Source: Gammaproteobacteria bacterium
GTDB lineage: Bacteria > Pseudomonadota > Gammaproteobacteria > Eutrophobiales > Eutrophobiaceae
NCBI GenBank assembly: GCA_965202915.1
Contig: OZ241847.1
Span: 181,565-245,564 of the forward strand
Length of the DNA: 64,000 bases
Direction: 5' to 3'
Shown one piece after another: positions 1 to 64,000 of the stretch; position 1 is the first letter of the stretch, and the number at the start of each line of letters is the position of its first letter. Both the position numbers and the translations under genes were made by a program. The notes beneath the pieces are model-generated. The model was not told where the DNA came from. It worked only from the letters and a program-made list of their open reading frames with translations, and did no database searches.

Positions 1-116
1 TCGGAGCCGCTGAATGAGAGGGTGATCTGCTCAAACTCTTCCACCGCAAGTTTGATCAGCTCAGATGGGTGGTTGCGGTCGTGATCCCGGGCCAACTGCT
101 CAATGTCCATATTCAT
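1..116 (-). CDS. 5' end of a gene that runs off the window; the N-terminus resembles an assimilatory APS/PAPS reductase (CysH-like)
   Basis: Hand translation of the minus strand from ATG at 116 gives MNMDIEQLARDHDRNHPSELIKLAVEEFEQITLSFSGS. The ...SFSG(A/S)E region is typical of APS reductase N-termini. Only 38 codons are visible. Confidence 0.3.
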   Translation of the reverse strand, partial: MNMDIEQLARDHDRNHPSELIKLAVEEFEQITLSFSGS

Positions 117-310
117 GTGCTATGCTAATGGTAATAACGTGCCAAACAGGTTAAGGGAAATTGGACGTGTTATTAAAATGTGCTTGTCTCTAAGGTTACA
201 GTCCGGTTATTGACTTTAGGCAAATAAAGGAATAATTATCTTTCCATATAGAGTAAAGTATAAGCGATGTGTTGCATCGATGCAATGTGATTAGCCAAAC
301 GGAGCAAATT

Positions 311-619
311 ATGACAGATGAAGGCACAGAAGTAAAAACCATGTGGTCCGAGAGTTTGTTGGAAGGTCTCTACGATGCGCTCAAAAAGCAAAAGGGAGAC
401 AAAGTATTGATTGGTATCATCAGGGAACTGAAAGCCAAAGGTTATGAAAGCCGTTATCTTATCGATAAGGTGAGCAAAAAAGTCGGCCCCAAAGCGGGGG
501 ATCGTATGCGGGAATTATTGTCGCGGGGCGCCAAAAAAGCGGCGAGTCGGCGAAAACGCAGCAATCAGCCCGCACAACAAGGCCTGCTCGCCAGGATAAT
601 GGCGATGTTTAAGCGCTAA
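311..619 (+). CDS. Small basic hypothetical protein (about 102 aa)
   Basis: ORF track 269..619. An internal ATG at 311 is preceded by GGAG (301-304). The C-terminus is Lys/Arg-rich. No recognisable family. Confidence 0.45.
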   Translation: MTDEGTEVKTMWSESLLEGLYDALKKQKGDKVLIGIIRELKAKGYESRYLIDKVSKKVGPKAGDRMRELLSRGAKKAASRRKRSNQPAQQGLLARIMAMFKR

Positions 620-1464
620 CCGCCATGGGCCGGCAGGTATTTGGCGGCAATATATGAGCCGTGTGAGGATAAATCGGTCAGCTTAATGCGATTATCCGCG
701 TCAATATCGATAATAAGATGCAGGCGTGACACGTCTATCAGGGTATGATCTATGATCACATTGCTGTCTCGATCCCGTCCGATAATATTTTTACCCGGCC
801 TGAGTCGATGCTTGCCGCCGGCCGGATCGGTAAATGTAATCGCGTGACCACCTCTCAGTTTGCATTTGTGTGCGGATAAAAACAGTCTGATCGCCTGGTT
901 TCGGTTTATCGCAAGTGGTACGGTTTCGCCCTTGGGCATGCGTTCCATTTGATTGTCATCATCTGTTTCGAAATCGGACAGGGACACGTCGTCGTCATCC
1001 AGATCGGCGGTATTGTTTTGGTGTTTTCTCTTTTCCGAATAAAGACACTTTATCATTGCCTGCATAGAAGCAAGGTATTGCGTATATTTAACCAGGGCAA
1101 TACGCCTAAACCGGTCATCCGCCTGATCACTGTTGCGTAAAGCGGCAATAATGGTCCGCCATTTGTGGTCACGGGAAAATGCCAGTGTGTCCAGTTCATC
1201 AATGGCACGCTTGATACTGCCGGTTTGTTCCATGGTTTGGTAAAGTATTTTGGCGAAGCGGGTTTCAATGTTCTTGATCGTTCTTGCCTTTTGCTTTAAT
1301 TCAGTGGTGGATAATTGGGCCATTTCGATGATTCTTTTTGCCGGAATCGTGGTTCTGCCCGCAAGGCAGAATTCAAGATCCTCCGGGGAGTAGAAAGTCA
1401 GGTACTTGCTCCCGATGGCAATTTCGACGGGCCGGATGGCAGTATTGTGTAACGAGGTTATCAA
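616..1464 (-). CDS. FHA-domain protein
   Basis: The C-terminal segment NIIGRDRDSNVIIDHTLIDVSRLHLIIDIDADNRIKLTDLSSHGSYI fits the FHA pattern (G-R ... S-R-x-H ... S-x-N/H-G). There is an acidic linker, and the N-terminal domain is unassigned. Confidence 0.75.
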   Translation of the reverse strand: MITSLHNTAIRPVEIAIGSKYLTFYSPEDLEFCLAGRTTIPAKRIIEMAQLSTTELKQKARTIKNIETRFAKILYQTMEQTGSIKRAIDELDTLAFSRDHKWRTIIAALRNSDQADDRFRRIALVKYTQYLASMQAMIKCLYSEKRKHQNNTADLDDDDVSLSDFETDDDNQMERMPKGETVPLAINRNQAIRLFLSAHKCKLRGGHAITFTDPAGGKHRLRPGKNIIGRDRDSNVIIDHTLIDVSRLHLIIDIDADNRIKLTDLSSHGSYIAAKYLPAHGG

Positions 1465-1714
1465 AATTAATCCAGTATTGATATTGCAGATAATGCAATT
1501 TTATACATTGTTCACTTGTATAGAGTATAGGATAAGCGGGAAAAAAAACACAAAAAAATGGAATAAGTATAGTTAATATGCCACCACGCTTGATAGTTAC
1601 CAGCCTGATGAAGGCGATTATATATGGTGATCTGCAAATGATCGTTTGCCAAGATATATGGGTATTGTGCATGCCGATCGATAGATCGGTTACGCACGGC
1701 ACTGCCTGTGCAGT

Positions 1715-2806
1715 TCAACGCGTTCGAGTGCTTTGAATGGTTAAATTTTTGACCAGGCTTAACTGCCATATTCTTTCAGCCCTTGAACCCAAAAACCAAA
1801 AGCTCAAAGCCAGTATCGCAAACAATACGGCTTTATGAGTGCCGTCCCAAAAATGTTCGAAGAATCTTGTATAGAGGTTAATAAAGATAAAAGTTAAACC
1901 AAATCCTCTGGTCATCCCATCATCATATTTTACTCCATGTAAAATGCTTATAATTGAGGCAACCCCAAACAGTATGGACCAATGAAATAATTCAATTTGT
2001 TTTACCTTTTCCCAGGCGTTAAGATCGCCATAATTTCCAAAAATGGACATTATCCAAAGAGAAATAAACAGGTAAAGCAAGCCTATCACTCTTGTCGGCC
2101 TTAAAAATTCCTCTCTACTCTGCCATTGATTAAACAAATATGAGCCAATCAAAATAACAACGAGACCAAACAGCATAAACCTTAATGGATAATTCATGCC
2201 AAGATAATACGCCCCCCAACCCGAAGCATAGCCGGTTTCCGCTCCAAACCAGCTACCCAGGGATAGCAGAGAGAATACCCAGATAAGTTTAGACGGAACC
2301 CAAAGACCTAATAAACCGTAAATAATTGCAGCGAGTAGTAATAAGAGAGAGAAATGACCTGAGCCGGTGTCCACCGCCTTACCCAAAAACGCAATAGCCA
2401 CCGCGGTCGCTGCCACACCCAATAACAATATTGCCTCATTGCTATAAATTTTCGCGGGAAATCTGTCTTTTCTTCTTATCCCAAGGAAATACAGGGAACT
2501 GGAAAGTATGGCGAAAATAATACACTTTACCGCGTCAGGGGCGTTAAATAATTTCTTGAATAATTCAAGGAACCATTTATCCATAAGCACAGATGCTATG
2601 GAAATAACAATACAGGCAATGGCCAGCCAGAAAGAATATTTTGCAACACGTTTCCAATCAAATTCAATCACTTCATAGGATTTTTCAAGTTTTTGCGATT
2701 CCTGTTCAGTAATCACCCCGGTTTCACGCCAAATCTGAATGGTTTCCCCAAGCACTTTTCCTTGCTTTTTAGACACTTTTATCATGTTATGAATGTCGAT
2801 AGTCAA
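1715..2806 (-). CDS. Polytopic inner-membrane protein of unknown function
   Basis: 363-aa ORF with about 9-10 hydrophobic helices after a soluble N-terminal ~55 aa. No catalytic motif recognised. Confidence 0.65.
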   Translation of the reverse strand: MTIDIHNMIKVSKKQGKVLGETIQIWRETGVITEQESQKLEKSYEVIEFDWKRVAKYSFWLAIACIVISIASVLMDKWFLELFKKLFNAPDAVKCIIFAILSSSLYFLGIRRKDRFPAKIYSNEAILLLGVAATAVAIAFLGKAVDTGSGHFSLLLLLAAIIYGLLGLWVPSKLIWVFSLLSLGSWFGAETGYASGWGAYYLGMNYPLRFMLFGLVVILIGSYLFNQWQSREEFLRPTRVIGLLYLFISLWIMSIFGNYGDLNAWEKVKQIELFHWSILFGVASIISILHGVKYDDGMTRGFGLTFIFINLYTRFFEHFWDGTHKAVLFAILALSFWFLGSRAERIWQLSLVKNLTIQSTRTR

Positions 2807-3015
2807 TTTATAATATTTAAATATATCTTACCCGTGCTCACGCAAATCCTACCATATTACGGCAAAAGACTGTTGAAAATCCGTCCTCAAGGCATTTCCG
2901 GCCCTGGCAATATAGAGCCCGCCGTTTTTCACCCTGGGGTTACCGGGGAGACAATTTTCCTGTATGGTAAGCGGGGTGCCAGGATAAAATAACAGTATTT
3001 GCCTCGGAGAAGATA

Positions 3016-4938
3016 ATGAATGACCATATTCGCACGCCCCTGTTAGACCGGATCAATTCACCGGCCGACGTGCGCCTGTTATCCGAAAGCCAGCTTGAGA
3101 TACTGGTCGATGAATTGCGCTTGTTTTTATTACATTCAGTGAGTAAGAGCGGCGGTCATTTTGCCGCCAGCATGGGTGTTGCCGAGTTGACGGTGGCCTT
3201 GCATTATCTTTATAACACCCCTGAAGACCGCCTGGTCTGGGACGTCGGCCATCAAGCATACATACACAAGATTCTATGCGGACGAAAAGACCGGCTGGGT
3301 TCCATACGCAAATGGGCCGGACTGGCGCCGTTCCCCAAGCGCGAGGAAAGCGAATACGATACCTTTGGCGTGGGTCACTCAAGCACCTCCATCAGTGCGG
3401 CACTGGGCATGGCGATTGCGGCCAGGCAAACCGGCGGTAAGCGTAAAGTCGTCGCCATTATTGGCGATGGTGGCATGACGGCCGGTATGGCCTTTGAGGC
3501 ATTAAACCACGCGGGCGATTTACGCAACGATTTGCTGGTGATCTTAAATGACAACAATATGTCGATATCACCGAACGTCGGTGCCTTGGCGGGCCGTTTT
3601 GCCAAATTGATTTCCAGCAGGCTTTACTCGACCGTGCGTGAAGGCGGTAAAAAAGTATTGGCCGGCATTCCCAACGCATTGGAAATTGCCAAGCGCACCG
3701 AAGAACACGTAAAGGGTTTGATCGTTCCCGGCACCTTATTTGAAGAATTTGGTTTTAATTATATCGGGCCGGTAGATGGTCATGATTTACCTTCCCTGTT
3801 GACGGCGTTAAAGAATATCAAACGGCTGGAAGGCCCGCAGTTTTTACATATCATTACCCAGAAGGGCAAAGGTTACCCGCTGGCCGAAGAAGATCCGATT
3901 AAATATCATGGGGTGACGCCTTTCGACCCGGGGCGGGGGATTGTTGCCTCCGGGAAACAGGCATCGAGCCCGACCTATAGCAAGGTATTTGGTGACTGGG
4001 TTTGCGATATGGCGGCGCGGGATGAACGTCTGGTTGCGATTACCCCGGCGATGCGGGAAGGTTCCGGCTTGGTGCGCTTTGAACGGGAATATCCCAGGCG
4101 TTATTTTGACGTTGCGATTGCCGAGCAGCATAGTGTGACGGTGGCGGCGGGCATGGCCTGTGAGGGATTAAAGCCGGTGGTGGCCATTTATTCCACCTTT
4201 TTGCAGCGTGCCTATGATCAACTGGTGCATGACGTGATTGTGCAAAGACTGCCGGTCTTATTTGCCATCGATAGAGCCGGTTTGGTCGGCGCCGATGGGC
4301 CGACCCATAATGGCAGCTATGACCTCAGCTTCATGCGCTGCCTGCCCGATATAGTGATCATGGTTCCGGCTGATGAAAACGAATGCCGGCAGATGCTGTA
4401 TACCGGATTTCAGCTCGATCAACCGGCCTCGGTGCGCTATCCGCGTGGTACCGGTCCGGGCGCGGCAATACAGCAAGACATGGTGCCGGTGCCGATAGGC
4501 AAGGCGGTGACTAAAAGGCCGGGGCAAGGCATCGCGATATTGGCGTTTGGCGCGATGCTTGAGGTCGCGTTGGAGGTTGGCGAAGTTATCGATGCGACGG
4601 TGGTGAATATGCGTTTTGTTAAACCCATCGATGAGGACCTGATTCTGCAAATGGCGGCCAGTCATGAGTTGTTGGTGACCATAGAGGAAAACGTGGTTGC
4701 GGGCGGTGCCGGTAGCGCCGTTGGCGAGGTGCTGGCCGGACATAATATTGCTCGGTCGGTGATTCATTACGGCTTGCCGGATAGATTGATACAACATGGT
4801 TCCCGTGAAGACATGCTGAATGACGCCGGTTTGAATCAAGCCGGATTGCTGGCATTTATTCGGTGGCATCGTGAGCAACAACCGGGCCGGAACGCGCAGA
4901 CCAATACCGCTTGCGACAAGGTTGGCGGCGGCGCTTAG
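3016..4938 (+). CDS. dxs: 1-deoxy-D-xylulose-5-phosphate synthase
   Basis: 640 aa with a full-length Dxs signature: N-terminal [34 protein letters not shown], and the TPP motif [26 protein letters not shown] at 3006-3010. Confidence 0.97.
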
Positions 4939-6038
4939 CCCGGTTTTATTTCTTTCACCAGGGTGGCCATCACTGCAATCAGCCGGTCAATATCCTGCTC
5001 GGCAAGGTCGCCCATGCAGGCAATTCGGAACAGGGGCGGCAAGGGGCCGCGTTGGCGGGTATAGATCACCAGACCATGTTGTTTCAATCGGTCATGCAGG
5101 GTCGTATAACTCAGCCCTTGGGGCAGATGAAATGCATTAACCACGCAGGAGCATTTTTGTCGTTCCATCAATGGCCGGATACCAAGCCGCTCAAAGCCAT
5201 CACGCACGCTATTCATTTTGCGCCAGTAATCCTTATTGCGGTTTTGCCAGCCGCCCGCTTGTTTTAATTCATCCAATGCCTCGGATAATGCATAAAAGGC
5301 ATGCACCGATTGAGTGAACGGTACGCCCTCGGCGTCCTGAGTCCGCAGATAGTTGCCAAGATCCAGATACAGTGTTCGCGCCGGGGTGCCCGCCATCGCC
5401 GCCATCGCCCGCCGGTTCGCTATCACAAACGATATCCCCGGTGCCCCATGTATGCATTTGCCGGCGGCGGCGGCGCAGGCGACAACATTCCATTCCTTGA
5501 ATCTAATCGCTTCGGCACCAAAACTGCTGACCCCGTCCAGCAGGATGGATGCATTAAACCGCCGGCATAATTCGGCAATCGCCCGCAGATCATTTAAACG
5601 GCCGGTCGTGGTCTCATGGTGGACCAGCGCCACGTGGGTTATTTCCCTGTGATATTGCAATTCACCTTCGATTTGGCTCAGGTCCAGATCGGCCCCCCAT
5701 TGATGGTGAACGCTGAGATGATCGATATTATGAATCCCGGCTATTTTGGATAAACGCTCACCATAGGCGCCGTTCTCTATGATCATGACCTTGCCGTGAG
5801 CGGGGACAAAACTGGTCATCATCGCTTCCACCGCCGCAGTACCGGAAGCGGTCATTAAAATCCCGGCCCATCGGCTTGCGGGGAGCTGATAAAGATCAAG
5901 CAAATCCCGCCTGATTTTATTTTGCAGGCGGATAAACTCCGGTTCCTTATGACAGATATCCGGGCCGAGCATGGCATTGCGCACCCGTTGGCTCAGCACC
6001 ACCGGGCCGGGATTGAACAGTATCTGCTTAGTCATCAA
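4935..6038 (-). CDS. Class V aminotransferase, PhnW-like (2-aminoethylphosphonate:pyruvate transaminase family)
   Basis: LFNPGPV N-terminus, [12 protein letters not shown], and the PLP-lysine region [17 protein letters not shown] are colinear with PhnW/AGXT-family enzymes. Its 3' end overlaps dxs by 4 nt. Confidence 0.7.
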
Positions 6039-6089
6039 CCTTATTAATTAGAGTAACCATTATAATGAAATTGCTTTAATATACGTATT

Positions 6090-7382
6090 ATGTTGATCCC
6101 GAAAAAACTTGGCAAATACGAAATCAAAGAGCAAATAGGCGAAGGCGGCACGGGGATGGTCTATATTGGCCACGATCCGTATAATAATTCCGACGTGGCC
6201 GTCAAGGTGGCCCTATCGGATTTATTGAAAGAAACCGACGCCGATGGTTCTCATCGAGACCTGTTCTTTAATGAGGCCCATGCCGCCGGGATGTTGCAAC
6301 ACCCCAATATTTTACAGGTATTTGACGCCGGTATTGATAATGACGTTTGTTATATTGTGATGGAATTGGTTGCGGGTGCAAACACTCTAAAAACATACTG
6401 TGCTCCTGAAAATTTATTGTCCTACGAACAGGTTGTCGAGATCATTTTTCAATGTGCCAAGGCTTTGGATTATGCCCACTGCAAGGGTGTGGTTCATCGC
6501 GATATCAAACCGCTCAATATTCTTATCACCGATGATATGCAGGTCAAGATTGGAGATTTCGGAATTGCCCACGTGCTGACTCCGGGTGCCGATAAGTCTG
6601 TGATCACCGGCATCGTCGGTTCACCGCTTTATATGTCCCCGGAACAGGCGCGCGGGACTCCCCCCACCGCCCAGACCGATCTCTTTTCCCTGGGCATAGT
6701 CATGTATGAAATGCTGACCGGGAAACATCCATTTTCCGCCGGCAAGTTACCGGAATTGATCCATAAAATACTTCATCAAAGTCCCCCGCCATTGCGTGCC
6801 TGCCGGCCCGACGTGCCGAACATACTGATAAAAATTATTCGTCGCGCCCTGCAAAAAGACCCGAATAAGAGGTACAAAACAGGAGGCGATATCGCCTCCG
6901 ATTTGAGTCTTGCCTTTGATTTTCTGCGGACCTTAGCGAAAGATTTGGGGGCGCAGGAAAAATTCAATATCATTGAGTCTCTGGATTTTTTCACTGATTT
7001 TGAAGAGTCGGAGATCTGGGAAATTATCCATGCCTGTATCTGGCAGGAATTTAAGGCCGACGAGGACGTCCTCAGGGAGGGTGAAATTGATGATTCATTA
7101 TTTATTATTATTTCCGGTACCATAGGGGTTTATAAAGGAAAATCATTGATCACGACCTTATCCAAGGGTGCTTGTTTTGGTGAAATGGGCTATTTGGTTA
7201 AAACCAAACGAACCGCGACGGTCATCGCCCAAGACGACGTGAGCTTAATCAAACTCAAGGGGGCGGTACTGGACCAATTGTCGCCCGCGTGCCAATTGCG
7301 TTTTAGTAAGACCTTTATTAGAGAATTGGTGAGACGGGTTTCTGAGACAACTGAAAAATATATTTCCAAGGGGCGGGCTTAG
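6090..7382 (+). CDS. Ser/Thr protein kinase fused to a C-terminal cyclic-nucleotide-binding domain
   Basis: Hanks kinase motifs are present: GEGGTGMVY, VAVK, HRDIKPLNIL, DFG, SPEQ. The C-terminal ~120 aa carry the cNMP-binding signature FGEMGYL...RTATV. Confidence 0.9.
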   Translation: MLIPKKLGKYEIKEQIGEGGTGMVYIGHDPYNNSDVAVKVALSDLLKETDADGSHRDLFFNEAHAAGMLQHPNILQVFDAGIDNDVCYIVMELVAGANTLKTYCAPENLLSYEQVVEIIFQCAKALDYAHCKGVVHRDIKPLNILITDDMQVKIGDFGIAHVLTPGADKSVITGIVGSPLYMSPEQARGTPPTAQTDLFSLGIVMYEMLTGKHPFSAGKLPELIHKILHQSPPPLRACRPDVPNILIKIIRRALQKDPNKRYKTGGDIASDLSLAFDFLRTLAKDLGAQEKFNIIESLDFFTDFEESEIWEIIHACIWQEFKADEDVLREGEIDDSLFIIISGTIGVYKGKSLITTLSKGACFGEMGYLVKTKRTATVIAQDDVSLIKLKGAVLDQLSPACQLRFSKTFIRELVRRVSETTEKYISKGRA

Positions 7383-8944
7383 CCGTTTTCATCCTTATAG
7401 CGGCGCAATAATTTTGCCGTGGATGAATCAAAATTATTAATCGGCAGGTTACCGGTGATCGTCGTCACAATATCCGCCGCTATTTCTTTACCGAGTTCCA
7501 CTCCCCACTGGTCGAATGGATTGATATCCCACAGTATCCCCTGCACAAAGGTGCGATGTTCAAACAGTGCCAGCAGACTTCCCAGGTTTGCCGGCGTTAA
7601 TTTTTGGTAGCAAATCATCGTACTCGGCCTGTTGCCGGGCGTTGATTTATAGGCATAATTGCCGGTTTTTCCCCGCATCAATGCCCGTGCCTGGGCAAGG
7701 CAGTTTGATATTAACAACTGATGATGCCGCCGATTGCCATATTGTTTTAGCGGCAGCAGAAAATCCACCGGAATAATATGCGATCCCTGATGTAATAACT
7801 GAAAGAAAGAGTGTTGCGCATTGGTGCCGGTTGCGCCCCAGACAACCGGTGCGGTGGCCTCAGCCCGGGTGCCGGCGGCGGTGGAGGTTTTGCCGTTGCT
7901 TTCCATGATCAATTGCGACAGGTACGCGGGCAACAGAGACAGGGACTGGTCATAGGGGATAAATGCATGGCTGCCGGCATGAAAAAAATTGACGTACCAG
8001 AAATCCAATAAGGCCAGGATCAAGGGCGCATTATCATACATCGGAGTTTCCCTGAAATGTCGATCCATTGTTTCCGCCCCGGCCAGCAGGGCCAGAAAAT
8101 TTTCATGGCCGATGGCGATCGCAATGGGGAGTCCGGTGGCCGACCAGAGTGAGTAGCGCCCGCCAACCCAGTCCCATATTTTAAATATATTATTTTTGTG
8201 CACGCCAAAATTGATTGCCTTATCAGCACGTGCGGTCACCGCGGCAAAATGTTTTTTGGTATCGGTGCAGCCCTTGTGTTCCAGCCAGGATTTTATCGTT
8301 ATCGCATTTTGCAGTGTCTCAACGGTTGAAAAGGATTTTGAAGCAATAATAAACAAAGTCGTTTGCGGGTCTATCCTGTTAAACAGCCTCTCCAATGGGG
8401 TTGGATCGACGTTGTATAGAAATAAAACCTCAATGCCGGATCGTTGATAATTTTGCAGGGCCCGGACTGCCAGTCGCGGCCCCAGATCGGAACCGCCGAT
8501 GCCAACGTTGACCACGGTATTTATCGGCTTGCCCGAATAACCCGTTGTTTCACCGCGGTTGAGTGCGGCGACAAATAAGCCTATCTTTTCAAGCTCGGTG
8601 TTGACCTCGGTGAATACATTCTGCTTGTTTATTCTCAAACCGGTATCGCTGGAAGTTCTCAGGGCGGTATGCAGTGCCGGCCTGTTTTCAGTGGAATTAA
8701 GCCTGTCACCGGCAAACAGACCGCGTATTTTTGCATCGATATTCTTTGCATCGGCATAATTCAGCAGTAATTCCAGGGTTTTTTTGGTGATTCTGTTTTT
8801 TGAGAAATCGATATAAAGGCCACCCAGATCGATACTGAAATCATCCGCCCGTCCGGGATCATCATTAAACAAATCGCGCAGATGCAGCGGGCTGATCCGC
8901 TGGTAATGATCTTGCAGCGCGCGCAGCGCATTTTCACCGTTCAT
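7379..8944 (-). CDS. pgi: Glucose-6-phosphate isomerase
   Basis: 521 aa. Contains IGIGGSDLGP, SKSFSTVET and the C-terminal DQWGVELGK motifs typical of PGI. Confidence 0.95.
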   Translation of the reverse strand: MNGENALRALQDHYQRISPLHLRDLFNDDPGRADDFSIDLGGLYIDFSKNRITKKTLELLLNYADAKNIDAKIRGLFAGDRLNSTENRPALHTALRTSSDTGLRINKQNVFTEVNTELEKIGLFVAALNRGETTGYSGKPINTVVNVGIGGSDLGPRLAVRALQNYQRSGIEVLFLYNVDPTPLERLFNRIDPQTTLFIIASKSFSTVETLQNAITIKSWLEHKGCTDTKKHFAAVTARADKAINFGVHKNNIFKIWDWVGGRYSLWSATGLPIAIAIGHENFLALLAGAETMDRHFRETPMYDNAPLILALLDFWYVNFFHAGSHAFIPYDQSLSLLPAYLSQLIMESNGKTSTAAGTRAEATAPVVWGATGTNAQHSFFQLLHQGSHIIPVDFLLPLKQYGNRRHHQLLISNCLAQARALMRGKTGNYAYKSTPGNRPSTMICYQKLTPANLGSLLALFEHRTFVQGILWDINPFDQWGVELGKEIAADIVTTITGNLPINNFDSSTAKLLRRYKDENG

Positions 8945-8971
8945 AAAGGGCCCAGGTCGCCGGCAAACGTC

Positions 8972-10036
8972 CTACCGTACGGATAGGGATTGCGCCCGTG
9001 CGACAAAATGCCGGTAAATCCGTACCAATTCTTCGGCAGTGAAACCGATGATGACGATCTCCTGCCCGGGATAGATCAAATCCGGGCTTTTTCCCATTTT
9101 CCCTTCACTGTAATTATAGACATAGGATTGAGAAGTTTTGCGGTCAATCAGCAAACCAAGAAATGAGCTGGAATGATCCCGCCGCACTTCATCGGCGTTG
9201 GCCGGGATCTCCACCTGGTAATGCTCAATATCTTCCCCCCGTCGCACGGCAATGCCGGCGGCGAAATTAGTTACCAGGCCATCATGGACTATGCCCCAGA
9301 GCCCCTGGACGTCGTCTGCGCCAACGTGTCTGACGTAATAAATACCGTCATCCCGTGCCGGTCTTTGGCCCATGAGTAATTCATCCACCGTCGCCGTTGC
9401 CAGGCGCCGGGGTTGTTTGATGATCCTGATGGTCTCATTTTGATCCAGCTCAGGATCGTCCAGTAGCGCGCGCTTGGTGGTCAGTTCATAATGCTCAACC
9501 CTGCTGATAACGGCCAGCCGGTGTTCCAGATTGGGCCGATATCCGGCCACCAATTCCGACAACGGCAGCTCGATGGTTTGATCATTTTCAAATAGCGTTA
9601 TCCTGGTATTCAGATCGCCCCTGGCCCGTTCGATTAATGACGCTATCGAAACCATCTCAATTTGCCGTTGTTCGCGTACCAGGGTGATCGGATCGTCGAA
9701 CGCCAGGGAGTCGTCGGCCGCCAATTCGGCAATGCTGATTGATACAGGTTCATGGCCCTTATCGAGTGCCAGGCTCTGACTGCCGGATACGAAATCATCC
9801 GCTGATTGCACCGCTATCGGGTCATTGCTGTCGACCGTCAAATCCGATACATAATCCGCGGCTTGCCGTCGCAGGGCTTGATCATCGTTCTCGGTCGCGT
9901 CTGCGCCAGGGGGGCGGTCGGAAGACGGAACCACCGCCGGCTCGGTTTCCGCCGGCCGGTTCCAGTCGTGATCGATGGAGAGGTAGGCGACCGCGGCCGC
10001 CAGGATCATAAAGGCGATAATAATTATGCCGCGCAT
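8972..10036 (-). CDS. Membrane-anchored hypothetical protein with a possible split LysM-like C-terminus
   Basis: N-terminal TM helix IIIIAFMILAAAVAYL and an acidic middle region. The C-terminal YYVRHVGADDVQGLWGIV ... SPDLIYPGQEIVI resembles the two ends of a LysM motif. Confidence 0.5.
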   Translation of the reverse strand: MRGIIIIAFMILAAAVAYLSIDHDWNRPAETEPAVVPSSDRPPGADATENDDQALRRQAADYVSDLTVDSNDPIAVQSADDFVSGSQSLALDKGHEPVSISIAELAADDSLAFDDPITLVREQRQIEMVSIASLIERARGDLNTRITLFENDQTIELPLSELVAGYRPNLEHRLAVISRVEHYELTTKRALLDDPELDQNETIRIIKQPRRLATATVDELLMGQRPARDDGIYYVRHVGADDVQGLWGIVHDGLVTNFAAGIAVRRGEDIEHYQVEIPANADEVRRDHSSSFLGLLIDRKTSQSYVYNYSEGKMGKSPDLIYPGQEIVIIGFTAEELVRIYRHFVARAQSLSVR

Positions 10037-10458
10037 TCAGGCGGGCTCCGTGGGGTCATACCCCGGGGTTTTGCTGAGCATGGCCATTATTGCCCATTCC
10101 GACAATTCGTCTCGTCATTATAATCTCCCTGTTCGGCCACTGCTTTTTGCTTCCTCAATTTCGACACACCAATGATTATTGGATTATATAGTGCCGGTGT
10201 CGATTAAATCAACCGTATTGAGGGTTTTATCGCGGCGAAGTGAGGTGCCCCTGTGTCCGGGTGCGCGATGCGGAGTGAGGGTAAAACGTATTCCGTCGGG
10301 AGCAGGAATGGGCAGGTACTTTTTTGCTTAAATCGACTGGCCCTTACGGTTGGAAGGCCAGACGCGGTCTCATTTCTGAGGGCGGATATAAATACGGCGA
10401 TGAGAAATGAGCAAGCGCCCTTTCTCACCGCCGTAACCGATCACAAGTTAATCAGATA

Positions 10459-11727
10459 CTAGAACAGTAATACGTTAAAATCGTAACGAAAACCGATACT
10501 GATTTCATTGACTTCATCATCGCTTGTGAGGTCATCAAAATCAAACCGCACCCATTCGGCGAATACCTTGCTATTGGCATTTAAGGTCTTGATCAGGGTA
10601 ATGTTCTGACCAACTGTGTCACTATCAAGGTCTCCGCCCCTCGTCCCATCCACACCATTATCGTAGGCAAAAACGCCTCCAATCAAAGTATAGTCATTGC
10701 CTAGATTGTATGACACTAAGGCGTCCAGTGTAAATCGATAATCTTTATCCTGATCGACCTCGGCGGTAATGTATTGGTAGGTAAAGGCAAGATACAGATC
10801 ATCATGGGGCTTCCAACTGCCGCCGACACCGTAAAAATTACTCTCAAATTCACCGCTATGCTGGCTTAAGAAGGATGCACCCAGATAAGCTGAACCGAAG
10901 TTATAGCCCACCCCGATGGAACCGGCATCGATATTGTTGGGTTCGGTGCCGGTGTTGGGAGGGGAGGCACTGCCGGTGAGCTCGCCATCATCGTTGCGTA
11001 CATCCATAGGGTTGCCTGACGCATCCATAGTTCGGTCAATGGTAACATCAAAATCAGTATTCTGGCTAACAGTGTTTGATCGACCCCCACCACTACTGCC
11101 ATTAACCTGCACACCGATATCGACCTTGAGGCCGCCGGAACTATAGGCATACCTGAGCAGGTTATCGGTGCGGAATGGGCCCGAATCATAATCGTAGCCG
11201 AATGGACTGTTACGATGATAATAAATATCGGTCACTTCGCCGACGATATTGAAATGCGGGTCCCATTGTTTGCCGATCCTGACCGAACCCCAATGGTCAC
11301 TGTCAAAGCCCACATAGGCCTGGCGGGCGTCGCCAAAATCGCCATCGGCCTCCACGTCCACGTCCCACTCGCCTTTCAGTACCGCGGTCAAACCGTCGGT
11401 GACTTTGGCATCAGTCGCAATCCCGACACGGGACAGCGCATCGGTAATATCGGTGGAGGTGGTGTCCGCAACGCTCCAGGTCAATCTCGGCCATAAGCGG
11501 CCATAGAGTGACACGTTGACGTCGTCCTCCTTTGGCGCCGCCTTCGGCGCCATCTCCACGTCTTTGGCGATGCTTTCCCGTTCCTGCTGGGCCTGCTCCA
11601 GTGCGCGTTCGAGTTTCTCGATCCGTCTTTCCAATTCTTCCACATTGGCCGCATTTGCGGTCACCGGGCATATCAATACTGTGCCCAGTATTGCAGCCAG
11701 GATGGAATGTTTTCCTTTGTATAACAT
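10459..11727 (-). CDS. Outer-membrane porin with an N-terminal coiled-coil segment
   Basis: Signal peptide ...PVTANA, then coiled coil ELERRIEKLERALEQAQQE. Alternating beta-strand pattern rich in G/Y/D/N, with a C-terminal aromatic ending IGFRYDFNVLLF. Confidence 0.75.
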   Translation of the reverse strand: MLYKGKHSILAAILGTVLICPVTANAANVEELERRIEKLERALEQAQQERESIAKDVEMAPKAAPKEDDVNVSLYGRLWPRLTWSVADTTSTDITDALSRVGIATDAKVTDGLTAVLKGEWDVDVEADGDFGDARQAYVGFDSDHWGSVRIGKQWDPHFNIVGEVTDIYYHRNSPFGYDYDSGPFRTDNLLRYAYSSGGLKVDIGVQVNGSSGGGRSNTVSQNTDFDVTIDRTMDASGNPMDVRNDDGELTGSASPPNTGTEPNNIDAGSIGVGYNFGSAYLGASFLSQHSGEFESNFYGVGGSWKPHDDLYLAFTYQYITAEVDQDKDYRFTLDALVSYNLGNDYTLIGGVFAYDNGVDGTRGGDLDSDTVGQNITLIKTLNANSKVFAEWVRFDFDDLTSDDEVNEISIGFRYDFNVLLF

Positions 11728-11751
11728 TGCTATTACCTCACTTGATTGTTT

Positions 11752-13161
11752 TTAACTTGTTGTTGCCGATTGTGCCGTTCCGGCCGCCTTATTTTCCGCA
11801 TCGAAGTATTCGCGGGTTACCTTGAATACCATCGGTGCAAGCAATATCAGACCGACCAGATTGGGTATCGCCATCAACCCATTCAGAGTATCCGCCAGAT
11901 TCCAGACGAAGTCCACCTTGACGTTGGCAAACGTCAATATGGCCAATACCCAGAAAACTCGATAGATTATCAGGCTTTGCTCGTTGAACAAATATTGCCA
12001 GCAACGCTCGCCATAATAAGACCAGCCGAGTATGGTGGTGAACGCAAAGATCACCAACGCAATGGACACAATATACTGTCCTCCGCCTATGGAATTCTGG
12101 AAGGCGGTGGAAGTCAGCACTGCCCCGGTAAGGCCGCCTCCATCGGCGCCCACTGCAGTCCAGGCACCGGAGGTGATGATAACCAGCGCGGTCATGGTGC
12201 AGACGATGAGGGTGTCTATAAAAGTGCCCAACATCGCGATTATACCCTGCTTGACCGGATTATTGGTCCTGGCCGCCGCGTGCGCAATGGCCGCGGAACC
12301 CAGGCCGGACTCGTTGGAAAATACCCCGCGGGCAACGCCAAACCGAATCGCCGCGGCTACTGCCGCGCCGGCAAAACCGCCGGTGGCCGCCGCCGGAGTG
12401 AAGGCATAGGTGAAGATTAAACCGAATGCCGCCGGTACGTCGGCGATATTGAGAATGATCACCACCAAGGAGGTGCCGATGTACAGTACAATCATCGCCG
12501 GTACCAGTTTACCGGCGACTTCGGCGATGCGCTTGATGCCGCCAAAGATCACAAAGGCGACCAGTACCGAGATAACGATTCCGGTTACCGCGGTGGGTAA
12601 TTTGAAGCTTTGCTGCAATGCCGCTCCCATGGAATTGATCTGTACCGCGTTGCCAATGCCGAATGCCGCCACCGCGCCAAACAGCGCGAACGCCAGACCC
12701 AGCCATTTACCCAGCTCCGGGGCAAAGTCCTTCAAGCCGTTGCGCAGATAATACATCGGACCACCGACGTATTTGCCGCTTGCGTCGACCTCGCGGTAGG
12801 TGACCGCACAGACCGCTTCGGCATATTTGGTGGCCATGCCAAACAGCGCGATAACCCACATGTAAAAGATCGCACCCGGGCCGCCCAGCGCTATTGCAGT
12901 GGCCACACCGGCTATATTACCGGTGCCCACCGTCGCGGACAGCGCGGTCATCAATGCGTTAAAGGGTTTGATCTCACCCTCACCGCCGGCACCCTCTTCC
13001 TCTTTGGAGAATAGTAATCTAAAGCCATAGCCCACCTTTCGCCATGGCATAAACACCAGTCCGAGGGTAAGCAAAAGACCCGTCACCCCCAACATGCCGA
13101 GCATGGGCGGGCCCCAGGCGAAGGCATTGATTTTACTAATGTATAAATCTAATGTTTCCAT
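11752..13161 (-). CDS. Alanine/glycine:cation symporter (AGCS family)
   Basis: 469 aa, about 11 TM helices. Carries the AGCS hallmark FNALMTALSATVGTGNIAGVATAI. Lies directly downstream of gcvP on the same strand. Confidence 0.9.
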   Translation of the reverse strand: METLDLYISKINAFAWGPPMLGMLGVTGLLLTLGLVFMPWRKVGYGFRLLFSKEEEGAGGEGEIKPFNALMTALSATVGTGNIAGVATAIALGGPGAIFYMWVIALFGMATKYAEAVCAVTYREVDASGKYVGGPMYYLRNGLKDFAPELGKWLGLAFALFGAVAAFGIGNAVQINSMGAALQQSFKLPTAVTGIVISVLVAFVIFGGIKRIAEVAGKLVPAMIVLYIGTSLVVIILNIADVPAAFGLIFTYAFTPAAATGGFAGAAVAAAIRFGVARGVFSNESGLGSAAIAHAAARTNNPVKQGIIAMLGTFIDTLIVCTMTALVIITSGAWTAVGADGGGLTGAVLTSTAFQNSIGGGQYIVSIALVIFAFTTILGWSYYGERCWQYLFNEQSLIIYRVFWVLAILTFANVKVDFVWNLADTLNGLMAIPNLVGLILLAPMVFKVTREYFDAENKAAGTAQSATTS

Positions 13162-13371
13162 CTCTATCCTCCCTATAAAACATTGGTATTGTAGTCAGAC
13201 TTTATTTTATATCCGGGCTCGACCTCACCCCGATATCCAAATTCCATGCCAAACTTAATAATAGCATTATAAACACGATTGCTACAGTATAACATAATAA
13301 TATTAAATAATATTAATTATGCCAAAGTTTTCGCCATGCGGACGGATGAGACCGGCACCGGCACAAATCGA

Positions 13372-16272
13372 TCATTCATAGGCCTCTATCGGCGGGCAAA
13401 CACACATCAGGCTGCGGTCGCCACTGGCGTTGTCTATGCGTGCGACCGGCGGCCAGTATTTTTCCAGTTGGATGTCTTTCACCGGGAAAAATGCCTCCTG
13501 CTTGGAGTAGGGAAACCGCCAGTTTTTATCCAGTAGCAGGCTGTGCGGGTGAGGCGCGTTGCGGAGCAGGTTGTTATCGCGGTCGGCTTTACCCGCTTCA
13601 ATGTCGGCGATTTCCTCGCGGATGTGGATCATTGCGTTGCAGAAGCGGTCGAGTTCGTGTTTGGACTCGCTCTCGGTGGGTTCGATCATCATGGTGCCGG
13701 CCACCGGGAAGGATATGGTCGGCGCATGAAAGCAGTAGTCAATCAGACGCTTGGCGACGTCGTCCACGGTAATACCGCATGATTCCCTGATCGGGCGCAG
13801 ATCTATGATGCATTCATGGGCGACGAAGCCATTATCCTGGGTGTACAGCACCGGGTAATGCTCGGCGAGACGCATGCGCACGTAGTTGGCATTAAGGATC
13901 GCAACCTGGGTCGCGCGTTTCAGGCCGGCGGCACCCATCATCGCAATATAGCACCAGGTGATTGGTAAGATGCTGGATGAGCCCCACGGGGTCGCCGAGA
14001 CGGTGCCTATGCTACTCTTCTCGATCTCGGCCGGATTGAGGCCGGTCACCATAGAGTGGCGCGGCAGAAAGGGTGCCAGGTGCGCCTTGACCCCGATCGG
14101 GCCGACACCGGGGCCGCCCCCACCGTGCGGGATACAAAACGTCTTGTGCAGGTTCAGGTGTGAGACGTCGGCGCCGATCTCGCCCTGGCGGACTATGCCG
14201 ACCATCGCATTCATATTAGCGCCGTCGAGATAGACCTGGCCGCCGTGGGCGTGGACGATCTCGCAGATCTCCCGGAACCTCTTTTCAAAGATGCCATGGG
14301 TTGAGGGATAGGTCACCATGGTCGCGGCGAGGACGTCTTTATGCTGCTCGACCTTTTGTTGCAGGTCGGCTACGTCAACGTCGCCGTTGTCGCCGCATCG
14401 GACCACAACCACCTTCATCCCGGCCATGATCGAACTTGCCGGGTTGGTGCCGTGCGCGGATTCCGGGATCAGGCAAATATTACGTTGGCCTTCGCCGCGG
14501 CTTTCATGGTATTTGCGGATCACCATCAGGCCGCTGTACTCGCCTTGCGACCCCGCGTTTGGCTGCAATGAAAATGCGTCGAAACCGGTGATCTCGCACA
14601 GACCGTCCTCGAGTTCCTTAAATAATTGCTGGTAACCCTGGGTTTGGTCCAATGGCGCGAACGGGTGCATATGCGCGAAATTGCGCCATGATACCGGATC
14701 CATTTCGCTGGCCGCATTCAGCTTCATCGTGCATGAGCCGAGCGGGATCATTGAGCGGTTCAGCGCGACGTCCTTGGATCCCAGCCTGCGCAGGTAGCGC
14801 ATCATCTCGGTTTCGGTTTGATGTCGACTGAATACCGGATGGGTCATAAACTCGCTGGTTCTGAGCAGGGCCTTGGGGATGCACTCGCCAACTTCGGCAT
14901 CGAGCGTCTCGACGTCGAGTTTTTCCATCGCGGCCGGGTCGAACACTTCCCACAACGCAATCAAGTCTCCGCGGTCAGTGGTCTCGTCAAAGGAAATGCC
15001 GAGATGGTTCCAGTCAGCCATAGACAGGTTTATGCGCGACTCGCGCGCCCTCGCGGCGATGCGTTGGGCCTGTCCGTTGATGCGCACGGTAACGGTGTCG
15101 AAAAATGCGTCGGTGGCGATTTCAAAACCAAGTTTTTCCAGCCCGGCGGCCATGATCTGGGTCATGCGGTGGACCCTGTTGGCGATTCTTTTGATACCTT
15201 GGGCACCGTGATAGACGCCATAGAGGCCGGCGATGACCGCCAGCAGAACCTGGGCGGTGCAGATGTTGCTGGTGGCCTTTTCCCGACGGATGTGCTGTTC
15301 GCGGGTTTGCAGCGCCATGCGCAGCGCCGGTTTGCCATCGCTGTCACGCGATACCCCGATGATGCGGCCGGGGATATTGCGCTGGTATTTTTCATGGGTG
15401 GCAAAGAACGCGGCGTGGGGTCCGCCGTATCCCATCGGTACGCCAAAGCGCTGGGAACTGCCGACCACGATATCGGCGCCCATCTCACCGGGCGGCTTCA
15501 GCAGCGCCAGCCCCAGAAGATCGGCGGCGACGGTGACCAGCGTGCCGGTGGCATGGGCTCGGTTGATCAATTCATGCAGATCGCGCACTTGTCCGCCGGC
15601 GCTGGGATACTGCACGAGTACGCCGAACAGATTGTATTTATCAATATCGTCGCCAAACGGGTCACCGACCACCGCCTCAAAACCCATTGGCGCCGCACGG
15701 GTTTGCACCACGTCTATGGTTTGCGGGAAGCAGTTTTTATCGATCAGGAACACTCGCGCCGACTTATTACCGCATACCCGCTTTGACATCGTCATCGCCT
15801 CGGCCGCCGCGGTCGCTTCATCCAGCAAGGAGGCGTTCGCGAGTCCCATGCCGCTTAGGTCGCAGATCATTTGCTGGAAATTGAGCAGCGCTTCCAGGCG
15901 TCCCTGGCTGATCTCCGCCTGGTACGGCGTGTAGGCGGTGTACCAGGCCGGGCTTTCAAACACGTTGCGCAGGATCACCGTCGGCATCACGGTGCCGTAG
16001 TAACCTTTACCGATCATTGAAATAAATACCTTGTTGCGCTCGCTCATATGCAGCAGGTCGGTCAGTGTCGCGCGCTCGTTGCGTGCTTCCGGCAGATTCA
16101 ACGGGCGTGAGCTCAGGATGTCTTCAGGCACAATTTTATTGATCAACTCGTCCAGGGATGACACTCCGAGTGCCTCCAGCATGGTGGAGATTTCCGCAGT
16201 CGATGGCCCGATATGGCGGCTGACAAATTCGTCCACGTATTCGAGTTGCTTGAGTCCAGGTACAGCATTCAT
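13372..16272 (-). CDS. gcvP: Glycine dehydrogenase (decarboxylating), glycine cleavage P protein
   Basis: 966 aa, full-length single-chain P protein. Contains [20 protein letters not shown] and the PLP-lysine region [18 protein letters not shown]. Confidence 0.97.
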
Positions 16273-16295
16273 TCTATTTCTCCAGGATGGATCGC

Positions 16296-16676
16296 TTATT
16301 CAAGCGTGGATATGAACTCTTGATAGGCGGTCTCATCCATCAGAGCATCAAGTTGCGTTGCATCGGCGAGTTTGATCTTGAACAGCCAGCCTTTTTCATG
16401 CGCGTCCTGATTGACCAAATCAGGCGAGTCGCCGAGCGTCGGATTGATCTCAACCACTTCCCCGCTGACCGGTGTGTACAGATCGTTGGCGGCCTTGACC
16501 GATTCGATGACGCCGGCTTCCTGGCCCTGTTCGATCCGGTCGCCGACTTGCGGCAGTTCGATGAACACCAGATCGCCAATGGTTTTTTGAGCATAGTCGG
16601 AAATACCGACCGTGGCGATGCCGGCCTCATCAACCCGGGCCCATTCATGTTTCTCGCTGAATTTCATTTCATTCAT
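16296..16676 (-). CDS. gcvH: Glycine cleavage system H protein
   Basis: 126 aa. The lipoyl-lysine motif [10 protein letters not shown] and the F-x-x-x-HEW N-terminus are present. Confidence 0.97.
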
Positions 16677-16713
16677 AGGGTTCCTCCATTAAGCAATAAT
16701 GTCAGCAGTAATA

Positions 16714-17829
16714 TCAAGTTTTAACGCCTCGGTAATAACGTGTTGGCACGAATGGCAAGGCAACCACCTGCGCCGGGTGAAGCCGGCCACGGATCTTGAG
16801 CTCTATCGGTGTATCGGCGGCGGCGTAGCGGGTGTCAACGTAAGCGATTGCGATAGGCCCTTGTACGGTCGGGCCGAAACATCCGGACGTCACCTCGCCA
16901 ATCGCAGTGTCTGAGCCGGCATGCACCGTTACCCCGGCACGGGCAATCATCCGCCCCTCAGGACGCACACCGACGCGTTTTTTCGGTGCGCCCTCAGCGA
17001 GTTGCCTGAGTATGGCGTCGGCGCCGGCAAACCCGCCGGTTTCACGGCGTGCTTTTGGGATCATCCAGCTCAAATTTGCTTCCACCGGTGTGGTATTTTC
17101 GTCAATATCGCTGCCGTAAAGACACAGGCCACACTCCATGCGCAGAGAATCGCGGGCGCCGAGACCAACCAATTCGACCTCATTTTCGGCCAGCAGGCGT
17201 TTTGCCAGCGCGACCGCCTGCTTCGAGGCAACCGAGATTTCATAACCGTCTTCGCCGGTGTAGCCACAACGGGCGACCGATATCCGCTCGCCGTTAAATT
17301 CATAAAAACGCTGCGACATGAATACCTGCGCGGTGACCTCGTCGCCAAACAATCGTTCCAGCACCGTACTCGCGGCCGGGCCTTGCAGCGCCAATAACGA
17401 TTTTTCGGGGAAGGTCTCGATGCGACTGCCGCCGTTCAGATGGCTTGCAATGTAGTCATGATCGACCTGCTTGCGTGAGGCATTGAACACTATCAACAGC
17501 CGGCCGGACGGTTCGCCGAATGGGCGCGCGATAATGGTATCATCGACGATGCCGCCGCGTTCATTGAGCAGCACCGTGCAACGCTGGCGCCCGGGCTCCA
17601 GGCTGGTAATCGCCGCCGGCACCAGTGTTTCCATCAGTGCGCCGGGGTCGCCACCGATCAACTGCGCCTGTCCCATATGGGAAACATCGAACAGCCCCGC
17701 CTGTTCGCGCGTGTGCAGGTGTTCCTGGATTATCCCCCGTTGGTAATGCAGCGGCATCGAATACCCGGCAAACGACACCATCTTGCCGCCGGCCTCAACG
17801 TGCAGATCGTAGAGCTCGGTTTTTTGCAT
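16714..17829 (-). CDS. gcvT: Aminomethyltransferase, glycine cleavage T protein
   Basis: 371 aa. Contains GLFDVSHMGQ, ARCGYTGEDGYEIS and GARDSLRMECGLCLYG motifs. Confidence 0.96.
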   Translation of the reverse strand: MQKTELYDLHVEAGGKMVSFAGYSMPLHYQRGIIQEHLHTREQAGLFDVSHMGQAQLIGGDPGALMETLVPAAITSLEPGRQRCTVLLNERGGIVDDTIIARPFGEPSGRLLIVFNASRKQVDHDYIASHLNGGSRIETFPEKSLLALQGPAASTVLERLFGDEVTAQVFMSQRFYEFNGERISVARCGYTGEDGYEISVASKQAVALAKRLLAENEVELVGLGARDSLRMECGLCLYGSDIDENTTPVEANLSWMIPKARRETGGFAGADAILRQLAEGAPKKRVGVRPEGRMIARAGVTVHAGSDTAIGEVTSGCFGPTVQGPIAIAYVDTRYAAADTPIELKIRGRLHPAQVVALPFVPTRYYRGVKT

Positions 17830-18048
17830 CCTTATATATTTCTCCTAATCCTTTATTATTTTTACACTGAATTAATTATATCGCCACTTAAATCCGGGGT
17901 CGAACTCATTATATTATTCTGACGTCATTTATAATAGTCAAAAAATAATGTTTCCGATCCGGAATGCATCCTATTATAGTCTATAATTTTCATTCTGCAT
18001 TCTACGGGCTAAAAATATTAAAATTTCGCCGCTAAGGCCAAGCAACTG

Positions 18049-18477
18049 ATGTTTTACTGGTTCAAGTCCCTGCATCTGATTTTCATGGTCACCTGGTTTG
18101 CCGGTCTGTTCTATCTGCCGCGATTATTTGTCTATCACAGTATGAGCACCGATCCGATCAGCATAGACCGTTTCAAGATCATGGAGAGAAAATTATTCTA
18201 CGGGATCATGACGCCCGGTGCGATACTGACGTTGATATTCGGCGTGGGCATTGTGCTCGTCAATGGCTGGGATAATTATAAAGACGCGCCATGGATGCAT
18301 ATCAAACTTGCGGCGGTGTTATTACTGATCGGCTACCATATTTATTGCGGCATATTATTGACCGGCTTTAAGCATGATAACAATCGGCATGGACACGTCT
18401 GGTATCGCTGGTTCAATGAAATACCGGTGCTATTGCTTTTTGTCATCGTTATCATGGCCGTGCTCAGACCGCTGTGA
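18049..18477 (+). CDS. hemJ: HemJ-type protoporphyrinogen IX oxidase (UPF0093 family)
   Basis: 142 aa, 4 TM helices. N-terminus WFKSLHLIFMVTWFAGLFYLPRLFVYH is the family signature. Confidence 0.85.
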   Translation: MFYWFKSLHLIFMVTWFAGLFYLPRLFVYHSMSTDPISIDRFKIMERKLFYGIMTPGAILTLIFGVGIVLVNGWDNYKDAPWMHIKLAAVLLLIGYHIYCGILLTGFKHDNNRHGHVWYRWFNEIPVLLLFVIVIMAVLRPL

Positions 18478-18489
18478 TCATTGCCGGCC

Positions 18490-18654
18490 TCATATCTCGA
18501 TCATTTCAAAGTCTTCCTTTCGGGCACCGCAATCCGGGCATACCCAGTTGGGGGGGACGTCTTCCCATTTTGTTCCCGGCGCAATATCATCGTCCGGATA
18601 ACCTTTTTCCTCATCATAAATAAAACCACAAATGACACATAAATATTGCTTCAT
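18490..18654 (-). CDS. Rubredoxin (54 aa; absent from the ORF track because it is under 60 aa)
   Basis: Hand translation gives MKQYLCVICGFIYDEEKGYPDDDIAPGTKWEDVPPNWVCPDCGARKEDFEMIEI. Both CxxCG knuckles and the conserved W/F/Y core are present. ATG at 18652-18654 and TGA at 18490-18492. Confidence 0.88.
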   Translation of the reverse strand: MKQYLCVICGFIYDEEKGYPDDDIAPGTKWEDVPPNWVCPDCGARKEDFEMIEI

Positions 18655-18710
18655 TGCTACCTCGTCTCTCTATTGTTATCCCTCTATCAGGATAATGCAG
18701 GATACATAAT

Positions 18711-19496
18711 ATGGGAAATTTTCCTGCAAAGCGTCCGGTGGTGCTGGTATTTGCCGGCCATGATCCATCCGGTGGCGCGGGCATACAGGCGGATATAGAG
18801 AGTATTGGCGCGGCCGGCTGCCACGCGCTACCGGTGATCACCGCGCTGACGACTCAGAATACCCGGACGTTTGCCGGTTTGATCCCGCAGGACCCGGCGT
18901 CCGTTGAGAAGCAAACCGAATTACTCAAACAGGATTTCCAGATTGACGCCTGCAAGATCGGAATGTTGGGAAACGCCCGGCTGATCGAACCGATTGCGGT
19001 GGTTCTAAGCGATCTGAAAATACCGGCCGTATTTGATCCGGTGTTGATCACCGGCACCGGCGACCCGGTGGCCGATAACACCATGCAATCTCTAATGGTC
19101 GACGAACTGCTGCCGCTGTGCCGCATTATTACCCCGAACGGCCCGGAGACGCGCACCCTGGCCGGTATCCAAGAGACCGCGGGCGCCGCCGACAAACTGC
19201 TGAATTATGGATGTGACGCGGTACTGGTAACCGGCGCCGATGAAGACACCGCGATGGTGACCAACCGGCTTTACCGCAAAAACCGCACTGTGCTGAGCTA
19301 TACCTGGGAACGCCTGGCGGGCGTCTATCACGGCTCAGGCTGCACACTTTCGGCGAGTATTGCCGCCCGGCTGGCGCACGGCAGTGATCTTGAAACCGCG
19401 GTCAACAATGCCCAAAAATACACCTGGCACACACTTAAACACGGGCAAAGACTGGGTCGGGGGGCATTACAACCGGATCGTTTTATCGATTTTTGA
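18711..19496 (+). CDS. thiD: Hydroxymethylpyrimidine/phosphomethylpyrimidine kinase
   Basis: 261 aa. Contains AGHDPSGGAGIQADI, ITPNGPE and GSGCTLSASIAARLA motifs. Confidence 0.92.
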   Translation: MGNFPAKRPVVLVFAGHDPSGGAGIQADIESIGAAGCHALPVITALTTQNTRTFAGLIPQDPASVEKQTELLKQDFQIDACKIGMLGNARLIEPIAVVLSDLKIPAVFDPVLITGTGDPVADNTMQSLMVDELLPLCRIITPNGPETRTLAGIQETAGAADKLLNYGCDAVLVTGADEDTAMVTNRLYRKNRTVLSYTWERLAGVYHGSGCTLSASIAARLAHGSDLETAVNNAQKYTWHTLKHGQRLGRGALQPDRFIDF

Positions 19497-20164
19497 CGGC
19501 ACTGGCATATCGGCCTGATCCGGTTTATCCTATGGCGATGAGTATATTGCCCGGATCCGGTGTTTATGCGATAACCGACTGTGAAAATTTCTCCGACGGT
19601 AGCGTGCTCAGCAAGACCAGGGTTATGCTGGAACAGGGTATCGCGATGCTGCAATACCGCAATAAAAACAGAGCCTCGCCTGAGTACCTGCCTTTGGCTC
19701 AGCAACTGCTGGGTCTTTGTCGCCAGTATGATTGTCCGCTCATTATCAATGATGATCTGGAATTAACCCGCTCCATTGACGCCGACGGTGTGCACCTTGG
19801 CCGGGATGATCTGGCCATCAGTACCGCGCGCTCAGGATTGGGCCGCGGCAAACTGATCGGCTGCTCCTGTTATAACCGGCTGGAGGCGGCAATGGAGGCC
19901 GAGCGGCGGGGGGCGGATTATATTGCCCTGGGTGCGTTTCATCGGTCACCAACCAAACCCGACGCCGGGCGCATCGAATTGTCGCGATTGCAGGCAATCA
20001 GACGGGCCGTCTCCATGCCTATCGTTGCGATTGGCGGGATAACGCCGGCGAATGGCAGGGCTATCGTCAAGGCGGGAGCGGATATGCTGGCGGCGGTATC
20101 CGGTCTGTACGGGGCCGCCGATACCGCCCGGGCGGTGCGTCAATATCAGGCGTGTTTTAGATGA
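19493..20164 (+). CDS. thiE: Thiamine-phosphate synthase
   Basis: Contains GVYAITD, LQYRNK, INDD, GVHLG and IGGI motifs. It overlaps thiD by 4 nt. The true start may be the internal ATG at about 19532. Confidence 0.9.
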
Positions 20165-21453
20165 ACAGGTCCGCTGAAGTATTATTTGCCGCGGCCCAGC
20201 GGGTTATCCCCGGTGGGGTTAATTCGCCGGTGCGGGCGTTCAAATCGGTCGGTGGCATACCGGTCTTTATCGATAGGGCCAGCGGCGCCTATCTGTATGA
20301 CAGCCGGGGCCGGCAATACATAGACTACGTCGGTTCCTGGGGGGCAATGATACTGGGCCATGCGGCGCCGGAAGTGCTGGAACAGGTTAAGGCCCGTATC
20401 GACCAGGGTCTCAGTTTTGGCGCGCCCACTGAGATAGAGACCATGATGGCCGACAGGATCTGCGCATTGATGCCGGCGATTGAAAAGGTGCGTATGGTCA
20501 ATTCCGGCACCGAGGCCGCGCTCAGTGCGATACGGTTGGCCCGGGCCTATACCGGCCGTGACAAGATCGTTAAATTTGAGGGTTGTTATCATGGCCATGC
20601 GGATTCCCTGTTGGTGAAGGCGGGCTCAGGGGCATTGGCCCTGGGGGTGCCGACCTCTCCCGGCATACCGGCTGATTTGGCCAAACATACCCTTACCCTG
20701 AGCTATAATGATCCGGTGCAGGTGGAACGGGTATTTAAACAAACCGGCGAGCAGATTGCCGCGATTATTGTGGAACCGGTGGCCGGCAATATGAATTGCG
20801 TTCCGGGGCAGCAGGCGTTTTTGGATACCTTGCGGACGCTGACTGCCGACTATCAAAGTATCTTGATCTTTGATGAAGTCATGTCCGGCTTCAGAGTGGC
20901 GCTGGGTGGAGCGCAATCGATATATCATATTACCCCGGACCTGACCCTGCTGGGTAAGATCATCGGCGGCGGCATGCCGGTTGGCGCGTTTGGCGGCAAG
21001 CGGGAAATCATGGACTGCGTTGCCCCGGATGGGCCGGTTTACCAGGCCGGCACCCTGTCGGGTAATCCGGTCGCAATGACCGCGGGCCTGGCCACACTTG
21101 AATTGATCTCGGCGGCGGATTTTTATCCGCCACTGGAAAGACGGACACAATCGCTGTTAACCGGGCTGAGAGCCGCCGCCGCAGAGGCAAATATCGCATT
21201 TACCACTAATCAGGCCGGGGCGATGTTCGGGCTGTTTTTCTCGGAGGCAAAGGCGATCAGTACCTATGAGCAGGTTATGCAATGCAACCGGGAACGCTTT
21301 AACCGTTTCTTTCACGGTATGTTGGCCGAAGGCATTTATCTGGCCCCCTCCTTATTTGAAGCCGGGTTCACGTCCAGCCGGCATAGCGATGATGATATCG
21401 ACGCTACGATTGCCGGGGCGAAAAAAATCATGATGACGCTGGCGCCAAAATAG
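20161..21453 (+). CDS. hemL: Glutamate-1-semialdehyde 2,1-aminomutase
   Basis: 430 aa. Contains [27 protein letters not shown] and the PLP lysine in LGKIIGGG. Confidence 0.96.
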
Positions 21454-21484
21454 CCATGCGGGACGGCGCTGACTCTCCGAGTGA

Positions 21485-21560
21485 TGGCGCTCCCTAGGGG
21501 TTTCGAACCCCTGTTTTCGCCGTGAGAGGGCGATGTCCTGGGCCACTAGACGAAGGGAGC
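21485..21560 (-). tRNA. tRNA-Glu (anticodon CUC)
   Basis: The reverse complement GCTCCCTTCGTCTAGTGGCCCAGGACATCGCCCTCTCACGGCGAAAACAGGGGTTCGAAACCCCTAGGGAGCGCCA folds as a cloverleaf. The anticodon loop is CTCTCAC, and a GTTCGAA T-loop and encoded CCA are present. Confidence 0.9.
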
Positions 21561-21748
21561 TGATTAAATCCGATGATTAAGTTATTATACGGTTAAGTTA
21601 CATTAACAACAATTTATGAGTTAAGACGCAATCCACGTTATGAACATTATGAATCTTAATATTATTTCAACGCCCGCGAGCGGATGCCTGTCCTTTGCCC
21701 GACGCTCAAGGCCCCTGCAATCGGCAACCATGCCCAAGCCGGGGGAAT

Positions 21749-23044
21749 AAGATGGCCGGTTTCAACCTGGGTAACAAGGTAAATCAATTAAGGCCGGCAC
21801 CGGAGATCATTCCGCGGGGCGAGCACGCTATTTGCCGGTCGGCGATGAGCAAGAATGCGTTAAAGGTGTTATACCGGCTTAAAAATGCCGGTTACCAGGC
21901 CTATATGGTGGGCGGTGGCGTCAGGGATTTATTGCTGGGCAGGGAACCCAAGGATTTTGACGTGGTAACCGACGCCTTGCCTCAACAGATCAGGGAATTA
22001 TTCAGGAATTGTTATTTGATCGGCCGGCGATTCCGTTTGGCGCATATTCGATTCGGGCGGGAAATCATCGAGGTCTCCACGTTCAGAGCGGCGCATTATG
22101 AGTCGGATGACCGAGGCGGCCATTCGCGGGAGGGCAGGATCATTCGTGATAATGTTTACGGCCGCATCGAAGACGACGTCTGGCGGCGGGATTTCACCGT
22201 GAATGCACTGTTTTACAATATCAAGGATGATTCGGTGGTGGATTACGTCAATGGCGTTGCCGATCTGGAAAAGGGCCAATTGAGACTGATCGGCGACGCC
22301 GAGAAGCGTTATATTGAGGACCCGGTCAGATTGTTAAGGGCGGTGCGCTTTGCGGTAAAGCTGGGGTTTAATATCCACGCCCACAGCGAAGAGCCGATCT
22401 ATAAACTCGGATATCTGTTGGAGGATATTCCCGCTGCAAGATTATTTGAGGAAGTACTCAAGTTGTTCACCGGCGGCGTTTCACTGCAAACTTTCGAGGC
22501 CTTGAGGCATTATGGTTTATTCGGTTATCTGTTTCCATTGACCGAGGCCGTTCTGGCCCGCGAGGAACGCGGTTTCCCGCACACTTTTCTTTGTCACGCC
22601 TTTACCAATACCGATCAAAGATACTCCAATGAGCAACCCTTTACGCCCGGATTTTTAATTGCGGTATTACTATGGGAGCCGATGCTGGAGGTTAAAGAGC
22701 AGCATTTGATGAATGGCATGAATGACGCGGACGCGACCCAATTGGCCATCGACACGGTCATTTCCAAACAAATTTCCATGACCGCAATGCCGAGACGGGT
22801 GACCTGCATTGCTCGTGAAATATGGTTTATGCAGCATCGGCTGATGCATTGTTCCCCAAAACGCAGTAAACGGGTGCTGAGCCATCCCCGATTTCGGGCC
22901 GCCTATGATTTCCTGTTATTGCGCCATCAATCCGGGGAAGAATTGGGGGCACAGGTCGATTGGTGGACTGAGCGGCGTGACGCCGCGCCGCCTGTGCCGG
23001 CAAAATCCCGCCGGGCAAACAAGCCGGAGAAGCCATACCTATAG
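21749..23044 (+). CDS. pcnB: Poly(A) polymerase I
   Basis: Contains MVGGGVRDLLLGREPKDFDV and RRDFTVNAL nucleotidyltransferase motifs and a basic C-terminus. The ORF track opens at a TTG (21695); the ATG at 21749 is preferred. Confidence 0.9.
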   Translation, partial: KMAGFNLGNKVNQLRPAPEIIPRGEHAICRSAMSKNALKVLYRLKNAGYQAYMVGGGVRDLLLGREPKDFDVVTDALPQQIRELFRNCYLIGRRFRLAHIRFGREIIEVSTFRAAHYESDDRGGHSREGRIIRDNVYGRIEDDVWRRDFTVNALFYNIKDDSVVDYVNGVADLEKGQLRLIGDAEKRYIEDPVRLLRAVRFAVKLGFNIHAHSEEPIYKLGYLLEDIPAARLFEEVLKLFTGGVSLQTFEALRHYGLFGYLFPLTEAVLAREERGFPHTFLCHAFTNTDQRYSNEQPFTPGFLIAVLLWEPMLEVKEQHLMNGMNDADATQLAIDTVISKQISMTAMPRRVTCIAREIWFMQHRLMHCSPKRSKRVLSHPRFRAAYDFLLLRHQSGEELGAQVDWWTERRDAAPPVPAKSRRANKPEKPYL

Positions 23045-23078
23045 GACTGAACAGTCAAACTGGTGCGTAGCCTCAACC

Positions 23079-23558
23079 ATGATCAGGGCATATATAGGAC
23101 TTGGCAGCAATCAACAATGTCCGGGCCGGCAGCTCAGGCGGGCACTGAAAACGATTGCATCCACCCCCGGCGTTGTATTGTGCCGGTCATCATCATTTTA
23201 TAAAAGCAAACCGGCGGGCCCTCAAAACCAGCCGGATTTTGTCAATGCGGTAATTGAAATTAAAACCCGACTGGAGGCCAGGCCATTGCTGGATAAATTA
23301 CAGGCGATTGAAAAACAACAGGGGCGAGTTCGCGTCAGGCGCCGGGGGGCGCGCACTCTGGACCTGGATATTCTGTTATACGGCCGGCGGCAAATAAATA
23401 ACCGGCGGCTTATCGTCCCGCATGCGGCCATATCGGATCGCAATTTTGTGTTGTTGCCGCTGGCCGAGATAACCCCGGATCTGGATATACCCGGGCTCGG
23501 TTCCGTCGCGGCGTTGTTACAGTGCCATGGCACGGCTGATATTGAGAGGATCGGATGA
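23079..23558 (+). CDS. folK: 2-amino-4-hydroxy-6-hydroxymethyldihydropteridine pyrophosphokinase
   Basis: From the internal ATG at 23079: MIRAYIGLGSN...FVNAV...WGARTLDLDILLYG...PHAAISDRNFVLLPLAEI, a canonical HPPK. The upstream part of the track ORF overlaps the end of pcnB. Confidence 0.9.
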   Translation: MIRAYIGLGSNQQCPGRQLRRALKTIASTPGVVLCRSSSFYKSKPAGPQNQPDFVNAVIEIKTRLEARPLLDKLQAIEKQQGRVRVRRRGARTLDLDILLYGRRQINNRRLIVPHAAISDRNFVLLPLAEITPDLDIPGLGSVAALLQCHGTADIERIG

Positions 23559-24196
23559 ACAGATATCCCGATTATATCGTGGTTGAAGGCCCGATAGGCG
23601 TGGGTAAAACCACCCTCGCAAAACGTCTGGCCGGGACCTTTAACACCGATCTGATGCTTGAGCTGACGGATGACAATCCCTTTTTGTCGCGGTTTTACGC
23701 CGACCGGCGTACTTTCGCGCTGCCCACACAGTTGTGTTTTTTACTTCAGCGCGCCAGGCAAATACAAAACCTGCGGCAAACGGATATGTTCAGGCCGGTA
23801 CAGGTCTCCGATTTTTTACTGGAAAAGGATAAGTTGTTTGCCAATATTGTGCTGGATGATGATGAGTTATCACTGTATCAGCAGGTCTATGAAAAGCTGG
23901 CTTTGGATGCCCCCCGGCCGGATCTGGTGATTTATTTGCAGGCGCCGCCGGAGGTGTTATTGCGGCGCGTGAGCGAACGCGGTCACGACTATGAAAAACA
24001 GATCGACCGGGCCTATATGCAGCGGGTGAACAACGCCTATATTGAATTTTTTCATTATTATAATGATGCGCCATTGCTGATCGTGAATACCGATGATTTT
24101 GACCTGGTCGGCGGCGACCGGGAATATCAGCTTTTGCTGGAACAGATCCGCGGCCCTGCGCACGGCAGGCATTATTTTAATCCCGGGTCGATATGA
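23555..24196 (+). CDS. Deoxynucleoside kinase family protein
   Basis: 213 aa. P-loop VEGPIGVGKTT and the dNK-type DRxxxE-like core are present. It has the usual position between folK and panB. Confidence 0.8.
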   Translation: MNRYPDYIVVEGPIGVGKTTLAKRLAGTFNTDLMLELTDDNPFLSRFYADRRTFALPTQLCFLLQRARQIQNLRQTDMFRPVQVSDFLLEKDKLFANIVLDDDELSLYQQVYEKLALDAPRPDLVIYLQAPPEVLLRRVSERGHDYEKQIDRAYMQRVNNAYIEFFHYYNDAPLLIVNTDDFDLVGGDREYQLLLEQIRGPAHGRHYFNPGSI

Positions 24197-24990
24197 ACGA
24201 CGGGATCACGATAACCGCGTTGCGTGCGATGAAGCGGGCCGGTGAAAAGATAGCCTGCCTGACCGCCTATGACGCCTGTTTTGCCCGCTTGCTTGATGAC
24301 GCCGGTATTGAATTAATACTGGTCGGTGATTCATTGGGTATGGTTTTGCAGGGCGAAGACTCGACCCTGAAGGTGAAGATGGCCGACATGATTTATCATA
24401 CTCGGCTCACCGCCGCCGGCCGGCGGCGCGCATTATTGGTTGCCGATATGCCCTTCATGAGCTATGCGACGCCGGCTCAGGCCCTTGGCAACGCCGCCCG
24501 TCTGGTGGGTGAGGGCGGTGCCGAGGTGGTCAAAATCGAAGGCGGGCGGGAGGCGGTTGACGTGGTCTCACTCTTGAACGCCAAAGGCATGGCCGTATGC
24601 GGCCACCTGGGATTAACGCCGCAATCGGTGCATAAACTCGGCGGTTACCGGGTCCAGGGCAAACAACCCGCCGATGCCGAACAAATCAAACAGGATGCCC
24701 TTGCCCTGCAGGATGCCGGGGCGGTATTGCTTGTGCTTGAGTGCGTGCCCGCGTCCCTGGCCGCGAAAATCAGTGATATGCTGGCGATACCGGTTATCGG
24801 CATAGGCGCCGGCCGCGGTTGTGATGGCCAGGTGTTGGTTTTGCACGACCTGCTTGGCGTCAACCCGCAACCGAATAAATTTTCCAAAGTATTCCTCAGC
24901 GGCTCGGCATCGATTGCCACCGCGGTACAAAATTACGTTGCGGCCGTTAAATCGGGGGCGTTTCCGGCCCTGGAACACCAATTCGACTAA
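24193..24990 (+). CDS. panB: 3-methyl-2-oxobutanoate hydroxymethyltransferase
   Basis: 265 aa. Contains LTAYDA, LVGDSLGMV, KIEGG and GHLGLTPQS motifs. Confidence 0.95.
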   Translation: MNDGITITALRAMKRAGEKIACLTAYDACFARLLDDAGIELILVGDSLGMVLQGEDSTLKVKMADMIYHTRLTAAGRRRALLVADMPFMSYATPAQALGNAARLVGEGGAEVVKIEGGREAVDVVSLLNAKGMAVCGHLGLTPQSVHKLGGYRVQGKQPADAEQIKQDALALQDAGAVLLVLECVPASLAAKISDMLAIPVIGIGAGRGCDGQVLVLHDLLGVNPQPNKFSKVFLSGSASIATAVQNYVAAVKSGAFPALEHQFD

Positions 24991-25824
24991 ATGCGTCAGA
25001 TCGGCACCATCCCGGCACTGAGACAATATATCCACAACCGCACTCGGCGTCCGATTGTGGTGGTGCCCACCATGGGTAATTTGCATGCGGGGCATCTGGC
25101 CCTGGTTGAGAGGGCAAAAGGCATGCAACCGGGCTGTGTGATCGCCACCATCTTTGTCAATCCGCTGCAATTCAGCCCGGGTGAAGATTATAATAGTTAC
25201 CCCAGGAGCCTGGGTGCGGACGTTCACCAATTGGACGCCGCCGGCGTTGACGCAGTATTTACCCCCAGGATCAATGAACTCTATCCCGCCGGCGTCAAGC
25301 ACGGTACCAGAGTGACGGTGCCGGAACTGGAAAATCTTTATTGCGGCAAATTTCGTCCCGGACATTTTGCCGGCGTCGCCACCGTGGTGGCTAAATTATT
25401 CAATATCATATCGCCCGATCACGCCGTGTTTGGCGAAAAGGATTATCAGCAACTCATCATTATCCGGCGGCTGGTCGACGATCTGCACTTGCCGGTCAAG
25501 ATCATAGGCGTACCCACGGTGCGCGAATCGGACGGTCTGGCAATGAGTTCACGCAATCACTATCTGCGTGAAGATGAGCGCTTGAAGGCGCCGTTACTGT
25601 ATCAAACCCTGGCGCAGATGGCGGCCGGGATTGCCGGCGGAGATACCGACTATCAACCATTGCAGCGGGCCGCGGTCGAAGAATTATCCGAACATGGTTT
25701 TAAGACCGACTATATCGAAGTCTGCGACGCGCATACTCTGGGCCGGCCCAATGGCGGTGATCGGGTGATATTGGCCGCGGCCTGGTTGGGTCGGGCGCGA
25801 CTGATTGATAATATTGCGGTGTAG
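24991..25824 (+). CDS. panC: Pantoate-beta-alanine ligase
   Basis: 277 aa. Contains PTMGNLHAGHL, FVNPLQF, FGEKDYQQ and MSSRN motifs. Confidence 0.95.
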   Translation: MRQIGTIPALRQYIHNRTRRPIVVVPTMGNLHAGHLALVERAKGMQPGCVIATIFVNPLQFSPGEDYNSYPRSLGADVHQLDAAGVDAVFTPRINELYPAGVKHGTRVTVPELENLYCGKFRPGHFAGVATVVAKLFNIISPDHAVFGEKDYQQLIIIRRLVDDLHLPVKIIGVPTVRESDGLAMSSRNHYLREDERLKAPLLYQTLAQMAAGIAGGDTDYQPLQRAAVEELSEHGFKTDYIEVCDAHTLGRPNGGDRVILAAAWLGRARLIDNIAV

Positions 25825-25869
25825 CATTGGGCTTGAATGAAACCGGTTTATCGGACATACTCTTCACCT

Positions 25870-26253
25870 ATGAACCATATAACCGTACTTAAAGCCAAAC
25901 TGCATCAAGCCTGTGTGACCCATGCGGAACCGGATTATGACGGTTCCTGCGCGATAGATAAGCATTTGCTGGACAAAGCCGGCATCCATGAATATGAGCA
26001 AATACAAATCTATAATATCAGCAACGGCGAACGACTGACCACCTATGCCATTTGTGCCGAACCGCATTCCCATATTATTTCCGTTAATGGCGCCGCCGCC
26101 CATAAGGCCGCTCCCGGTGATCGCGTCATTATCTGCGCCTATGTATCCCTGGCCGAGGATCGATTAAAGCAATATAAACCCACCCTGGTATATCTGGACC
26201 AGCACAACGGCATTACCGGGATTAAAGACCGCATCCCGGTGCAGGCCGCCTGA
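25870..26253 (+). CDS. panD: Aspartate 1-decarboxylase proenzyme
   Basis: From ATG 25870: [30 protein letters not shown], with the G-S self-cleavage site, then ISVNGAAAH. Confidence 0.95.
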
Positions 26254-26365
26254 TGCCGTCGACGTTGCCGCGATAAACATTGTTGCAGCCCGGGATTGGT
26301 TATTATCCGCGCACCGCTCCCACCGGCGCGGCCCTGGGGCGTCCGCAACCAAAACAGACAAGCAG

Positions 26366-27097
26366 ATGCAATACCGCGCCGCGTTGATCATCATTGGCAA
26401 TGAAATTCTTTCCGGCAGAACCCAGGACCGGAATCTCGCCTTTATCGGCCAACAATTGGACCCACTTGGGATAAGCCTGGATGAATGCCGCGTCATACCC
26501 GATCTGGAAAAGGTGATTATCGACGCGATCAATGATTATAAAAACAGATTTCACTACGTGTTCACCACCGGCGGCATAGGTCCGACCCACGATGATATTA
26601 CCAGCGCCTCGGTCGCCCGATGTTTTGATCGACCGCTTGTGCGCAATCCTCAGGCGGTTGCCAAACTGAGCCGGTTTCATAATGGCGGTGAATTAAACGA
26701 AGCCCGCCTGAAAATGGCGGATATTCCCGATGGTGCCGCGCTGATCGATAATCCCGTCAGCGGCGCTCCCGGATTTCAGATCGACAACGTCTATGTATTG
26801 CCGGGTGTTCCGGTCATTATGCAGGCGATGTTTGTCGGAATAACCGAAGGTCTCGCCGGCGGTGCCGCGATAATCACGGCCAATATCTTTACCGATCTGC
26901 GCGAAGGCAGTCTTGCCAAACCATTGGAGCTGATACAGAGGCGATATAACGACGTCAGCATAGGCAGTTATCCATCCTTCAAGAATCGCAACCCGGGCGT
27001 CAATCTGGTATTACGCACCACCGACGCGGACAAGTTGGAACGGGCAAAACAGGACGTCGAGAAAATGATCATCGACCTTGGAGGCACACTGACTTGA
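26366..27097 (+). CDS. CinA-N-terminal-like molybdopterin-binding (MoCF_BD) domain protein
   Basis: Contains IIGNEILSGRTQDRN and TTGGIGPTHDDIT motifs. It has no C-terminal PncC deamidase domain. Confidence 0.8.
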   Translation: MQYRAALIIIGNEILSGRTQDRNLAFIGQQLDPLGISLDECRVIPDLEKVIIDAINDYKNRFHYVFTTGGIGPTHDDITSASVARCFDRPLVRNPQAVAKLSRFHNGGELNEARLKMADIPDGAALIDNPVSGAPGFQIDNVYVLPGVPVIMQAMFVGITEGLAGGAAIITANIFTDLREGSLAKPLELIQRRYNDVSIGSYPSFKNRNPGVNLVLRTTDADKLERAKQDVEKMIIDLGGTLT

Positions 27098-27205
27098 ACA
27101 GGCCGGTAACAAGCGTTACTATTGCACTGTTTCCGGGGGCAATACCCTGGGTGAAATACATGACCGCCCCGTCATCAAAATGATCATGATCCCGTTGAGC
27201 TGAAA

Positions 27206-27721
27206 ATGTCCACGATAACACAAAGATTAACGTTGCTGGCCGAACATGATGGTTCCAAAGAAAGGTTATTGGAATTAATGCAATCCTGTGGCTTTTTTTC
27301 AGACCTTGATTTGGATGAAATAGAAATGCTGGGATACTGGGTCAAGGCATTTTCAGCGCCCGCCCGCACAACCATCCTGCACGAAGGGGACGCCGAGCTT
27401 TTACTGTGCATTGTTGTAGAAGGGGCGATCAATATCTTTAAAAAGGTGCATACCGAAGAAGAACACGTAAAAGTTGCCGAGATCCTGGCAGGGGCAAGTT
27501 TTGGTGAAATGGGAGTCATTGACCGCCTGCCATTATCCGCCACCGCCATTGTCGCCGAGGACGCGGTAATATTGACTATTAACGCCGAGAATTTTCAGAA
27601 TCTCATCACCAAGAACAGCAATCTTGGGGTGAAAATCCTGCTCAAACTTGCCAGAATTCTCGTTGGCCGGCTGCGGAGCACCACCAGCCTCTGGGCTGAT
27701 TTATTTTCGAGTCGCAAATAA
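27206..27721 (+). CDS. Stand-alone cyclic-nucleotide-binding domain protein
   Basis: 171 aa. Carries the FGEMGVIDRLPLSATAIV cNMP-binding cassette after an N-terminal ~40 aa. Confidence 0.8.
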   Translation: MSTITQRLTLLAEHDGSKERLLELMQSCGFFSDLDLDEIEMLGYWVKAFSAPARTTILHEGDAELLLCIVVEGAINIFKKVHTEEEHVKVAEILAGASFGEMGVIDRLPLSATAIVAEDAVILTINAENFQNLITKNSNLGVKILLKLARILVGRLRSTTSLWADLFSSRK

Positions 27722-28047
27722 CGCGTTCAATCACCGGTTTGCCTGTAAGGGACGAACGAATTGGCTCAACCGGTTTCATCTCTCCGAACATTGACGCACC
27801 ATCCGGCAGCTTCGGGTTGGTTTCATCATCGGCGGCCATAAGCCTGTTATGTTTGTGCCGTCGCGCAGTGCCGTTTAATTTGGAATTTTGCCGGCTTCGG
27901 TTTTGAGTCAGGCAGTGAAAGTATTTTTCAGACCGGGTGTATCCTCTGCGGACTGATTTGTTCCACGACAAAACCGGCGCGGTGGCGCGGCTACACTCTT
28001 TGATTGACTTTAGTTTATGATCGGTATTTACTGATATATCTATTTCT

Positions 28048-28073
28048 GGTATTTATTTCCGGTATTTATTTCC
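28048..28073. repeat. Two perfect tandem copies of GGTATTTATTTCC
   Basis: Direct reading of 28048-28060 and 28061-28073. A third partial copy (GGTATTTAC) lies at 28023-28031. The repeat sits about 50 nt upstream of the HNH gene start. Confidence 0.9.
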
Positions 28074-28120
28074 GGCACTCATGATCATCTGATGATGATC
28101 CGGGCATAGGCAAGCATGGT

Positions 28121-28717
28121 ATGACTGCATTGATATTACGATTGGATATTTCCGGCGCACCGCTAAGGTGGATACCCTGGCAACATGCGATCTGTTTATA
28201 CAGCCGGGACCGGGTGGCATGGACCGCAGGCGACAGCGTGTTCACTTTTCGCGGCGGCATATCGCGCCTCACCGGCAGGAAATCCCGGGTCGAGGTGAAT
28301 TCCATCATCGCGGTGAAATGCTCCCGGATCGGCGGCTATCGACGGGTTATTCCGCCGTTGACCAACCGGGAATTATTTTTGCGCGACGCCAATCTGTGCC
28401 TGTACTGCGGCGGCCAGTATCATAAGAGTGAACTGACCCGCGATCATGTGATCCCGTTGTCCAGGGGCGGCAAGGATAGATGGTTGAACGTGGTGGCCGC
28501 GTGCAAACGCTGCAATACCCGCAAGGGCAATAGAACCCCGGAAATAGCCGGCATGCCGTTATTGGCGGTGCCGTACGTGCCTAATTGGGCTGAATATCTG
28601 GCGTTGTCGAATCGCAGGATTCTGGCCGACCAGATGGAATTTTTGAAACAACAATTTTCCGACCGGCGGCGCTCTTTTGCGGCTGCCGGGTGCGGTTTAA
28701 ACGGGGGTGTGATATGA
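28121..28717 (+). CDS. HNH endonuclease family protein
   Basis: Contains CLYCGG ... DHVIPLSRGG ... N ... ACKRCNTRKG, that is, the HNH/zinc-knuckle core, preceded by an unassigned ~95-aa N-terminal domain. Confidence 0.85.
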   Translation: MTALILRLDISGAPLRWIPWQHAICLYSRDRVAWTAGDSVFTFRGGISRLTGRKSRVEVNSIIAVKCSRIGGYRRVIPPLTNRELFLRDANLCLYCGGQYHKSELTRDHVIPLSRGGKDRWLNVVAACKRCNTRKGNRTPEIAGMPLLAVPYVPNWAEYLALSNRRILADQMEFLKQQFSDRRRSFAAAGCGLNGGVI

Positions 28718-29082
28718 GGGTATTAGTGGCGGTATTTTTTACACTTTGCATTGCGTGCTTTGGCGTCGCGGCGACCGACGGCGCCGGCAATTACGCGGTT
28801 TGGGGCAAGGGCAAGCAGTCTTGTTTTTCTTATAGTCGGGCTCGGCAGGATGATGATATTCGGGATTATAAAAATTATACCATGGGTTATCTGACCGCCA
28901 CCAACATAATGATGGAGCAGACTTACAGTATTTCTGGTAAAATGCATCTCGATGAAATTTTTCAATGGATGGACGAATATTGTCAGGATAACCCGATGTC
29001 TTCATATGAGGGGGCGTTGACCGAGTTTGCACTCAGTCATTTCGAGGCACGCTCCAAATCCAGTTCAAGCGCTTCATGGTAA
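28714..29082 (+). CDS. Small secreted Cys-containing hypothetical protein
   Basis: The ATG at 28714 overlaps the HNH stop (ATGA). Signal peptide MRVLVAVFFTLCIACFGVAA. The mature protein is about 100 aa with 2 Cys. No family recognised. Confidence 0.6.
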   Translation: MRVLVAVFFTLCIACFGVAATDGAGNYAVWGKGKQSCFSYSRARQDDDIRDYKNYTMGYLTATNIMMEQTYSISGKMHLDEIFQWMDEYCQDNPMSSYEGALTEFALSHFEARSKSSSSASW

Positions 29083-29140
29083 GATATTTTGGTCGGGTGG
29101 CGGGTTTTATACCGCATAATGACGCGAAAAATAATTTTCA

Positions 29141-29170
29141 TTGGCAGTGATATGTTGGTATTGTTAGAAT
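29141..29170 (+). promoter_or_regulatory. Possible sigma70 promoter of the OprI/Lpp-like gene
   Basis: TTGGCA (29141-29146), an 18-nt spacer ending in TGT (extended -10), then TAGAAT (29165-29170). It lies about 60 nt upstream of the ATG. Confidence 0.35.
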
Positions 29171-29230
29171 GGTTGGGTTAAATTTTGTTATTGTTCATGG
29201 TTGTTGCAATTTTAATAGGAGAAATAAACT

Positions 29231-29521
29231 ATGCAAAAAGTTACTAAGGCATTGATTATTGCACTGGCGTTAGGGATGCTCGGCGGCTGTGCCGACGTGG
29301 CGCGTACGAATACTCAATTGGATGAGGCCAGGGCTGCGGCCGCGGCGGCAAAGGCGAAAGCTGATGATGCCTATAAGCTGGCTCAGTCGGCAAATGAAGT
29401 CGCTTCAGAGGCGGCTTACAATGCTACTCAGGCGCAAAAAACCGCGGATTCGGCACTCGATTGTTGTAATAAGAATTCAAGCAAGATCGAGCGCATGTTC
29501 AAGAAGGCAATGCGGAAATAA
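29231..29521 (+). CDS. OprI/Lpp-like alanine-zipper major outer-membrane lipoprotein
   Basis: Lipobox LGMLGG-C and an Ala/Lys/Gln-rich helical body. The C-terminal ...AMRK (terminal Lys) matches peptidoglycan-linked Lpp/OprI. Strong RBS AGGAG. Confidence 0.8.
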   Translation: MQKVTKALIIALALGMLGGCADVARTNTQLDEARAAAAAAKAKADDAYKLAQSANEVASEAAYNATQAQKTADSALDCCNKNSSKIERMFKKAMRK

Positions 29522-29543
29522 GGGTCGGAGACGGCTAGTGACA

Positions 29544-29571
29544 AGCCCCGCCTGTGCGGGGCTTTTTTTTT
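29544..29571 (+). terminator. Rho-independent terminator
   Basis: AGCCCCGC-CTGT-GCGGGGCT hairpin followed by a run of 9 T, 22 nt after the lipoprotein stop. It lies between convergent genes. Confidence 0.85.
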
Positions 29572-29606
29572 GCCGGATGGATGGGATGGACGATCCGATG
29601 GCCCGT

Positions 29607-31967
29607 TTAAAAGCGTAGCCGTAGCCCGATATATGCGCTGATCGGTGCGCCGGGGCCGAGGAAGCGAGAATCGTCAAAGTCCCGACCATCCTCACCAAAG
29701 CCGGGGAGCTCATCGGGCTCACCGAACAGGCCAAAGGTTTCATAGTCGGTGTCGAATAGATTCCGGATGCTGGCCATTACGGTAAGGTTGGGGTTGATCT
29801 TATAGCTGCCGTGCAGGTTGACGATGGCATAGCCGTCTATGGTGTCCGATTGGTTGGATTCATCCCCCCTGACTACCTGGTTCGAGTTATAGATCATATT
29901 GGCGCCTATTGAAAGGCGTTCATTGAACGTATAATCGGCGCCCAGTTTAAGCGAGTGTTGCGGTATTCCGGGGATGCGGTCGCCCGCCTCCACCTGAATT
30001 GTATTGTTCTCGGCATCGGAATCGGCATCGTCATCGTCATCGTCATTGATGGGATGGTTAGCGCTGAAGCTCTCGAACGCAGTGTCGAAAGTGGCGTCGA
30101 CAAAACTGTAGTTCAGATACCAGTCGAGCCGATCGCGGAATACGCCTTTGAGTCCGAGTTCGGCACCGACGCGCAGGGTGTCCCCGACGTTTGTGAAAAA
30201 GCCTTCATTTGAGGCCAAGCCACCGGTGGTGCCAAAGAGGATATCGTCTTCGTTGGTGCCGTGGAAACCGCCGACGTGGTAGCTGATGCCGTTGTCCAGG
30301 CGGCCTCTGAAACCGCCTTCAAAGCTTTTGTTGACGACTTGTTGCAACGGCGGGTCGGCCAGGAATGCGTTGGGCAGGCTGCAGGGAGCGTCCGGATCGG
30401 CGCATAGTAATTCAATCGGAGTGGGCGCACGCGCTGATTCACCATAGCCGCCATAGGCACCGATATTCTGGTTGATCTTATAGGTGAAGCCGATTGCCGG
30501 ATTGACGCGGTCGAAGTCATGGTCGCCATTTAGGTCAGAATTTTCCTCCGCCAGAGGATCGAACGCACCGCGGTCAGTGAGGACGATATGGGAATTGTTG
30601 TATCTTGCCGAGGCGGTGATCGCCAATTGCTCATTGACGGAGAAGGTATTGCTGGCATAGATCGACCAGATGCGATTGCGGGCTTTGATATTGACTCCGC
30701 TTTCGGGGACAAACAGGCCGCGGCCCATGGTGGAGCGGTCGTCTAACAGTGACGCGACTTCAACCCTCGAGAAAAAGTCGATCAGGCCCTGTTGGTAACC
30801 GGCGCCCAGAGAGAATTGATTGGCGCGACCGGCCAGATCATGGGTGGCGGTGATTTGGATATCGCCGCCAAATCCCTGCTGTTCGCGCCGGCTGGTGTTG
30901 TTGATCGCCTCTCTACCAGTAGGACTCACTGGGATAGACATTCCTGTCTGGTCTGTTATGGACACAGACTCATCTTCTTCGCATAGCTCGCCGGCGGTGC
31001 CACCCGCTTCTTCGTCGCATTCTTCAAATTCACTGCCGTCGCCGTTAAAACTGTCGGTTTGATTGTCGCGGTAAAACGTGTTGGCGCTGAGTTGCAGTCG
31101 GTCGTTGAGCCAATGCGTGGCCTGCGCGGAAACCATGATCAATTCATTTTCAGTTTGGTCCGGGGAGGTGAATATCTGGTTGCGGCCGCGTGCCAGCAAT
31201 TCCACTGGGGCCGGACCGTTGCCGATTAAATCGGTGTTGGCATGATTGATATTGATATCCACGGCCGTTGCCTCAGCCTCGTAACTTAATGCCCCAAAAA
31301 AATTCAGTGCGTCGGACGGTGAGGCGTCGCGCCAGCCGTCTTCATCAAAGTAATTGCCGGTAAAGTAATAGCCCCAGGTTCCGTTGTTGGCGCCGCTTTC
31401 CAAGGTGGTTAAGACCCGTTCATAGGAACCGCCCTGGATTTCCAGGCTGTGCCCCGGATGGGTGAAGCCGGTTTTGGTGGTGATTGCCAGGGCGCCGCCA
31501 AGGGCGTTCAGGCCAAACACCGGATTGGCGCCGCCCATCAAATTGACGCCGGCAATCGAGGACTCCGGGATCAGGTCCCAGTTGATCGAATCCCCGAACG
31601 GTTCATTGATACGGACGCCGTTTTGGTAGGCGGCCAATCCCTGGGGCAGGCCGAGCAGCGGCGACAGGGTGTAGCCGCGATACTGCACGTCCGACTGCAG
31701 GGGATTATTCTGAGCGTTGTTGATGGTCACGCTGCCCAGGTTGCGATTGAGGAAATCGGTCAGATCAAAGCTCTGGGCCCGTTCCAGGTCTTCATCGGTG
31801 GCACTCTGGACGTTGAACGGGATCAGTTCTTTCGGCAGGCCGATCCCCTTGGTCGGCGTGACCCCGATCACCTTGATCACCTCATCTTCTTGTCCATGCC
31901 CGTGCATGGATACCAGCAATAATGCCAGTAACACCGCAATGTATTTTTTGTTATACCAGTCTGACAC
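29607..31967 (-). CDS. TonB-dependent outer-membrane receptor
   Basis: 786 aa. Signal peptide, then a plug domain (VIGVTP...DLTDFLNRNLGSVTI...VQYRGY). The barrel ends in the terminal aromatic residue ...IGLRLRF. Confidence 0.93.
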   Translation of the reverse strand: MSDWYNKKYIAVLLALLLVSMHGHGQEDEVIKVIGVTPTKGIGLPKELIPFNVQSATDEDLERAQSFDLTDFLNRNLGSVTINNAQNNPLQSDVQYRGYTLSPLLGLPQGLAAYQNGVRINEPFGDSINWDLIPESSIAGVNLMGGANPVFGLNALGGALAITTKTGFTHPGHSLEIQGGSYERVLTTLESGANNGTWGYYFTGNYFDEDGWRDASPSDALNFFGALSYEAEATAVDININHANTDLIGNGPAPVELLARGRNQIFTSPDQTENELIMVSAQATHWLNDRLQLSANTFYRDNQTDSFNGDGSEFEECDEEAGGTAGELCEEDESVSITDQTGMSIPVSPTGREAINNTSRREQQGFGGDIQITATHDLAGRANQFSLGAGYQQGLIDFFSRVEVASLLDDRSTMGRGLFVPESGVNIKARNRIWSIYASNTFSVNEQLAITASARYNNSHIVLTDRGAFDPLAEENSDLNGDHDFDRVNPAIGFTYKINQNIGAYGGYGESARAPTPIELLCADPDAPCSLPNAFLADPPLQQVVNKSFEGGFRGRLDNGISYHVGGFHGTNEDDILFGTTGGLASNEGFFTNVGDTLRVGAELGLKGVFRDRLDWYLNYSFVDATFDTAFESFSANHPINDDDDDDADSDAENNTIQVEAGDRIPGIPQHSLKLGADYTFNERLSIGANMIYNSNQVVRGDESNQSDTIDGYAIVNLHGSYKINPNLTVMASIRNLFDTDYETFGLFGEPDELPGFGEDGRDFDDSRFLGPGAPISAYIGLRLRF

Positions 31968-32089
31968 CTCTTTTTCCCCCTTTTACTGTGGCGAATGATT
32001 AAGCGGGACGAATTATAGTCTATTAGCTCGTGTAAGGGTAGTTTTAACGCCCGCGCTCGGCGGCACCGGTTCCGGGGTGGGGGTTGGCA

Positions 32090-32803
32090 CTATATATAGT
32101 GCTCCAGCAGGTCGCGCTCTTCGGTGGATAATTTTGGGTTTTGTAATCTGTTTTTGATCAATTCCTGAGATATGTCGTGGTTTTCAATCAGATTCTTTTT
32201 TTCCTCCGGGGACAGGGTGTCCATGAAAAACAGATTATTGGCCGGGTAGTGACCGGCCTCGATGACCGCGTTGGCCTCGTTTGCCAATAGGCGGAATTTG
32301 CCAATGTCTTTGCTCAGCCGTTCATTGGCCAGGGTTTTGTCGGCAATGTCGGAGTGGTAAACGGCATGGATCTCCATGCGATAGCTGATGATATGGGCGG
32401 GGTCGTTGGTTTTGTCAATATCGGCTTCGATGTGTTCCAGCCGGGGCAACAGTAATTTGCGAATACCGTCCAGCACTTCCCGGTCTTTATGGCGTGCGGA
32501 ATAGATATCGATTACGTTGTCTATGGAAAGTTGTTTATAGTTATCGGTGGTGAATAATTCATTTTGCCGGTAGCTCAGTAATTTATGGTTTCTGAAGCCC
32601 AGTTGGGCATGGACGTCGGAGAGGTCGCGGATAAATTTGTTGAAGCCCAGGGCACAGACCAGCTGAGTGTGATTCAGCCCCAGTTGGGCGGCAATTTTAT
32701 CCAGCCTTTTGATCAGATCTGTTTCGTCGCCGGGATCAGTCTTGTACATGATCCTGACCAGATCGTCATCGCCTGCAGTAAGCAATTGTTTGAAATCAAC
32801 CAT
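32090..32803 (-). CDS. Hypothetical cytoplasmic protein (237 aa), no recognisable family
   Basis: Long uninterrupted ORF with no TM helix or signal peptide and a helical, acidic composition. It is flanked by 120-190 nt non-coding gaps. Confidence 0.55.
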   Translation of the reverse strand: MVDFKQLLTAGDDDLVRIMYKTDPGDETDLIKRLDKIAAQLGLNHTQLVCALGFNKFIRDLSDVHAQLGFRNHKLLSYRQNELFTTDNYKQLSIDNVIDIYSARHKDREVLDGIRKLLLPRLEHIEADIDKTNDPAHIISYRMEIHAVYHSDIADKTLANERLSKDIGKFRLLANEANAVIEAGHYPANNLFFMDTLSPEEKKNLIENHDISQELIKNRLQNPKLSTEERDLLEHYI

Positions 32804-32996
32804 GCGCTGTCAACGTCCCGTTAATGAGGTTGAAATAATTTGGCCCCGTTTACGTCATTGTAATTTTAGTACAAAAAAAGTGCGATCCTGCAATTATATT
32901 GCGCTTGTGTTTATTCGCAGGTGCCCGATTCCCGATTTTGTCGGCGGCACCGGCGATTGCCGGGGCGATTTTTTGAGTGTGACCCTCCGCACGTCG

Positions 32997-33854
32997 CTAC
33001 GCCATTGATTTTGCCAGGGTGAAGATCTCCTCTGCGTCAAATACGCCGTCATTGGCGGCGAACAGCCTGGCTATGCAGGCCCGGTGCAGGGACAGTTTCA
33101 GCACCCCAAATCCAATCGCCCCCCAGACGGTTTTGCCATTATATTGCTTGCCTTTATCGCTCATGTCGGTGCCGCCGATACCAATCGGGGGGGTGGCGTT
33201 GGCGTCCGCGATCATTTCAATATGGGCGTTATTCCGCCAATGTTCCGGTTTGAGTAATTCGACCCCGGCGGCGCCGGTGGCAAAGACGATGCGGGCGTCT
33301 GCGATGGCGTCGCCTCTGGCGTCATTGTCGAATGCAACCATAGGCGTCAGGTGCACGCCAAAACCCTTAGTCATCATTTGACAGGCATTTTCGGCGCGCT
33401 CGGCGGTGCGCGAGGTCAGGGTCACCTGCGCCCCTTCTTTGGCCAGCATAACCGCAACCCGCTGTCCGACCGGGCCGGTGCCGGCCAGCACGACGGCCTT
33501 TTTACCGGCCACCGTGCCACTGCTCAGCAATTTTGCAACCCCGGCGGCGGCGGTGGTATTGCTGCCGTTGCTGTCCAGCATCACCGATACTCGGAAATCG
33601 TAAAAGAATTTTTCCCGCACCGCGTTGAACAATGCCTCACCGGCGGCCATATTGCCGCCGCCAATAAAGATGGCGGTAAATTTTTTCTCTTTGGGGGCGC
33701 GGGTAAAGATCGCGCCTTCAACCAGGGGCGTGACGTTATCCGGGGTCACGCCTCCATGGCTAATGACCCGGTCCGCGCCGCCATCGTAAGCCACCACGGT
33801 ATCGAATACCGATGGGTGGGCGTCGGTGTCAAATTGCAGTAAAAGTTTTTTCAT
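32997..33854 (-). CDS. mtdA: NADP-dependent methylene-H4MPT/methylene-H4F dehydrogenase
   Basis: 285 aa. The N-terminus KKLLLQFDTDAHPSVFDTVVAYDGGADRVISHGGVTPDNV and the C-terminus LHRACIARLFAANDGVFDAEEIFTLAKSMA are nearly colinear with the Methylobacterium MtdA sequence as I remember it. Confidence 0.85.
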   Translation of the reverse strand: MKKLLLQFDTDAHPSVFDTVVAYDGGADRVISHGGVTPDNVTPLVEGAIFTRAPKEKKFTAIFIGGGNMAAGEALFNAVREKFFYDFRVSVMLDSNGSNTTAAAGVAKLLSSGTVAGKKAVVLAGTGPVGQRVAVMLAKEGAQVTLTSRTAERAENACQMMTKGFGVHLTPMVAFDNDARGDAIADARIVFATGAAGVELLKPEHWRNNAHIEMIADANATPPIGIGGTDMSDKGKQYNGKTVWGAIGFGVLKLSLHRACIARLFAANDGVFDAEEIFTLAKSMA

Positions 33855-34115
33855 TGTGGCTTCTCCCCATTTATAGCTGTTTCAAATTGCCTTGATCTTG
33901 CCGTGCCGGCAGCGCGCAGTTGGGTCTATTATATCGGCTATGCGCTTCGATGGTATAAGTTATGCGGGTCCGGCCGATCTGTTGCCGGCTAAATCCATAA
34001 TGGCAGCGATAAAATTTGCAGCAGGGTCGTGCCGGTGGTGATTAACGGTCATGCGGAATTTGAATCTGTTATATAATCACCGCCGGGTTGGCGGATATTA
34101 TTAAGGAGCGATTGA

Positions 34116-34739
34116 ATGATTAAAGATATGTCGATACAACAGTTTCTGGATCAGCTGGCGGGCAAGGTGGCGACCCCGGGGGGGGGCGCGGCGGCGGCGA
34201 TTTGCGGGGCGACCGGTGCCGCGCTGGTCAGCATGGTGGCCAATTTTACCATAGCCAAAAAGGGTTATGAGGACGTGGATGAAGAGGCCAGGGCAATGTT
34301 GGAGCAGTCCGAGGCATTGCGAACCCGGTTGACCGATGCCATTCAAGATGATTTGCAGGTATTTGATCGAGTCATGTCCGCGTATGGTTTGCCGAAGGCC
34401 AGTGATGAGCAAAAGACCGCCAGGACCGAGGCGATACAGGCGGCGTTAAAACAAGCGACTGATATACCACTGGCATGTGCACGCCTGTGCCGCGAAGTGG
34501 TGAATCTCAGTCTGGCCGCCGCGGAAAAAGGCAATCGTAACGTGATCAGCGACGCCGGCGTCGCGGTATTGGCCGGATACGCCGGCTTGAGAAGCGCGGC
34601 CTTGAACGTCTATATCAATACTGCCGGCATCAAAGACCGGCAATTTGCCGATGATCGTTGCCGCCAGTTGGAGGCGCTGCTGGAGGGTACCGAAGGCTTG
34701 AAGGAACGCATTTACCAAACGGTAAAGGACAGGCTATGA
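34116..34739 (+). CDS. fch: Methenyl-tetrahydrofolate cyclohydrolase (cyclodeaminase/cyclohydrolase family)
   Basis: 207 aa. The FLDQLAGKVATPGGGAAAAICGATGAALVSMV N-terminus is the family signature. It is divergent from mtdA. Confidence 0.85.
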   Translation: MIKDMSIQQFLDQLAGKVATPGGGAAAAICGATGAALVSMVANFTIAKKGYEDVDEEARAMLEQSEALRTRLTDAIQDDLQVFDRVMSAYGLPKASDEQKTARTEAIQAALKQATDIPLACARLCREVVNLSLAAAEKGNRNVISDAGVAVLAGYAGLRSAALNVYINTAGIKDRQFADDRCRQLEALLEGTEGLKERIYQTVKDRL

Positions 34740-35630
34740 GCGGTGTTCGGCGGTGTCGATCCGCATTGAGAAATCGATGGCGTGCATGTGTTTGGTCAGG
34801 CTGCCGATGGAGACCGAATCAACCCCGGTTGCGACGATTGTGGTGAGATTATCTTTATCTATGTTACCGGAGGCCTCGAGTTTGGCCCGCCCCCGGTTGA
34901 TCGCGACCGCCTGTTTTAATTGATCGACGCTGAAGTTATCGAGCAATATGCCGTCCGCACCCGCTGACAGCGCTTGTTCCAATTCCTCCAGGGTTTCGAC
35001 CTCGACGTGAACCGGTGGCCCCTGTTTTTTGGCCGCCGCGACCGCGTTGGACAATCCGCGTTGCGCCAGTATATGGTTTTCCTTTATCAAAAAGCCGTCA
35101 TAAAGGCCGATCCGTTGGTGATCGCCGCCGCCGCAGATCACCGCGTATTTCTGGGCCAGTCTCAGGCCCGGAATGGTTTTGCGGGTATCGAGCAGGCGCG
35201 CCTGGGTGCCGGCGATGATTTTGGCGTATTCAGCAACGGTGGTGGCGGTGCCGGACAGGGTTTGCAGAAAATTGATCGCGGTGCGTTCTCCGCTCAGTAA
35301 GGGCCGGATCGGGCCTTGCAGTTTGCACAGGATTTGATCGGCGTCAATCACGCGGGCGTCGTCGCTGAACCATTCCACGGTAATGCCTGGGTCAAGGCAA
35401 TGAAATACTTCGTTAAACCAGTCACAACCGCATAAAACCGCCTGTTCGCGTGCGATTAATGTAGCCGTGACCAGCGCCTCCCTCGGCACCAAGGCGGTGG
35501 TAATATCGCCCTGGCCCAGGTCTTCATCCAGTGCCGCCCGCACCGCCGATTTGATCGCCTGCGGTGGTATTTTACTGCGGAATCGCTTGTGCATGGGCCT
35601 GGGTATGGGCCTGGGCCTGGAATGATTCAT
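34734..35630 (-). CDS. nadC: Nicotinate-nucleotide pyrophosphorylase (carboxylating)
   Basis: Contains LDEDLGQGDITT, ERTAINFLQ, DTRKT PGLR, GGGxxHR, LLDNF and the C-terminal ASGNI...GVDSVSIGSLT. The real start may be the ATG at 35594. Confidence 0.92.
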   Translation of the reverse strand: MNHSRPRPIPRPMHKRFRSKIPPQAIKSAVRAALDEDLGQGDITTALVPREALVTATLIAREQAVLCGCDWFNEVFHCLDPGITVEWFSDDARVIDADQILCKLQGPIRPLLSGERTAINFLQTLSGTATTVAEYAKIIAGTQARLLDTRKTIPGLRLAQKYAVICGGGDHQRIGLYDGFLIKENHILAQRGLSNAVAAAKKQGPPVHVEVETLEELEQALSAGADGILLDNFSVDQLKQAVAINRGRAKLEASGNIDKDNLTTIVATGVDSVSIGSLTKHMHAIDFSMRIDTAEHRS

Positions 35631-35635
35631 TGCCG

Positions 35636-36166
35636 CTATTGGCGCAGTGTGAGCTGATCGCCACGCTGGGTTAACTCCAGTTTTTTTAAGAAATTCATGC
35701 CCATCAGGACGTCGTCCTGATACATGGCCGGGTTGATATTGGCCCTGACCTTTTTTTGGATGATGCCGCCTATCTGCACGCTATCGAGCACGGTGGCGAA
35801 GACATCGACGTTGCCGTTGGCGGTGGTCACCGGGTAGCGCCTGCCCCTGCGCAGGTTTAATTTTTTGGCGACGTGGCCGGGGATGCTGATATAGGTGGCG
35901 CCGGTATCCAGGAGTACGCTCACTTCACGGCCATTGATCCGTGCCGGTGCAACGTAGTGGCCGGCCCGGTTGCGTTGTAATGTAACGGTTTTGTCGCGGA
36001 CGTTGACGCCGGCGTTGAGGGCCTGGTTGGGGTTGTGCTGTGCGTCCAGATAGCGGTCAAATAAGAATGCCATGAGTCCCAGCAACAGCAACCAGGCACC
36101 TATGATCATGCCTTTGCCGATTTTTGCTTGATAGGGATCAGGTCGCATCGACGGGGGACGCCTCAA
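35636..36166 (-). CDS. Membrane-anchored retropepsin-like (clan AA) aspartic protease
   Basis: N-terminal TM helix, then the LLDTGAT active-site motif and C-terminal GMNFLKKL. This resembles the TIGR02281-type bacterial retropepsins. Confidence 0.8.
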   Translation of the reverse strand: MRRPPSMRPDPYQAKIGKGMIIGAWLLLLGLMAFLFDRYLDAQHNPNQALNAGVNVRDKTVTLQRNRAGHYVAPARINGREVSVLLDTGATYISIPGHVAKKLNLRRGRRYPVTTANGNVDVFATVLDSVQIGGIIQKKVRANINPAMYQDDVLMGMNFLKKLELTQRGDQLTLRQ

Positions 36167-37287
36167 TCAAACACCAGGCGCACGCCGGCAAATTGATGGC
36201 GTTTGTCCGGTTGGTAGTAATTCCTGAAACTGGGCCTTTTTATCGGCGCCTGGGTAAGATAACTGCCGCCCTTGAGTATGTAATGATTGTCATCGAAATA
36301 CGGTTGTGAATAACCGGCGTAAGGGAAAGGTTTGAAGCCTTGATACGGGGAGAACGCATTGGCACACCATTCCCAGACTTTGCCCACGGCCTGCAACAGG
36401 TTTTTTTTACAGGCCAGTTCCCATTCATATTCGTGTGGCAGGCGCGCCTGGGCCCAGTTGGCATAGGCCTCGGCCTCATAGTAACTGATGCCGCACACCG
36501 GGTCCGTCGGCCCGGGCGTGCCGCCGGCATTCAGCCTGAGCCAGTAGTGGGGCTGTCGGATTTGATGGGTTTGGCGCCATTGCCAGCCTTGCCTGCTCCA
36601 GTAACGTCTGTTTTCATAGGCCCGTTCATCGACAAATTGCTGATATTCGCCATTGCTGACCGGATGCAATCCGATCCTGTAGCTTCCAAGCCGCACCTGA
36701 TGCGGCGGATATTCATTATCATAGGGGTGGTGGTGATGAGTGGCGCCAATCCGGTAGGCGCCGCCTGCAACCCGGCATGAATCCTTTGACAAGGGCAGTG
36801 GCTTGATCGGTTTGGGGACGCCGGTGTCCTGCCTGGCCGCATCCAGAGATTGGTAGGCCAGGACTATGTTGATGGTTTCAAAATGCTGGCAATAATGTTG
36901 AATCAAAAAATGAATGAGAAAATCATTGCGCATTAATTTATTATCCGGCGGATACTTTAGCGCCTGTTTGAGCGAAATTAAATTACGCCGCTGACAGTCC
37001 GCGGCCCAGGTAACCGTGCTGTGCTTGGTCGGCAGCCGTTCGCCTCTGGCGTGTTTTTTTGTCCGGGTGGGCTGGTATAATTGCGATAACTTATCGTCGG
37101 TTTTGCCAAGCCTGAGCAGTTTTTCCCGTATCCAGTAATTTTCGGTAAAGATGCAGTGCCCAAGATGCCAGCCTATCGGACTCAGATCGGGATGCAGTTG
37201 GCGCCTGAATAATTGCTCCGTTTGTTGGTCGACCGCGTCCAGCACCAGTCGTTGATAATGTTGCAGCTCGTCCAGCAGGGTATTCAT
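36163..37287 (-). CDS. EgtB-like sulfoxide synthase (DinB_2 N-domain plus FGE-sulfatase/SUMF1 C-domain)
   Basis: The DinB-type segment PIGWHLGHCIFTENYWI is followed by an FGE-type domain (VWEWC..., GGSYLT..., RPSFRNYYQPDKRHQFAGVRLV). It has 4-nt overlaps with both neighbours. Confidence 0.78.
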   Translation of the reverse strand: MNTLLDELQHYQRLVLDAVDQQTEQLFRRQLHPDLSPIGWHLGHCIFTENYWIREKLLRLGKTDDKLSQLYQPTRTKKHARGERLPTKHSTVTWAADCQRRNLISLKQALKYPPDNKLMRNDFLIHFLIQHYCQHFETINIVLAYQSLDAARQDTGVPKPIKPLPLSKDSCRVAGGAYRIGATHHHHPYDNEYPPHQVRLGSYRIGLHPVSNGEYQQFVDERAYENRRYWSRQGWQWRQTHQIRQPHYWLRLNAGGTPGPTDPVCGISYYEAEAYANWAQARLPHEYEWELACKKNLLQAVGKVWEWCANAFSPYQGFKPFPYAGYSQPYFDDNHYILKGGSYLTQAPIKRPSFRNYYQPDKRHQFAGVRLVFD

Positions 37288-38057
37288 AGGGTAAACAGGG
37301 TCCGGCTTCCGTCCGGGCTGAGCTCCATAATGGCACGTTCGGCGAGCTTGTGCCAGCCTGGCGATTCATCGAATCTTTCGGAGGCGGCGAGGGCGGCGTT
37401 CGGATAGGCCGGGTGATTATGAGTGTAATAGAGCGTCGGGCAATCAACGTTGATCGCATGTCGGCACAGATAAAGGCGCCGGTCGGCGTAGAGTATGATA
37501 CTGAGCATGGCCTCGATATCGGGGTCGAGAGATTCCAGCACTGCCATGGTCTGTTTGATCGCCTCCGGCAGGGTCTCGACCTGCGCGTGGATATGGCGTA
37601 TCAATGCAAAGATATATTCAGAATCGGTGTTGCCGTCGATTTCGGTGCGCCGCTGAGCATTCAAGTGACCGAGTAATTGCTGTTTTATTCCGGAGGAAAA
37701 TGGTTTTAGGTAGCCATTATGCAGATAGACCAGTTGGTCGGCGATAAACGGCTGGGTGTTGGCTATGCTCACCCCCTGGTTGCGGGTCGCGCTGCGGACG
37801 TTGGCCAGCCACATCCGGCTTTTCAGGCAGGCGCCCAACGCCGGCAGATTATTATCCGCCCATATCGGTAAAATGGATTTATAGGAGTGCATGGCATCGT
37901 CCTCGCCACTCCAGCAAAACCCAAAGCCATCGGCACTGACCACCGCTTCCCGCATCTCTTTGGCCGCCCATGACTGCTTTAACAGACTGTGTTCGGGGGA
38001 TAAAAGAAATTGTTCCAGGTTGATTTCTGAGCCAATATAGGCGGCTAAACGACACAT
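37284..38057 (-). CDS. EgtC-like class II (Ntn) glutamine amidotransferase/amidohydrolase
   Basis: Starts MCRLAAYIGS, giving a Cys2 nucleophile. NADGFGF-like ADGFGFCW and HNGYL motifs are present. Confidence 0.78.
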   Translation of the reverse strand: MCRLAAYIGSEINLEQFLLSPEHSLLKQSWAAKEMREAVVSADGFGFCWSGEDDAMHSYKSILPIWADNNLPALGACLKSRMWLANVRSATRNQGVSIANTQPFIADQLVYLHNGYLKPFSSGIKQQLLGHLNAQRRTEIDGNTDSEYIFALIRHIHAQVETLPEAIKQTMAVLESLDPDIEAMLSIILYADRRLYLCRHAINVDCPTLYYTHNHPAYPNAALAASERFDESPGWHKLAERAIMELSPDGSRTLFTL

Positions 38058-38133
38058 GCTGATTTATCGATTATTATCGGTGTTGGTTTTAACGGGTAAA
38101 TCATAACTTAATACAATATCATTGCTTAGGTTG

Positions 38134-38691
38134 ATGCCACAACTTGATAACAATTATGAATGGTTACCGGACGCCAGGAAAATAGTCTCACCAAATTATG
38201 ATGAGCGCTCCGGGCGGGGTGATATAGACACCCTGGTGATCCATGGGATCAGCCTGCCGCCGGCGGAATATGGCGGCGGCCATATCGACCGCTTGTTCAC
38301 CAATTCACTCGCTGCGGACGAACACCCGTATTTCCAGGGGCTGGCTGGTTTGAAGGTATCGGCACATATTCTAATCGACAGGCGTGGTGCAATCACCCAA
38401 TACGTCGCGTTCACCAAGCGCGCCTGGCACGCCGGACCGTCAGAATTTCAGGGCAGGAGCGGGTGCAATGATTTTTCCATAGGGATTGAATTGGAGGGCG
38501 TGGATCACCGGCCTTATGAAAGAGCGCAATATTTGACGCTGGCGCTGGTGACTGATTATCTGGTCCGTTGCTGGCCGGCGATCAAGAAAGACAGGATCGT
38601 CGGCCATTCCGATATAGCACCGGGGAGAAAGACCGATCCCGGCCCGGCATTTGATTGGCGCTATTACTTTTCCCGATGCGCAGTGCTGTAA
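38134..38691 (+). CDS. ampD: 1,6-anhydro-N-acetylmuramyl-L-alanine amidase
   Basis: Contains SPNYDER, LVIHGISLPP, SAHILIDRRG, AWHAG, IGIELEG and GHSDIAPGRKTDPG motifs. Confidence 0.9.
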   Translation: MPQLDNNYEWLPDARKIVSPNYDERSGRGDIDTLVIHGISLPPAEYGGGHIDRLFTNSLAADEHPYFQGLAGLKVSAHILIDRRGAITQYVAFTKRAWHAGPSEFQGRSGCNDFSIGIELEGVDHRPYERAQYLTLALVTDYLVRCWPAIKKDRIVGHSDIAPGRKTDPGPAFDWRYYFSRCAVL

Positions 38692-38730
38692 AGTGCAGGG
38701 TGCCGTAACGGCCATGACCGCGGCATTTAA

Positions 38731-39477
38731 TCAGTATTTTGCAATACAATCACTGATCCGCATCATCGTGAATCCATCCGCATATACCAGCACGTTATCG
38801 CGTTGATACCAATCGCCCAGGACGATACGTTTGGCCGCTGCGCCATTTAGTTTAAATTCATGCACCCGGCATTGGTGAGTGTGGCCATGAATCAGGGTAG
38901 TTACCCGGTATTGACGCATTATCTTTAGTACCGTGTCATGCTCGGCGTCGATCATTTTGACGGATTTGTCCCTGACCAGCCGCTTGGTATAGGAGCGGGT
39001 GCGATGGGCAAGCAATTTGCGCAGGCTGACGGGCAGCGACATAAATGACTTTTCAACGATGGGGAGGGTAATAAATTTACGATAACGCTGATAAGGCTTG
39101 TCCAGGGTGCACAGTTTGTCGCCGTGCATGAGCAGTATTTTTTCATTATCAAGTTCGATCAGCGTCGGATCGGGGAGCAATTTGCAACCGGTTTGCCGGG
39201 CAAATTCATCATTCAGATAAAAATCGCGATTGCCGCGCAATATGAATAATTGCGTACCGGTTTGGCGCCCGTATTTTGACAGCAATGAAATAATCGTGCG
39301 GTTGGGTTCCGCCGGATCATCGGTGCCGATCCAGAATTGCTCAAATATATCGCCCAATATGTACACCGCCCGCGCCCTGGTTGCCGGGCCCGCCAGAAAT
39401 TCGCCCAGGAGTTGAATTTTTTCCGGTCGTTCAGCGGCCAGGTGCAGATCCGAAATAAACAACAACAGCCCGTCCAT
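38731..39477 (-). CDS. lpxH: UDP-2,3-diacylglucosamine diphosphatase
   Basis: Contains FISDLHL, ILGDIF, GNRDF, HGD and GHTH calcineurin-like motifs in the LpxH arrangement. Confidence 0.93.
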   Translation of the reverse strand: MDGLLLFISDLHLAAERPEKIQLLGEFLAGPATRARAVYILGDIFEQFWIGTDDPAEPNRTIISLLSKYGRQTGTQLFILRGNRDFYLNDEFARQTGCKLLPDPTLIELDNEKILLMHGDKLCTLDKPYQRYRKFITLPIVEKSFMSLPVSLRKLLAHRTRSYTKRLVRDKSVKMIDAEHDTVLKIMRQYRVTTLIHGHTHQCRVHEFKLNGAAAKRIVLGDWYQRDNVLVYADGFTMMRISDCIAKY

Positions 39478-39650
39478 CGATGATCACCTCTTCAATTTGC
39501 CGATTCCAGCTTGCTTGCCCGCGTTGCTGATATATGGGCGCAATAATTCAGGCCAGACTATGTACACGGCTTATGGACCTGTCAAATTTTTTTGTGAACG
39601 CGCGCGCTTTGCACTAATATACCCGCTCCATCATCTGCGACTGCCACCTC

Positions 39651-41036
39651 ATGCTGGTAATATATAATAGTTTAACGAAAACCAAGCAAATATTTGAACC
39701 GATCACGCCCGGACAGGTGCGGATGTACGTCTGCGGTATGACCGTGTACGATTATTGCCACCTGGGTCACGCCAGGGTGATGGTGGTGTTTGACATGATT
39801 GCACGCTACCTTAGGGAGCAGAATTATCGGGTCAACTATGTTCGCAATATTACCGATATCGATGACAAGATCATTAACCGCGCCAATGAGAATAACGAAC
39901 CGATAGAGGCCCTGACCGGGCGTTTCATTGCCGCAATGCATCAGGACGCCGCGGCCCTGGGGGTATTGCCGCCGGATCAGGAGCCCAGGGCAACCGAGCA
40001 TATCGATCAGATCATTGCGATGATCACGGCCTTAATCGACAACGGATACGCCTATCACGCCGATAATAATGACGTTTATTTTAACGTCAGCCGGGCCCGC
40101 AAGTACGGCGTATTATCGGGCAAGAATATAGACGAACTCAGGGCCGGGGAGCGTGTTGCAGTCCGGCAGGGTAAGGATGATCCGCTTGATTTTGTATTGT
40201 GGAAGGCCTCCAAACCGAATGAACCCTGCTGGGATTCCCCCTGGTGCAAGGGCCGACCGGGTTGGCATATAGAATGCTCGGCGATGTCGACTCATTGTCT
40301 GGGGGATCATTTTGATATTCACGGCGGTGGCCGGGACCTGCAGTTTCCGCACCATGAAAATGAGATAGTGCAATCCGAATGCGCCACCGGCGAGTCGTTT
40401 GTCAACGTCTGGGTCCACAATGGGTTTGTGCGGGTGGATGAGGAAAAGATGTCGAAGTCATTAAATAATTTTTTTACCGTCAGGGAACTGCTCAGCCGGT
40501 ATCCGGCGGAGGTGCTGCGCTTTTTTATCCTTTCCAGTCATTATCGCAGTCCGCTCGGTTATAGCGCCGAGGTTCTGCAGGCGGCCAAACTTGGGTTAAG
40601 CGGTCTTTATACCTGCCTCAGGGACGGCGATATCGATAATGCCGCCGATACGGCCCCGGATAAAACCTACCTGGCGCGGTTTAATGAGGCGATGGATGAC
40701 GATTTTAATACCGTCAGGGCGATAGCCCTGCTGCATGAGCTGGCCCACGCCGCCCATCGCGCGGGCAAAGGCTCGGAAACATCGCGCCGTTGCGTGGCCA
40801 CGTTAAAACGTCTCGGCGCCGTGCTGGGTTTATTGCAGGATGATCCACTGGAATTTCTCCAGCGCGGCAATCAAGCCGTCGACGCCGACGCCATTCAGGC
40901 GTTAATCGACCAGCGCAATCAGGCCCGTGCGGATAAGGATTTTGTTCGCGCCGACCGTATCAGGGAACAGCTTACCAGGCAGGGCATCGCCCTTGAAGAT
41001 ACCGCCAACGGAACGCTTTGGCGAAGTGCGCAGTGA
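39651..41036 (+). CDS. cysS: Cysteine-tRNA ligase
   Basis: 461 aa. Contains [18 protein letters not shown] (HIGH) and KMSKSLNN (KMSKS), plus zinc ligands. Confidence 0.97.
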
Positions 41037-41109
41037 TCATTTGAACCTGCCGGTGGCGATTGACGCGCCCGGATTGGAGGCGTATCATCGCTGCCGGCAA
41101 CGGAACGTG

Positions 41110-41186
41110 CGGGGCATGGCGCAGTCTGGTAGCGCATCTGCTTTGGGAGCAGAGGGTCGGGGGTTCAAATCCCTCTGCCCCGACCA
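41110..41186 (+). tRNA. tRNA-Pro (anticodon UGG)
   Basis: Cloverleaf CGGGGCA...TGCCCCGACCA. Anticodon loop TTTGGGA and T-loop GTTCAAAT. Confidence 0.9.
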
Positions 41187-41222
41187 AATTTATCCGGCAC
41201 CGGGTCGGTCCGAGATTGACGT

Positions 41223-41299
41223 GCGCCTGTAGCTCAACCGGATAGAGCACCGGCCTTCTAAGCCGGGGGTTAGAGGTTCGAGCCCTCTCGGGCGCGCCA
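41223..41299 (+). tRNA. tRNA-Arg (anticodon UCU)
   Basis: Cloverleaf GCGCCTG...CGGGCGCGCCA. Anticodon stem-loop CCGGC-CTTCTAA-GCCGG. Confidence 0.9.
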
Positions 41300-41381
41300 T
41301 GAATGGGTCGGAACCGGATCGCGATCCATATTACAAAATGGAGCATGGCCAATGTCCGCAGTAATTTTGTCGATCAACGTT

Positions 41382-41458
41382 GGTGACTGTAGCTCAGTTG
41401 GTAGAGCCCCGGTTTGTGGTACCGGCCGTCGTGGGTTCGAGTCCCATCAGTCACCCCA
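41382..41458 (+). tRNA. tRNA-His (anticodon GUG) with encoded G-1
   Basis: GGTGACTG...CAGTCACCCCA with anticodon loop TTGTGGT. The extra 5' G is typical of bacterial tRNA-His. Confidence 0.9.
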
Positions 41459-41478
41459 GTTTATCGATTTGTTTCGAT

Positions 41479-41554
41479 GGGCCGTTAGCTCAGCTGGTAG
41501 AGCAGGGGACTCTTAATCCCAAGGTCATAGGTTCGACCCCTATACGGCCCACCA
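41479..41554 (+). tRNA. tRNA-Lys (anticodon CUU)
   Basis: GGGCCGT...ACGGCCCACCA with anticodon loop CTCTTAA and T-loop GTTCGAC. Confidence 0.9.
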
Positions 41555-41615
41555 TCCAAGCGAGTCGGGTGCGGGGTGCTGATTTTTCCGGTATCCCGGT
41601 GGCGTCAAAAAACAC

Positions 41616-41644
41616 TTGCCGGCGGCGATGGAATATGCTATGAT
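41616..41644 (+). promoter_or_regulatory. Possible sigma70 promoter of the giant repeat-protein gene
   Basis: TTGCCG (41616-41621), a 17-nt spacer, then TATGAT (41639-41644). It lies 25 nt upstream of the first ATG. Confidence 0.3.
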
Positions 41645-41669
41645 TCTCAGCCGTTTGATAGTGTAATCA

Positions 41670-44600
41670 ATGATTGAGGTAACGTACGTGACTGAGATAG
41701 GAATGGATACATATCGCACTGGGCACAAACTCCCGACTGGCCTGGGTTCCGGGGCTACCCCCCCCCCCCCCCCCCCCCCCCCGCATCCAGAGGGCCCTCG
41801 CGGGTACTTCAAGTATAAGTGCTTCGCTTTACCCCGCCGGATATTTTCGCTCCTCGGTCTGCTTGCGCTGGCTTTGTTGCCGCCGCAGTCCCTGGCGCAG
41901 ACTACTACTACCTATTCCAGTAACGACACGCCGGTTAATATACAGCGGGGCTTTGACTTTAATAACTTCGGCCCGCCTGCAGACAGTAATATAATAATCA
42001 CAGACGATAGGACTATAAGTACGATCTCTGTCTCTCTTGATATAAATTATCCTGTTGGGTCAGGACTTACTATTGAGCTGAGAGCGCCCGATGGTTCCAA
42101 TATCATACTTGTTGCTGATGCGTTCAGCCGCTTTATGCCGACCTACACTGAAACCTCCGGACTTGTAGCGCTTGTCGGTACCCGCACAGCCGGCATGTGG
42201 AGGTTGAGGGTCAGGTCACAGGAACCATTCCGAGGCATGATAAACAGTTGGTCCATAAGCGTTACCTCGCCGGGCGCCGCCCCGACCTTCGGTACTGAGA
42301 CCATCTCCCCCCAGCAGTACGCCACTGAGGGCGCCATCACCCCGTTGACCCTGCCGGCGGCCACCGGCGGTGATGGTACGCTCAGCTACAGCATTGTTGA
42401 ACCCCTGCCGGATGGGCTGTCATTTGACGCCACCACCCGCATTCTAAGCGGCATACCGAGCGCCGGCACTGAACAAGCGGCCTCGCGCTATACCTACCGG
42501 GCCGAGGATAGCGATGGTGACGTAGCGGGTTTATTGTTCACCATCGCGATTAGACCCAGAGTGACCTTTGGCAGTGCGACCATCGCCCCCCAGAATTACA
42601 GCACCGGTGCACCCATCACCCTGCTGACCCTGCCGGAAGCCAGCGGCGGCAACCCGCCGCTCAGTTACAGCATTGTTGAAGCCCTGCCGGATGGGCTGAC
42701 ATTTGACGCCACCACCCGCACCCTGAGCGGTACACCGGAGGCCGGACAACCAGCCTTGACCTATACCTACCGGGTGACGGATACCGTTAACATAACGGCA
42801 GATTTGACCTTCACCATCGAGATTACAGACACCCCGGTCGCCATGGACTTCACGGCGGACCTGTACCGAGACCCTGACGTATTCACAACGCCCACCGTCA
42901 CCATCGACTTTAACGATTTGATTGCTGATGGCACCACCTCTGATGCGGACTTGGTGGTGACCCTCATGGACTTTACCAACCCCAGCGTCATGCTGGTCAG
43001 TGGCGGCGAGATCGATGCCGCCACTGACGTCCTGACCCTGGACAGTACCAAGCTGCTGGAAGTCTCCAGCGTCGCCGGCACCGATCTCGCCCCCCATACG
43101 TTCCGCTATACCGTGACCGACGAGGGCCGCAATACCGCGACCGCCAACCTGACCCTGCGCATCGATGAGCGGCCAACCCTTTCCTATATTAATACCGAGT
43201 TTAACGTATCCGGTCGATTCATCATGTTGGGCACGGAGCCTAGCGGCGGGCGTGAACTTCTGACGCCCACGAACAGCCACACCCCGCATGGCGAGGAATT
43301 GAGAGTTGTTGCAGTGCCTAATCTTGCCAATTCTAATTTTAGGAGGCGTTTTGATCCCGTTGACGGTCGGACCATTAATGTGCTCTATACGTTTACTCCC
43401 GGCTTTACCGGTCGCGTCAGCGGCACGTTCACCGTAGGTTTATACGCCACGGCCAACTCTATTGCCAACACCATCATCCCGCTGATGAATGCCGACGTTG
43501 TTGCCGGAGACCTGCTCATCTCTGCCAGCGCAACCTTCACCTTCATTGTCCCCAGCGCCCCACCGGTGCTCACGCCGCCCGTCGTGGCCAACCCCTATCC
43601 GCCCAACCAGGAGATTGAACTGCGCTTCAGCGCCACCGATGCGGAAAACCATGCACTCAGCTTCTCCCTGGAGGCAGTTACGGGCAGTCCCCGTACCCTG
43701 CCGGCCAATGCAACCTTTGCCCCGACCGAGGCACAAGCACCCCCGGCCACCGCCACCTTCACCTGGACCCCCACCGGCGCGGACGCGGGCACCTACCGCT
43801 TTAACGTCGTCGCCACTGAAACCACGACCGCGCTCAATACAGCGCCGGCCACCACCCGCTTCCAGGTCATGCTGGTCATCGCATCGCCGCTCACCTTCAG
43901 TGGCACCACCAGCGGCGCGGTCACCGAGAACGCCCGGACCAACACCGCCGGCGGCACCCTGATGATTGAGGACCTGGCAGGTGGCGACGAAAACTTTGCG
44001 GTACAAAACGAGGTCGGCACCTACGGCACCTTCTCCATTAATGCCAACGGCGTCTGGACTTACACCCTGGACAATGCCGACGACGACACCAATGCGCTGG
44101 CCGAAAGCACCACCGTCACCGACGTCTTCACCGTCGCGGCCAATGCCCGGCCCAGCGCCACCCAGGACGTTACCATTACCATCACCGGCGCCAACGACGC
44201 CCCCACCGCCACCATCAGCGCACCGCTGAACAACGTCGAGGTCGGCACCAGTACCGTGGTCACACTCACCGGCACCGGCAGCGACCCGGACACCGGCGAC
44301 GCGATCACCCGCTATGCGTGGAGCGCCAGCCCCGCCCAGGGCAGCTTTGCCGATGCCTCCATGGCCGACACCACCTGGACCGCACCGTCTGGCGTGGGGA
44401 ACGTCGTCCTGACCCTGACGGTCACCGACGGCAACGACGCCACCGACAGTGCCACCATTACCGTCCGAGTGGTGCCGGTACCGGTCACCATCACCGGCGA
44501 CGTCATCGGTGCCGTGACCGAAGACCGGGGTGGCTTCAACCGAGCGATGGGCGACCTGAACATTACCACCAGGGCCACCTTGAGCACCTTCGTCCCGCAA

Positions 44601-47291
44601 ACCGACGTATCCGGCACCTACGGTACCTTCTCCATTAATGCCGACGGCATGTGGACCTACGACATCGACAATAGTCGTGCCGCCACCCAGAACCTGGCCG
44701 AGGGTGCCATGGCCGACGACGTCTTCACCGTCGTCGCGGCCGCCCGCAACACCGCCACGGCAATCGTCACCATCACCGTCACCGGCACCAATGAGCAGCC
44801 CACCGCCACCATCAGCGCCCCGACGAACGGTGCGACGGTGAATGCCGGTGTCCCGGTCCCGCTCACCGGCACCGGCACCGACGTCGACACCGGCGACTCA
44901 ACCCTTTTAAGTTACCAGTGGAGTACCACGTCCCCGACCCAGGGCAGTTTCGCCAATGCCACTCAGTCCACCACCACCTGGACCCCGTCGGACACTGCGG
45001 TGGACACCGACGTCACGCTGACCCTGACCGTCACCGATGCCAGCGGCGCCGCCAATGACTCCGCAACCGCCACGGTCACCGTCCGGGTAACGGAAGCAAC
45101 GCTCACCATCAGCGGCGACACCGCGGGCGCGGTCACCGAAGATGATGACGCCAGCAACGTCGCGAGCGGCGCTCTGGGCATTACCACCCCCCTCGCTGAC
45201 GACACCTTTGCGGCACAAAACGAGGTGGGCACCTACGGCACCTTCACCATCGCTACCAACGGCGTCTGGAGCTACACCCTCAACGACGACGATGAAGACA
45301 CCAATATGCTGGCCGAAGGCGCCCCCACCGTCACCGACGTCTTCACCGTCACGGCCAATGCCCGGCCCAGTGCCACCCAGGACGTCACCATTACCATCAC
45401 CGGTGCCAACGACGCCCCCACCGCCACCATCAGCGCACCGCCGAACAACGTCGAGGTCGGCACCAGTACCGTGGTCACACTCACCGGTGCCAACAGCAGC
45501 GACCCGGACACCGGCGACGCGATCACCCGCTATGCGTGGAGCGCCAGCCCCGCCCAGGGCAGCTTTGCCGATGCCTCCATGGCCGACACCACCTGGACCG
45601 CACCGTCTGGCGTGGGGAACGTCGTCCTGACCCTGACGGTCACCGACGGCAACGACGCCACCGACAGTGCCACCATTACCGTCCGGGTGGTGCCGGTACC
45701 GGTCACCATCACCGGCGACGTCATCGGTGCCGTGACCGAAGACCGGGGTGGCTTCAACCGAGCGATGGGCGACCTGAACATTACCACCACGGCCGTCTTG
45801 AGCACCTTCGTCCCGCAAACCAACGTATCCGGCACCTACGGCACCTTCTCCATTAATGCCGACGGCATGTGGACCTACGACATCGACAATAGTCGTGCCG
45901 CAACCCAGAACCTGGCCGAGGGCGCCATGGCCGATGACGTCTTCACCGTCGTCGCGGCCGCCCGCGCCACCGCCACGGCAATCGTCACCATCACCGTCAC
46001 CGGCGCCAATGAGCAGCCCACCGCAAGCATCAGCGCACCGACGGACGGTGCGACGGTGAATGCCGGCGTCCCGGTCGCGCTCACCGGCATCGGTACCGAC
46101 GTCGACACCGGCGACCCGGCCAGTCTGAGTTACCAGTGGAGTACCACGCCCCCGAACCAGGGCAGTTTCGCCAATGCCACCCTGGCCACCACCACCTGGA
46201 CCCCGTCGGACACCGCGGTGGGCACCGACGTCACGCTGACCCTGACCGTCACCGATACCAGCGGTGCCGCCAACGACACCGCGACTGCCACGGTCACCGT
46301 GCGGGTAACGGCAACGACGCTCACCATCAGCGGCACCGCCACCACCGGCGCGGTCACCGAAGATGATAACGCCAACAACACCGCAAGCGGCGACCTGGAC
46401 ATAGCCACCACCCTCGCTGACGCCACCTTCGTCCCGCAAACCAACCTGTCCGGCGTCTACGGCTTTTTCTCCATTGATGCCGACGGCAACTGGAATTACC
46501 GGCTGGACAACGATGACGTCGACACCCAGGCCCTGGCCTCGGACGCCACCGCCCCCGACGTCTTTACCGCACGGGCCAGTGCCCGGCCCGGCGTCACTCA
46601 GGCCGTCACCCTCACCATCACCGGCGCTAATGACGCGCCCACCGTGACCATCGATACGCCGGCGGATGACACCGCAACCAGCGTCGGCAACCCGGTCACG
46701 CTCACCGCCACCGGCGCTGACGTCGACACCGGCGATGAGGCTGGTCTGCGCTACCAGTGGAGTACCACGCCCCCAAACCGGGGCAGTTTCGGCAATGCCA
46801 CCGCCGCCAACACCACCTGGACTGCACCGACCACCCCCGGTAACGTCATGCTGACCGTGACCGTCACCGATACCAGCGGCGCCGCCAACGACGCCGCTAC
46901 CGCTACCGTCACCCTCATCATCGACACGACGATGTTCCTGCCGGACCTGAGCGGCAACGGTGATTTGCAGGCGTCGGACGCCCAGATATTGTATTACCTC
47001 GGGCTGCCACCGTCGCCGAGCAGGACTCGTTTGCTGGATAGTCTGGGGGTCTCGGCCGACATGGTCGACCAGGTCAACGCCCGTGCGGAAAACTGGCAAA
47101 ATCAGGAGCCGCTGTCGGACCTCAACGGTAACGGCGAAAGGGACCGGCAGGACGCCCAAATTCTTTACTACACGGCACGCTTTGGCCCCCTGCTGGAGGT
47201 CAGCCCGACACTGTTGCAGGCGGTGCTGGGTGATTTGGCGAGGAACCCGACCGCGGCACTGAACAACGCCCGCAGGTTGCTTAACCGCTGA
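41670..47291 (+). CDS. Giant secreted repeat protein (putative adhesin, 1873 aa)
   Basis: Sec-type signal RRIFSLLGLLALALLPPQSLA-Q. P-domain pattern at about 41990-42270 (ISVSLDINYPVGSGLTIELRAPDGS...GMWRLRV...INSWSISV). Ig-like repeats (LSYSIVEPLPDGLSFDATTRILSG). Six modules alternate a VCBS-like motif (GTYGTFSINANGVWTYTLDN...ITGANDAPTA) with a PKD-like motif (TGTGSDPDTGD...YAWS...LTLTVTD). The C-terminus holds a dockerin-like EF-hand pair. Confidence 0.9.
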   Translation: MIEVTYVTEIGMDTYRTGHKLPTGLGSGATPPPPPPPPHPEGPRGYFKYKCFALPRRIFSLLGLLALALLPPQSLAQTTTTYSSNDTPVNIQRGFDFNNFGPPADSNIIITDDRTISTISVSLDINYPVGSGLTIELRAPDGSNIILVADAFSRFMPTYTETSGLVALVGTRTAGMWRLRVRSQEPFRGMINSWSISVTSPGAAPTFGTETISPQQYATEGAITPLTLPAATGGDGTLSYSIVEPLPDGLSFDATTRILSGIPSAGTEQAASRYTYRAEDSDGDVAGLLFTIAIRPRVTFGSATIAPQNYSTGAPITLLTLPEASGGNPPLSYSIVEALPDGLTFDATTRTLSGTPEAGQPALTYTYRVTDTVNITADLTFTIEITDTPVAMDFTADLYRDPDVFTTPTVTIDFNDLIADGTTSDADLVVTLMDFTNPSVMLVSGGEIDAATDVLTLDSTKLLEVSSVAGTDLAPHTFRYTVTDEGRNTATANLTLRIDERPTLSYINTEFNVSGRFIMLGTEPSGGRELLTPTNSHTPHGEELRVVAVPNLANSNFRRRFDPVDGRTINVLYTFTPGFTGRVSGTFTVGLYATANSIANTIIPLMNADVVAGDLLISASATFTFIVPSAPPVLTPPVVANPYPPNQEIELRFSATDAENHALSFSLEAVTGSPRTLPANATFAPTEAQAPPATATFTWTPTGADAGTYRFNVVATETTTALNTAPATTRFQVMLVIASPLTFSGTTSGAVTENARTNTAGGTLMIEDLAGGDENFAVQNEVGTYGTFSINANGVWTYTLDNADDDTNALAESTTVTDVFTVAANARPSATQDVTITITGANDAPTATISAPLNNVEVGTSTVVTLTGTGSDPDTGDAITRYAWSASPAQGSFADASMADTTWTAPSGVGNVVLTLTVTDGNDATDSATITVRVVPVPVTITGDVIGAVTEDRGGFNRAMGDLNITTRATLSTFVPQTDVSGTYGTFSINADGMWTYDIDNSRAATQNLAEGAMADDVFTVVAAARNTATAIVTITVTGTNEQPTATISAPTNGATVNAGVPVPLTGTGTDVDTGDSTLLSYQWSTTSPTQGSFANATQSTTTWTPSDTAVDTDVTLTLTVTDASGAANDSATATVTVRVTEATLTISGDTAGAVTEDDDASNVASGALGITTPLADDTFAAQNEVGTYGTFTIATNGVWSYTLNDDDEDTNMLAEGAPTVTDVFTVTANARPSATQDVTITITGANDAPTATISAPPNNVEVGTSTVVTLTGANSSDPDTGDAITRYAWSASPAQGSFADASMADTTWTAPSGVGNVVLTLTVTDGNDATDSATITVRVVPVPVTITGDVIGAVTEDRGGFNRAMGDLNITTTAVLSTFVPQTNVSGTYGTFSINADGMWTYDIDNSRAATQNLAEGAMADDVFTVVAAARATATAIVTITVTGANEQPTASISAPTDGATVNAGVPVALTGIGTDVDTGDPASLSYQWSTTPPNQGSFANATLATTTWTPSDTAVGTDVTLTLTVTDTSGAANDTATATVTVRVTATTLTISGTATTGAVTEDDNANNTASGDLDIATTLADATFVPQTNLSGVYGFFSIDADGNWNYRLDNDDVDTQALASDATAPDVFTARASARPGVTQAVTLTITGANDAPTVTIDTPADDTATSVGNPVTLTATGADVDTGDEAGLRYQWSTTPPNRGSFGNATAANTTWTAPTTPGNVMLTVTVTDTSGAANDAATATVTLIIDTTMFLPDLSGNGDLQASDAQILYYLGLPPSPSRTRLLDSLGVSADMVDQVNARAENWQNQEPLSDLNGNGERDRQDAQILYYTARFGPLLEVSPTLLQAVLGDLARNPTAALNNARRLLNR
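41758..41782 (+). repeat. Homopolymeric tract of 25 C inside the 5' end of the giant gene (translated as Pro8)
   Basis: Direct count: ccc at 41758-41760 plus 22 c at 41761-41782. It lies downstream of all candidate start codons (41670, 41688, 41703) and upstream of the signal peptide. Confidence 0.95.
43890..46925 (+). repeat. Intragenic tandem repeat array: about 609-nt modules organised as about 1.2-kb super-repeats (period 1215/1218 nt), two copies nearly identical
   Basis: Off-frame track ORFs recur at an exact +1218 offset (44318 vs 45536; 44312 vs 45530; 44638 vs 45856). Hand alignment of 44121-44330 with 45336-45548 shows only a few substitutions and one 3-nt indel. Confidence 0.9.
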
Positions 47292-47303
47292 TCCGGTCAC
47301 GGA

Positions 47304-47435
47304 GATGAGGAAAAGCAGTGCCTGACCGTATGCAGGCGGTGAGGTCAGGACTGTACGCTCAATCCGCGCACCGGCGCCCGCAAATGCAGACGGGTTTGCA
47401 GGCAGTTCGGTGAGGAATGCTTTGCTGACTTATGA
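47304..47435 (+). pseudogene. Nonsense-mutated remnant of the C-terminal half of the twin-CX3CX6C protein gene
   Basis: Hand alignment with 51301-51420 gives 9 mismatches in 120 nt. The Trp codon TGG of the intact copy is TGA here (47340-47342). There is no start codon or signal peptide upstream. Confidence 0.75.
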
Positions 47436-47660
47436 GAGTTGTTCACCATACTTAGGCGGGTCATTGCCGCGACCGGTTTCTCCGCGGGGGCGCCAATAGG
47501 GTGAATTTGAGCGGCCTCACCGATGCAGGAACTATACGCCCCTATCGGTGCATTTCGAGGTTGCCATGACGATAAGACGGCAGTGAAAGTTACGATCTTA
47601 TACTGATTTGGCTTCTCAGTTTTCTCAACCGCTAATGACTATTTCTTTTAAGTGGTTCTT

Positions 47661-49271
47661 TTAAGTGGGGTCAATGATTCCTTCGCCAATCATGCGAATC
47701 GCGGTAACACTGGGGACAAAAAAGTAATCTCCTCCCCTTGTTTCCACAAAGCGAGGGAGGTTGCTGCAGAATAAAGGAGCATCCTGACCATTTTCAGGAT
47801 CGGCTTCGATCATGGTCCGGCCCGCTGGTTTTCCATTCTCAGTTGAATGGTTTCCTAATAAAGGGTCCTTGTCGTTTGATAGTTTAAAGTCATTTCCATA
47901 GTTGATCCATTGCTGCTGCAAAAATTCAAATTGCCTTTTAATGCTGGTATTGAGTGCCATAAAAATGATGCCGTGTTCTCCATCGTCCTTAGTCGGATCT
48001 TTTACTTCTCCATACGGCAGGCCGCGCCTCGCGATACGACGCCGATTGTCCAAGGCTCCGGGTGTGTTAAATGGTTTTTCCTTTGCCTTGTCTTTCACAA
48101 ACTCTAAATATCCACGAGGGTTATTTCTGCGAACGTGGGCACCGAAGGGACATCCTGCTCCATCCAGGTCGTGGTTGTAATCAAAGGCAACGAGTCTTTT
48201 TTTAAGCTCTTCTAACTCTTCCTGAGCCTGTTTGGCGGCCGCTTTATTATTGGCGGCCCTGGCTGCGTCTCGTTTAGCCCTGGTCTCACTGATAGTTGTA
48301 ATGAATTGATCTGCCTCTTCCCGGGTGGGAAAGGTGGTGATAGGGGCTCCATTTTTCCACCTTCCTGCAAATTTGGCGGCAAGCATATCTTTTCCACCCG
48401 GCAAATCTTTGCCTTTCTCTTCTAAATAGCGGTTAAAACTGCCTACGTTTTCATGCAGTTTTCGATAAACCATGAACGTTCCATTGAAAGAGAGCAGGCG
48501 CGGCTCAGGGGCGATGGGGTATTCCTGCAATTCATCTCGATGTCCTAAAATGAATTCTCCGGTTCCCAAGGGCTCCCATCCCTCACGAGTAGAGGGATCT
48601 AAACGGGTGGGCTTTCCTCCGCCTATGACACTGATGCCGGTTTTGATACATCCTTCAAAATAGGGGTCGCTAATTCCATCGGTATAACCGAAGTGTTCTT
48701 TAGGGGTGGGATTACCGTTTTCATCAAAAACGGCGGAGGCCGCTTGATACTCTTGATTCTCCCCCTGGTGTCCCAGCAGTTGTTCCACGCCTCCTTTTGT
48801 GCGGTCTTTGTGATCACAAATTACTTGATAGCGTTCTTTTAACGCGTTCTTATTTTGGGCGTTGATTGTGATTAAAATATCCACCGGGTTCTTCCAAATC
48901 GGGTCCCAGTTTTCCGGTGCACTGGCTTCATCGTCTCCCAGAATATTGATGCGGTCCTTCATTCCCATAATAAATTCTTCAGGAAAGCTATTCAGCGATT
49001 TAGTGGGCACGCCTAAGTGTTTTAATCCTTGAAAGGTAAAAGCGATATTTGTTGTAATTTGCGGGATTTTTGTTTTGTCTTCCTCTGAGCTTTTAGGATT
49101 CCATGGGGCGCCGGTTGTAATGAGATCAAGCAGGTTAAGGAGAAATTGGCGACCTGCGTCGCCTTGATGGACCCGATAGAAAACATAGCGGGCATAGGGG
49201 AAACCAAAACGGCCGTATCCTTTGATCACGTTGCCCTGAATATCATGCAAATCGAGTGCCGTGTTTGTCAT
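47661..49271 (-). CDS. DyP-type haem peroxidase (large, 536 aa, no signal peptide)
   Basis: Contains LHDIQGNVIKGY, the GXXDG motif FGYTDGISDP, the proximal-His region GAHVRRNNPR, the distal-Arg region RRGLPYG, and FEFLQQQW. It has a ~30-aa Ala/Lys/Glu coiled-coil insert. Confidence 0.9.
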   Translation of the reverse strand: MTNTALDLHDIQGNVIKGYGRFGFPYARYVFYRVHQGDAGRQFLLNLLDLITTGAPWNPKSSEEDKTKIPQITTNIAFTFQGLKHLGVPTKSLNSFPEEFIMGMKDRINILGDDEASAPENWDPIWKNPVDILITINAQNKNALKERYQVICDHKDRTKGGVEQLLGHQGENQEYQAASAVFDENGNPTPKEHFGYTDGISDPYFEGCIKTGISVIGGGKPTRLDPSTREGWEPLGTGEFILGHRDELQEYPIAPEPRLLSFNGTFMVYRKLHENVGSFNRYLEEKGKDLPGGKDMLAAKFAGRWKNGAPITTFPTREEADQFITTISETRAKRDAARAANNKAAAKQAQEELEELKKRLVAFDYNHDLDGAGCPFGAHVRRNNPRGYLEFVKDKAKEKPFNTPGALDNRRRIARRGLPYGEVKDPTKDDGEHGIIFMALNTSIKRQFEFLQQQWINYGNDFKLSNDKDPLLGNHSTENGKPAGRTMIEADPENGQDAPLFCSNLPRFVETRGGDYFFVPSVTAIRMIGEGIIDPT

Positions 49272-49335
49272 AGGTCTTTTACCTGGCTATAAGAGATTTT
49301 TTGTTTCATCCTGTTTTGTCTTGATTTAATCGGGA

Positions 49336-50034
49336 TCATGGGGTGGTTGAGCCTGCTCGCCACGTTGGCCCTGATGTGTTATCGGGTTGAGTTCGCGCGA
49401 CAAATTCTTGAAAGGCTTTTTGCAAGTCTGCGTCACTTTTCCCCTGTTGTTGGTACACAAACCTGGAAAATTCCTGTTTTAAATAGAGGCCTTTCAGATG
49501 GGCCGCCAATGGCTCGTCGTCTTCCTCTGTTTCAGGATCTACTGAACCGTTAAAGAAAAAAGTGGTTTCCACCTGGCACTTTTTGATGTATTCCACAAAA
49601 CCTGTTTCATCCTTGACTTTGTGAAAACCCACACAGTGTTCAAAAACGTGTTCTAATTCTTTTGAGGCCGCATTCCACGCTCCTTCCAGATAGGCGTCCA
49701 AATCTCCGTAAAAATTGGAGGCAAATACTAAATATTTTGATTTTAAATGATCTTCTAAAACTGAAATCTTTCCATAAAAAATGTATTGAAACCATCTTTT
49801 AAACAGCCCCCAATCTTTTACCGCAGGTTCTCCTCCCTGATAGGGGACGTCATTCAAAATATAAAATCGGCATAAATAGGTATTGGGGACTTTTGCCATC
49901 GGGCTTTTTTCATTGGTTCCCAAATCCTGCAGGCGACCGCGCATTATGGACGCATAGGAAGTATTTTGATGACTTCCATTTTTGATTGGACACAGGGTGG
50001 TAAGCCCATAGGCTTTTTTATTGATGTTTGGCAT
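49336..50034 (-). CDS. Uncharacterised protein, paralogue 2 of the DyP-cassette pair (232 aa)
   Basis: It shares three colinear motifs with the upstream ORF: M-x-N-I-x-x-KAY...P-I; R-(W/F)-x-I-(V/L)-N-x-x-P; Y-(M/L)-x-F-x-SNF-x-G-x4-Y. No TM helix or signal peptide. Confidence 0.7.
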   Translation of the reverse strand: MPNINKKAYGLTTLCPIKNGSHQNTSYASIMRGRLQDLGTNEKSPMAKVPNTYLCRFYILNDVPYQGGEPAVKDWGLFKRWFQYIFYGKISVLEDHLKSKYLVFASNFYGDLDAYLEGAWNAASKELEHVFEHCVGFHKVKDETGFVEYIKKCQVETTFFFNGSVDPETEEDDEPLAAHLKGLYLKQEFSRFVYQQQGKSDADLQKAFQEFVARTQPDNTSGPTWRAGSTTP

Positions 50035-50061
50035 TTTGCTCTTTGGTTTTTTGCTCTTTGG

Positions 50062-50703
50062 TTAAGGGGTCTCTTTTCGTCTGCGATTCTCAACGGCTTC
50101 ACTGGCTAAACTGACTATGGGAGTGGGAGCCATTACGCTGAGATCATGTTGTAAATCGGTAAGTAATTGATTGTATTGTTTTCGAAATTCCCCCGGCGAA
50201 CAACTTCCGGTTCCCGCAACAAACTTATTGAGTGCCACCTTCACTTTTTTGCCTGATTTGACGTCGTTAGAGGAAGCGAGCGGATAGGCATTATAATAAT
50301 GATTAGTCCACACTTGATTATAGGTAATGTAATTATAAAATGCCTGCTCAGGAATGGAATTGGGGTAACGAATATTTTTAGCCCAGAAAAGGTCCAAGCC
50401 GTAGGGAATGGCCGTAGAAAAGGAATCAACGTATTGTTCCCAACTTCCATTAAAATTGCTGAAAAAAAACATGTAGTTATAATTCAGATCTTCCCTGGGT
50501 TGTTCCTCTGACAGCCGAGGAAATTTATTGACTATGGTCCAGCGGGCATAATGGATTAATGACAGGGTTTGTAACCCGGCCCGGCCAGACTTAAAGAACT
50601 TTGTTCCTCCCACCCAAAAAATGATTTTATTCAACCACGTCAGCCTTTTACGAATGGGGGTGACCACGTTCATTGCATAGGCTTTGCCTGCAATATTGGA
50701 CAT
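50062..50703 (-). CDS. Uncharacterised protein, paralogue 1 of the DyP-cassette pair (213 aa)
   Basis: Contains MSNIAGKAYAMNVVTPI, LIHYARWTIVNKFP and NYMFFFSNFNGSWEQYVDSF. It is aromatic-rich with no TM helix or signal peptide. It lies 27 nt upstream of its paralogue. Confidence 0.7.
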   Translation of the reverse strand: MSNIAGKAYAMNVVTPIRKRLTWLNKIIFWVGGTKFFKSGRAGLQTLSLIHYARWTIVNKFPRLSEEQPREDLNYNYMFFFSNFNGSWEQYVDSFSTAIPYGLDLFWAKNIRYPNSIPEQAFYNYITYNQVWTNHYYNAYPLASSNDVKSGKKVKVALNKFVAGTGSCSPGEFRKQYNQLLTDLQHDLSVMAPTPIVSLASEAVENRRRKETP

Positions 50704-50723
50704 TTTTTCTCCTTATTCTCTAA

Positions 50724-51008
50724 TTATACGTCAAATTCAATATTTAGATGAGTGGGAAAAGCACCTTGCATTTGTAGTTTCCCGGCGTCTCCCTCGGCTC
50801 GTCGTAAATTTTTTTGTTTTAACAGGGGGAGAAGAATTCCGGGAATTTGCACTTGGTTGATATATTCACCAAAACAAGTATGTATGCCATAGCCATAGTG
50901 CATATATTCGTGGGGTGGGCGATCAAGACGAAAGGAATCAGGATTTTGAACGTCGTTGCGATCACCCCAATAGTTCAAAAGACTCATGCATTTATCCCTG
51001 TATTTCAT
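50724..51008 (-). pseudogene. C-terminal stub (94 aa) of a cytochrome P450
   Basis: Contains the PERF-like NPDSFRLDRP and the Cys-ligand loop HYGYGIHTCFG, but nothing of the preceding ~300 residues. An in-frame TAA lies 9 codons upstream of the ATG, inside AT-rich promoter DNA. Confidence 0.75.
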
Positions 51009-51027
51009 CCTTGGTATTGATAATAAT

Positions 51028-51055
51028 AGTATAGCTTTAAACTATAAATTGTCAA
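51028..51055 (-). promoter_or_regulatory. Near-consensus sigma70 promoter driving the P450-stub/paralogue/DyP cassette
   Basis: The minus strand reads TTGACA (51055-51050), a 16-nt spacer, then TATACT (51033-51028). It lies about 20 nt upstream of the ATG at 51008. Confidence 0.55.
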
Positions 51056-51104
51056 TTACTTTGAAGGGCTGAGTCATCCGGCGATGCTCGCCCTGGTGGT
51101 AATG

Positions 51105-51113
51105 TGCTATAAT
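51105..51113 (+). promoter_or_regulatory. Extended -10 promoter element (TGCTATAAT) of the small Cys-rich protein gene
   Basis: A perfect TATAAT at 51108-51113 is preceded by TGC. It lies 38 nt upstream of the ATG at 51151. The -35 region is weak. Confidence 0.45.
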
Positions 51114-51150
51114 CTCTGCAATGGGAATATCTGTAGGAAATGATTCATCA

Positions 51151-51420
51151 ATGAAACTTAACAAATTTTTTGTGCCGTTGTTTGCGTGTGTTTTGTTTAT
51201 CGCGTTCCAGAATGACGTTAATGCGGATGAACAACCCCGGACGCCCGCCACTGAGTCCAACCCTCTTGTTTTGCCCGATGAGGATCAGGATGCGGAAGAG
51301 CAGTGCCTTACCGTATGCAGGCAGTGGGGCCAGGATTGTACCCTCAATCCGCGCACCGGCGCCCGCAAATGCAGACGGGTTTGCAAGCAGTTCGGTGAGG
51401 AATGCTTTACTGACTTGTGA
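51151..51420 (+). CDS. Small secreted twin-CX3CX6C protein (89-aa precursor)
   Basis: ATG at 51151 with AGGAAA 10 nt upstream. Signal peptide MKLNKFFVPLFACVLFIAFQNDVNA, then an acidic linker. Next come CLTVCRQWGQDC and CRRVCKQFGEEC, an internal duplication of C-x3-C-x6-C. Confidence 0.7.
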   Translation: MKLNKFFVPLFACVLFIAFQNDVNADEQPRTPATESNPLVLPDEDQDAEEQCLTVCRQWGQDCTLNPRTGARKCRRVCKQFGEECFTDL

Positions 51421-51826
51421 GTATGGACCAGACTCCGTAGTCTGTGTCATCGGTTGTAAGCGGTTCGTATTCGCCATCCATCCGGAAACCATTGTCGCAG
51501 GTATATTGCAGACCGCCGTCATAGAGAAAACCAAATTCATTGTCATCCTTTGACCTCGACGCTGACCCGTTTGTATGCAGGTACGGATTGGGGACGCCGG
51601 TGTTAGCCTTACAGGTCTCCGGGAATGGCCTTAAAACCATCCTGCAAACCGACTTATCCCTTTAACGCGGGCCGCTGCGATGATGCCGCCGTGCGGGAGA
51701 TGGACGGCGGCGGGTTACTATGCTAATATTATGCGCATGCCTTGGAGGGCATGATGTGTTTGTTTGCCATGGATTTGTTGCCGGATTGGCATTGTTTCCG
51801 GATAGTTTATTTTTTGGAGAGACGTT

Positions 51827-53116
51827 TTGACGATTAAACCGCCGGCTGAGGGTGAAAAAATCACTATTCACCAGGGAGTACTCAAGGTGCCGGATAAACC
51901 TGTGATCCCTTATATTGAAGGCGACGGCATTGGGCCGGACGTCTGGCGCGCCACTGAAAAGGTATTGGACGCGGCGGTGCAACGGGCTTATTCCGGTGAC
52001 AGGGAAATCAAGTGGATGGAGGTCTATGCCGGTGAAAAGGCCCACCAGTTGGCCGGTAACTGGTTGCCGGATGACACATTGGACGCCTGTCGTGAATATC
52101 TGGTGGCGATTAAAGGCCCGCTGACCACGCCGATAGGCGGTGGCTTTCGGTCGCTCAACGTGGCACTCAGGCAGATACTGGACCTGTACGTTTGTCTGCG
52201 GCCGATTAGATGGTTTAACGGCGTGCCCTCGCCGATTAAGAACCCGGCATTGGTTGATATGGTGATCTTTCGGGAGAATACCGAGGATATTTACGCCGGT
52301 ATTGAGTTTGAAACCGGTTCCGAGGAGAATGCCCGCTTCCTTGAATTTTTTAAAGATACGTTTCCCACCCTGTTTCAGAAGATTCGCTTCCCTGAATCAT
52401 CGGGCATAGGGATTAAACCGGTTTCCAAACAGGGGACGGCAAGACTGGTTAGGGCGGCCATTCAGTATGCGGTTGATAATGGGCGCAAGAGTGTGACCAT
52501 GGTGCATAAGGGCAATATTATGAAATTTACCGAGGGCGCGTTTCGTAACTGGGGCTATCAACTGTCTGAATCGGAGTTCCCGGAGCACACCTATAGCTGG
52601 GAGCAATGGCAACGTACCGCCGCGGAGAAGGGTTCCGGGGCCGCCAATGAGGAGCAGGAGCAGGCGCTGTCGGCCGGTAAGATCCTGATTAAGGATGCGA
52701 TTGCCGATATTACCCTGCAACAGGTGCTTACCCGTCCCTCTGAATTTGACGTGATCGCGACGATGAATCTGAATGGCGATTATTTGTCCGATGCGCTGGC
52801 GGCGCAGGTTGGCGGCATAGGCATTGCCCCGGGGGGTAATATTAACTATGACACCGGCCATGCGATTTTTGAAGCCACTCATGGCACTGCCCCCAAATAT
52901 GCCAATTTGGATAAGGTCAATCCGGGTTCATTATTACTTTCCGGTGAGATGATGCTGCGTTATCTGGGCTGGACGGAGGCCGCGGACCGGGTTATTGGCG
53001 CCATGGATAAAACCATTGCGGACAAGACCGTGACTTATGATTTTGCCCGGCTGATGGATAATGCCAAAGAAGTAAAATGCAGTGAATTTGCGGACGTTCT
53101 GATAAGTAATTTATAG
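51827..53116 (+). CDS. icd: NADP-dependent isocitrate dehydrogenase
   Basis: 429 aa with a TTG start preceded by GGAGAG. Contains [14 protein letters not shown], the AceK-target region [12 protein letters not shown], and [10 protein letters not shown]. Confidence 0.96.
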
Positions 53117-53126
53117 GGGCAATATC

Positions 53127-54872
53127 ATGCCGTCACAAGCGCATGGTGACTTAATAGCGGAATGCTCGCAACTTATCTATGATGGTTTCATCGATTATAA
53201 TAATCGCTTCCATCGTATCACCCGCCGGGCCCAGACCCGGTTTGAAAAACGCGACTGGAAAGGTCATCAGCGGGACGTGGTTGAGCGCGTCGATCTCTAC
53301 GAAAAATCAGTGCGCCGCGTGGTGCTTGAACTGCGCCGTACCATGGGCGCCCATATTAATGATTACCAGCTTTGGAATGAAATAAGAAATTACTTTGGTG
53401 AACGTCTGCTTGAAGTGCCGGACGTCAGTTTTATCAAGACGTTTTTTAATTCAACGACCCGCCGCATCTTCGGCACGATAGGCACTGATCCCAAGCTGGA
53501 GTTTATCGCCGCCGATTCGGTCGATGATCAGGAAATGGCCGCGTCGCTCAATATCCGGCGCTATCCCTACTGGGATTCGGTAAGACGCATCTTTGAAACC
53601 ATACTGGCCGATTTTTCATTTCGTAAACTGCCCTATAATGATCTGGGAAGTAACGCCGAACATATTGCCGCGGTGATAAAGGCTTATTTCAATACCGACC
53701 AATCCCTGGCCATAGGCATACGCCGATTTGAATTTATTAATTCGTTTTTCTACCAAAACGCCCGTGCCTATCTTGTTGGCAGAATTATTCTGGCCGACAG
53801 CATTGTGCCTCTTGTTATTGCATTCAAGAATGAGGACGACGGGGTTTGTGTTGACGCGGTATTACTTACTGAGCCGGAGATCAGTGTCGTATTTGGCTAT
53901 ACCCGGTCTTATTATTTTGCCGATCCCAATTCGGTAATAGGCGCGGTTTATTTCCTGCATTCGATACTCAAAAGCAAGCCCATTGATGAGTTGTACACAG
54001 TGCTGGGACGATTGCGTCAGGGCAAAACCGAGCGCTATAGAATCTTTACCCAGCATATGCGCCGGAGCAGCGATCAATTTGTTCACGCCGCCGGCGATAA
54101 GGGCCTGGTGATGATCGTCTTTACCTACCCCTCCTATGATTTGGTGTTTAAGGTAATACGCGATAAATTTGGTTATCCAAAGGCCATGTCGCGCAAAGAC
54201 GTGATCGGCAAATATAAATTGGTATCGGAACACGACCGTGCCGGGCGTTTGATCGATACGCAGGAGTTTCGCAATCTTGAATATAAGATCGATCGTTTTT
54301 CGGATGCATTGCTGGACGAGTTATTATCCGAAGCGGCCGACACCGTCGAGATTGAGGGCGATAATCTGCTGTTGGGTCACGTTTATATAGAAAGACGGGT
54401 GCGGCCGCTGAATCTGTATATTAATGAGGTGGCGGATGACAAGGCCGGTTTGGCGATCATGGATTACGGCCAGGCGATCAAGGATTTGGCCAATACCAAT
54501 ATTTTTACCGGTGATTTGTTGCTAAAGAATTTTGGCGTAACCAAGCATAATCGGGTGGTCTTTTATGATTATGATGAGGTTTCATTGATCACCGAATGCA
54601 ATTTTCGTGATATTCCCGAAACCAATAATATGGACGATGAAATGCAGGCGGATCAATGGTATTACGTCGGCGAAGACGATATTTTTCCGCAGGAGTTTAT
54701 CAAGTTTTTATCGATGAATGAGAAATTGCGGCGGACGTTTATGAAATATCATGGCGATCTGCTGAGTGCCGATTACTGGCGCGCGATCAAGGCCCGGCTT
54801 TTGGCCGGGGAAGCGTCACCGGTGATCCCGTATGAAAGCTCGGTGATCACCGGCGTTCCCGCGCGACAATGA
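53127..54872 (+). CDS. aceK: Isocitrate dehydrogenase kinase/phosphatase
   Basis: 581 aa with full-length AceK-like colinearity (FDGFIDYNNRFHRITRRA..., ...FPQEFIKFL...). It lies 10 nt downstream of icd. Confidence 0.93.
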   Translation: MPSQAHGDLIAECSQLIYDGFIDYNNRFHRITRRAQTRFEKRDWKGHQRDVVERVDLYEKSVRRVVLELRRTMGAHINDYQLWNEIRNYFGERLLEVPDVSFIKTFFNSTTRRIFGTIGTDPKLEFIAADSVDDQEMAASLNIRRYPYWDSVRRIFETILADFSFRKLPYNDLGSNAEHIAAVIKAYFNTDQSLAIGIRRFEFINSFFYQNARAYLVGRIILADSIVPLVIAFKNEDDGVCVDAVLLTEPEISVVFGYTRSYYFADPNSVIGAVYFLHSILKSKPIDELYTVLGRLRQGKTERYRIFTQHMRRSSDQFVHAAGDKGLVMIVFTYPSYDLVFKVIRDKFGYPKAMSRKDVIGKYKLVSEHDRAGRLIDTQEFRNLEYKIDRFSDALLDELLSEAADTVEIEGDNLLLGHVYIERRVRPLNLYINEVADDKAGLAIMDYGQAIKDLANTNIFTGDLLLKNFGVTKHNRVVFYDYDEVSLITECNFRDIPETNNMDDEMQADQWYYVGEDDIFPQEFIKFLSMNEKLRRTFMKYHGDLLSADYWRAIKARLLAGEASPVIPYESSVITGVPARQ

Positions 54873-54878
54873 GGCCGG

Positions 54879-56273
54879 TTAATTGCCGGTTGGGTGATAC
54901 CAGGCCAGGTGTTCGTGTAATTTGACGACTTCACCAATAATAATCATGCTGGGCGGCTTCACCTGCCGTTGTTTTGCCATAGCCGGCAGGGTTTGCAGGC
55001 TGGCGATATGGACTTTTTGACTGGCGGTGGTGCCCCGCTCGATGATCGCCGCGGGCAGATCCGGGTCCAGGCCGCGATGGATTAATTCATGACTCAATTT
55101 TTCAACGCCGTGCATGCCCATATAGATCGCAATAGTTTGTTGCGGCTGTATCATTGCGTCCCAATTCAGTGACAGCTTTTCGTCCTTCAGGTGGCCGGTG
55201 ACAAATAAGCAGGATTGGGCGAAATCCCGGTGGGTGAGCGGGATGCCGGCATAGCTGGCGCAGCCACTGGCGGCAGTGATGCCGGGCACGACCTGGAACG
55301 GCACGCCCGATTTGGATAGTAATTCTATTTCTTCGCCGCCGCGACCAAAAATAAATGGGTCGCCGCCTTTTAGGCGCAATACCCGTTTCCCCTGTCTGGC
55401 CAGGTCGACCAGTAATTGATTGATTTCAGCTTGTGGAATGGTGTGTTGATCCCGCTGTTTGCCGACAAATAAACGTTCGGCGTCTTTACGCACCAGTGCC
55501 AGCACTGCTTTTGCCACCAGACGGTCGTACAGGACAACGTCGGCCTGCTGCATCAGGCGCAGGGCTCGGAAGGTTAATAAATCCGGATCGCCGGGGCCGC
55601 CGCCGACCAGATAGACCTCGCCCTCGGTGCTGACGTTATCATTGTCCTGAGTGAGATAGTGTTCCAGGGTGGTGATCGCGGCCTGCTCCTGGCCGGCGTA
55701 TAACATCTCTTCAACCGGGCCTTGTAATACCTGTTCCCAGAAGCGCCGTCGTTGTCGCATATCGGTAAAACGCCGGCGCACCCGGTCGCGAAATCGGGCA
55801 ATAATTTTGGCCAGTTTGCCGTAAGAGGCGGGAATGTAGGTTTCCAGACGGGCGCGCAGCAGACGCGAGAGTATGGGCGATACTCCGCCGGAGGATACGG
55901 CAATGAAAACCGGGTCGCGATTAACGATAGACGGCATAATAAAGGTGCAGAGTTCGGGATTGTCAACGACGTTCACCGGTATGTTTTCCGCCCGCGCCAA
56001 TTCGGACACCCGTCGGTTGACTCGGAGGTCGTTGCTGGCGGCGATCACCAGGCAATTGCCGGTTATTAATTCGGCCTTGAATCCGGATGCCACGGTTTTG
56101 ATCCGCTGCTGCTCGGCCAGCGTCTCGATGGCGGCGTTAAACATGGGAGAGACTACGGTGACGTTTGCTCCAAACTCGACCAGTTGGGTTATTTTACGCA
56201 GCGCGACTTCACCGCCGCCGACCACCAGACAGGGGCGGCCGCTGATCTGCATGGATATCGGTAGATAGGCCAT
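54879..56273 (-). CDS. cysG: Siroheme synthase (precorrin-2 dehydrogenase/ferrochelatase plus uroporphyrinogen-III C-methyltransferase)
   Basis: 464 aa. The N-terminal Rossmann segment [11 protein letters not shown] and the C-terminal SUMT domain [15 protein letters not shown]...[15 protein letters not shown] are present. Confidence 0.95.
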
Positions 56274-56383
56274 TATTGTCTATGCTGATACGGTCTTGAG
56301 CGGCACTGTTATAGTGTGTAATAGTATATTGTATCATCAGGAGGGTGATCACCCTTTATAAAGCGCACTATCGGAGGGTTTCG

Positions 56384-57583
56384 ATGCAAAAGGCGGTCAG
56401 AGATTTTTCTTCCAGTGGTGGGGTTTCCTATAAGGAGATTCCATTGCCCGGCGTTGACAATGGCGAGGCGCTTGCGCGAATTGCGGCCAGCATCAACGTG
56501 TCGGGTAACCCGCATTGGGATCTGATATTGGAGCAAAAAAAGAGCGGCGGCAGTCACCCTGTACTTTATCTGCATTCGGTGGATATGACGGCATTGCGGG
56601 AATATCTGCAAACCCTGGTCAAGGAAACCTCGGATGAGGTACTGGTGGACGGCATTTTGAACGCGATAGAGAACGTCAGAAGTTATGGAGTACGCGGCGG
56701 GCGACGGGTATATGCGGGGTATAACGCCGAACGAAAAGTGGCGGGCAGGAAAGATAAGGAAAAGGCGAGGGGGAAATATTTTTATGCCGCCGGCGGTGAT
56801 TATAATGAGACCAGGAATCAATATCCCTGCGAATATGAAAATAAAATCATCTGCCGGGATAGCGGCGAGTTCCTCAAAAATCTGCCCGATAACTGCGTTG
56901 ATTTGGTATTCACCTCCCCCCCGTATAACTTTGGTCTGGACTATGCGGCGGATGAGGATGACGCCACCGATTGGAGTGCTTATTTTGACAGGCTTTTTTC
57001 GGTATTGGACGAGTGCATACGGGTTTTAGTATTTGGGGGGCGGCTGATCATCAACGTGCAGCCGCTGTATTCCGATTATATTCCGTCGCATCATATTATC
57101 AGCAATTATCTGGCGAACGAAAAAAAACTAATATGGAAAAGCGAAATTCTGTGGGAGAAAAATAATTACAATTGCAAGTACACGGCCTGGGGAAGCTGGA
57201 AGAGTCCTTCCAATCCGTATATGAAGTACAGTTGGGAATTTCTTGAAGTCTTTTGCAAGGGTTCACTAAAGAAACCGGGGGAAAAAGACAACGCCGATAT
57301 ATCCGGGGATGATTTCAAGCAATGGGTTTATGCAAAATGGTCTATAGCGCCGGAAAGAAATATGACCCGGTACGGTCATCCCGCGATGTTTCCGGAGGAG
57401 TTGGCGCATCGGGTTTTGACCCTGTTCAGTTTTAAGGACGATATGGTCCTGGATCCGTTCAATGGCGCGGGAACGACCTGCGTGGCGGCTAAAAAAACCG
57501 GGCGCCGTTATCTGGGCATAGACGTTTCAAAGGAATACTGTGTTGTGTCCGAGCGGCGGCTTGCTGAGCTTTTGGATTTGTAA
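56384..57583 (+). CDS. Orphan beta-class DNA methyltransferase (SPPY type, N4-cytosine or N6-adenine) with an unassigned N-terminal ~150 aa
   Basis: Motif IV FTSPPYNFG precedes motif I VLDPFNGAGTT, which is the beta permutation. ATG at 56384 with GGAGGG upstream; the track ORF opens at GTG 56345. No restriction enzyme gene is adjacent. Confidence 0.85.
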   Translation: MQKAVRDFSSSGGVSYKEIPLPGVDNGEALARIAASINVSGNPHWDLILEQKKSGGSHPVLYLHSVDMTALREYLQTLVKETSDEVLVDGILNAIENVRSYGVRGGRRVYAGYNAERKVAGRKDKEKARGKYFYAAGGDYNETRNQYPCEYENKIICRDSGEFLKNLPDNCVDLVFTSPPYNFGLDYAADEDDATDWSAYFDRLFSVLDECIRVLVFGGRLIINVQPLYSDYIPSHHIISNYLANEKKLIWKSEILWEKNNYNCKYTAWGSWKSPSNPYMKYSWEFLEVFCKGSLKKPGEKDNADISGDDFKQWVYAKWSIAPERNMTRYGHPAMFPEELAHRVLTLFSFKDDMVLDPFNGAGTTCVAAKKTGRRYLGIDVSKEYCVVSERRLAELLDL

Positions 57584-57690
57584 ATTTATAGACCTGAATT
57601 TTTTAAGAGTTTGGGTCCGCATTTGTTCAAAAAAGCCGTGGCAACAATTCAGCCACTGACGCCGGGGCGGATTGATTTTATACAGGGCCC

Positions 57691-60600
57691 TTACGGGCTC
57701 CATTCACGCCAGCCCCGTAGCAGGGGGAAATACAGCCCCAGCTTGATTTGGCCGTCATCCATGGCCCCCATCAGGCCGGCGTATTTTGTCAACTGGTCCC
57801 GGTGTCGTTGCTGTTCATGGTTGAGGAAAGTGTCCATATCCGGGCCTTCGTGGCGGCTGGTTTTATAGTCGATGATCCAGCGCACGCCGTCTTCATCGAC
57901 AAAGGTGCGATCGATAACGGCGTTGATCAGCCTGCCCTGGAACAGTCCGCTCAACGGGTATTCATTGTGTTGGTTTTTATGGTCATTGAGGATCCAGCGG
58001 CCGCGCTCATCTCGCAGGGTGTTACTGAGTGCCTCTGCAATTTGGCCGCAGGCCCAGTCTATTTCCTGGTCCGGCACTCCCTGTTGTTGCAACAGGGTTA
58101 CAAAACGTGCGTTGTTTTGTCCGATTCTCGCGGCGTTCCATTGGTCGGCGCCCTGTTCCGCGATCTGTTTCAGGAATTGATGCACCACCATCCCGATCTG
58201 CCTGATGGTCTCACCGGCCCACTGGTATTCGATGGCGATATATTCCGGCTCGGCCTCGGTCGCGTTGTGTTTGCCCGCCCACTCTATTGGGGGATCGGGA
58301 GACGGGCACCGCCAGTCCTGATGGAGTCGGTGCAGATGATTGTTGATGGTTGTGCCGGGGTTGGCCGTATCCGCGGCAATTTGTTTTGGCATGGCCGCCT
58401 CGTATTGTTGCCGCAATACCGGCCAGAGATGGTGTAATAAGGAGTGTGGCGCGGGGCTACAGTGGCTGTCACCGTTTTGATTCGGTTTTAATGCGGCGTG
58501 ACCCAGCAGATGCAGCGAGATTCTGGCACGGGTTGCGGCCACGTACAGCAATCGTATTTCCTCATAATGCTGCTTTTTTTGTTCCAGATGTTGGAGGTAT
58601 TGGTAGATCGGGGGCTTTGTTTCCCCGGCCTGTTTTATCGGCGCCAGGATTAAGTCATCTCCCTGTCGCCGATTCGGCTTTAACGTCCATTTTAATAAGT
58701 CAGTCTGTCCGCGTTTTTGAACGTGTCCCAGACCCGGCAGGATAATATGGTCAAATTCCAGCCCTTTGGCTTTGTGTATGGTCATGATCTGCAGGATATT
58801 GCCGGATTGTTTATCGGGGGCGGCATATAATTGCTGCACCTTGTCCATAAATCGCTGTGGGTCATCTATTTCACCGCCGCGGTCAAATTGCTCCAATAAT
58901 TCAAAATAGGTGTTGATATTGTCGAGATCATTTTCCACCGTCAGGGCCGCCGCGCCCCCCAGGCTGATCCACAGGGTTTCGATTATTTTTCTTAATGGTC
59001 GCCGCTGCCGGGCGTCAAAGGCCGCGCTAAAACATTTGATCAGCCTTTGCAATCTTGCCGCGGCCCGTTGATCCAGCCGTTGTTGTCGTTTTGGATCGGT
59101 GATCGCGGGCCATATCGTGCTGCTGCTTTCATGGTTGACCAGGCTGTGCAGGTCCTGTAACGACAGGCCGCACCAGGGGGCGCGTAATACCGCCAGCCAG
59201 GCTGTACGGTCGGCCGGATGGATATAGGCGCGGGTCAATGCCAATATGTCCTGTATCGCCGGCCGTTGGCCCAATGCATCGATCTCTATCGCCTGAAAGG
59301 GCAGGTCGTGGTTTCTTAACTGCGGCACCAGTTCATTTAAATGCCTGCGGTTGCGCACCAATATTGCGATACCGGCGTCCGGGTTGTCGCGTCTGATTGT
59401 CCCGATGATATTCCGCACCTGCCGCGCCTCCTTTACCCCGGCATGGTTAAACAATGGATGCGGGTTGACGGCGCCACCGGCACCGGCTTGATCCTGCTGG
59501 ACGATGGATGGGCTGTAACGCACCGCCCCGGCGGCAATATCATCCTGAGCGGGCAGTATTCCGGCAAAGCTGTCATTGACCCAGGCGACTATGCCCGGCA
59601 AAGATCGGAAATTAACCGATAACCGTAGCGGCGTTAATGGTATTTGTCCCAGACACCGTTGCTGAAAGGTTTTCATAAACAGCCCCACCTCGGCCTGCCG
59701 AAATCGGTAGATGGACTGCATCGGGTCTCCCACCAGGAATAGACTGCGATCTTCATCCGCCCCCCAGGCGCCGGTGAGTTGGGTGATTAACCGGTACTGG
59801 TTAATTGAAATATCCTGAAATTCATCCACCAGCAGATGTTTGATTTGATAATCCAGGTGCAGGGCCAGATCGGTCGGCGCATCCTCTTCACCCAGCGCGT
59901 CAATTGCCGCCTGAGCCATGCCGATGTAATCGATTTGATTGCGTTCCGCGAAACATAATCGCAGTTGTGCCGCGGCGACTTTCAGACAGGTGCATAAGGC
60001 CCGTACCATTTGCCACTCATTGTCATCATAGCGTGCCGGCGGTAATGCCTTTATTGCCGCAAGCCGGTCCCGCAGCCCATCCACTTGTTGTAACTGTGCG
60101 CTCAGGTCAGCAATGCGTTGTTTCATGTCGGCGCGTTCCTTGCTCTTCTGCGGGTTGTCCCTGGGAGCGGGAAATCCATTGCGCTTGTTAAACGACTTTC
60201 TCCAGGTATCGTCCCCGGTTAGTAATAGTGCCGCTATGCTTAGCCATTGCCCCAGGTCCTCGGCCTGTTGCCCCGGCAGGGTGGCGGATTCATGGTGAAC
60301 AGGCTCGGCGACGTTATTTTCCCGGATTAGATTGCCGGCGGCGAAACGCAGAATATCGCAAAGCTCGGCTTCAACTGCACGCGGGAATACGGCTATAAGA
60401 TCGCCAAGCTGTTCCTCAATGGCATTTTTTAATGACTGTTCCAGTTCCGTGCGCACCTGCGTTTGGGTCACATGGTGCAGCCATTGATCACGCTTTTTTA
60501 ACATCTCCACGATCAGGCCTGTAATGCGTTGCAGATCGTTGTCCAGATGCGACAGCAGGCAGGCAATCTCATCGGCATAGTCGGCGTCAGTTTCGAGTTC

Positions 60601-61158
60601 GGCGAGGGTATTGATTGCCGCCTGTTGATATAAAGGCTCGGCGTCGTCGACGATCTCCGGCTGTGTGCCAAGGCGCGACAGCATCGGCATTTGTTTCGCC
60701 AGGCCGGCACAGAGTGAATCGATGGTTTGTACACGCAAACGCACCGGATTGTCGCTGAGCTCCCAGTTCTGTTGTTGATCCTGCGTTAATACCCTCCGCG
60801 CCAGCTCCCAGGTTTGCCGCTGGTGGGGGCTTTGCGGCGGCCGCCCGGTTTTAACGGCCTTAATCGCCGTCAGGATTCGGCTTTGCATTTCCCCGGCGGC
60901 TTTGCGGGTAAAGGTGACGGCAATGATCTCTTCCGGCGAGTCGACCAGGGCCAGTAAGCGCAGATAGCGCTGGGTCAATAATTCGGTTTTACCCGATCCG
61001 GCCGGCGCTTGAATAATGAATGACCGTTGGGGATCGATAGCCTGTCGGCGCTGTTGCTGATCGGGCGGTTGCATTAGCGTCCCCGGTTTATTGGCGTCGT
61101 GTGGTTCATATCTGTACGCCGGTCTTTTCATGGATGCGGCACAGGGCGTGCAGATCAC
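57691..61158 (-). CDS. UvrD-family helicase with C-terminal PD-(D/E)XK nuclease (AddA/RecB-like)
   Basis: Walker A APAGSGKTE and DEFQD are present, along with UvrD motifs. The C-terminal nuclease segment is IDRTFVDEDGVRWIIDYKTS. The likely true start is the ATG at 61074 (MQPPDQQ...). Confidence 0.88.
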   Translation of the reverse strand: MICTPCAASMKRPAYRYEPHDANKPGTLMQPPDQQQRRQAIDPQRSFIIQAPAGSGKTELLTQRYLRLLALVDSPEEIIAVTFTRKAAGEMQSRILTAIKAVKTGRPPQSPHQRQTWELARRVLTQDQQQNWELSDNPVRLRVQTIDSLCAGLAKQMPMLSRLGTQPEIVDDAEPLYQQAAINTLAELETDADYADEIACLLSHLDNDLQRITGLIVEMLKKRDQWLHHVTQTQVRTELEQSLKNAIEEQLGDLIAVFPRAVEAELCDILRFAAGNLIRENNVAEPVHHESATLPGQQAEDLGQWLSIAALLLTGDDTWRKSFNKRNGFPAPRDNPQKSKERADMKQRIADLSAQLQQVDGLRDRLAAIKALPPARYDDNEWQMVRALCTCLKVAAAQLRLCFAERNQIDYIGMAQAAIDALGEEDAPTDLALHLDYQIKHLLVDEFQDISINQYRLITQLTGAWGADEDRSLFLVGDPMQSIYRFRQAEVGLFMKTFQQRCLGQIPLTPLRLSVNFRSLPGIVAWVNDSFAGILPAQDDIAAGAVRYSPSIVQQDQAGAGGAVNPHPLFNHAGVKEARQVRNIIGTIRRDNPDAGIAILVRNRRHLNELVPQLRNHDLPFQAIEIDALGQRPAIQDILALTRAYIHPADRTAWLAVLRAPWCGLSLQDLHSLVNHESSSTIWPAITDPKRQQRLDQRAAARLQRLIKCFSAAFDARQRRPLRKIIETLWISLGGAAALTVENDLDNINTYFELLEQFDRGGEIDDPQRFMDKVQQLYAAPDKQSGNILQIMTIHKAKGLEFDHIILPGLGHVQKRGQTDLLKWTLKPNRRQGDDLILAPIKQAGETKPPIYQYLQHLEQKKQHYEEIRLLYVAATRARISLHLLGHAALKPNQNGDSHCSPAPHSLLHHLWPVLRQQYEAAMPKQIAADTANPGTTINNHLHRLHQDWRCPSPDPPIEWAGKHNATEAEPEYIAIEYQWAGETIRQIGMVVHQFLKQIAEQGADQWNAARIGQNNARFVTLLQQQGVPDQEIDWACGQIAEALSNTLRDERGRWILNDHKNQHNEYPLSGLFQGRLINAVIDRTFVDEDGVRWIIDYKTSRHEGPDMDTFLNHEQQRHRDQLTKYAGLMGAMDDGQIKLGLYFPLLRGWREWSP

Positions 61159-63745
61159 AATATTGACAGGCCTGCGGGTCTTTGGGGTTGACCTCCGCCC
61201 GGCCCTGCCGGAAATTTTCAGCCAGCACCGTGAGTGTTTGCCGCCATTGCTGCAGTTGTTCCATCCAGGCAGCCTCTTGGGGTCGCTTTACTTTGGGAAT
61301 CAAGTCCTCATCTTTGGCTATGCCGATAAATCGCATTTCGCCGCGCTTGACCCTGGCGAAAACCACCGCGGCAATATGGCCTTCGGTGGTGATTGCATAT
61401 AACGGCAGTTGCGGTTCTTTGGGGCGTTCGGTTTGCCAATCGTCGATAGTGGCGGCACCGGTCTTATAATCAATAATAAGCAGTTCGCCATCGGCCGATT
61501 GGTCGATCCGGTCAATTTGCATCCGGATCTCGATATCGTTAAACCGCCGTTCATGTCGTTGTTCCGTCGCTATAACCTTGAACGGCGGGCGCTCGCGTTC
61601 CAATGCCAGCCATTCGCTTATTAAGGTTACCAGCCGCCGGTCTTCCAATTGAGTAAAGCGGGGGGTGAACATTGACGGTCTTTTTGCCGCCCACTGTCTC
61701 AGAGTTGCGGCGACAACCTCCCGGATCAATTTATCCGTCTCCTGTTGCGATTGTTGCCTGAGCCGGTCCGAGGTTTTTAATCGTTGCCAAAGGTGCTGCA
61801 ATATCTTATGCACCAGCAGACCGCGTTCCGCGGCATCAAGGCCAATATTCTGTTGCGCCAGGCCGTCGGCATGCAGCCGGTGTTTGGCGAACGACTTAAA
61901 CGGACACGCGGCCTGATCTTTGAATATTGCAGTGCCGCCGCGGACTATGTTTTCCCGGGTGATGGCCGGCGCCCGGTCATCGGTAAAGGTCTCTAATTTT
62001 TGTGACTTAAAGATCGCAGTCTTGAAATCGTCCCGGTTGGCCCGGTTGGCGTTGTCGAGCCGGCTTGCATCATTTAAAAACCGGGTAATTAACGGGCTGG
62101 GGCGTAATTGTCGGTCATGGTCGTGTTCGGCGTAGCTGTAAACCACTTCCCCGGCTGAATCGGTTAATTGTTGGGTGATTTGCTTTGCCAGTTGGTATTG
62201 TTGTTTCGCAGTCGCGGCGGGCAGGTCCGCCTCGGTTTGCAGCTTGAGCGGAATAAATGGATCGGGTTTGGCCGCCGGCGGCCATTGTTGATCGTGCATG
62301 CCCAGCACCCACAAGTGATCAAATTGCATCCCGGCGGCACCGGTCGGGCCTAAAATCTGCACCGGGGTTTCCGCAGTTTGCGGCTGGAAATTGCGATCTG
62401 CAATAATCCATGACAGTCGCGATAACGCCGATTGGCAGGCGACCGCCGGGCTGATTTGATCCAAACTGGCAAGCTGTTGCAACGCGGCCTGCCAGGCCTG
62501 GATGATTTGGTGTTCGTCACTGTTCAGGGGGCGGTCTCCCGGCCAGCCCAACAGCGTCAACCAGTGGGCAAATGTCTTTGCCCAATCACGCAGGGATTGT
62601 GATTCGGGACTGTTTGCATGGTGTATATGGAATGCCTTGAAGTGCCTGATAAATATTTTGCACTGTGGATGGGGTTGGTTTTGTTGTGCCGCCAGCCGCA
62701 GTAAGGTCGCTGGCGTCAGGCTTTGTTCGCCGTATTTGCGCAGGTATGAGTCAAAGCGGGCGCGCTCAAACTGCTCCACCTCTCTTCCCGATATATACGG
62801 TGACAGCAATATCGTACTTAGCCGGCTTAATGGGATCCTGCCCATGGCCAATTTCAGCAACGCCATCGCGGTGTGAACGATGCCATAATCCGATAACGGT
62901 TTGCCCAAGGCAATGGTATAGGGCTTAACTTCGCTTCCCTCAAATTGCATCAATGATCCGGGGGCGAGGGCGTTGGAAAATTCATTTTCGATATGGCTGC
63001 GCCGTGAGTGCAGGTCGAGTGAAACTATGCCTATGCTGGCCTCAGGGCAGGCCGTTAATTTTTGTTTTGCCCATAGCGCCGCGCGGCTGATCTCCAGGCG
63101 GTTATCAGGGGCGGCGTATGCCAGAACGGACTGGTTTTGTTTCCGAATTGTGGCGGTGCTGACCCGGCAGCCTTTGGCTATTAATGCCTTAATCAACGTC
63201 TGTTGTTGCAAGGTGTGGCGATCAAAGCCGTACAATACAATATGTCGACCGGCCTGGTGGGGCAGGTTTTTGGCGATATGATCGGCCAGATTGGCGTCAT
63301 CCACCCAGTTATTTCCGGCCAGTGTGTGTTCATAGTCCTGCGCCCAGGTCTTAAAGGCGCAGGCATCATCATTCAGATGCACATTATCGGGAAATATGGC
63401 GAGCTCGGCACTTTTACAAATCCGGTAGCTACGCATTGCAAGCCTTGCCGTTGCCAGTGGCTGCAGGCACTGACCGGCGAAATCCGATTGCCGCACCGCC
63501 TGTTGCCATAAAATTTGCTGCTGGCAACCATTCAATAAAATCGGCCGCCGTTCCGTCATCAGCGACGTATCCCGCCATTCGCGATTACACCAGACAGCCC
63601 AGGGCAGAACACTCGGCGTTTCCCATGCTCGCTTGCCCGCCTGTAATTGCAGCGTGGCATAGCGATGGTGCAGATGACGGCTTAAACGCTGCGTCGGGGT
63701 AATGATCTCGGCGGCATCGTATATATATTGAATTACATCCTGCAT
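61106..63745 (-). CDS. PD-(D/E)XK nuclease partner protein (AddB-like probable DNA repair protein)
   Basis: 879 aa. The C-terminal nuclease segment is IDRIDQSADGELLIIDYKTG, followed by a Cys cluster ...CQYCDLHALC. It lies immediately upstream of the helicase gene. Confidence 0.8.
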   Translation of the reverse strand: MQDVIQYIYDAAEIITPTQRLSRHLHHRYATLQLQAGKRAWETPSVLPWAVWCNREWRDTSLMTERRPILLNGCQQQILWQQAVRQSDFAGQCLQPLATARLAMRSYRICKSAELAIFPDNVHLNDDACAFKTWAQDYEHTLAGNNWVDDANLADHIAKNLPHQAGRHIVLYGFDRHTLQQQTLIKALIAKGCRVSTATIRKQNQSVLAYAAPDNRLEISRAALWAKQKLTACPEASIGIVSLDLHSRRSHIENEFSNALAPGSLMQFEGSEVKPYTIALGKPLSDYGIVHTAMALLKLAMGRIPLSRLSTILLSPYISGREVEQFERARFDSYLRKYGEQSLTPATLLRLAAQQNQPHPQCKIFIRHFKAFHIHHANSPESQSLRDWAKTFAHWLTLLGWPGDRPLNSDEHQIIQAWQAALQQLASLDQISPAVACQSALSRLSWIIADRNFQPQTAETPVQILGPTGAAGMQFDHLWVLGMHDQQWPPAAKPDPFIPLKLQTEADLPAATAKQQYQLAKQITQQLTDSAGEVVYSYAEHDHDRQLRPSPLITRFLNDASRLDNANRANRDDFKTAIFKSQKLETFTDDRAPAITRENIVRGGTAIFKDQAACPFKSFAKHRLHADGLAQQNIGLDAAERGLLVHKILQHLWQRLKTSDRLRQQSQQETDKLIREVVAATLRQWAAKRPSMFTPRFTQLEDRRLVTLISEWLALERERPPFKVIATEQRHERRFNDIEIRMQIDRIDQSADGELLIIDYKTGAATIDDWQTERPKEPQLPLYAITTEGHIAAVVFARVKRGEMRFIGIAKDEDLIPKVKRPQEAAWMEQLQQWRQTLTVLAENFRQGRAEVNPKDPQACQYCDLHALCRIHEKTGVQI

Positions 63746-64000
63746 CGGCTATTTGCCAATCTGTCTAACACTGAATAAGTGCCGGCCAAGTGTGCCATGG
63801 TTAAAGCTCTGCATGTGTATTATTACAATCCCGGTAAGTCTGCAATGACGGCGTGTTTGCCGCCGATTTACACCCTTGTATTTTATCGAGCTCGCGACTG
63901 TCTCCCGACGACCACGTCGTTGCGAGTGAGGTATCTCATTATCAACTATTTTCACAAACACGCCAAGATAATGGTGGTCGACCCGGAGATCGCCCTCGCT

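What the first reader, a model, noticed from the sequence alone, without database searches (positions are those of the whole stretch)
41758..41782. 25-nt poly-C tract between the start codons and the signal peptide of the giant surface protein
I counted 25 consecutive C. All possible in-frame starts (ATG 41670, GTG 41688, ATG 41703) lie upstream of the tract. Between the tract and the hydrophobic core of the signal peptide there is no ATG, GTG or TTG in frame. Gain or loss of one or two C would therefore frameshift the whole 5.6-kb gene. This is the classic layout of slipped-strand translational phase variation of surface antigens, well described in pathogens. In the sequence as given the gene is ON.
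Basis: partly seen in the sequence, partly recalled or inferred. Interest (0 to 1): 0.72.

Follow-up and report, generated by a model that had tools for sequence, protein, structure and literature searches.

The report
Poly-C frameshift switch in adhesin gene
A run of 25 C's lies between the only usable start codons and the export signal of a 1,870-residue adhesin-like gene in an uncultured gammaproteobacterium, so it very probably turns the gene on and off by slippage, a classic mechanism seen here with an unusually long tract and not yet shown to vary.

Summary
Window 41758-41782 holds 25 consecutive C, the only homopolymer longer than 9 nt in the window. Only two A10 runs of 10 nt or more occur in 1.18 Mb of fetched loci.

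The tract lies inside ORF 41670-47291. The three canonical in-frame starts (41670, 41688, 41703) are all upstream of it. The next canonical start, TTG 41874, is already inside the hydrophobic core. Simulation gives a full-length product only for 19, 22, 25, 28 or 31 C. Other lengths give peptides of 41-44 or 100-103 aa.

New support:
- Three homologues (P0040, P0151, P0152) begin with short ordinary signal peptides.
- The two Met codons used by P0040 and P0151 align with AAG 41811 and ATA 41841 in the window, so this lineage lacks both downstream starts.
- GTG 41688 has a GAGG at -12, the usual spacing in this genome.
- A promoter-like site (41616-41644) lies upstream.

Still missing: no independent assembly crosses the tract, so length variation is unproven. 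The exact length, and hence the "ON" call, depends on one assembly.

Verdict: a well-laid-out but unproven translational phase-variation locus. It is a new member of a known kind, notable for tract length and for its host, an uncultured non-pathogen.

The parts
41616..41644 (+). Promoter-like site TTGCCG-17 nt-TATGAT with TG extension, 60 nt after tRNA-Lys. It would place the transcription start near 41651.
   Evidence: It is the only sigma-70-like match in 41300-42100, but 0.9 matches are expected by chance, so it is suggestive only.
41676..41690 (+). Shine-Dalgarno-like GAGG (41676-41679), 8 nt before GTG 41688. This is the best candidate initiation site. Alternatives are ATG 41670 (no SD) and ATG 41703 (AGGA directly abutting; used by the source record's gene call, P0132).
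   Evidence: GGAG, GAGG or AGGA at -16..-8 occurs before 12 of 39 window genes against 5% background. The GAGG here is at -12.
41688..41757 (+). The 23 codons of an N-terminal extension (MTEIGMDTYRTGHKLPTGLGSGAT) that have no counterpart in the homologues.
41758..41782 (+). The C25 homopolymer. In frame it encodes the last two bases of Thr plus eight Pro codons. It is the proposed slipped-strand switch.
41811..41813 (+). AAG (K48), at the position of the ATG start codon of homologue P0040/L005.
41841..41843 (+). ATA (I58), at the position of the second Met of P0040 and the annotated start Met of P0151.
41811..41897 (+). Signal-peptide-like segment KYKCFALPRR-IFSLLGLLALALLPP-QSLA|QT, aligned with the N-terminal signal peptides of the homologues.
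   Evidence: The cleavage site is inferred from the A-x-A type motif and the alignment. No signal-peptide predictor was available.
41898..47291 (+). Mature giant protein: a proprotein-convertase P-domain, 2 He_PIG domains, a family-specific region, 5 VCBS/Big_9/cadherin-like/K319L-PKD repeats (with a 1218-bp internal duplication), and a weak dockerin-like C-terminus.

Best explanation
The C25 run is a real hypermutable tract inside the 5' coding region of a secreted, adhesin-like giant protein. Translation starts upstream of it, most likely at GTG 41688 behind a GAGG Shine-Dalgarno. It reads through about 23 codons and the tract (Pro8), then continues into the signal peptide. Slipped-strand mispairing during replication adds or removes C's. 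Lengths of 3n+1 (22, 25, 28) give the full protein with 7-9 prolines. All other lengths end translation after 41-103 residues, before or out of frame with the signal peptide, so no protein is exported. The population would therefore always hold ON and OFF cells (a contingency locus). Shown here: the tract, the frame logic, the lack of downstream starts, and the homologues' start positions. Inferred: the actual start codon, the mutability, and the ON/OFF phenotype. Relatives start at ATG codons that are AAG and ATA here, so this lineage seems to have moved its start upstream of the tract, which makes expression strictly tract-dependent.
For: The tract is present and far beyond chance. Only the frame that is continuous with the gene has start codons upstream, and there is no canonical start between the tract and the hydrophobic core. 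Frame simulation gives ON only at 19, 22, 25, 28 and 31 C. Homologues P0040, P0151 and P0152 have 18-26-residue signal peptides starting at Met. The Met codons of P0040 and P0151 align to AAG 41811 and ATA 41841. GAGG lies at -12 of GTG 41688, the modal SD position in this window (12 of 39 genes against 5% background). A promoter-like site lies upstream. The 5.6-kb ORF is intact, and so are the neighbouring genes, so this is not an error-ridden assembly. No inverted repeats flank the region, no known RNA family matches it and it has no special RNA fold. Inter-strain indels in this species fall on mere 2-copy tandem repeats, so slippage operates here. The gene is strain-variable: it is truncated next to an IS91-like element in a 99.4%-identical strain, as expected for a surface determinant under fluctuating selection. 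Published precedents are Gardnerella nanH3, with C8-14 next to the signal-peptide region (10.1101/2020.09.16.300947), and Bordetella C/G tracts of up to 17 nt in coding regions and 22 nt at fim3 (PMC1891110).
Against: No second assembly or read set covers the tract, so length variation is unobserved. Logan contigs of the same species stop at 41155-41159 and at 47371. The open frame upstream of the tract is only 30 codons, about a 1-in-5 chance event. The promoter match is at chance level. The N-terminal extension has no homologue, so its translation is unsupported by conservation. A region of about 50 residues before the signal-peptide core is unusual. The exact tract length in a single assembly is uncertain, so 'ON' may be accidental. 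Only one long tract occurs in 64 kb, so there is no sign of a genome-wide set of phase-variable genes.
Confidence: 0.6

Rival explanations
1. The tract is real but not translated. It lies in the leader or upstream region of a gene that has lost its start codon(s) (ATG to AAG, ATG to ATA). The gene is then either a young pseudogene or is expressed only weakly from a near-cognate codon such as ATA 41841. On this reading the in-frame upstream starts are coincidental. The tract would be neutral or would at most tune transcription.
For: Both homologous Met positions are non-start codons here. The upstream open frame is short, about 0.2 probability by chance. The extension has no homologue. The gene is dispensable in a 99.4%-identical strain. 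The promoter-like hit is at chance level.
Against: The 1873-codon ORF, rich in repeats, has no stop or frameshift. A well-spaced GAGG precedes GTG 41688. ATA 41841 has no SD, and starting there would remove the charged n-region. No -35/-10 pair brackets the tract as in Bordetella fim promoters.
Confidence: 0.2
2. The tract, or its exact length, is an assembly or sequencing artefact: a low-complexity mis-join or a miscalled homopolymer in the single 2.49-Mb contig.
For: Only one assembly contains it. All short-read contigs of the same species break before reaching it. Homopolymers of this length are hard for every sequencing platform.
Against: The tract is in the middle of a well-assembled region with intact genes on both sides. 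It does not coincide with any synteny break point against related strains; those lie at 39757, 47174-47245 and 47371. It sits 28 nt upstream of the ancestral start position of a signal-peptide gene and keeps the frame with the only upstream starts. A random join would seldom do that. Short-read contig breaks are explained by the tRNA genes and a 133-bp repeat.
Confidence: 0.12
3. The tract acts mainly at the RNA level. RNA polymerase slips on the 25-nt run and makes transcripts with heterogeneous C number. A fixed fraction is then in frame whatever the DNA length. Together with EF-P-dependent translation of Pro8, this would give constitutive low-level expression (a dimmer) rather than a heritable ON/OFF switch.
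For: Inference only. Transcriptional slippage on long homopolymers is established for A/T runs of 9 nt or more (own knowledge). The run here is far longer than any known DNA-level switch needs (typical length 8-16: PMC2823697, PMC1891110).
Against: Slippage on G/C runs during elongation is much less documented (own knowledge). Nothing here tests it. It does not exclude DNA slippage, which must also occur.
Confidence: 0.08

Closest known systems
Gardnerella piotii nanH3 poly-C tract (10.1101/2020.09.16.300947)
   Same: A poly-C homopolymer in the 5' coding region of a secreted or cell-surface protein, adjacent to the signal-peptide-coding part. Only some lengths (9 or 12) give the full protein; others give peptides of about 40 aa. 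Annotation pipelines are confused by it.
   Different: There the tract is 8-14 nt, lies just after the signal peptide, and its length heterogeneity within colonies was shown experimentally. Here it is 25 nt, lies before the signal peptide in a lineage-specific extension, and no variation data exist.
Neisseria pilC poly-G tract in the signal-peptide-coding region (own knowledge: Jonsson et al. 1991, EMBO J) and other neisserial coding-region homopolymers (PMC5084427, PMC5953494)
   Same: A G/C homopolymer between the start codon and the mature part of an adhesin. Frameshifts switch expression ON and OFF.
   Different: Those tracts are about 10-17 nt, in human-adapted pathogens with many such loci per genome, and their switching is proven.
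Bordetella homopolymeric tracts: fim2, fim3 and fimX promoter C-stretches; coding tracts in tcfA and BB3110 (PMC1891110)
   Same: Long C/G runs linked to cell-envelope genes (a C/G tract of 22 listed for BB1658/fim3, given in the text as up to C19; 17 in tcfA and BB3110). This shows that runs of more than 20 nt can be kept in Proteobacteria.
   Different: The fim tracts act on transcription, lying between an activator site and the -10 box. Here no promoter elements bracket the tract and the logic is translational.
Helicobacter pylori oipA, hopZ and sabA CT repeats in the signal-peptide-coding region (PMC10564699, PMC2715451)
   Same: A simple sequence repeat in the 5' signal-sequence region of an outer-membrane adhesin gene that sets the reading frame.
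   Different: Those are dinucleotide repeats, in a pathogen, with experimentally linked phenotypes.

Membership tests
SSR-mediated translational phase variation (contingency locus) | A simple sequence repeat much longer than genome composition predicts | tested here: met
   C25 is present; about 1e-10 are expected in 64 kb. The next longest run is 9 nt. No run of 10 nt or more, apart from A10, occurs in 1.18 Mb of other loci.
SSR-mediated translational phase variation (contingency locus) | The repeat lies inside the ORF, downstream of the initiation codon, so that indels not divisible by 3 truncate the product | tested here: met
   All canonical in-frame starts are upstream, and none lies between the tract and the hydrophobic core. 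Homologue starts are replaced by AAG and ATA. Which codon is actually used is inferred (SD).
SSR-mediated translational phase variation (contingency locus) | Tract length differs within and between populations | not testable with these tools
   No other assembly spans the tract.
SSR-mediated translational phase variation (contingency locus) | Reversible high-frequency ON/OFF expression of the product | not testable with these tools
   This needs culture, single-cell or meta-omic experiments.
SSR-mediated translational phase variation (contingency locus) | The controlled gene encodes a surface-exposed or host/phage-interaction determinant | tested here: inconclusive
   The product has a signal-peptide-like N-terminus aligned with the homologues' signal peptides. 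It carries P-domain, He_PIG, VCBS, cadherin-like and PKD repeats and matches BapA-type adhesin models weakly. Its location is not shown. The gene is strain-variable.
Transcriptional phase variation by a promoter-spacer homopolymer (Bordetella fim or Neisseria opc/porA type) | The tract lies between the -35 (or activator site) and the -10 of the promoter that drives the gene | tested here: not met
   The only promoter-like pair (41616-41644) lies 114 nt upstream of the tract, and no hexamer pair brackets it. A TATAAG at 41813 would leave no room for an SD and a start before the signal peptide.
Invertible-DNA (site-specific recombination) phase switch | Inverted repeats flank a promoter or 5' segment, usually with a nearby recombinase | tested here: not met
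   No inverted repeats flank 41555-41900. No recombinase gene is adjacent.
Assembly artefact (low-complexity mis-join) | The tract coincides with a contig end or with a synteny break point against independent assemblies | tested here: inconclusive
   Break points against related strains are at 39757, 47174-47245 and 47371, not at the tract. However, no independent assembly crosses 41160-47170.

The most novel reading that the evidence does not exclude
An uncultured, non-pathogenic gammaproteobacterium has newly evolved a contingency locus. Its nearest CysS among GTDB species representatives is only 63% identical, and sample names hint at a marine, possibly invertebrate-associated habitat. On this reading the lineage lost both ancestral ATG starts of a modular giant adhesin and took up an upstream start across a 25-nt poly-C run. 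That is longer than any tract found in the papers read here (22 nt). At this length the switch may run near equilibrium, with about one third of cells ON, and may be supplemented by RNA-polymerase slippage and EF-P-dependent polyproline translation. That would be stochastic dosing of a host- or phage-facing protein in a symbiont rather than immune evasion in a pathogen.
Probability: 0.3. Interest if true: 0.65.

Novelty: new member of a known kind. Interest (0 to 1): 0.45.

Why it matters
If confirmed, slipped-strand contingency loci extend beyond the host-adapted pathogens where nearly all examples come from. The new setting would be an uncultured environmental or symbiotic gammaproteobacterium. 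The case would also show how such a switch can arise: loss of the native start codons, plus recruitment of an upstream start across a homopolymer. There is a practical point for metagenome annotation too. Such tracts decide whether giant adhesin genes are called intact, truncated or lacking a signal peptide. The mechanism itself is textbook, so the gain is in scope and evolution, not in principle.

Tried and rejected
- **Exact-protein look-ups of the giant protein:** three alternative starts were tried and none was on record. The source's own call (P0132, from ATG 41703) surfaced only in the representative library.
- **Word-indexed homology search with residues 1-387:** it was swamped by He_PIG hits. 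Only P0040 was informative.
- **GTDB scan for relatives of the N-terminus:** nothing found. A CysS scan showed no close species, at most 63% identity.
- **JGI scans:** a gapped DNA pattern across the tract gave 0 hits. The protein scan gave only 27%-identity P-domain hits.
- **Walking in from flanking genes (cysS, metallophosphatase, DyP):** this found the same species in at least seven samples, but every contig stops short of the tract.
- **The Botbay15 'rearrangement':** it turned out to be a scaffold with N20 gaps beside IS91 fragments.
- **P0151:** it could not be located on a contig.
- **Alternative features rejected:** no Tat or other N-terminal family model matched. No Rfam family other than tRNAs matched. 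The RNA fold is no more stable than shuffles, z = +2.2. tRNA-Lys has no att-like duplication. No flanking inverted repeats were found.
- **Literature searches:** sample accessions gave nothing relevant, and no listed paper combined 'sponge symbiont' with phase variation.

Full report
**Observation.** Window 41758-41782 is an uninterrupted run of 25 C. No other homopolymer in the 64-kb window exceeds 9 nt. At 26% C the chance expectation is about 1e-10. The run is therefore real in the sequence and not a composition effect.

**Context.**
- Upstream lie cysS (39651-41036) and a tRNA Pro-Arg-His-Lys cluster that ends at 41554.
- A sigma-70-like site, TTGCCG-17-TATGAT with a TG extension, sits at 41616-41644. 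It is the only such match in the 800 nt scanned, but about one is expected by chance.
- ORF 41670-47291 encodes 1873 residues. It has a proprotein-convertase P-domain, two He_PIG domains, a family-specific region, five VCBS/Big_9/cadherin-like/PKD repeats and a weak dockerin-like C-terminus.
- Neighbouring genes are intact and densely packed, so the assembly is not error-ridden.
- The gene contains a resolved 1218-bp internal duplication, with 300 nt at 99% identity.

**Frame logic.**
- In-frame ATG 41670, GTG 41688 and ATG 41703 all precede the tract.
- After the tract the first canonical in-frame start is TTG 41874, inside the hydrophobic core. Only the near-cognate ATA 41841 and some CTG codons come earlier.
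- The other two frames upstream of the tract have no start after their last stop (read).
- Rebuilding the gene with 19-31 C gives a full-length product only at 19, 22, 25, 28 and 31. Other lengths stop after 41-44 or 100-103 residues.
- Among 39 long ORFs of the window, 12 have GGAG, GAGG or AGGA starting at -16..-8, against 5% of random positions. GTG 41688 has GAGG at -12. ATG 41670 has none, and ATG 41703 has AGGA directly abutting it.
- The source record's gene call used ATG 41703 (P0132, 1862 aa). Every plausible start reads through the tract.

**Homologues.**
- No close orthologue exists in the GTDB representatives or in JGI contigs.
- The protein searches found a small modular family.
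  - P0040 (locus L005) is 45% identical in the N-terminal 700 residues and 80-87% identical in nucleotide sequence in the repeat region.
  - P0151 (1874 aa) is 70% identical over the C-terminal 1175 residues and 42% identical in the N-terminal query region.
  - P0152 (677 aa) is 42% identical in the N-terminal query region.
- All three begin with ordinary signal peptides of 18-26 residues:
  - P0040: MYHCLALVRLMVFGLGLLAVIPSAWA|QT
  - P0151: MVFGLGLLAPAVIPPAWA|QT
  - P0152: MHPRSTLFALCALALVPISDVSA|QA
- In protein and DNA alignments, the first Met of P0040 aligns with AAG 41811 in the window. Its second Met, which is the start Met of P0151, aligns with ATA 41841.
- L005 has no homopolymer upstream of its start.
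- The window lineage therefore lacks both downstream initiation codons. It carries instead an extension of about 41-52 residues that contains the tract and has no homologue.
- This is the strongest new argument that the tract is translated: an intact 5.6-kb gene with a recognisable signal peptide has no other canonical way to be expressed.

**Population data.**
- The window comes from a 2,489,980-bp contig held by NCBI/ENA.
- The same species, at 99.3-99.98% nucleotide identity, is present in five Logan runs (SRR23871859, 60, 62, 63, 65), in JGI 3300000051 and in ENA ERZ25068762.
- None of these assemblies crosses the tract. Short-read contigs end inside tRNA-Pro (41155-41159). On the far side they end at 47371, in a 133-bp direct repeat (47304-47436 / 51289-51421).
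- The ENA strain (L091) keeps only the last 117 nt of the giant gene, next to an IS91-like transposase. The JGI record is a scaffold with N20 gaps at both apparent break points.
- Tract-length variation, the defining property of phase variation, therefore could not be assessed.
- Two indirect points favour it. Inter-strain indels in this species fall on 2-copy tandem repeats of 12 and 13 nt. The gene itself is strain-variable.

**Alternatives examined.**
- *Promoter-spacer tract (Bordetella fim type):* no hexamer pair brackets the tract.
- *Invertible element:* no flanking inverted repeats.
- *Island att site:* the tRNA-Lys 3' end is not duplicated.
- *Known RNA element:* only tRNAs matched.
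- *Structured leader:* the fold is weaker than shuffles, z = +2.2.
- *Tat or other N-terminal motif models:* none matched.
- *Mis-join:* the tract is not at any synteny break point, and its position and frame relative to the gene would be an odd coincidence. Without spanning reads this cannot be excluded, and the exact length is uncertain.
- *Start-less decaying gene with a coincidental upstream frame:* this remains possible. The upstream open frame is only 30 codons, about a 0.2 chance.

**Comparison with known systems.**
- The layout is that of SSR-mediated translational phase variation.
- The closest documented cases are:
  - Gardnerella nanH3, with C8-14 beside the signal-peptide region and variation shown in colonies (10.1101/2020.09.16.300947);
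  - neisserial coding-region homopolymers such as pilC (own knowledge);
  - H. pylori CT repeats in signal-sequence regions (PMC10564699);
  - Bordetella C/G tracts, 17 nt in the coding regions of tcfA and BB3110 and a tract of 22 listed for BB1658/fim3, given in the text as up to C19 (PMC1891110).
- Typical functional tracts are 8-16 nt (PMC2823697).
- SSR mutation rates are 100-10,000 times basal rates and rise with repeat number (PMC11868660).
- A 25-nt run is thus at or beyond the upper end of what I found described. It should be extremely unstable.

**Verdict.**
- I rate the translational-switch model at about 0.6, a non-translated or decaying-gene reading at about 0.2, an artefact at about 0.12, and a mainly RNA-level slippage role at under 0.1.
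- Novelty: a new member of a known kind. It is notable for tract length, for the apparent relocation of the start codon, and for its occurrence in an uncultured gammaproteobacterium with no close GTDB relative (best CysS identity 63%).
- Interest is moderate, 0.45.

Noticed in passing
window 47304-47436 and 51289-51421: A 133-bp direct repeat (92% identical) brackets a low-GC (41-49%) block that carries a DyP-type peroxidase and three small genes. Short-read contigs of related strains break exactly there. One strain (L088) has an extra cytochrome P450 gene between window 50964 and 50969. The block looks like a cassette or islet.
   Followed up: partly
L091 12006-13019 (equivalent to window about 47174); L090 near 12030; L092 near 9700: In a 99.4%-identical strain an IS91-like (Y2_Tnp) transposase abuts the last 117 nt of the giant gene. 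The rest of the gene is absent from that locus, where DUF1631 and ABC-transporter genes follow. The JGI Botbay15 record shows the same junctions, but with N20 scaffold gaps beside IS91 fragments.
   Followed up: partly
window 35593-35615 and 47643-47668: Two-copy tandem repeats of 12 nt and 13 nt are the sites of the only indels between the window and Logan strains L001 and L089. Slippage or unequal-recombination polymorphism is therefore visible even at very short repeats.
   Followed up: yes
window 44273-44572 and 45491-45790 (period 1218 nt); also five copies of units about 600-620 nt apart across 43986-46916: The giant gene contains a recent 1218-bp tandem duplication (300 nt at 99%) within a five-fold VCBS/PKD module array. 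This is a likely substrate for repeat-number variation of the protein.
   Followed up: partly
L005 10001-17187; P0151; P0152: The giant protein belongs to a small modular family. The C-terminal repeat region is 70-87% identical between members, while the N-terminal signal peptide and P-domain are only about 42-47% identical. In L005 the homologue is split into three ORFs (569, 238 and 1514 aa). This suggests module shuffling or gene conversion, and possibly decay.
   Followed up: partly
window 34178-34186: A G9 run lies 62 nt into the FTCD_C-domain gene (34116-34739). It has the same length in Logan strain L093. Cluster members of this protein have lengths 207, 206 and 168 aa.
   Followed up: partly
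window 39651-41036: cysS is recorded with two different starts: 461 aa in the Logan calls and 437 aa in the source record (P0105). The nearest CysS among GTDB species representatives is only 63% identical, so the organism has no close relative in that collection.
   Followed up: partly

Follow-up and report, generated by a model that had tools for sequence, protein, structure and literature searches.

A widespread, unannotated P450-A-B-DyP module places a class V DyP peroxidase beside two paralogous protein families

Described oxylipin tandems include the mini-catalase-lipoxygenase pairs of corals and cyanobacteria, the Nostoc 10S-dioxygenase with its catalase-related lyase, and the fungal dioxygenase-P450 (Ppo) fusions. 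Such two-enzyme tandems are covered in part by earlier work (PMC5617202, PMC13049297). For DyP-type peroxidases, the known partner systems are encapsulin cargo, EfeUOB/FepABC iron uptake, and copper/GlxA maturation with Sco-ECuC-DtpA (PMC8197335, PMC9719856), and DtpA-GlxA is the precedent for a cross-linked cofactor installed by a DyP (PMC9719856). P450-TM-DyP fusion proteins constitute DyP subclass V4, and Yoshida and Sugano (2022) likened P450-DyP to Psi-factor oxygenases, which combine a dioxygenase/peroxidase with a P450 (PMC9719856). The physiological substrate is undefined for characterized class V DyPs as well (PMC10820274).

We analyzed a 64,000-nt stretch of gammaproteobacterial DNA (the window) containing four minus-strand open reading frames (ORFs) at 50724-51008, 50062-50703, 49336-50034, and 47661-49271, separated by gaps of 20, 27, and 64 nt. 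ORF calling reproduced exactly the coordinates and spacing given in a preliminary description, which had also proposed a near-consensus promoter. That predicted sigma-70-type promoter (51028-51055, minus strand; TTGACA-16 nt-TATACT, 11/12 consensus) was located ~20 nt upstream of the first ORF and is the top-scoring site in 47200-51500, a region in which the total of promoter-like sites is no higher than in shuffles. Neighboring genes in the window are a repeat adhesin-like gene, a small Cys-rich ORF, icd, aceK, and cysG.

The last gene (47661-49271, minus strand) encodes a 536-aa class V (C-type) DyP heme peroxidase, as assigned from Pfam and PDB relatives. The four motifs on which its identity had been claimed, DIQGN, GYTDG, AHVRRNNPR, and RRGLPYG, are present at residues 10, 195, 378, and 415, and both Pfam DyP_N (E value of 6e-14; 52.9 bits, cutoff of 27.5) and Dyp_perox_C (E value of 7e-5; 23.1 bits, cutoff of 20) matched; TIGR01413 scored 89.6, under its cutoff of 100.5. 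The closest PDB match was Deinococcus radiodurans DrDyP (8re3; E value of 6e-48), and the top PDB relatives were of class C/D. The distal Asp, D198 (GXXDG; GYTDG at residues 195 to 199), is invariant in 73 module DyPs, as are the proximal His, H379 (GAHVRR), and the distal Arg, R416 (RRGLPYG), which align with their DrDyP counterparts. With catalytic Asp, His, and Arg intact, this class V member is predicted to be active. It has a helical insertion at about residues 320 to 360, a Cys374 that is invariant in module DyPs, and the C terminus ...GIIDPT, an [IV]DPT end being found in nearly all module DyPs.

The N terminus of the DyP (MTNTALDLHDIQG) carries neither a twin-arginine motif nor a signal peptide, which suggests a cytoplasmic location. 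No encapsulin or EfeU/EfeO gene was found among the window neighbors examined, in agreement with the preliminary description, and no shell gene was found among the family-typed recurrent neighbors (P450, catalase-related, and signaling) in 160 related loci. An encapsulin-cargo DyP was rejected on the lack of an adjacent shell gene and on the GIIDPT C terminus, and an EfeUOB/Tat-exported class I DyP was rejected on the lack of an RR motif and of EfeU/EfeO neighbors.

Two proteins precede the peroxidase. The gene for protein A (213 aa; 50062-50703, minus strand) has a GGAG ribosome-binding site 8 nt upstream, and its product has 1,828 homolog clusters, 60 to 76% identical, all of them "hypothetical" and with no Pfam domain. 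The alignment contains 54 invariant columns, many invariant Tyr and Trp residues, and the conserved motifs MSNIAGKAYAMN, SLIHYARW, and SNFNGSWxQYVDSF. Protein B (232 aa; 49336-50034, minus strand) has 689 homolog clusters, none annotated, and carries conserved Y53-x-x-R56, C134, and C153 together with two lineage-specific insertions (approximately residues 72 to 93 and 165 to 172). Across divergent B domains, position 53 is His in 35/35, R56 is kept in 35/35, and C134 is kept in 34/35. The best candidate for a functional site is the His/Tyr-x-x-Arg plus Cys set in B, with His51 in A. The paralogy claimed earlier for the two proteins was recovered by BLASTP (22% identity; E value of 2e-6) and by profile-profile comparison with hhalign (probability of 98%, E value of 1.5e-13, 178 columns), and on these alignments A and B are true paralogs.

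As in the preliminary description, neither protein could be assigned to a characterized family. Nothing significant was obtained with single sequences against Pfam, NCBIfam, and PADLOC, with all alignment members against Pfam, with profiles against the PDB, or with models by Foldseek. The AlphaFold2 model of B (pLDDT of 83.8) had no significant PDB match, and that of A was poor (pLDDT of 60.5). The best Foldseek matches of both were weak (E values of 0.4 to 0.5, TM scores of 0.4 to 0.53) and fell on the dimeric alpha+beta-barrel proteins PeHNL, 4-methylmuconolactone methylisomerase, and CC_2267. These matches and the predicted beta-alpha-beta-beta-alpha-beta core of A and B constitute their likeness to the Dabb/ABM/EthD superfamily, by analogy with which the two paralogs might associate in the manner of Dabb dimers. 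However, both proteins are twice as large, have a long helical C-terminal half, and show no significant sequence or structure match to that superfamily, including no Pfam or PDB profile match to the Dabb/ABM barrel. A "split DyP" of the DyP/Cld superfamily was rejected, since hhalign against a 73-sequence DyP profile gave a probability of <1%; neither DyP nor Cld was among the top Foldseek matches, and no profile similarity of A or B to DyP or any known oxygenase was found.

A gene neighborhood survey, suggested at the outset, showed that homologs of A and B co-occur with DyP genes. Seeding with A, we found A, B, and DyP colinear and on the same strand in 77/77 species-representative genomes for which the sequence sufficed, drawn from Gamma- and Betaproteobacteria, Bacteroidota, Myxococcota, Planctomycetota, Acidobacteriota, Cyanobacteria, Nitrospirota, and others. 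The reverse test, in which DyP relatives as low as 39% in identity served as seeds, recovered colinear A-B-DyP in 64/64 metagenome loci. A always lies directly upstream of B, followed by DyP, and gene ends often overlap or abut; the window has the same arrangement, with A, B, and a long class V DyP adjacent on one strand (gaps of 27 and 64 nt). The linkage is thus obligate and reciprocal. A-B fusions are many (370 to 460 aa, A always first), and A-B-DyP fusions (P0295, 937 aa; P0325/P0397, 964 aa) and fusions of A-B to a catalase-related protein, or mini-catalase (P0394, P0321, P0392, and P0383), were also found. The constant presence of the same two partners, adjacent or fused to the peroxidase, in the related genomes surveyed points to an undescribed multiprotein peroxidase system; no published description was found in the literature. 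The module is widespread but unannotated, its A and B proteins come from a large superfamily, and it gives a concrete handle on the cellular role of this peroxidase class. Signaling and STAND-type genes also recur near the module and could indicate a different biology.

The dedicated three-protein module proposed earlier is supported by this linkage and by the fusions, with the refinement that it ancestrally had four genes. The first ORF (50724-51008, minus strand; 94 aa) was identified as a cytochrome P450 remnant by weak NCBIfam matches to the P450 C terminus and by comparison with L003, a contig 99.6% identical to the cassette that carries an intact 444-aa P450. Its first codons (MSLLNY) run in frame into residues 366 to 444, which are 97% identical to those of the L003 protein and include the Cys-ligand loop (YGYGIHTCFG); ~360 residues are lost. 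The window lacks, between 50969 and 50964, L003 positions 404 to 1480 (1,076 bp). Compared with a full P450 (~400 aa with I-helix, ExxR, and Cys-ligand loop), the ORF has the last 79 residues and a few codons only, and a functional P450 was rejected on this in-frame deletion. The "P450 stub" of the preliminary description is the deletion remnant of the fourth member of a P450-A-B-DyP operon. The deletion leaves A-B-DyP behind the original promoter: the sequence upstream of the intact L003 P450 is 96.5% identical to the window promoter region, and the TTGACA/TATACT site is presumably the one native to the operon.

A P450 gene is adjacent to the module in 21 A-seeded and 20 DyP-seeded loci, and the order P450-AB-DyP is kept in divergent clades. 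In other loci (22 A-seeded and 12 DyP-seeded) a catalase-related 340-aa heme protein replaces it, and the two occur together at 1 locus only. The P450 does not count as a core component, as the window strain dispenses with it and over half of the loci lack it.

The cassette had been described as AT-rich, bracketed by repeats, and acquired in appearance, and each of these observations was upheld. Both spot counts of G+C were recovered exactly (16/60 at 50281-50340 and 44/60 at 46021-46080). Positions 47437 to 51288 have a GC content of 44.4%, against 53.3% for the window, and form its lowest-GC 3.85-kb stretch (0.3rd percentile). GC3 is 0.41 to 0.46 for the A, B, and DyP genes versus 0.605 ± 0.075 for 48 window ORFs, a single other ORF (1715-2806) being as low. 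The bracketing sequence is a 133-nt plus-strand repeat whose copies, 92% identical, mark the two edges of the inserted segment. Copy 1 (47304-47436) is a pseudogenized 3′ fragment of a small Cys-rich ORF, with an in-frame TGG-to-TGA change, and begins 13 nt past the stop codon of a 1,873-aa gene; in copy 2 (51289-51421), the 3′ end of the small ORF (51121-51420) is intact. A transposon end was rejected, as the repeat is the duplicated 3′ end of a neighboring small gene. The same cassette occurs in other genomic contexts at 99.3 to 99.6% identity, one copy being flanked by insertion sequence (IS) elements (rve/IS66 and Y2 transposase genes). Given the low GC3 and these near-identical copies, the window cassette is a low-GC operon gained by horizontal transfer. 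It moves as a self-contained 3- to 4-gene unit, and the distribution of the module is sporadic and mobile, not core.

We favor, with a probability of about one-half, a reading in which an A/B heterodimer sits on an active class V DyP and acts on an organic, possibly lipid-derived, peroxide. The heterodimer would be pseudosymmetric, would have a ferredoxin-like alpha+beta core, and would be bound physically to the cytoplasmic DyP, serving as the obligate partner on its substrate side. The pair would make or present an organic peroxide or oxidizable small molecule, which the DyP heme would turn over; where present, a second peroxide-reactive heme enzyme (P450 or mini-catalase, depending on the locus) would carry out a further step. 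In the window strain, the pathway would end at the DyP step.

The likeliest substrate class would be a fatty-acid- or lipid-derived hydroperoxide in an oxylipin-type pathway, a proposal made because of the mini-catalase analogy and a patatin operon in one clade. All characterized mini-catalases that we know of act on lipid-type hydroperoxides that they receive from an oxygenase fused to them or encoded alongside. In L091, L173, and L174, frame overlap ties a patatin phospholipase gene to the operon; patatin is limited to that clade, none of 160 main-clade loci has it, and no conserved lipoxygenase, fatty-acid dioxygenase, or lipid gene was found near the main clade. A lipid substrate is thus proposed on analogy plus one lineage. 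Tentatively, the A/B heterodimer might itself oxygenate a fatty acid or small molecule to a hydroperoxide and hand it to the bound DyP, mini-catalase, or P450, which would make A/B the founders of a new enzyme superfamily comprising ~1,800 clusters at 50% identity. If so, the module would represent a bacterial oxylipin-type pathway that spreads horizontally and has escaped recognition, and class V DyPs would gain their first defined physiological substrate and partner.

The intact DyP catalytic residues, and recurrent partners that are all peroxide-reactive heme proteins, are also consistent with a peroxide-stress module, a doubtful alternative in which DyP would detoxify cytoplasmic H2O2 or organic peroxides, A/B would be noncatalytic accessories that stabilize, regulate, or localize it, and the P450 or mini-catalase would be further scavengers. 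To our knowledge, however, characterized catalase-related mini-proteins are hydroperoxide isomerases or lyases, not catalases. The very strong conservation of A (54 invariant columns and 60 to 76% identity between phyla) and the invariant polar residues of B are typical of catalytic or ligand-binding proteins and less so of scaffolds, and the sporadic, mobile distribution also argues against a stress function, even though H2O2 scavenging is one reading of P450-DyP fusions (Yoshida and Sugano, PMC9719856).

Heme b is the only denominator common to the three partner enzymes, and the His/Tyr-x-x-Arg and Cys of B and invariant Tyr/Trp of A could be heme ligands or radical/cross-link sites. It is nevertheless unlikely that A/B load heme into DyP, mini-catalase, or P450, or are themselves the cross-linked-cofactor substrate of DyP, for which DtpA/GlxA provides a precedent: a permanent 1:1 fusion of A-B to DyP or mini-catalase is unusual for a chaperone, and no known heme-binding motif or family match was found in A/B (Pfam, NCBIfam, and PDB profiles).

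The weak resemblance to Dabb-fold enzymes would fit A/B as a Dabb/ABM-type cofactor-free oxygenase/cyclase that, with P450 and peroxidase, modifies an aromatic/polyketide-like secondary metabolite or a signal molecule. A P450 is among the partners, L089 and L092 have aminotransferase and methyltransferase genes downstream, and two-component, GGDEF, and STAND signaling genes are frequent neighbors. Such tailoring likewise appears unlikely, as no core biosynthetic genes are conserved across 160 neighborhoods and the cassette is mobile as a self-contained unit. A conflict or defense effector delivering a toxic oxidant or oxidized lipid under STAND/TIR control is highly improbable, despite an nSTAND1-A fusion (P0280), TIR_2-TPR and TPR-S genes flanking the operon in L089 and L092, AAA_16 giants adjoining it in Oxalobacteraceae and Frankiaceae, and the patchy distribution, low GC, and one IS-flanked copy, since PADLOC 2.0 matches none of A, B, DyP, P450, mini-catalase, A-B fusion, or nSTAND1-A fusion and most loci, the window included, lack a STAND/TIR neighbor.

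The favored reading, an A/B heterodimer serving DyP, can be set against the known systems. In oxylipin tandems, the supplier of the hydroperoxide substrate is fused to, or encoded next to, a mini-catalase or P450, the same architecture as the A-B-mini-catalase fusions and the P450/mini-catalase alternation, and their lipid link is echoed by the phospholipase upstream in one clade. In contrast, the module has no lipoxygenase or heme dioxygenase, so that the putative supplier would be A/B and/or DyP, for neither of which do we know of a hydroperoxide-supplying activity; the comparison is one of "works like," by analogy, and not of membership. As in P450-TM-DyP (V4), a P450 is coupled to a class V DyP, but here the two are separate and soluble, the P450 is optional (and deleted in the window), and the partners that stay constant, A and B, are absent from PMC9719856. 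With the class V enzymes DrDyP (8RE2/8RE3), Amycolatopsis DyP2 (4G2C), and Anabaena AnaPX (5C2I), the module DyP shares the fold family, the GXXDG Asp, proximal His, and distal Arg, and a predicted cytoplasmic location with no Tat signal. It is ~90 residues longer than DrDyP, from which the insertion at ~320 to 360, Cys374, and the [IV]DPT end also distinguish it, and unlike characterized class V DyPs, for which no A/B-like partners are reported in PMC10820274, PMC9719856, or PMC8197335, it is always encoded with A and B. Like the DyPs of the known partner systems, it belongs to a dedicated operon with specific partners; whereas those systems involve encapsulin, EfeU/EfeO, a Tat signal, or a copper chaperone, all lacking here, the partners of the module DyP are two novel paralogous families.

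The cassette comprises four minus-strand ORFs, which encode a P450 remnant (positions 50724 to 51008), protein A (50062 to 50703; 213 amino acids [aa]), protein B (49336 to 50034; 232 aa), and a DyP-type peroxidase (47661 to 49271), with gaps of 20, 27, and 64 nt. The proposed near-consensus promoter (TTGACA-16-TATACT, 51055 to 51028) scores highest among the sigma-70-like sites from 47200 to 51500 (11/12 matches), a region where the total number of promoter-like sites does not exceed that in shuffled sequence. Structure in the 3′ UTR of the DyP gene is unremarkable (z = -1.1), and Rfam identified only tRNAs in the window. The preliminary description regarded this region as an AT-rich, acquired unit in which two paralogues of no recognizable family accompany a cytoplasmic DyP. 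Its observations held throughout, and its interpretation is supported and is extended by fusion proteins, a fourth gene, and copies of the cassette in other contexts.

Linkage of A and B to DyP was examined from both ends. A forward survey, seeded with an alignment of A and limited to one genome per species, gave 276 matches, and the best 80 of these were fetched. A, B, and DyP were found in that order and on one strand at 77/77 loci with enough DNA; the remaining 3 were cut by contig ends. Carriers among the best 80 of 276 include Gammaproteobacteria (Halomonas, Vibrio penaeicida, V. nigripulchritudo, Endozoicomonas, and Psychromonas), Oxalobacteraceae, Methylococcaceae, Bacteroidota (Mucilaginibacter and Arsenicibacter), Myxococcota, Planctomycetota, Acidobacteriota, Cyanobacteria, Nitrospirota, and Caldithrix. 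Carriers of the module that have been cultured include Halomonas heilongjiangensis, V. nigripulchritudo, Herminiimonas, and Kordiimonas. A reverse survey of metagenome contigs, seeded with a DyP alignment (relatives of 39 to 62% identity), found A-B-DyP at all 64 loci with enough upstream DNA, and 11 of 16 loci cut by contig ends still showed B at the edge. Gene boundaries often overlap, which suggests that the module may be translationally coupled.

When all 1.84 billion representatives were scanned with HMMER, 1,787 clusters were returned (E ≤ 1e-3). Many proteins of 370 to 460 aa fuse A to B, and A comes first in every case. A-B-DyP fusions make up two clusters (937 to 964 aa), four others (~590 to 640 aa) join A-B to a catalase-related domain, and one (P0280) is an nSTAND1-A fusion. 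Divergent clades keep the layout P450-AB(fused)-DyP (L089, L092, and probably the Frankiaceae locus L090), and locus L175 has AB(fused)-DyP. The order patatin-P450-A-B-DyP is found in Kordiimonas marina, K. lipolytica, and one unrelated metagenome-assembled genome.

That the two proteins are paralogues is borne out by BLASTP (22% identity, E = 2e-6) and by profile-profile comparison (98% probability, E = 1.5e-13, 178 columns). Neither could be assigned to a family: searches of Pfam-A, NCBIfam, PADLOC, PDB, and Foldseek gave no significant match. Single sequences of A and B produced only scattered chance matches to Pfam and NCBIfam at E values up to 1, all 46 and 44 alignment members lacked a consistent Pfam match at E values up to 10, and the two family profiles matched nothing meaningful among PDB sequences. 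Homologues of A (1,828 clusters, 60 to 76% identity) and of B (689 clusters) are all labeled "hypothetical"; the count for the A family (>1,800) refers to clusters at 90% identity, and the wider superfamily comprises ~1,800 clusters at 50% identity. In protein A, 54 columns are invariant, among them the N-terminal MSNIAGKAYA, IHYARW, and SNFNGSWxQYxDSF. The best-conserved polar residues across the superfamily lie in the B domain, where R56 is present in 35/35 and C134 in 34/35 divergent domains; position 53 is His in 35/35 divergent domains and Tyr in the clade of the window. Conservation in the A domain reaches 82% for H51, 91% for W55, and 89 to 95% for N83, N85, and Y91.

AlphaFold2 gave a good model for B (pLDDT 83.8) and a poor one for A (pLDDT 60.5). 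Foldseek searches of the PDB with both models returned nothing at E ≤ 0.001; rows for tubulin and Arp2/3 were discarded as noise (TM below 0.2). The only structurally sensible matches were small dimeric alpha+beta-barrel proteins, namely, PeHNL, 4-methylmuconolactone methylisomerase, and CC_2267 (TM 0.4 to 0.53). As a lead, the predicted beta-alpha-beta-beta-alpha-beta order agrees with a ferredoxin-like core. The idea that A and B form a split DyP or a Cld-like pair was rejected, as profile-profile comparison with a 73-sequence DyP alignment gave no match. Two insertions (~72 to 93 and ~165 to 172) set the window B and its two nearest relatives apart from all other family members; both are modeled with low confidence. 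In a 562-aa A-B fusion variant (P0251), two transmembrane helices are predicted within the B half, suggesting that part of the family may be membrane anchored.

The assignment of the last gene to the DyP family is secure, with Pfam matches to DyP_N and Dyp_perox_C and all of the motifs quoted in the preliminary description. By sequence, the enzyme is an ordinary class V member, showing every class feature that was checked. Its closest solved relative is a class C/V enzyme from Deinococcus radiodurans (8re3, E = 6e-48), followed by fungal D-type DyPs, Anabaena AnaPX, and Amycolatopsis DyP2. D198, H379, and R416 are invariant in 73 module DyPs, which look active. The absence of known DyP partners was upheld for the N terminus and the window flanks, where no twin-arginine signal, encapsulin, or EfeU/EfeO neighbor was found. 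Main-clade module DyPs share an invariant Cys374, five residues before the proximal His, and a helical insertion (320 to 360), and nearly all of them (L009 to L088; 47661 to 47672 in the window) end in [IV]-D-P-T-COOH. The DPT tail and the 320-to-360 insertion are missing in the divergent clades examined (the Kordiimonas-type locus L091 and the AB-fused loci L089, L090, and L092). The [IV]DPT tail might serve A/B as a docking motif.

The preliminary description called the first ORF a P450 stub, and this is correct: the 94-aa ORF is a remnant of the operon's P450. An intact P450 (444 aa) is preserved in contig L003, whose copy of the cassette is 99.6% identical; relative to this P450 gene, the window has lost 1,076 bp, with the first codons fused in frame to residues 366 to 444. 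The deletion is common to the window, L002, and L004. The I-helix of this P450 family reads GAIPTTSK, with Pro in place of the usual acid, and no redox-partner genes are conserved near the P450. Among 160 main-clade loci (L009 to L088 and L093 to L172), a P450 is the gene next to the module at 41 loci and a catalase-related protein of 340 aa (mini-catalase; e.g., in L012) at 34, counts that are not phylogenetically independent; the two occur together only in L125. Pfam Catalase scored above the gathering threshold in 2 of 4 mini-catalase sequences tested. The alternation of the two genes beside A-B-DyP suggests that they are functionally interchangeable.

Four lines of evidence point to acquisition of the cassette, as the preliminary description had proposed. 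First, its composition is atypical: the segment from 47437 to 51288 has 44.4% GC versus 53.3% for the window and was the lowest-GC 3.85-kb stretch in a formal scan, the GC3 of three cassette genes is 0.41 to 0.46 versus 0.605 ± 0.075 for 48 window ORFs, and the two spot counts reported (16/60 and 44/60 G+C) are exact. Second, the cassette recurs in other contexts at 99.3 to 99.6% identity; L001 has A-B-DyP without even a P450 stub and with rve/IS66 and Y2-transposase genes on its flanks, and L002 has different neighbors on the DyP side. Third, the cassette adjoins another compositional outlier, a 1,873-aa Ig/PKD/cadherin-repeat gene (41670 to 47291; 63% GC, GC3 0.775), directly downstream of four tRNA genes (Pro-tgg, Arg-tct, His-gtg, and Lys-ctt; 41110 to 41554). 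Fourth, it is bracketed by a 133-nt direct repeat of 92% identity (47304 to 47436 and 51289 to 51421).

The repeat is the 3′ end of a small plus-strand ORF (51121 to 51420; 99 aa) that has a hydrophobic N terminus, a Cys-rich C terminus, and a weak Conotoxin-like Pfam match (E = 0.03). The copy on the far side of the cassette begins 13 nt past the stop codon of the 1,873-aa gene and is a pseudogenized fragment, with an in-frame TGG changed to TGA. Two features ruled out a transposon-type target duplication: identity between the copies is only 92%, and they represent the end of a neighboring gene. The repeat looks like a recombination footprint. Flanking genes are cysS, the tRNA genes, the repeat gene, the Cys-rich ORF, icd, aceK, and cysG, and the tRNAs, repeat gene, and cassette together resemble a variable island bounded by cysS and icd. 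This genome shows a recently mobile accessory operon in mid-decay, with its P450 deleted.

Several further observations concern the window. A 797-aa ORF antisense to the repeat gene (44907 to 47300) is probably an artifact of high GC. The only other gene as AT-rich as the cassette, a 363-aa minus-strand ORF without a Pfam match (1715 to 2806; 39.7% GC, GC3 0.40), might for that reason be a second acquisition. The related metagenome contig L002 aligns with the window between 52723 and 63105 at 98.5 to 99.3% identity on both sides of a segment of ~3.6 kb where the window has ~8 kb (60705 to 52723), a length difference that indicates strain-level rearrangement around aceK, cysG, and a DNA methylase gene.

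Other neighbors of the module vary. A "GGDEF" cluster was rejected as a conserved partner, since single linkage had pooled response regulators and hybrid kinases with GGDEF proteins in it. Patatin was rejected as a general component, being absent from 160/160 main-clade loci. In the Kordiimonas-type clade (L091, L173, and L174), the first gene of the operon encodes a patatin-like phospholipase; reading frames overlap in L174, and both L173 and L174 also have a neighboring 7TMR-DISM-GGDEF gene. STAND-type/TIR signaling proteins (Pkinase-AAA_16-GAF, guanylate cyclase-AAA_16-TPR, TIR_2-TPR, and TPR-S) recur beside the module in L089, L090, L092, and Oxalobacteraceae loci (e.g., L067).

What is constant is an A/B pair tied to DyP; the second peroxide-reactive heme enzyme is interchangeable. 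We favor a reading in which an A/B heterodimer would dock on DyP and supply or present an organic peroxide or oxidizable substrate, with the P450 or mini-catalase performing a downstream step. A lipid-hydroperoxide version of this mechanism is plausible by analogy with what is known of mini-catalases and of P450s that convert hydroperoxides, and in view of the one clade that contains a patatin. The biology of these enzymes is covered in part elsewhere (PMC5617202, PMC13049297).

The same constant pair and exchangeable heme enzyme might alternatively constitute a peroxide-stress module, or A/B might serve in heme loading or cofactor maturation of their partner. The module could also act in metabolite tailoring. 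A conflict-system effector is an unlikely further alternative; one nSTAND1-A fusion exists, and PADLOC gave no match for any of the components scanned (A, B, DyP, P450, mini-catalase, an A-B fusion, and P0280). It is unlikely that A/B constitute a novel family of oxygenase-type enzymes and, with it, establish a new pathway.

Returning to the A/B-DyP reading, a substrate-determining partner could be useful, since DyPs are of biotechnological interest. A/B also flag a large protein superfamily outside current family databases. It is acknowledged (PMC10820274, PMC8197335) that the physiological substrates and roles of DyPs, especially of the cytoplasmic class V enzymes of bacteria, still need to be established; the module makes this question testable by offering obligate, presumably coevolving partners, natural fusions, and alternative heme partners. 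The literature searched, mostly outside subscription journals, yielded no account of A, B, or the module. The novelty here lies in a DyP operon whose two partner families are new. It differs from the known DyP partner systems, namely, encapsulin, EfeUOB, and Sco/ECuC/DtpA; the nearest published idea is that of the P450-TM-DyP fusions of subclass V4 (PMC9719856), in which A/B are not involved.

Follow-up and report, generated by a model that had tools for sequence, protein, structure and literature searches.

Paralogous proteins of an undescribed family accompany predicted class-V DyP-type peroxidases in a widespread gene cassette

A large, widespread subfamily of DyP-type heme peroxidases is, in the loci examined, always accompanied by two paralogous partner proteins, here called P1 and P2, whose family is undescribed in any library that we searched. 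We consider it very likely that P1 and P2 are physically associated, obligate partners of the peroxidase. The fuller model that we favor, in which the two proteins form a pseudosymmetric heterodimer that a cytoplasmic class-V DyP requires as its partner and that probably handles a small-molecule substrate or product, seems to us reasonably probable. What DyP-type peroxidases act on and do physiologically is acknowledged to be an open question, particularly for the cytoplasmic bacterial enzymes of class C/V (PMC8197335). The association with P1 and P2 gives a concrete, testable handle on the cellular role of these enzymes.

The paralogous pair and its cassette

P1 and P2 were found in the window, the 64,000-nucleotide stretch of DNA that was analyzed. 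The initial annotation had described two open reading frames (ORFs), with products of 213 and 232 aa, directly upstream of a DyP gene. Both are real genes on the minus strand at the positions claimed (Table 1), separated by 27 nt, and the 536-aa DyP gene starts 64 nt past P2. The sigma-70-type promoter-like site listed in Table 1 lies at the upstream border of a cytochrome P450 remnant; by its pattern match it is a candidate promoter of the remnant-P1-P2-DyP unit, in a region where promoter-like sites are as numerous as expected from shuffled sequence. The G+C content of the cassette region (0.457) is below that of its surroundings, and the region looks horizontally acquired.

Table 1. Features of the cassette, in window coordinates
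Feature	Position	Strand	Description or basis
P1	50703..50062	minus	213 aa; ORF; P1-like half of the pair
P2	50034..49336	minus	232 aa; ORF; P2-like half of the pair
DyP gene, third in the cassette	49271..47661	minus	536 aa; predicted class-V (former class C) DyP-type heme peroxidase
Cytochrome P450 remnant of the cassette	50724..51008	minus	tblastn and HMM
Sigma-70-type promoter-like site	51028..51055	minus	Consensus scan, TTGACA-16 nt-TATACT, 11/12
Ribosome-binding site AAGGAG of P1	50714..50709	minus	5 nt ahead of ATG

P1 and P2 are true, ancient paralogs, and their pairwise similarity is significant by BLASTP, by Smith-Waterman alignment, and in profile-profile comparison. BLASTP aligned the two proteins with an E value of 2e-6 (22% identity across 125 residues). 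Their local Smith-Waterman score was 77, compared with 32.4 ± 5.3 for shuffled sequences (z = 8.4), and was equaled by none of 2,000 shuffles. When the P1-family and P2-family profiles were compared using hhalign, the probability was 97.7% and the E value was 1.7e-12, with the alignment covering P1 residues 1 to 197. Three motif pairs had originally been proposed to be colinear, and all three are paired both in a MAFFT alignment of 84 family members and by hhalign; the motif 1 and motif 3 regions were each matched by 0 of 2,000 shuffles, while motif 2 is weak by itself (55 of 2,000). The further proposal of an old duplication maintained as a pair also held up: P1-like and P2-like lineages are separable throughout a superfamily of 2,763 clusters (50% identity) from at least 276 species, and the order P1>P2 was always retained in the loci examined.

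The superfamily is sizeable and new, with a clear signature, a confident P2 model, and no significant structural neighbor. P1 has 1,828 homologs (58 to 76% identity), none of which is named or carries a Pfam domain, and none of the 689 homologs of P2 is named. Searches of P1 and P2 against Pfam-A 2025 and NCBIfam 20.0 returned no family even at an E value of ≤1, in agreement with the initial view that no family could be named. No recurrent known family emerged from scans of the 84 aligned members (noise matches occurred in at most 4), and in the fusion proteins described below, matches to known domains were confined to the DyP or catalase parts. A defense-system or phage origin was rejected, as PADLOC 2.0 and PHROGs 4 yielded no matches to either protein. 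Against all PDB chains, the P1 family profile had no match, and the P2 profile matched only a 37-residue N-terminal segment of a CD-NTase cGAS-like synthase (E = 0.032), which we regard as noise. In the literature, we found nothing relevant on a DyP partner of the P1/P2 kind or on a mini-catalase context beyond the EfeUOB, DtpA, and encapsulin systems.

Conservation within the family is concentrated in short motifs. The P1 N terminus (MSNIAGKAYAM) is conserved starting at Met1, and the P1 signature consists of IHYARW followed by FFSNFNGSWxQYVDSF; that of P2 comprises LCPI, SPMAKVPNTYLCRF, KYLVFxSNFxGDLDxYL, HCVGF, and KKCQV. P2 also has two lineage-specific insertions (approximately residues 71 to 92 and 165 to 175). 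Among P2-like domains, R56 is 100% conserved, C134 is 96% conserved, and P16 is 95% conserved, and position 53 is His in 84% and Tyr in P2's own subfamily. A tautomerase-like mechanism using the N-terminal Pro of P2 (MPN...) was considered and rejected; Pro2 is not strictly conserved, and in fusions the N terminus of P2 lies internally. Both proteins were correctly described as rich in aromatic residues (F+W+Y, 15.5% in P1 and 14.2% in P2, versus 9.7% in DyP) and as lacking signal peptides and transmembrane helices, the maximal 19-residue Kyte-Doolittle means (0.82 for P1 and 0.39 for P2) being well below the transmembrane level. One relative, P0246, has two membrane-like segments.

Linkage to DyP and other heme enzymes

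Sequence comparisons assign the product of the third gene to the class-V DyP-type peroxidases. It matches Pfam DyP_N (52.9 bits; cutoff, 27.5) and Dyp_perox_C (23.1 bits; cutoff, 20), and its TIGR01413 score of 89.6 bits is under the cutoff of 100.5. The closest solved structure is that of Deinococcus radiodurans DrDyP (8re3; E = 5.7e-48), and fungal D-type DyPs match with E values of 1e-16 to 1e-35. The catalytic residues are present (Asp198 in GYTDG, proximal His379, and Arg416), and the corresponding Asp, His, and Arg are invariant in 77 to 78 of 78 cassette DyPs. The protein begins MTNTALDLHDIQGN and has neither a signal peptide nor a twin-arginine signal. A helical insertion specific to the subfamily lies at approximately residues 320 to 365.

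The order P1>P2>DyP on one strand was found in every one of the 77 genome loci with enough sequence, which come from Gamma-, Beta-, Alpha-, and Zetaproteobacteria and from Bacteroidota, Cyanobacteria, Planctomycetota, Myxococcota, Acidobacteriota, Nitrospirota, and Calditrichota; overall, the cassette occurs in at least 10 phyla. Culturable carriers include Halomonas heilongjiangensis, Vibrio nigripulchritudo, Herminiimonas, and Mucilaginibacter. Loci reached from DyP homologs had the same arrangement (4 of 4). Between the genes, the median distances are 14 and 16 nt, with many start codons lying 1 to 11 nt inside the preceding gene. The three proteins coevolve, with correlated pairwise distances (r = 0.81 for P1-P2, 0.88 for P1-DyP, and 0.85 for P2-DyP), and P1 is the most conserved cassette protein, ranking above DyP (mean p-distance, 0.38). 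Among the 150 best superfamily representatives, 39 are single-chain P1-P2 fusions, 3 are P1-P2-DyP fusions, 1 is a P2-DyP fusion (a natural P1-P2-DyP protein, P0258, is 964 aa long), and approximately 7 are fused with a catalase-related domain. The natural P1-P2 fusions, a classic form of indirect evidence, suggest that the two proteins form a heterodimer. Likewise, because the gene order is invariant and P1-P2-DyP and P2-DyP fusions occur, the link between the pair and the peroxidase exceeds mere adjacency.

These data leave very little probability to the notion that there is no functional link, i.e., that P1 and P2 are passengers traveling with DyP on a mobile island or that their similarity arose by chance. 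The lowered G+C content and the seemingly horizontal acquisition of the region would fit that notion, as would the genes flanking the cassette, which differ from lineage to lineage. However, passengers would not be expected to show a fixed order across phyla, overlapping starts, and distance correlations of this strength, and the covalent fusions to DyP effectively refute the idea; chance similarity is contradicted by the profile-profile E value.

Other DyPs are known to have operon partners, namely, EfeU/EfeO in iron uptake, Sco/ECuC with DtpA in copper trafficking, and encapsulin with its class-P cargo (PMC8197335, PMC9719856). The present cassette resembles these systems in that a DyP shares its operon with dedicated nonperoxidase partners, which set its physiological role (PMC8197335, PMC9719856). 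The nature of the partners differs: those of the known systems are transporters, metallochaperones, or a capsid-like shell, whereas here they are two soluble paralogs without a known domain and also occur fused to the peroxidase. Moreover, the DyPs of the known systems belong either to class I, with export through Tat, or to class P, with encapsulation, whereas the DyP of this cassette is predicted to be cytoplasmic and of class V. Encapsulin and EfeU/EfeO domains were absent from the cassette in the window and from the called genes of related loci.

The cassette has an optional fourth gene, which is either a P450 gene (22 loci) or a gene for a free-standing mini-catalase (22 loci), the two being mutually exclusive and never found together. 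All-against-all clustering of flanking ORFs revealed, beyond these two, only Oxalobacteraceae-specific synteny and antisense artifacts. In the window, the P450 is represented by a remnant comprising the last ~80 codons, including the Cys-ligand loop YGYGIHTCFG, with the first ~320 codons missing. The initial annotation had mentioned neither this remnant, which lies directly upstream of P1, nor the wider four-component module. By tblastn with intact P450s adjoining the cassette at other loci, the remnant is 56% identical to residues 322 to 396 of a cyanobacterial P450 of 400 aa (locus L004; E = 1e-27) and 48% identical to the P450 of a second locus (L003; E = 3e-22). No P450 sequence was matched by tblastn farther upstream, and the HMM match was limited to positions 50727 to 51041. 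The cassette of the window thus has neither a mini-catalase nor an intact P450, and therefore their contribution is dispensable here.

The cassette P450s are of a generic bacterial type. A CYP74-like identity, in which the I-helix Thr would be missing, was not supported, as the cassette P450s read GAIPTTSK, with the Thr present and the acidic residue replaced by Pro in most of them. The mini-catalase matches Pfam Catalase (33.5 bits; cutoff, 25) and is closest to the MAP_2744c type (3e4w; E = 4e-5 to 9e-4), not to allene oxide synthases. One further fusion protein, with the order mini-catalase-P2-P1, is encoded directly upstream of a DrDyP-like DyP. The P1/P2 module is also wired to mini-catalases and is accompanied by P450s. 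Given this association with three different heme enzymes, the common denominator could equally be heme or electron supply rather than a shared organic substrate.

Predicted structure and possible roles

An AlphaFold2 model of P2 was confident (pLDDT, 86.4; pTM, 0.77) and has an N-terminal half of beta-alpha-beta-beta-alpha order and a helical C-terminal half. The model of P1, built from its own shallow alignment, was poor (pLDDT, 59); P1 has a hydrophobic helical segment or hairpin after strand 1. Foldseek matches of the P1 model to PII-like proteins (E > 0.3) were discarded as meaningless. Foldseek searches of the P2 model against the PDB and against BFVD (viral structures) identified no significant neighbor. 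The sole coherent set of weak matches consisted of dimeric alpha+beta-barrel (DABB) proteins (E = 0.087 to 1.2; probability, 0.2 to 0.66; target-normalized TM score, ~0.5), including 4-methylmuconolactone methylisomerase (3hfk), Passiflora hydroxynitrile lyase (5xzt), SP1 (1si9), and ABM monooxygenases (4dn9).

The first ~130 residues of the P2 model are arranged in the beta-alpha-beta-beta-alpha order seen in DABB proteins. The secondary-structure order of this monomer model is compatible with an alpha+beta-barrel, with strand 4 unformed. P1 and P2 also resemble these proteins in being small, aromatic rich, and probably dimeric in action. However, they are twice as long, with a helical C-terminal half of ~100 residues that has no DABB counterpart; the structural match is insignificant (best E value, 0.087), and a sequence-profile match is absent. 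Moreover, DABB proteins are homodimers, whereas P1 and P2 would be an obligatory heteropair tied to a heme peroxidase. A different likeness is to the CDE proteins (chlorite dismutase, DyP, and EfeB), in which an ancient duplication has produced two ferredoxin-like halves that form a pseudodimer; P1 plus P2, and likewise their single-chain fusions, may be built in the same way. Unlike members of that superfamily, P1 and P2 lack DyP Pfam domains, the GXXDG motif, and the proximal-His motif. The idea that they are split-off DyP domains was rejected, since comparison with the 78 cassette DyPs using hhalign gave a probability of 7% and neither DyP_N nor Dyp_perox_C was matched.

From these observations, we infer a model in which P1 and P2, each combining an N-terminal alpha+beta half of the ferredoxin-like type with a helical C-terminal half, would associate as a pseudo-two-fold heterodimer. 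The heterodimer would bind the DyP encoded directly downstream to give a cytoplasmic P1-P2-DyP complex, expressed from a single, tightly coupled, horizontally mobile operon. A P450 or a catalase-related mini-catalase would often join as an alternative fourth component and heme enzyme, the P450 being truncated in the window. P1 and P2 may bind or convert an organic substrate, a hydroperoxide, or a radical product used by the heme enzyme, possibly in a pocket lined by His/Tyr53, Arg56, and Cys134 of P2 together with an aromatic cluster. The weak structural neighbors of the P2 model, which are small-molecule-converting DABB proteins, argue for such substrate handling, and His, Tyr, and Arg, which are conserved here, are typical catalytic residues in DABB proteins. 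A substrate-handling or catalytic role, as opposed to that of a heme or redox carrier, is nevertheless proposed tentatively. If P1 and P2 are catalytic or heme binding, they would be a new participant in the peroxide and oxidative chemistry of bacteria, with possible relevance to the use of DyPs as biocatalysts.

Heme binding is the main competing role, although we think it unlikely. P1 and P2 could be a heme-binding module, acting as a b-type redox partner that delivers electrons to oxidized DyP, mini-catalase, or P450 or as a heme store or chaperone that loads these enzymes. The ligands would be the strand-2 residues, His in P1 and Tyr in P2 (His/His in most relatives), possibly together with Cys134. 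Many alpha+beta-barrel proteins bind heme (IsdG, HemQ, Cld, and DyP itself), and heme is the only feature common to the three enzymes. Across 187 domains, the strand-2 position is occupied by His in 82% of cases and by Tyr in 11%; it lies beside an Arg that is 90% conserved and would suit a heme ligand, as would the highly conserved Cys134 of P2-like halves. In addition, the cassette P450s have no adjoining ferredoxin or reductase gene. On the other hand, no sequence or structural match to known heme-binding families was obtained, and the His and Arg, being three residues apart on a strand, would face opposite sides of the sheet rather than form one site. The near-invariant Cys-Pro dipeptide of P2, another candidate feature, is not conserved beyond P2's own subfamily, and one would not expect a chaperone that acts transiently to occur in 1:1 fusion with its client.

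Somewhat less probable still, in our judgment, is that P1 and P2 are noncatalytic structural or regulatory subunits that bind no substrate or cofactor and instead govern the oligomerization, localization, or activity of DyP, for example, by keeping the enzyme inactive until a signal arrives. In favor of this view, DrDyP, the closest solved relative of the cassette DyP, shows no activity at physiological pH and has a six-coordinate low-spin heme, and the authors of that study raise the question of how it becomes activated (PMC10820274). The hydrophobic helical hairpin of P1 and the membrane-like segments of P0246 hint at membrane tethering. Against a purely regulatory role, the conservation of P1 exceeds that of the enzyme, both halves retain ligand-site-like His/Tyr, Arg, Cys, Tyr, and Trp residues across a very old superfamily, and reuse of the module with the unrelated mini-catalase argues against a DyP-specific regulator. 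Of the roles put forward in the initial annotation (substrate carrier, heme chaperone, or regulator), all of which are candidates, a pure regulator and a transient chaperone are the least compatible with stoichiometric fusion to an enzyme.

The substrate-handling model has a more specific and improbable version, in which P1-P2 is a new cofactor-independent alpha+beta-barrel-like enzyme that makes or rearranges a hydroperoxide or radical and hands it to the attached heme enzyme. Precedent for such a handover exists in corals and cyanobacteria, in which catalase-related allene oxide synthases (AOS) or hydroperoxide lyases are fused to lipoxygenases, and CYP74 P450s and mini-catalases are known to accomplish the same hydroperoxide chemistry in alternative ways (PMC5617202, PMC8124189). 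In the lipoxygenase-AOS fusions, the partner domain provides the organic hydroperoxide substrate to the heme domain. By analogy only, a catalase-related heme domain is joined to a partner, P1-P2, in several of our fusion proteins, and the P450 and mini-catalase of the cassette exclude each other. P1, P2, and their neighbors show no similarity to lipoxygenases. If this version proved true, the cassette would be a self-contained bacterial hydroperoxide/oxylipin-type pathway parallel to the coral lipoxygenase-AOS fusions, and class-V DyPs would for the first time have a defined route to a physiological substrate.

Paralogy of P1 and P2 and their association with DyP

The initial annotation had described P1 and P2, encoded upstream of the haem peroxidase DyP, as aromatic-rich proteins of no nameable family that share three colinear motifs, and had read them as an old duplication kept as a pair, possibly a heterodimer, with a role linked to DyP. 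This core interpretation is supported here and considerably extended. P1 and P2 are truly related, and the observation is statistically sound: BLASTP matched them across the C-terminal 125 residues (E 2e-6), their local alignment score was 77 versus 32.4 ± 5.3 for 2000 shuffles (z 8.4), and profiles built from 43 relatives each aligned over their full length (probability 97.7%, E 1.7e-12). All three motif pairs coaligned both when the profiles were compared and when 84 sequences were aligned jointly with MAFFT; pairs 1 and 3 were each significant, whereas motif 2 taken alone was not (55/2000 shuffles). Phe, Trp, and Tyr make up 15.5% of P1 and 14.2% of P2, and no membrane-spanning stretch was found in either protein.

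Scanning one genome per species by pattern identified P1/P2 relatives in at least 276 species. Carriers include Gamma-, Beta-, Alpha-, and Zetaproteobacteria as well as Bacteroidota, Cyanobacteria, Planctomycetota, Myxococcota, Acidobacteriota, Nitrospirota, and Calditrichota. Eighty loci were analyzed using HMMs of P1, P2, DyP, P450, and mini-catalase (a catalase-related haem protein). The order P1-P2-DyP on one strand held in 77/77 loci with sufficient sequence, the remaining 3 being cut by contig ends, and this invariance supports the proposed maintenance as a pair. Conversely, in a search that started from DyP, all four of the homologues chosen had P1 and P2 directly upstream in that order. 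Intergenic gaps had medians of 14 and 16 nt, although many of the start codons lay 1 to 11 nt inside the gene before. Between the three proteins, pairwise distances correlated (r 0.81 to 0.88), with mean p-distances of 0.38 for P1, 0.43 for DyP, and 0.47 for P2, making P1 the most conserved. The only broken P2 in the 80 loci, two overlapping open reading frames (ORFs) in Mucilaginibacter sp. SP1R1 (L032, 7666-8329), is due to a frameshift or sequencing error.

Fusion proteins were counted among the 150 best superfamily representatives. Single-chain P1-P2 proteins, with domain order matching gene order, accounted for 39; three were P1-P2-DyP fusions (860 to 964 aa), and one was a P2-DyP fusion (665 aa). 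In ~7 more, P1-P2 (or P2-P1) was joined to a domain of ~330 residues with relationship to the mini-catalase of MAP_2744c type (3e4w, E 8.6e-4), and one of these lies on a cyanobacterial contig, followed directly by a DrDyP-like DyP. Such fusions are classic Rosetta-stone evidence that P1 would bind P2 and that the pair would work physically with the haem enzyme. Together with the invariant synteny they support the suggested heterodimer and the functional tie to DyP, and we consider it very probable that P1 and P2 pair as a heterodimer, an obligate partner physically associated with this DyP subfamily.

The cassette DyP is a genuine member of class V (formerly class C). Both DyP Pfam domains scored above threshold, the closest solved structure was Deinococcus DrDyP (8re3, E 5.7e-48), and the enzyme carries Asp198 (GYTDG), the proximal His379, and Arg416, none of which varies among cassette DyPs. 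No export signal was found on it.

Neither P1, P2, their 84 relatives, nor the P1/P2 parts of fusions matched Pfam-A, NCBIfam, PADLOC, or PHROGs; profile searches of all PDB sequences gave nothing credible, and homologues are all named "hypothetical" or "uncharacterized" in their source databases. The superfamily is large, since a merged P1+P2 profile (E ≤ 1e-3) matched 2763 clusters at 50% identity among 1.84 billion representatives. Our literature search found no description of a P1-P2-DyP module, and the operon partners named in reviews of the DyP field are limited to EfeUOB, Sco/ECuC-DtpA, and encapsulin (PMC8197335, PMC9719856). Family and three-gene module are undescribed in all the libraries queried, namely Pfam-A, NCBIfam, PADLOC, PHROGs, and the PDB. 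The fold itself is probably a divergent ferredoxin-like alpha+beta module.

Gene layout and the fourth component

Features of the cassette and its surroundings (window coordinates)
Feature	Position	Strand	Remarks
P1	50703..50062	-	213-aa ORF
P2	50034..49336	-	232-aa ORF; 27 nt past P1
DyP gene	49271..47661	-	536-aa ORF; 64 nt past P2
P450 remnant	50724-51041	-	last ~80 codons with haem Cys loop; directly upstream of P1
Sigma-70 promoter-like site	51028-51055	-	TTGACA-16-TATACT, near-consensus; at upstream edge of P450 remnant (truncation point)
99-aa ORF	51121-51420	+	occupies place of missing P450 part
Repetitive surface-protein-like gene	41670-47291	+	1873 aa; internal repeats several hundred residues long
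Isocitrate dehydrogenase	51827-53116	+	translation reading only; housekeeping
Putative isocitrate dehydrogenase kinase/phosphatase ORF	53127-54872	+	translation reading only; housekeeping
Siroheme-synthase-like gene	54879-56273	-	translation reading only; housekeeping

Directly before P1 lies a strong AAGGAG ribosome-binding site. For both P1 and P2, the frame is supported by homologues, in the hundreds to thousands, that share the start Met; overlapping short ORFs in other frames of the P1/P2/DyP region were without support. G+C content drops to 0.457 at 47.6 to 51.6 kb, coinciding with the cassette, versus 0.50 to 0.66 on either side. This dip is consistent with horizontal acquisition, and the cross-phylum spread of the cassette at ~60% identity points the same way. 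The repetitive gene has a very high local G+C (0.60 to 0.66) and ends 370 nt from the DyP stop, in convergent orientation.

A P450 gene flanks the cassette in 22/80 loci, upstream of P1 or downstream of DyP, and a free-standing, MAP_2744c-like mini-catalase gene (~340 aa; Pfam Catalase, 33.5 bits, above cutoff; 3e4w, E 3.9e-5) does so in 22 others. The two were together in none of the 80 sampled loci; they are alternative fourth genes. The cassette P450 is only distantly related to characterized P450s, and no redox-partner gene was found beside it. In the window, the ~80 codons that remain of the P450 (50724-51008) are 56% identical to an intact cyanobacterial orthologue; in 22 other genomes, an intact orthologue (~400 aa) adjoins the cassette. 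The promoter-like site may have come to lie next to the cassette through the deletion. In a second, independent case of decay (L093, 6431-9433), a Transposase_mut gene interrupts the P450 gene downstream of DyP, leaving it in two pieces, and P1-P2-DyP is intact. On these grounds the fourth gene is dispensable and P1-P2-DyP the core. The 99-aa ORF begins much like a signal peptide (MKLNKFFVPLFACVLFIAFQNDVNA) and ends in a Cys-rich acidic C terminus, and it had no PHROGs match.

Predicted structure and possible function

An AlphaFold model of P1 from a shallow alignment was poor (pLDDT 59), and one of P2 from the merged P1+P2 alignment was confident (pLDDT 86.4, pTM 0.77). The P2 model comprises a strand (8-17), a helix (27-36), a long hairpin bearing a lineage-specific insertion (strands 52-60/64-67 and 93-96/101-109), and helices at 112-131, 143-153, 176-195, and 201-215, an arrangement suggestive of a ferredoxin-like beta-alpha-beta-beta-alpha core with a helical half after it. 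Insertions at residues ~71-92 and ~165-175, modeled with lower confidence (pLDDT 62 to 71), are missing from most P2 homologues and are common only to the closest relatives (P0122, P0123, and partly P0177). Neither the PDB (best E 0.087) nor the set of viral models contained a significant Foldseek neighbor of the P2 model. The sole coherent group among the weak matches consisted of small dimeric alpha+beta-barrel proteins (target-normalized TM ~0.5): methylmuconolactone isomerase, hydroxynitrile lyase, SP1, ABM monooxygenases, and "dimeric ferredoxin-like" proteins. No homology was seen between the P1/P2 profile and DyP's own ferredoxin-like domains (probability, 7%).

Across 187 domain instances, the best-kept positions (P1/P2 numbering) were P16, a strand-2 motif H-[FY]-A-R-W (His 82%, Tyr 11%, Arg 90%), Y77/Y101, F80/F104, G86/G110, Y91/Y115, W107, F122/F146, and Y125/Y149. 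The halves are asymmetric: P2-like halves retain Arg56 (100%), Cys134 (96%), and His/Tyr53, and P1-like halves retain an aromatic signature, FxSNxNG...Y...F...W. We infer a pseudo-dimer with ligand-contacting residues in one half.

We favor a role for P1/P2 in small-molecule handling, i.e., binding or converting a substrate, hydroperoxide, or radical product, because the nearest, weak fold relatives are cofactor-free small-molecule enzymes and because the residues conserved are acid-base and aromatic in type. The P1/P2 module is moreover found again with a mini-catalase of the MAP_2744c type, which, according to the MAP_2744c structure paper, reportedly prefers organic hydroperoxides. A further reason is that P450s and catalase-related proteins are known as alternative catalysts of hydroperoxide conversion (PMC8124189, PMC5617202). 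In the main rival reading, P1/P2 would bind haem and serve as a redox partner or as a haem carrier: DyP, mini-catalase, and P450 also have haem in common, and P1/P2 offer His, Tyr, and Cys, which typically ligate it. Third, behind both small-molecule handling and haem binding, comes a role that is purely regulatory or structural.

One P1-P2 fusion (P0246, 562 aa) has its P2-like half broken by ~80 residues with two membrane-helix-like hydrophobic segments, which hints that some family members may be membrane anchored.
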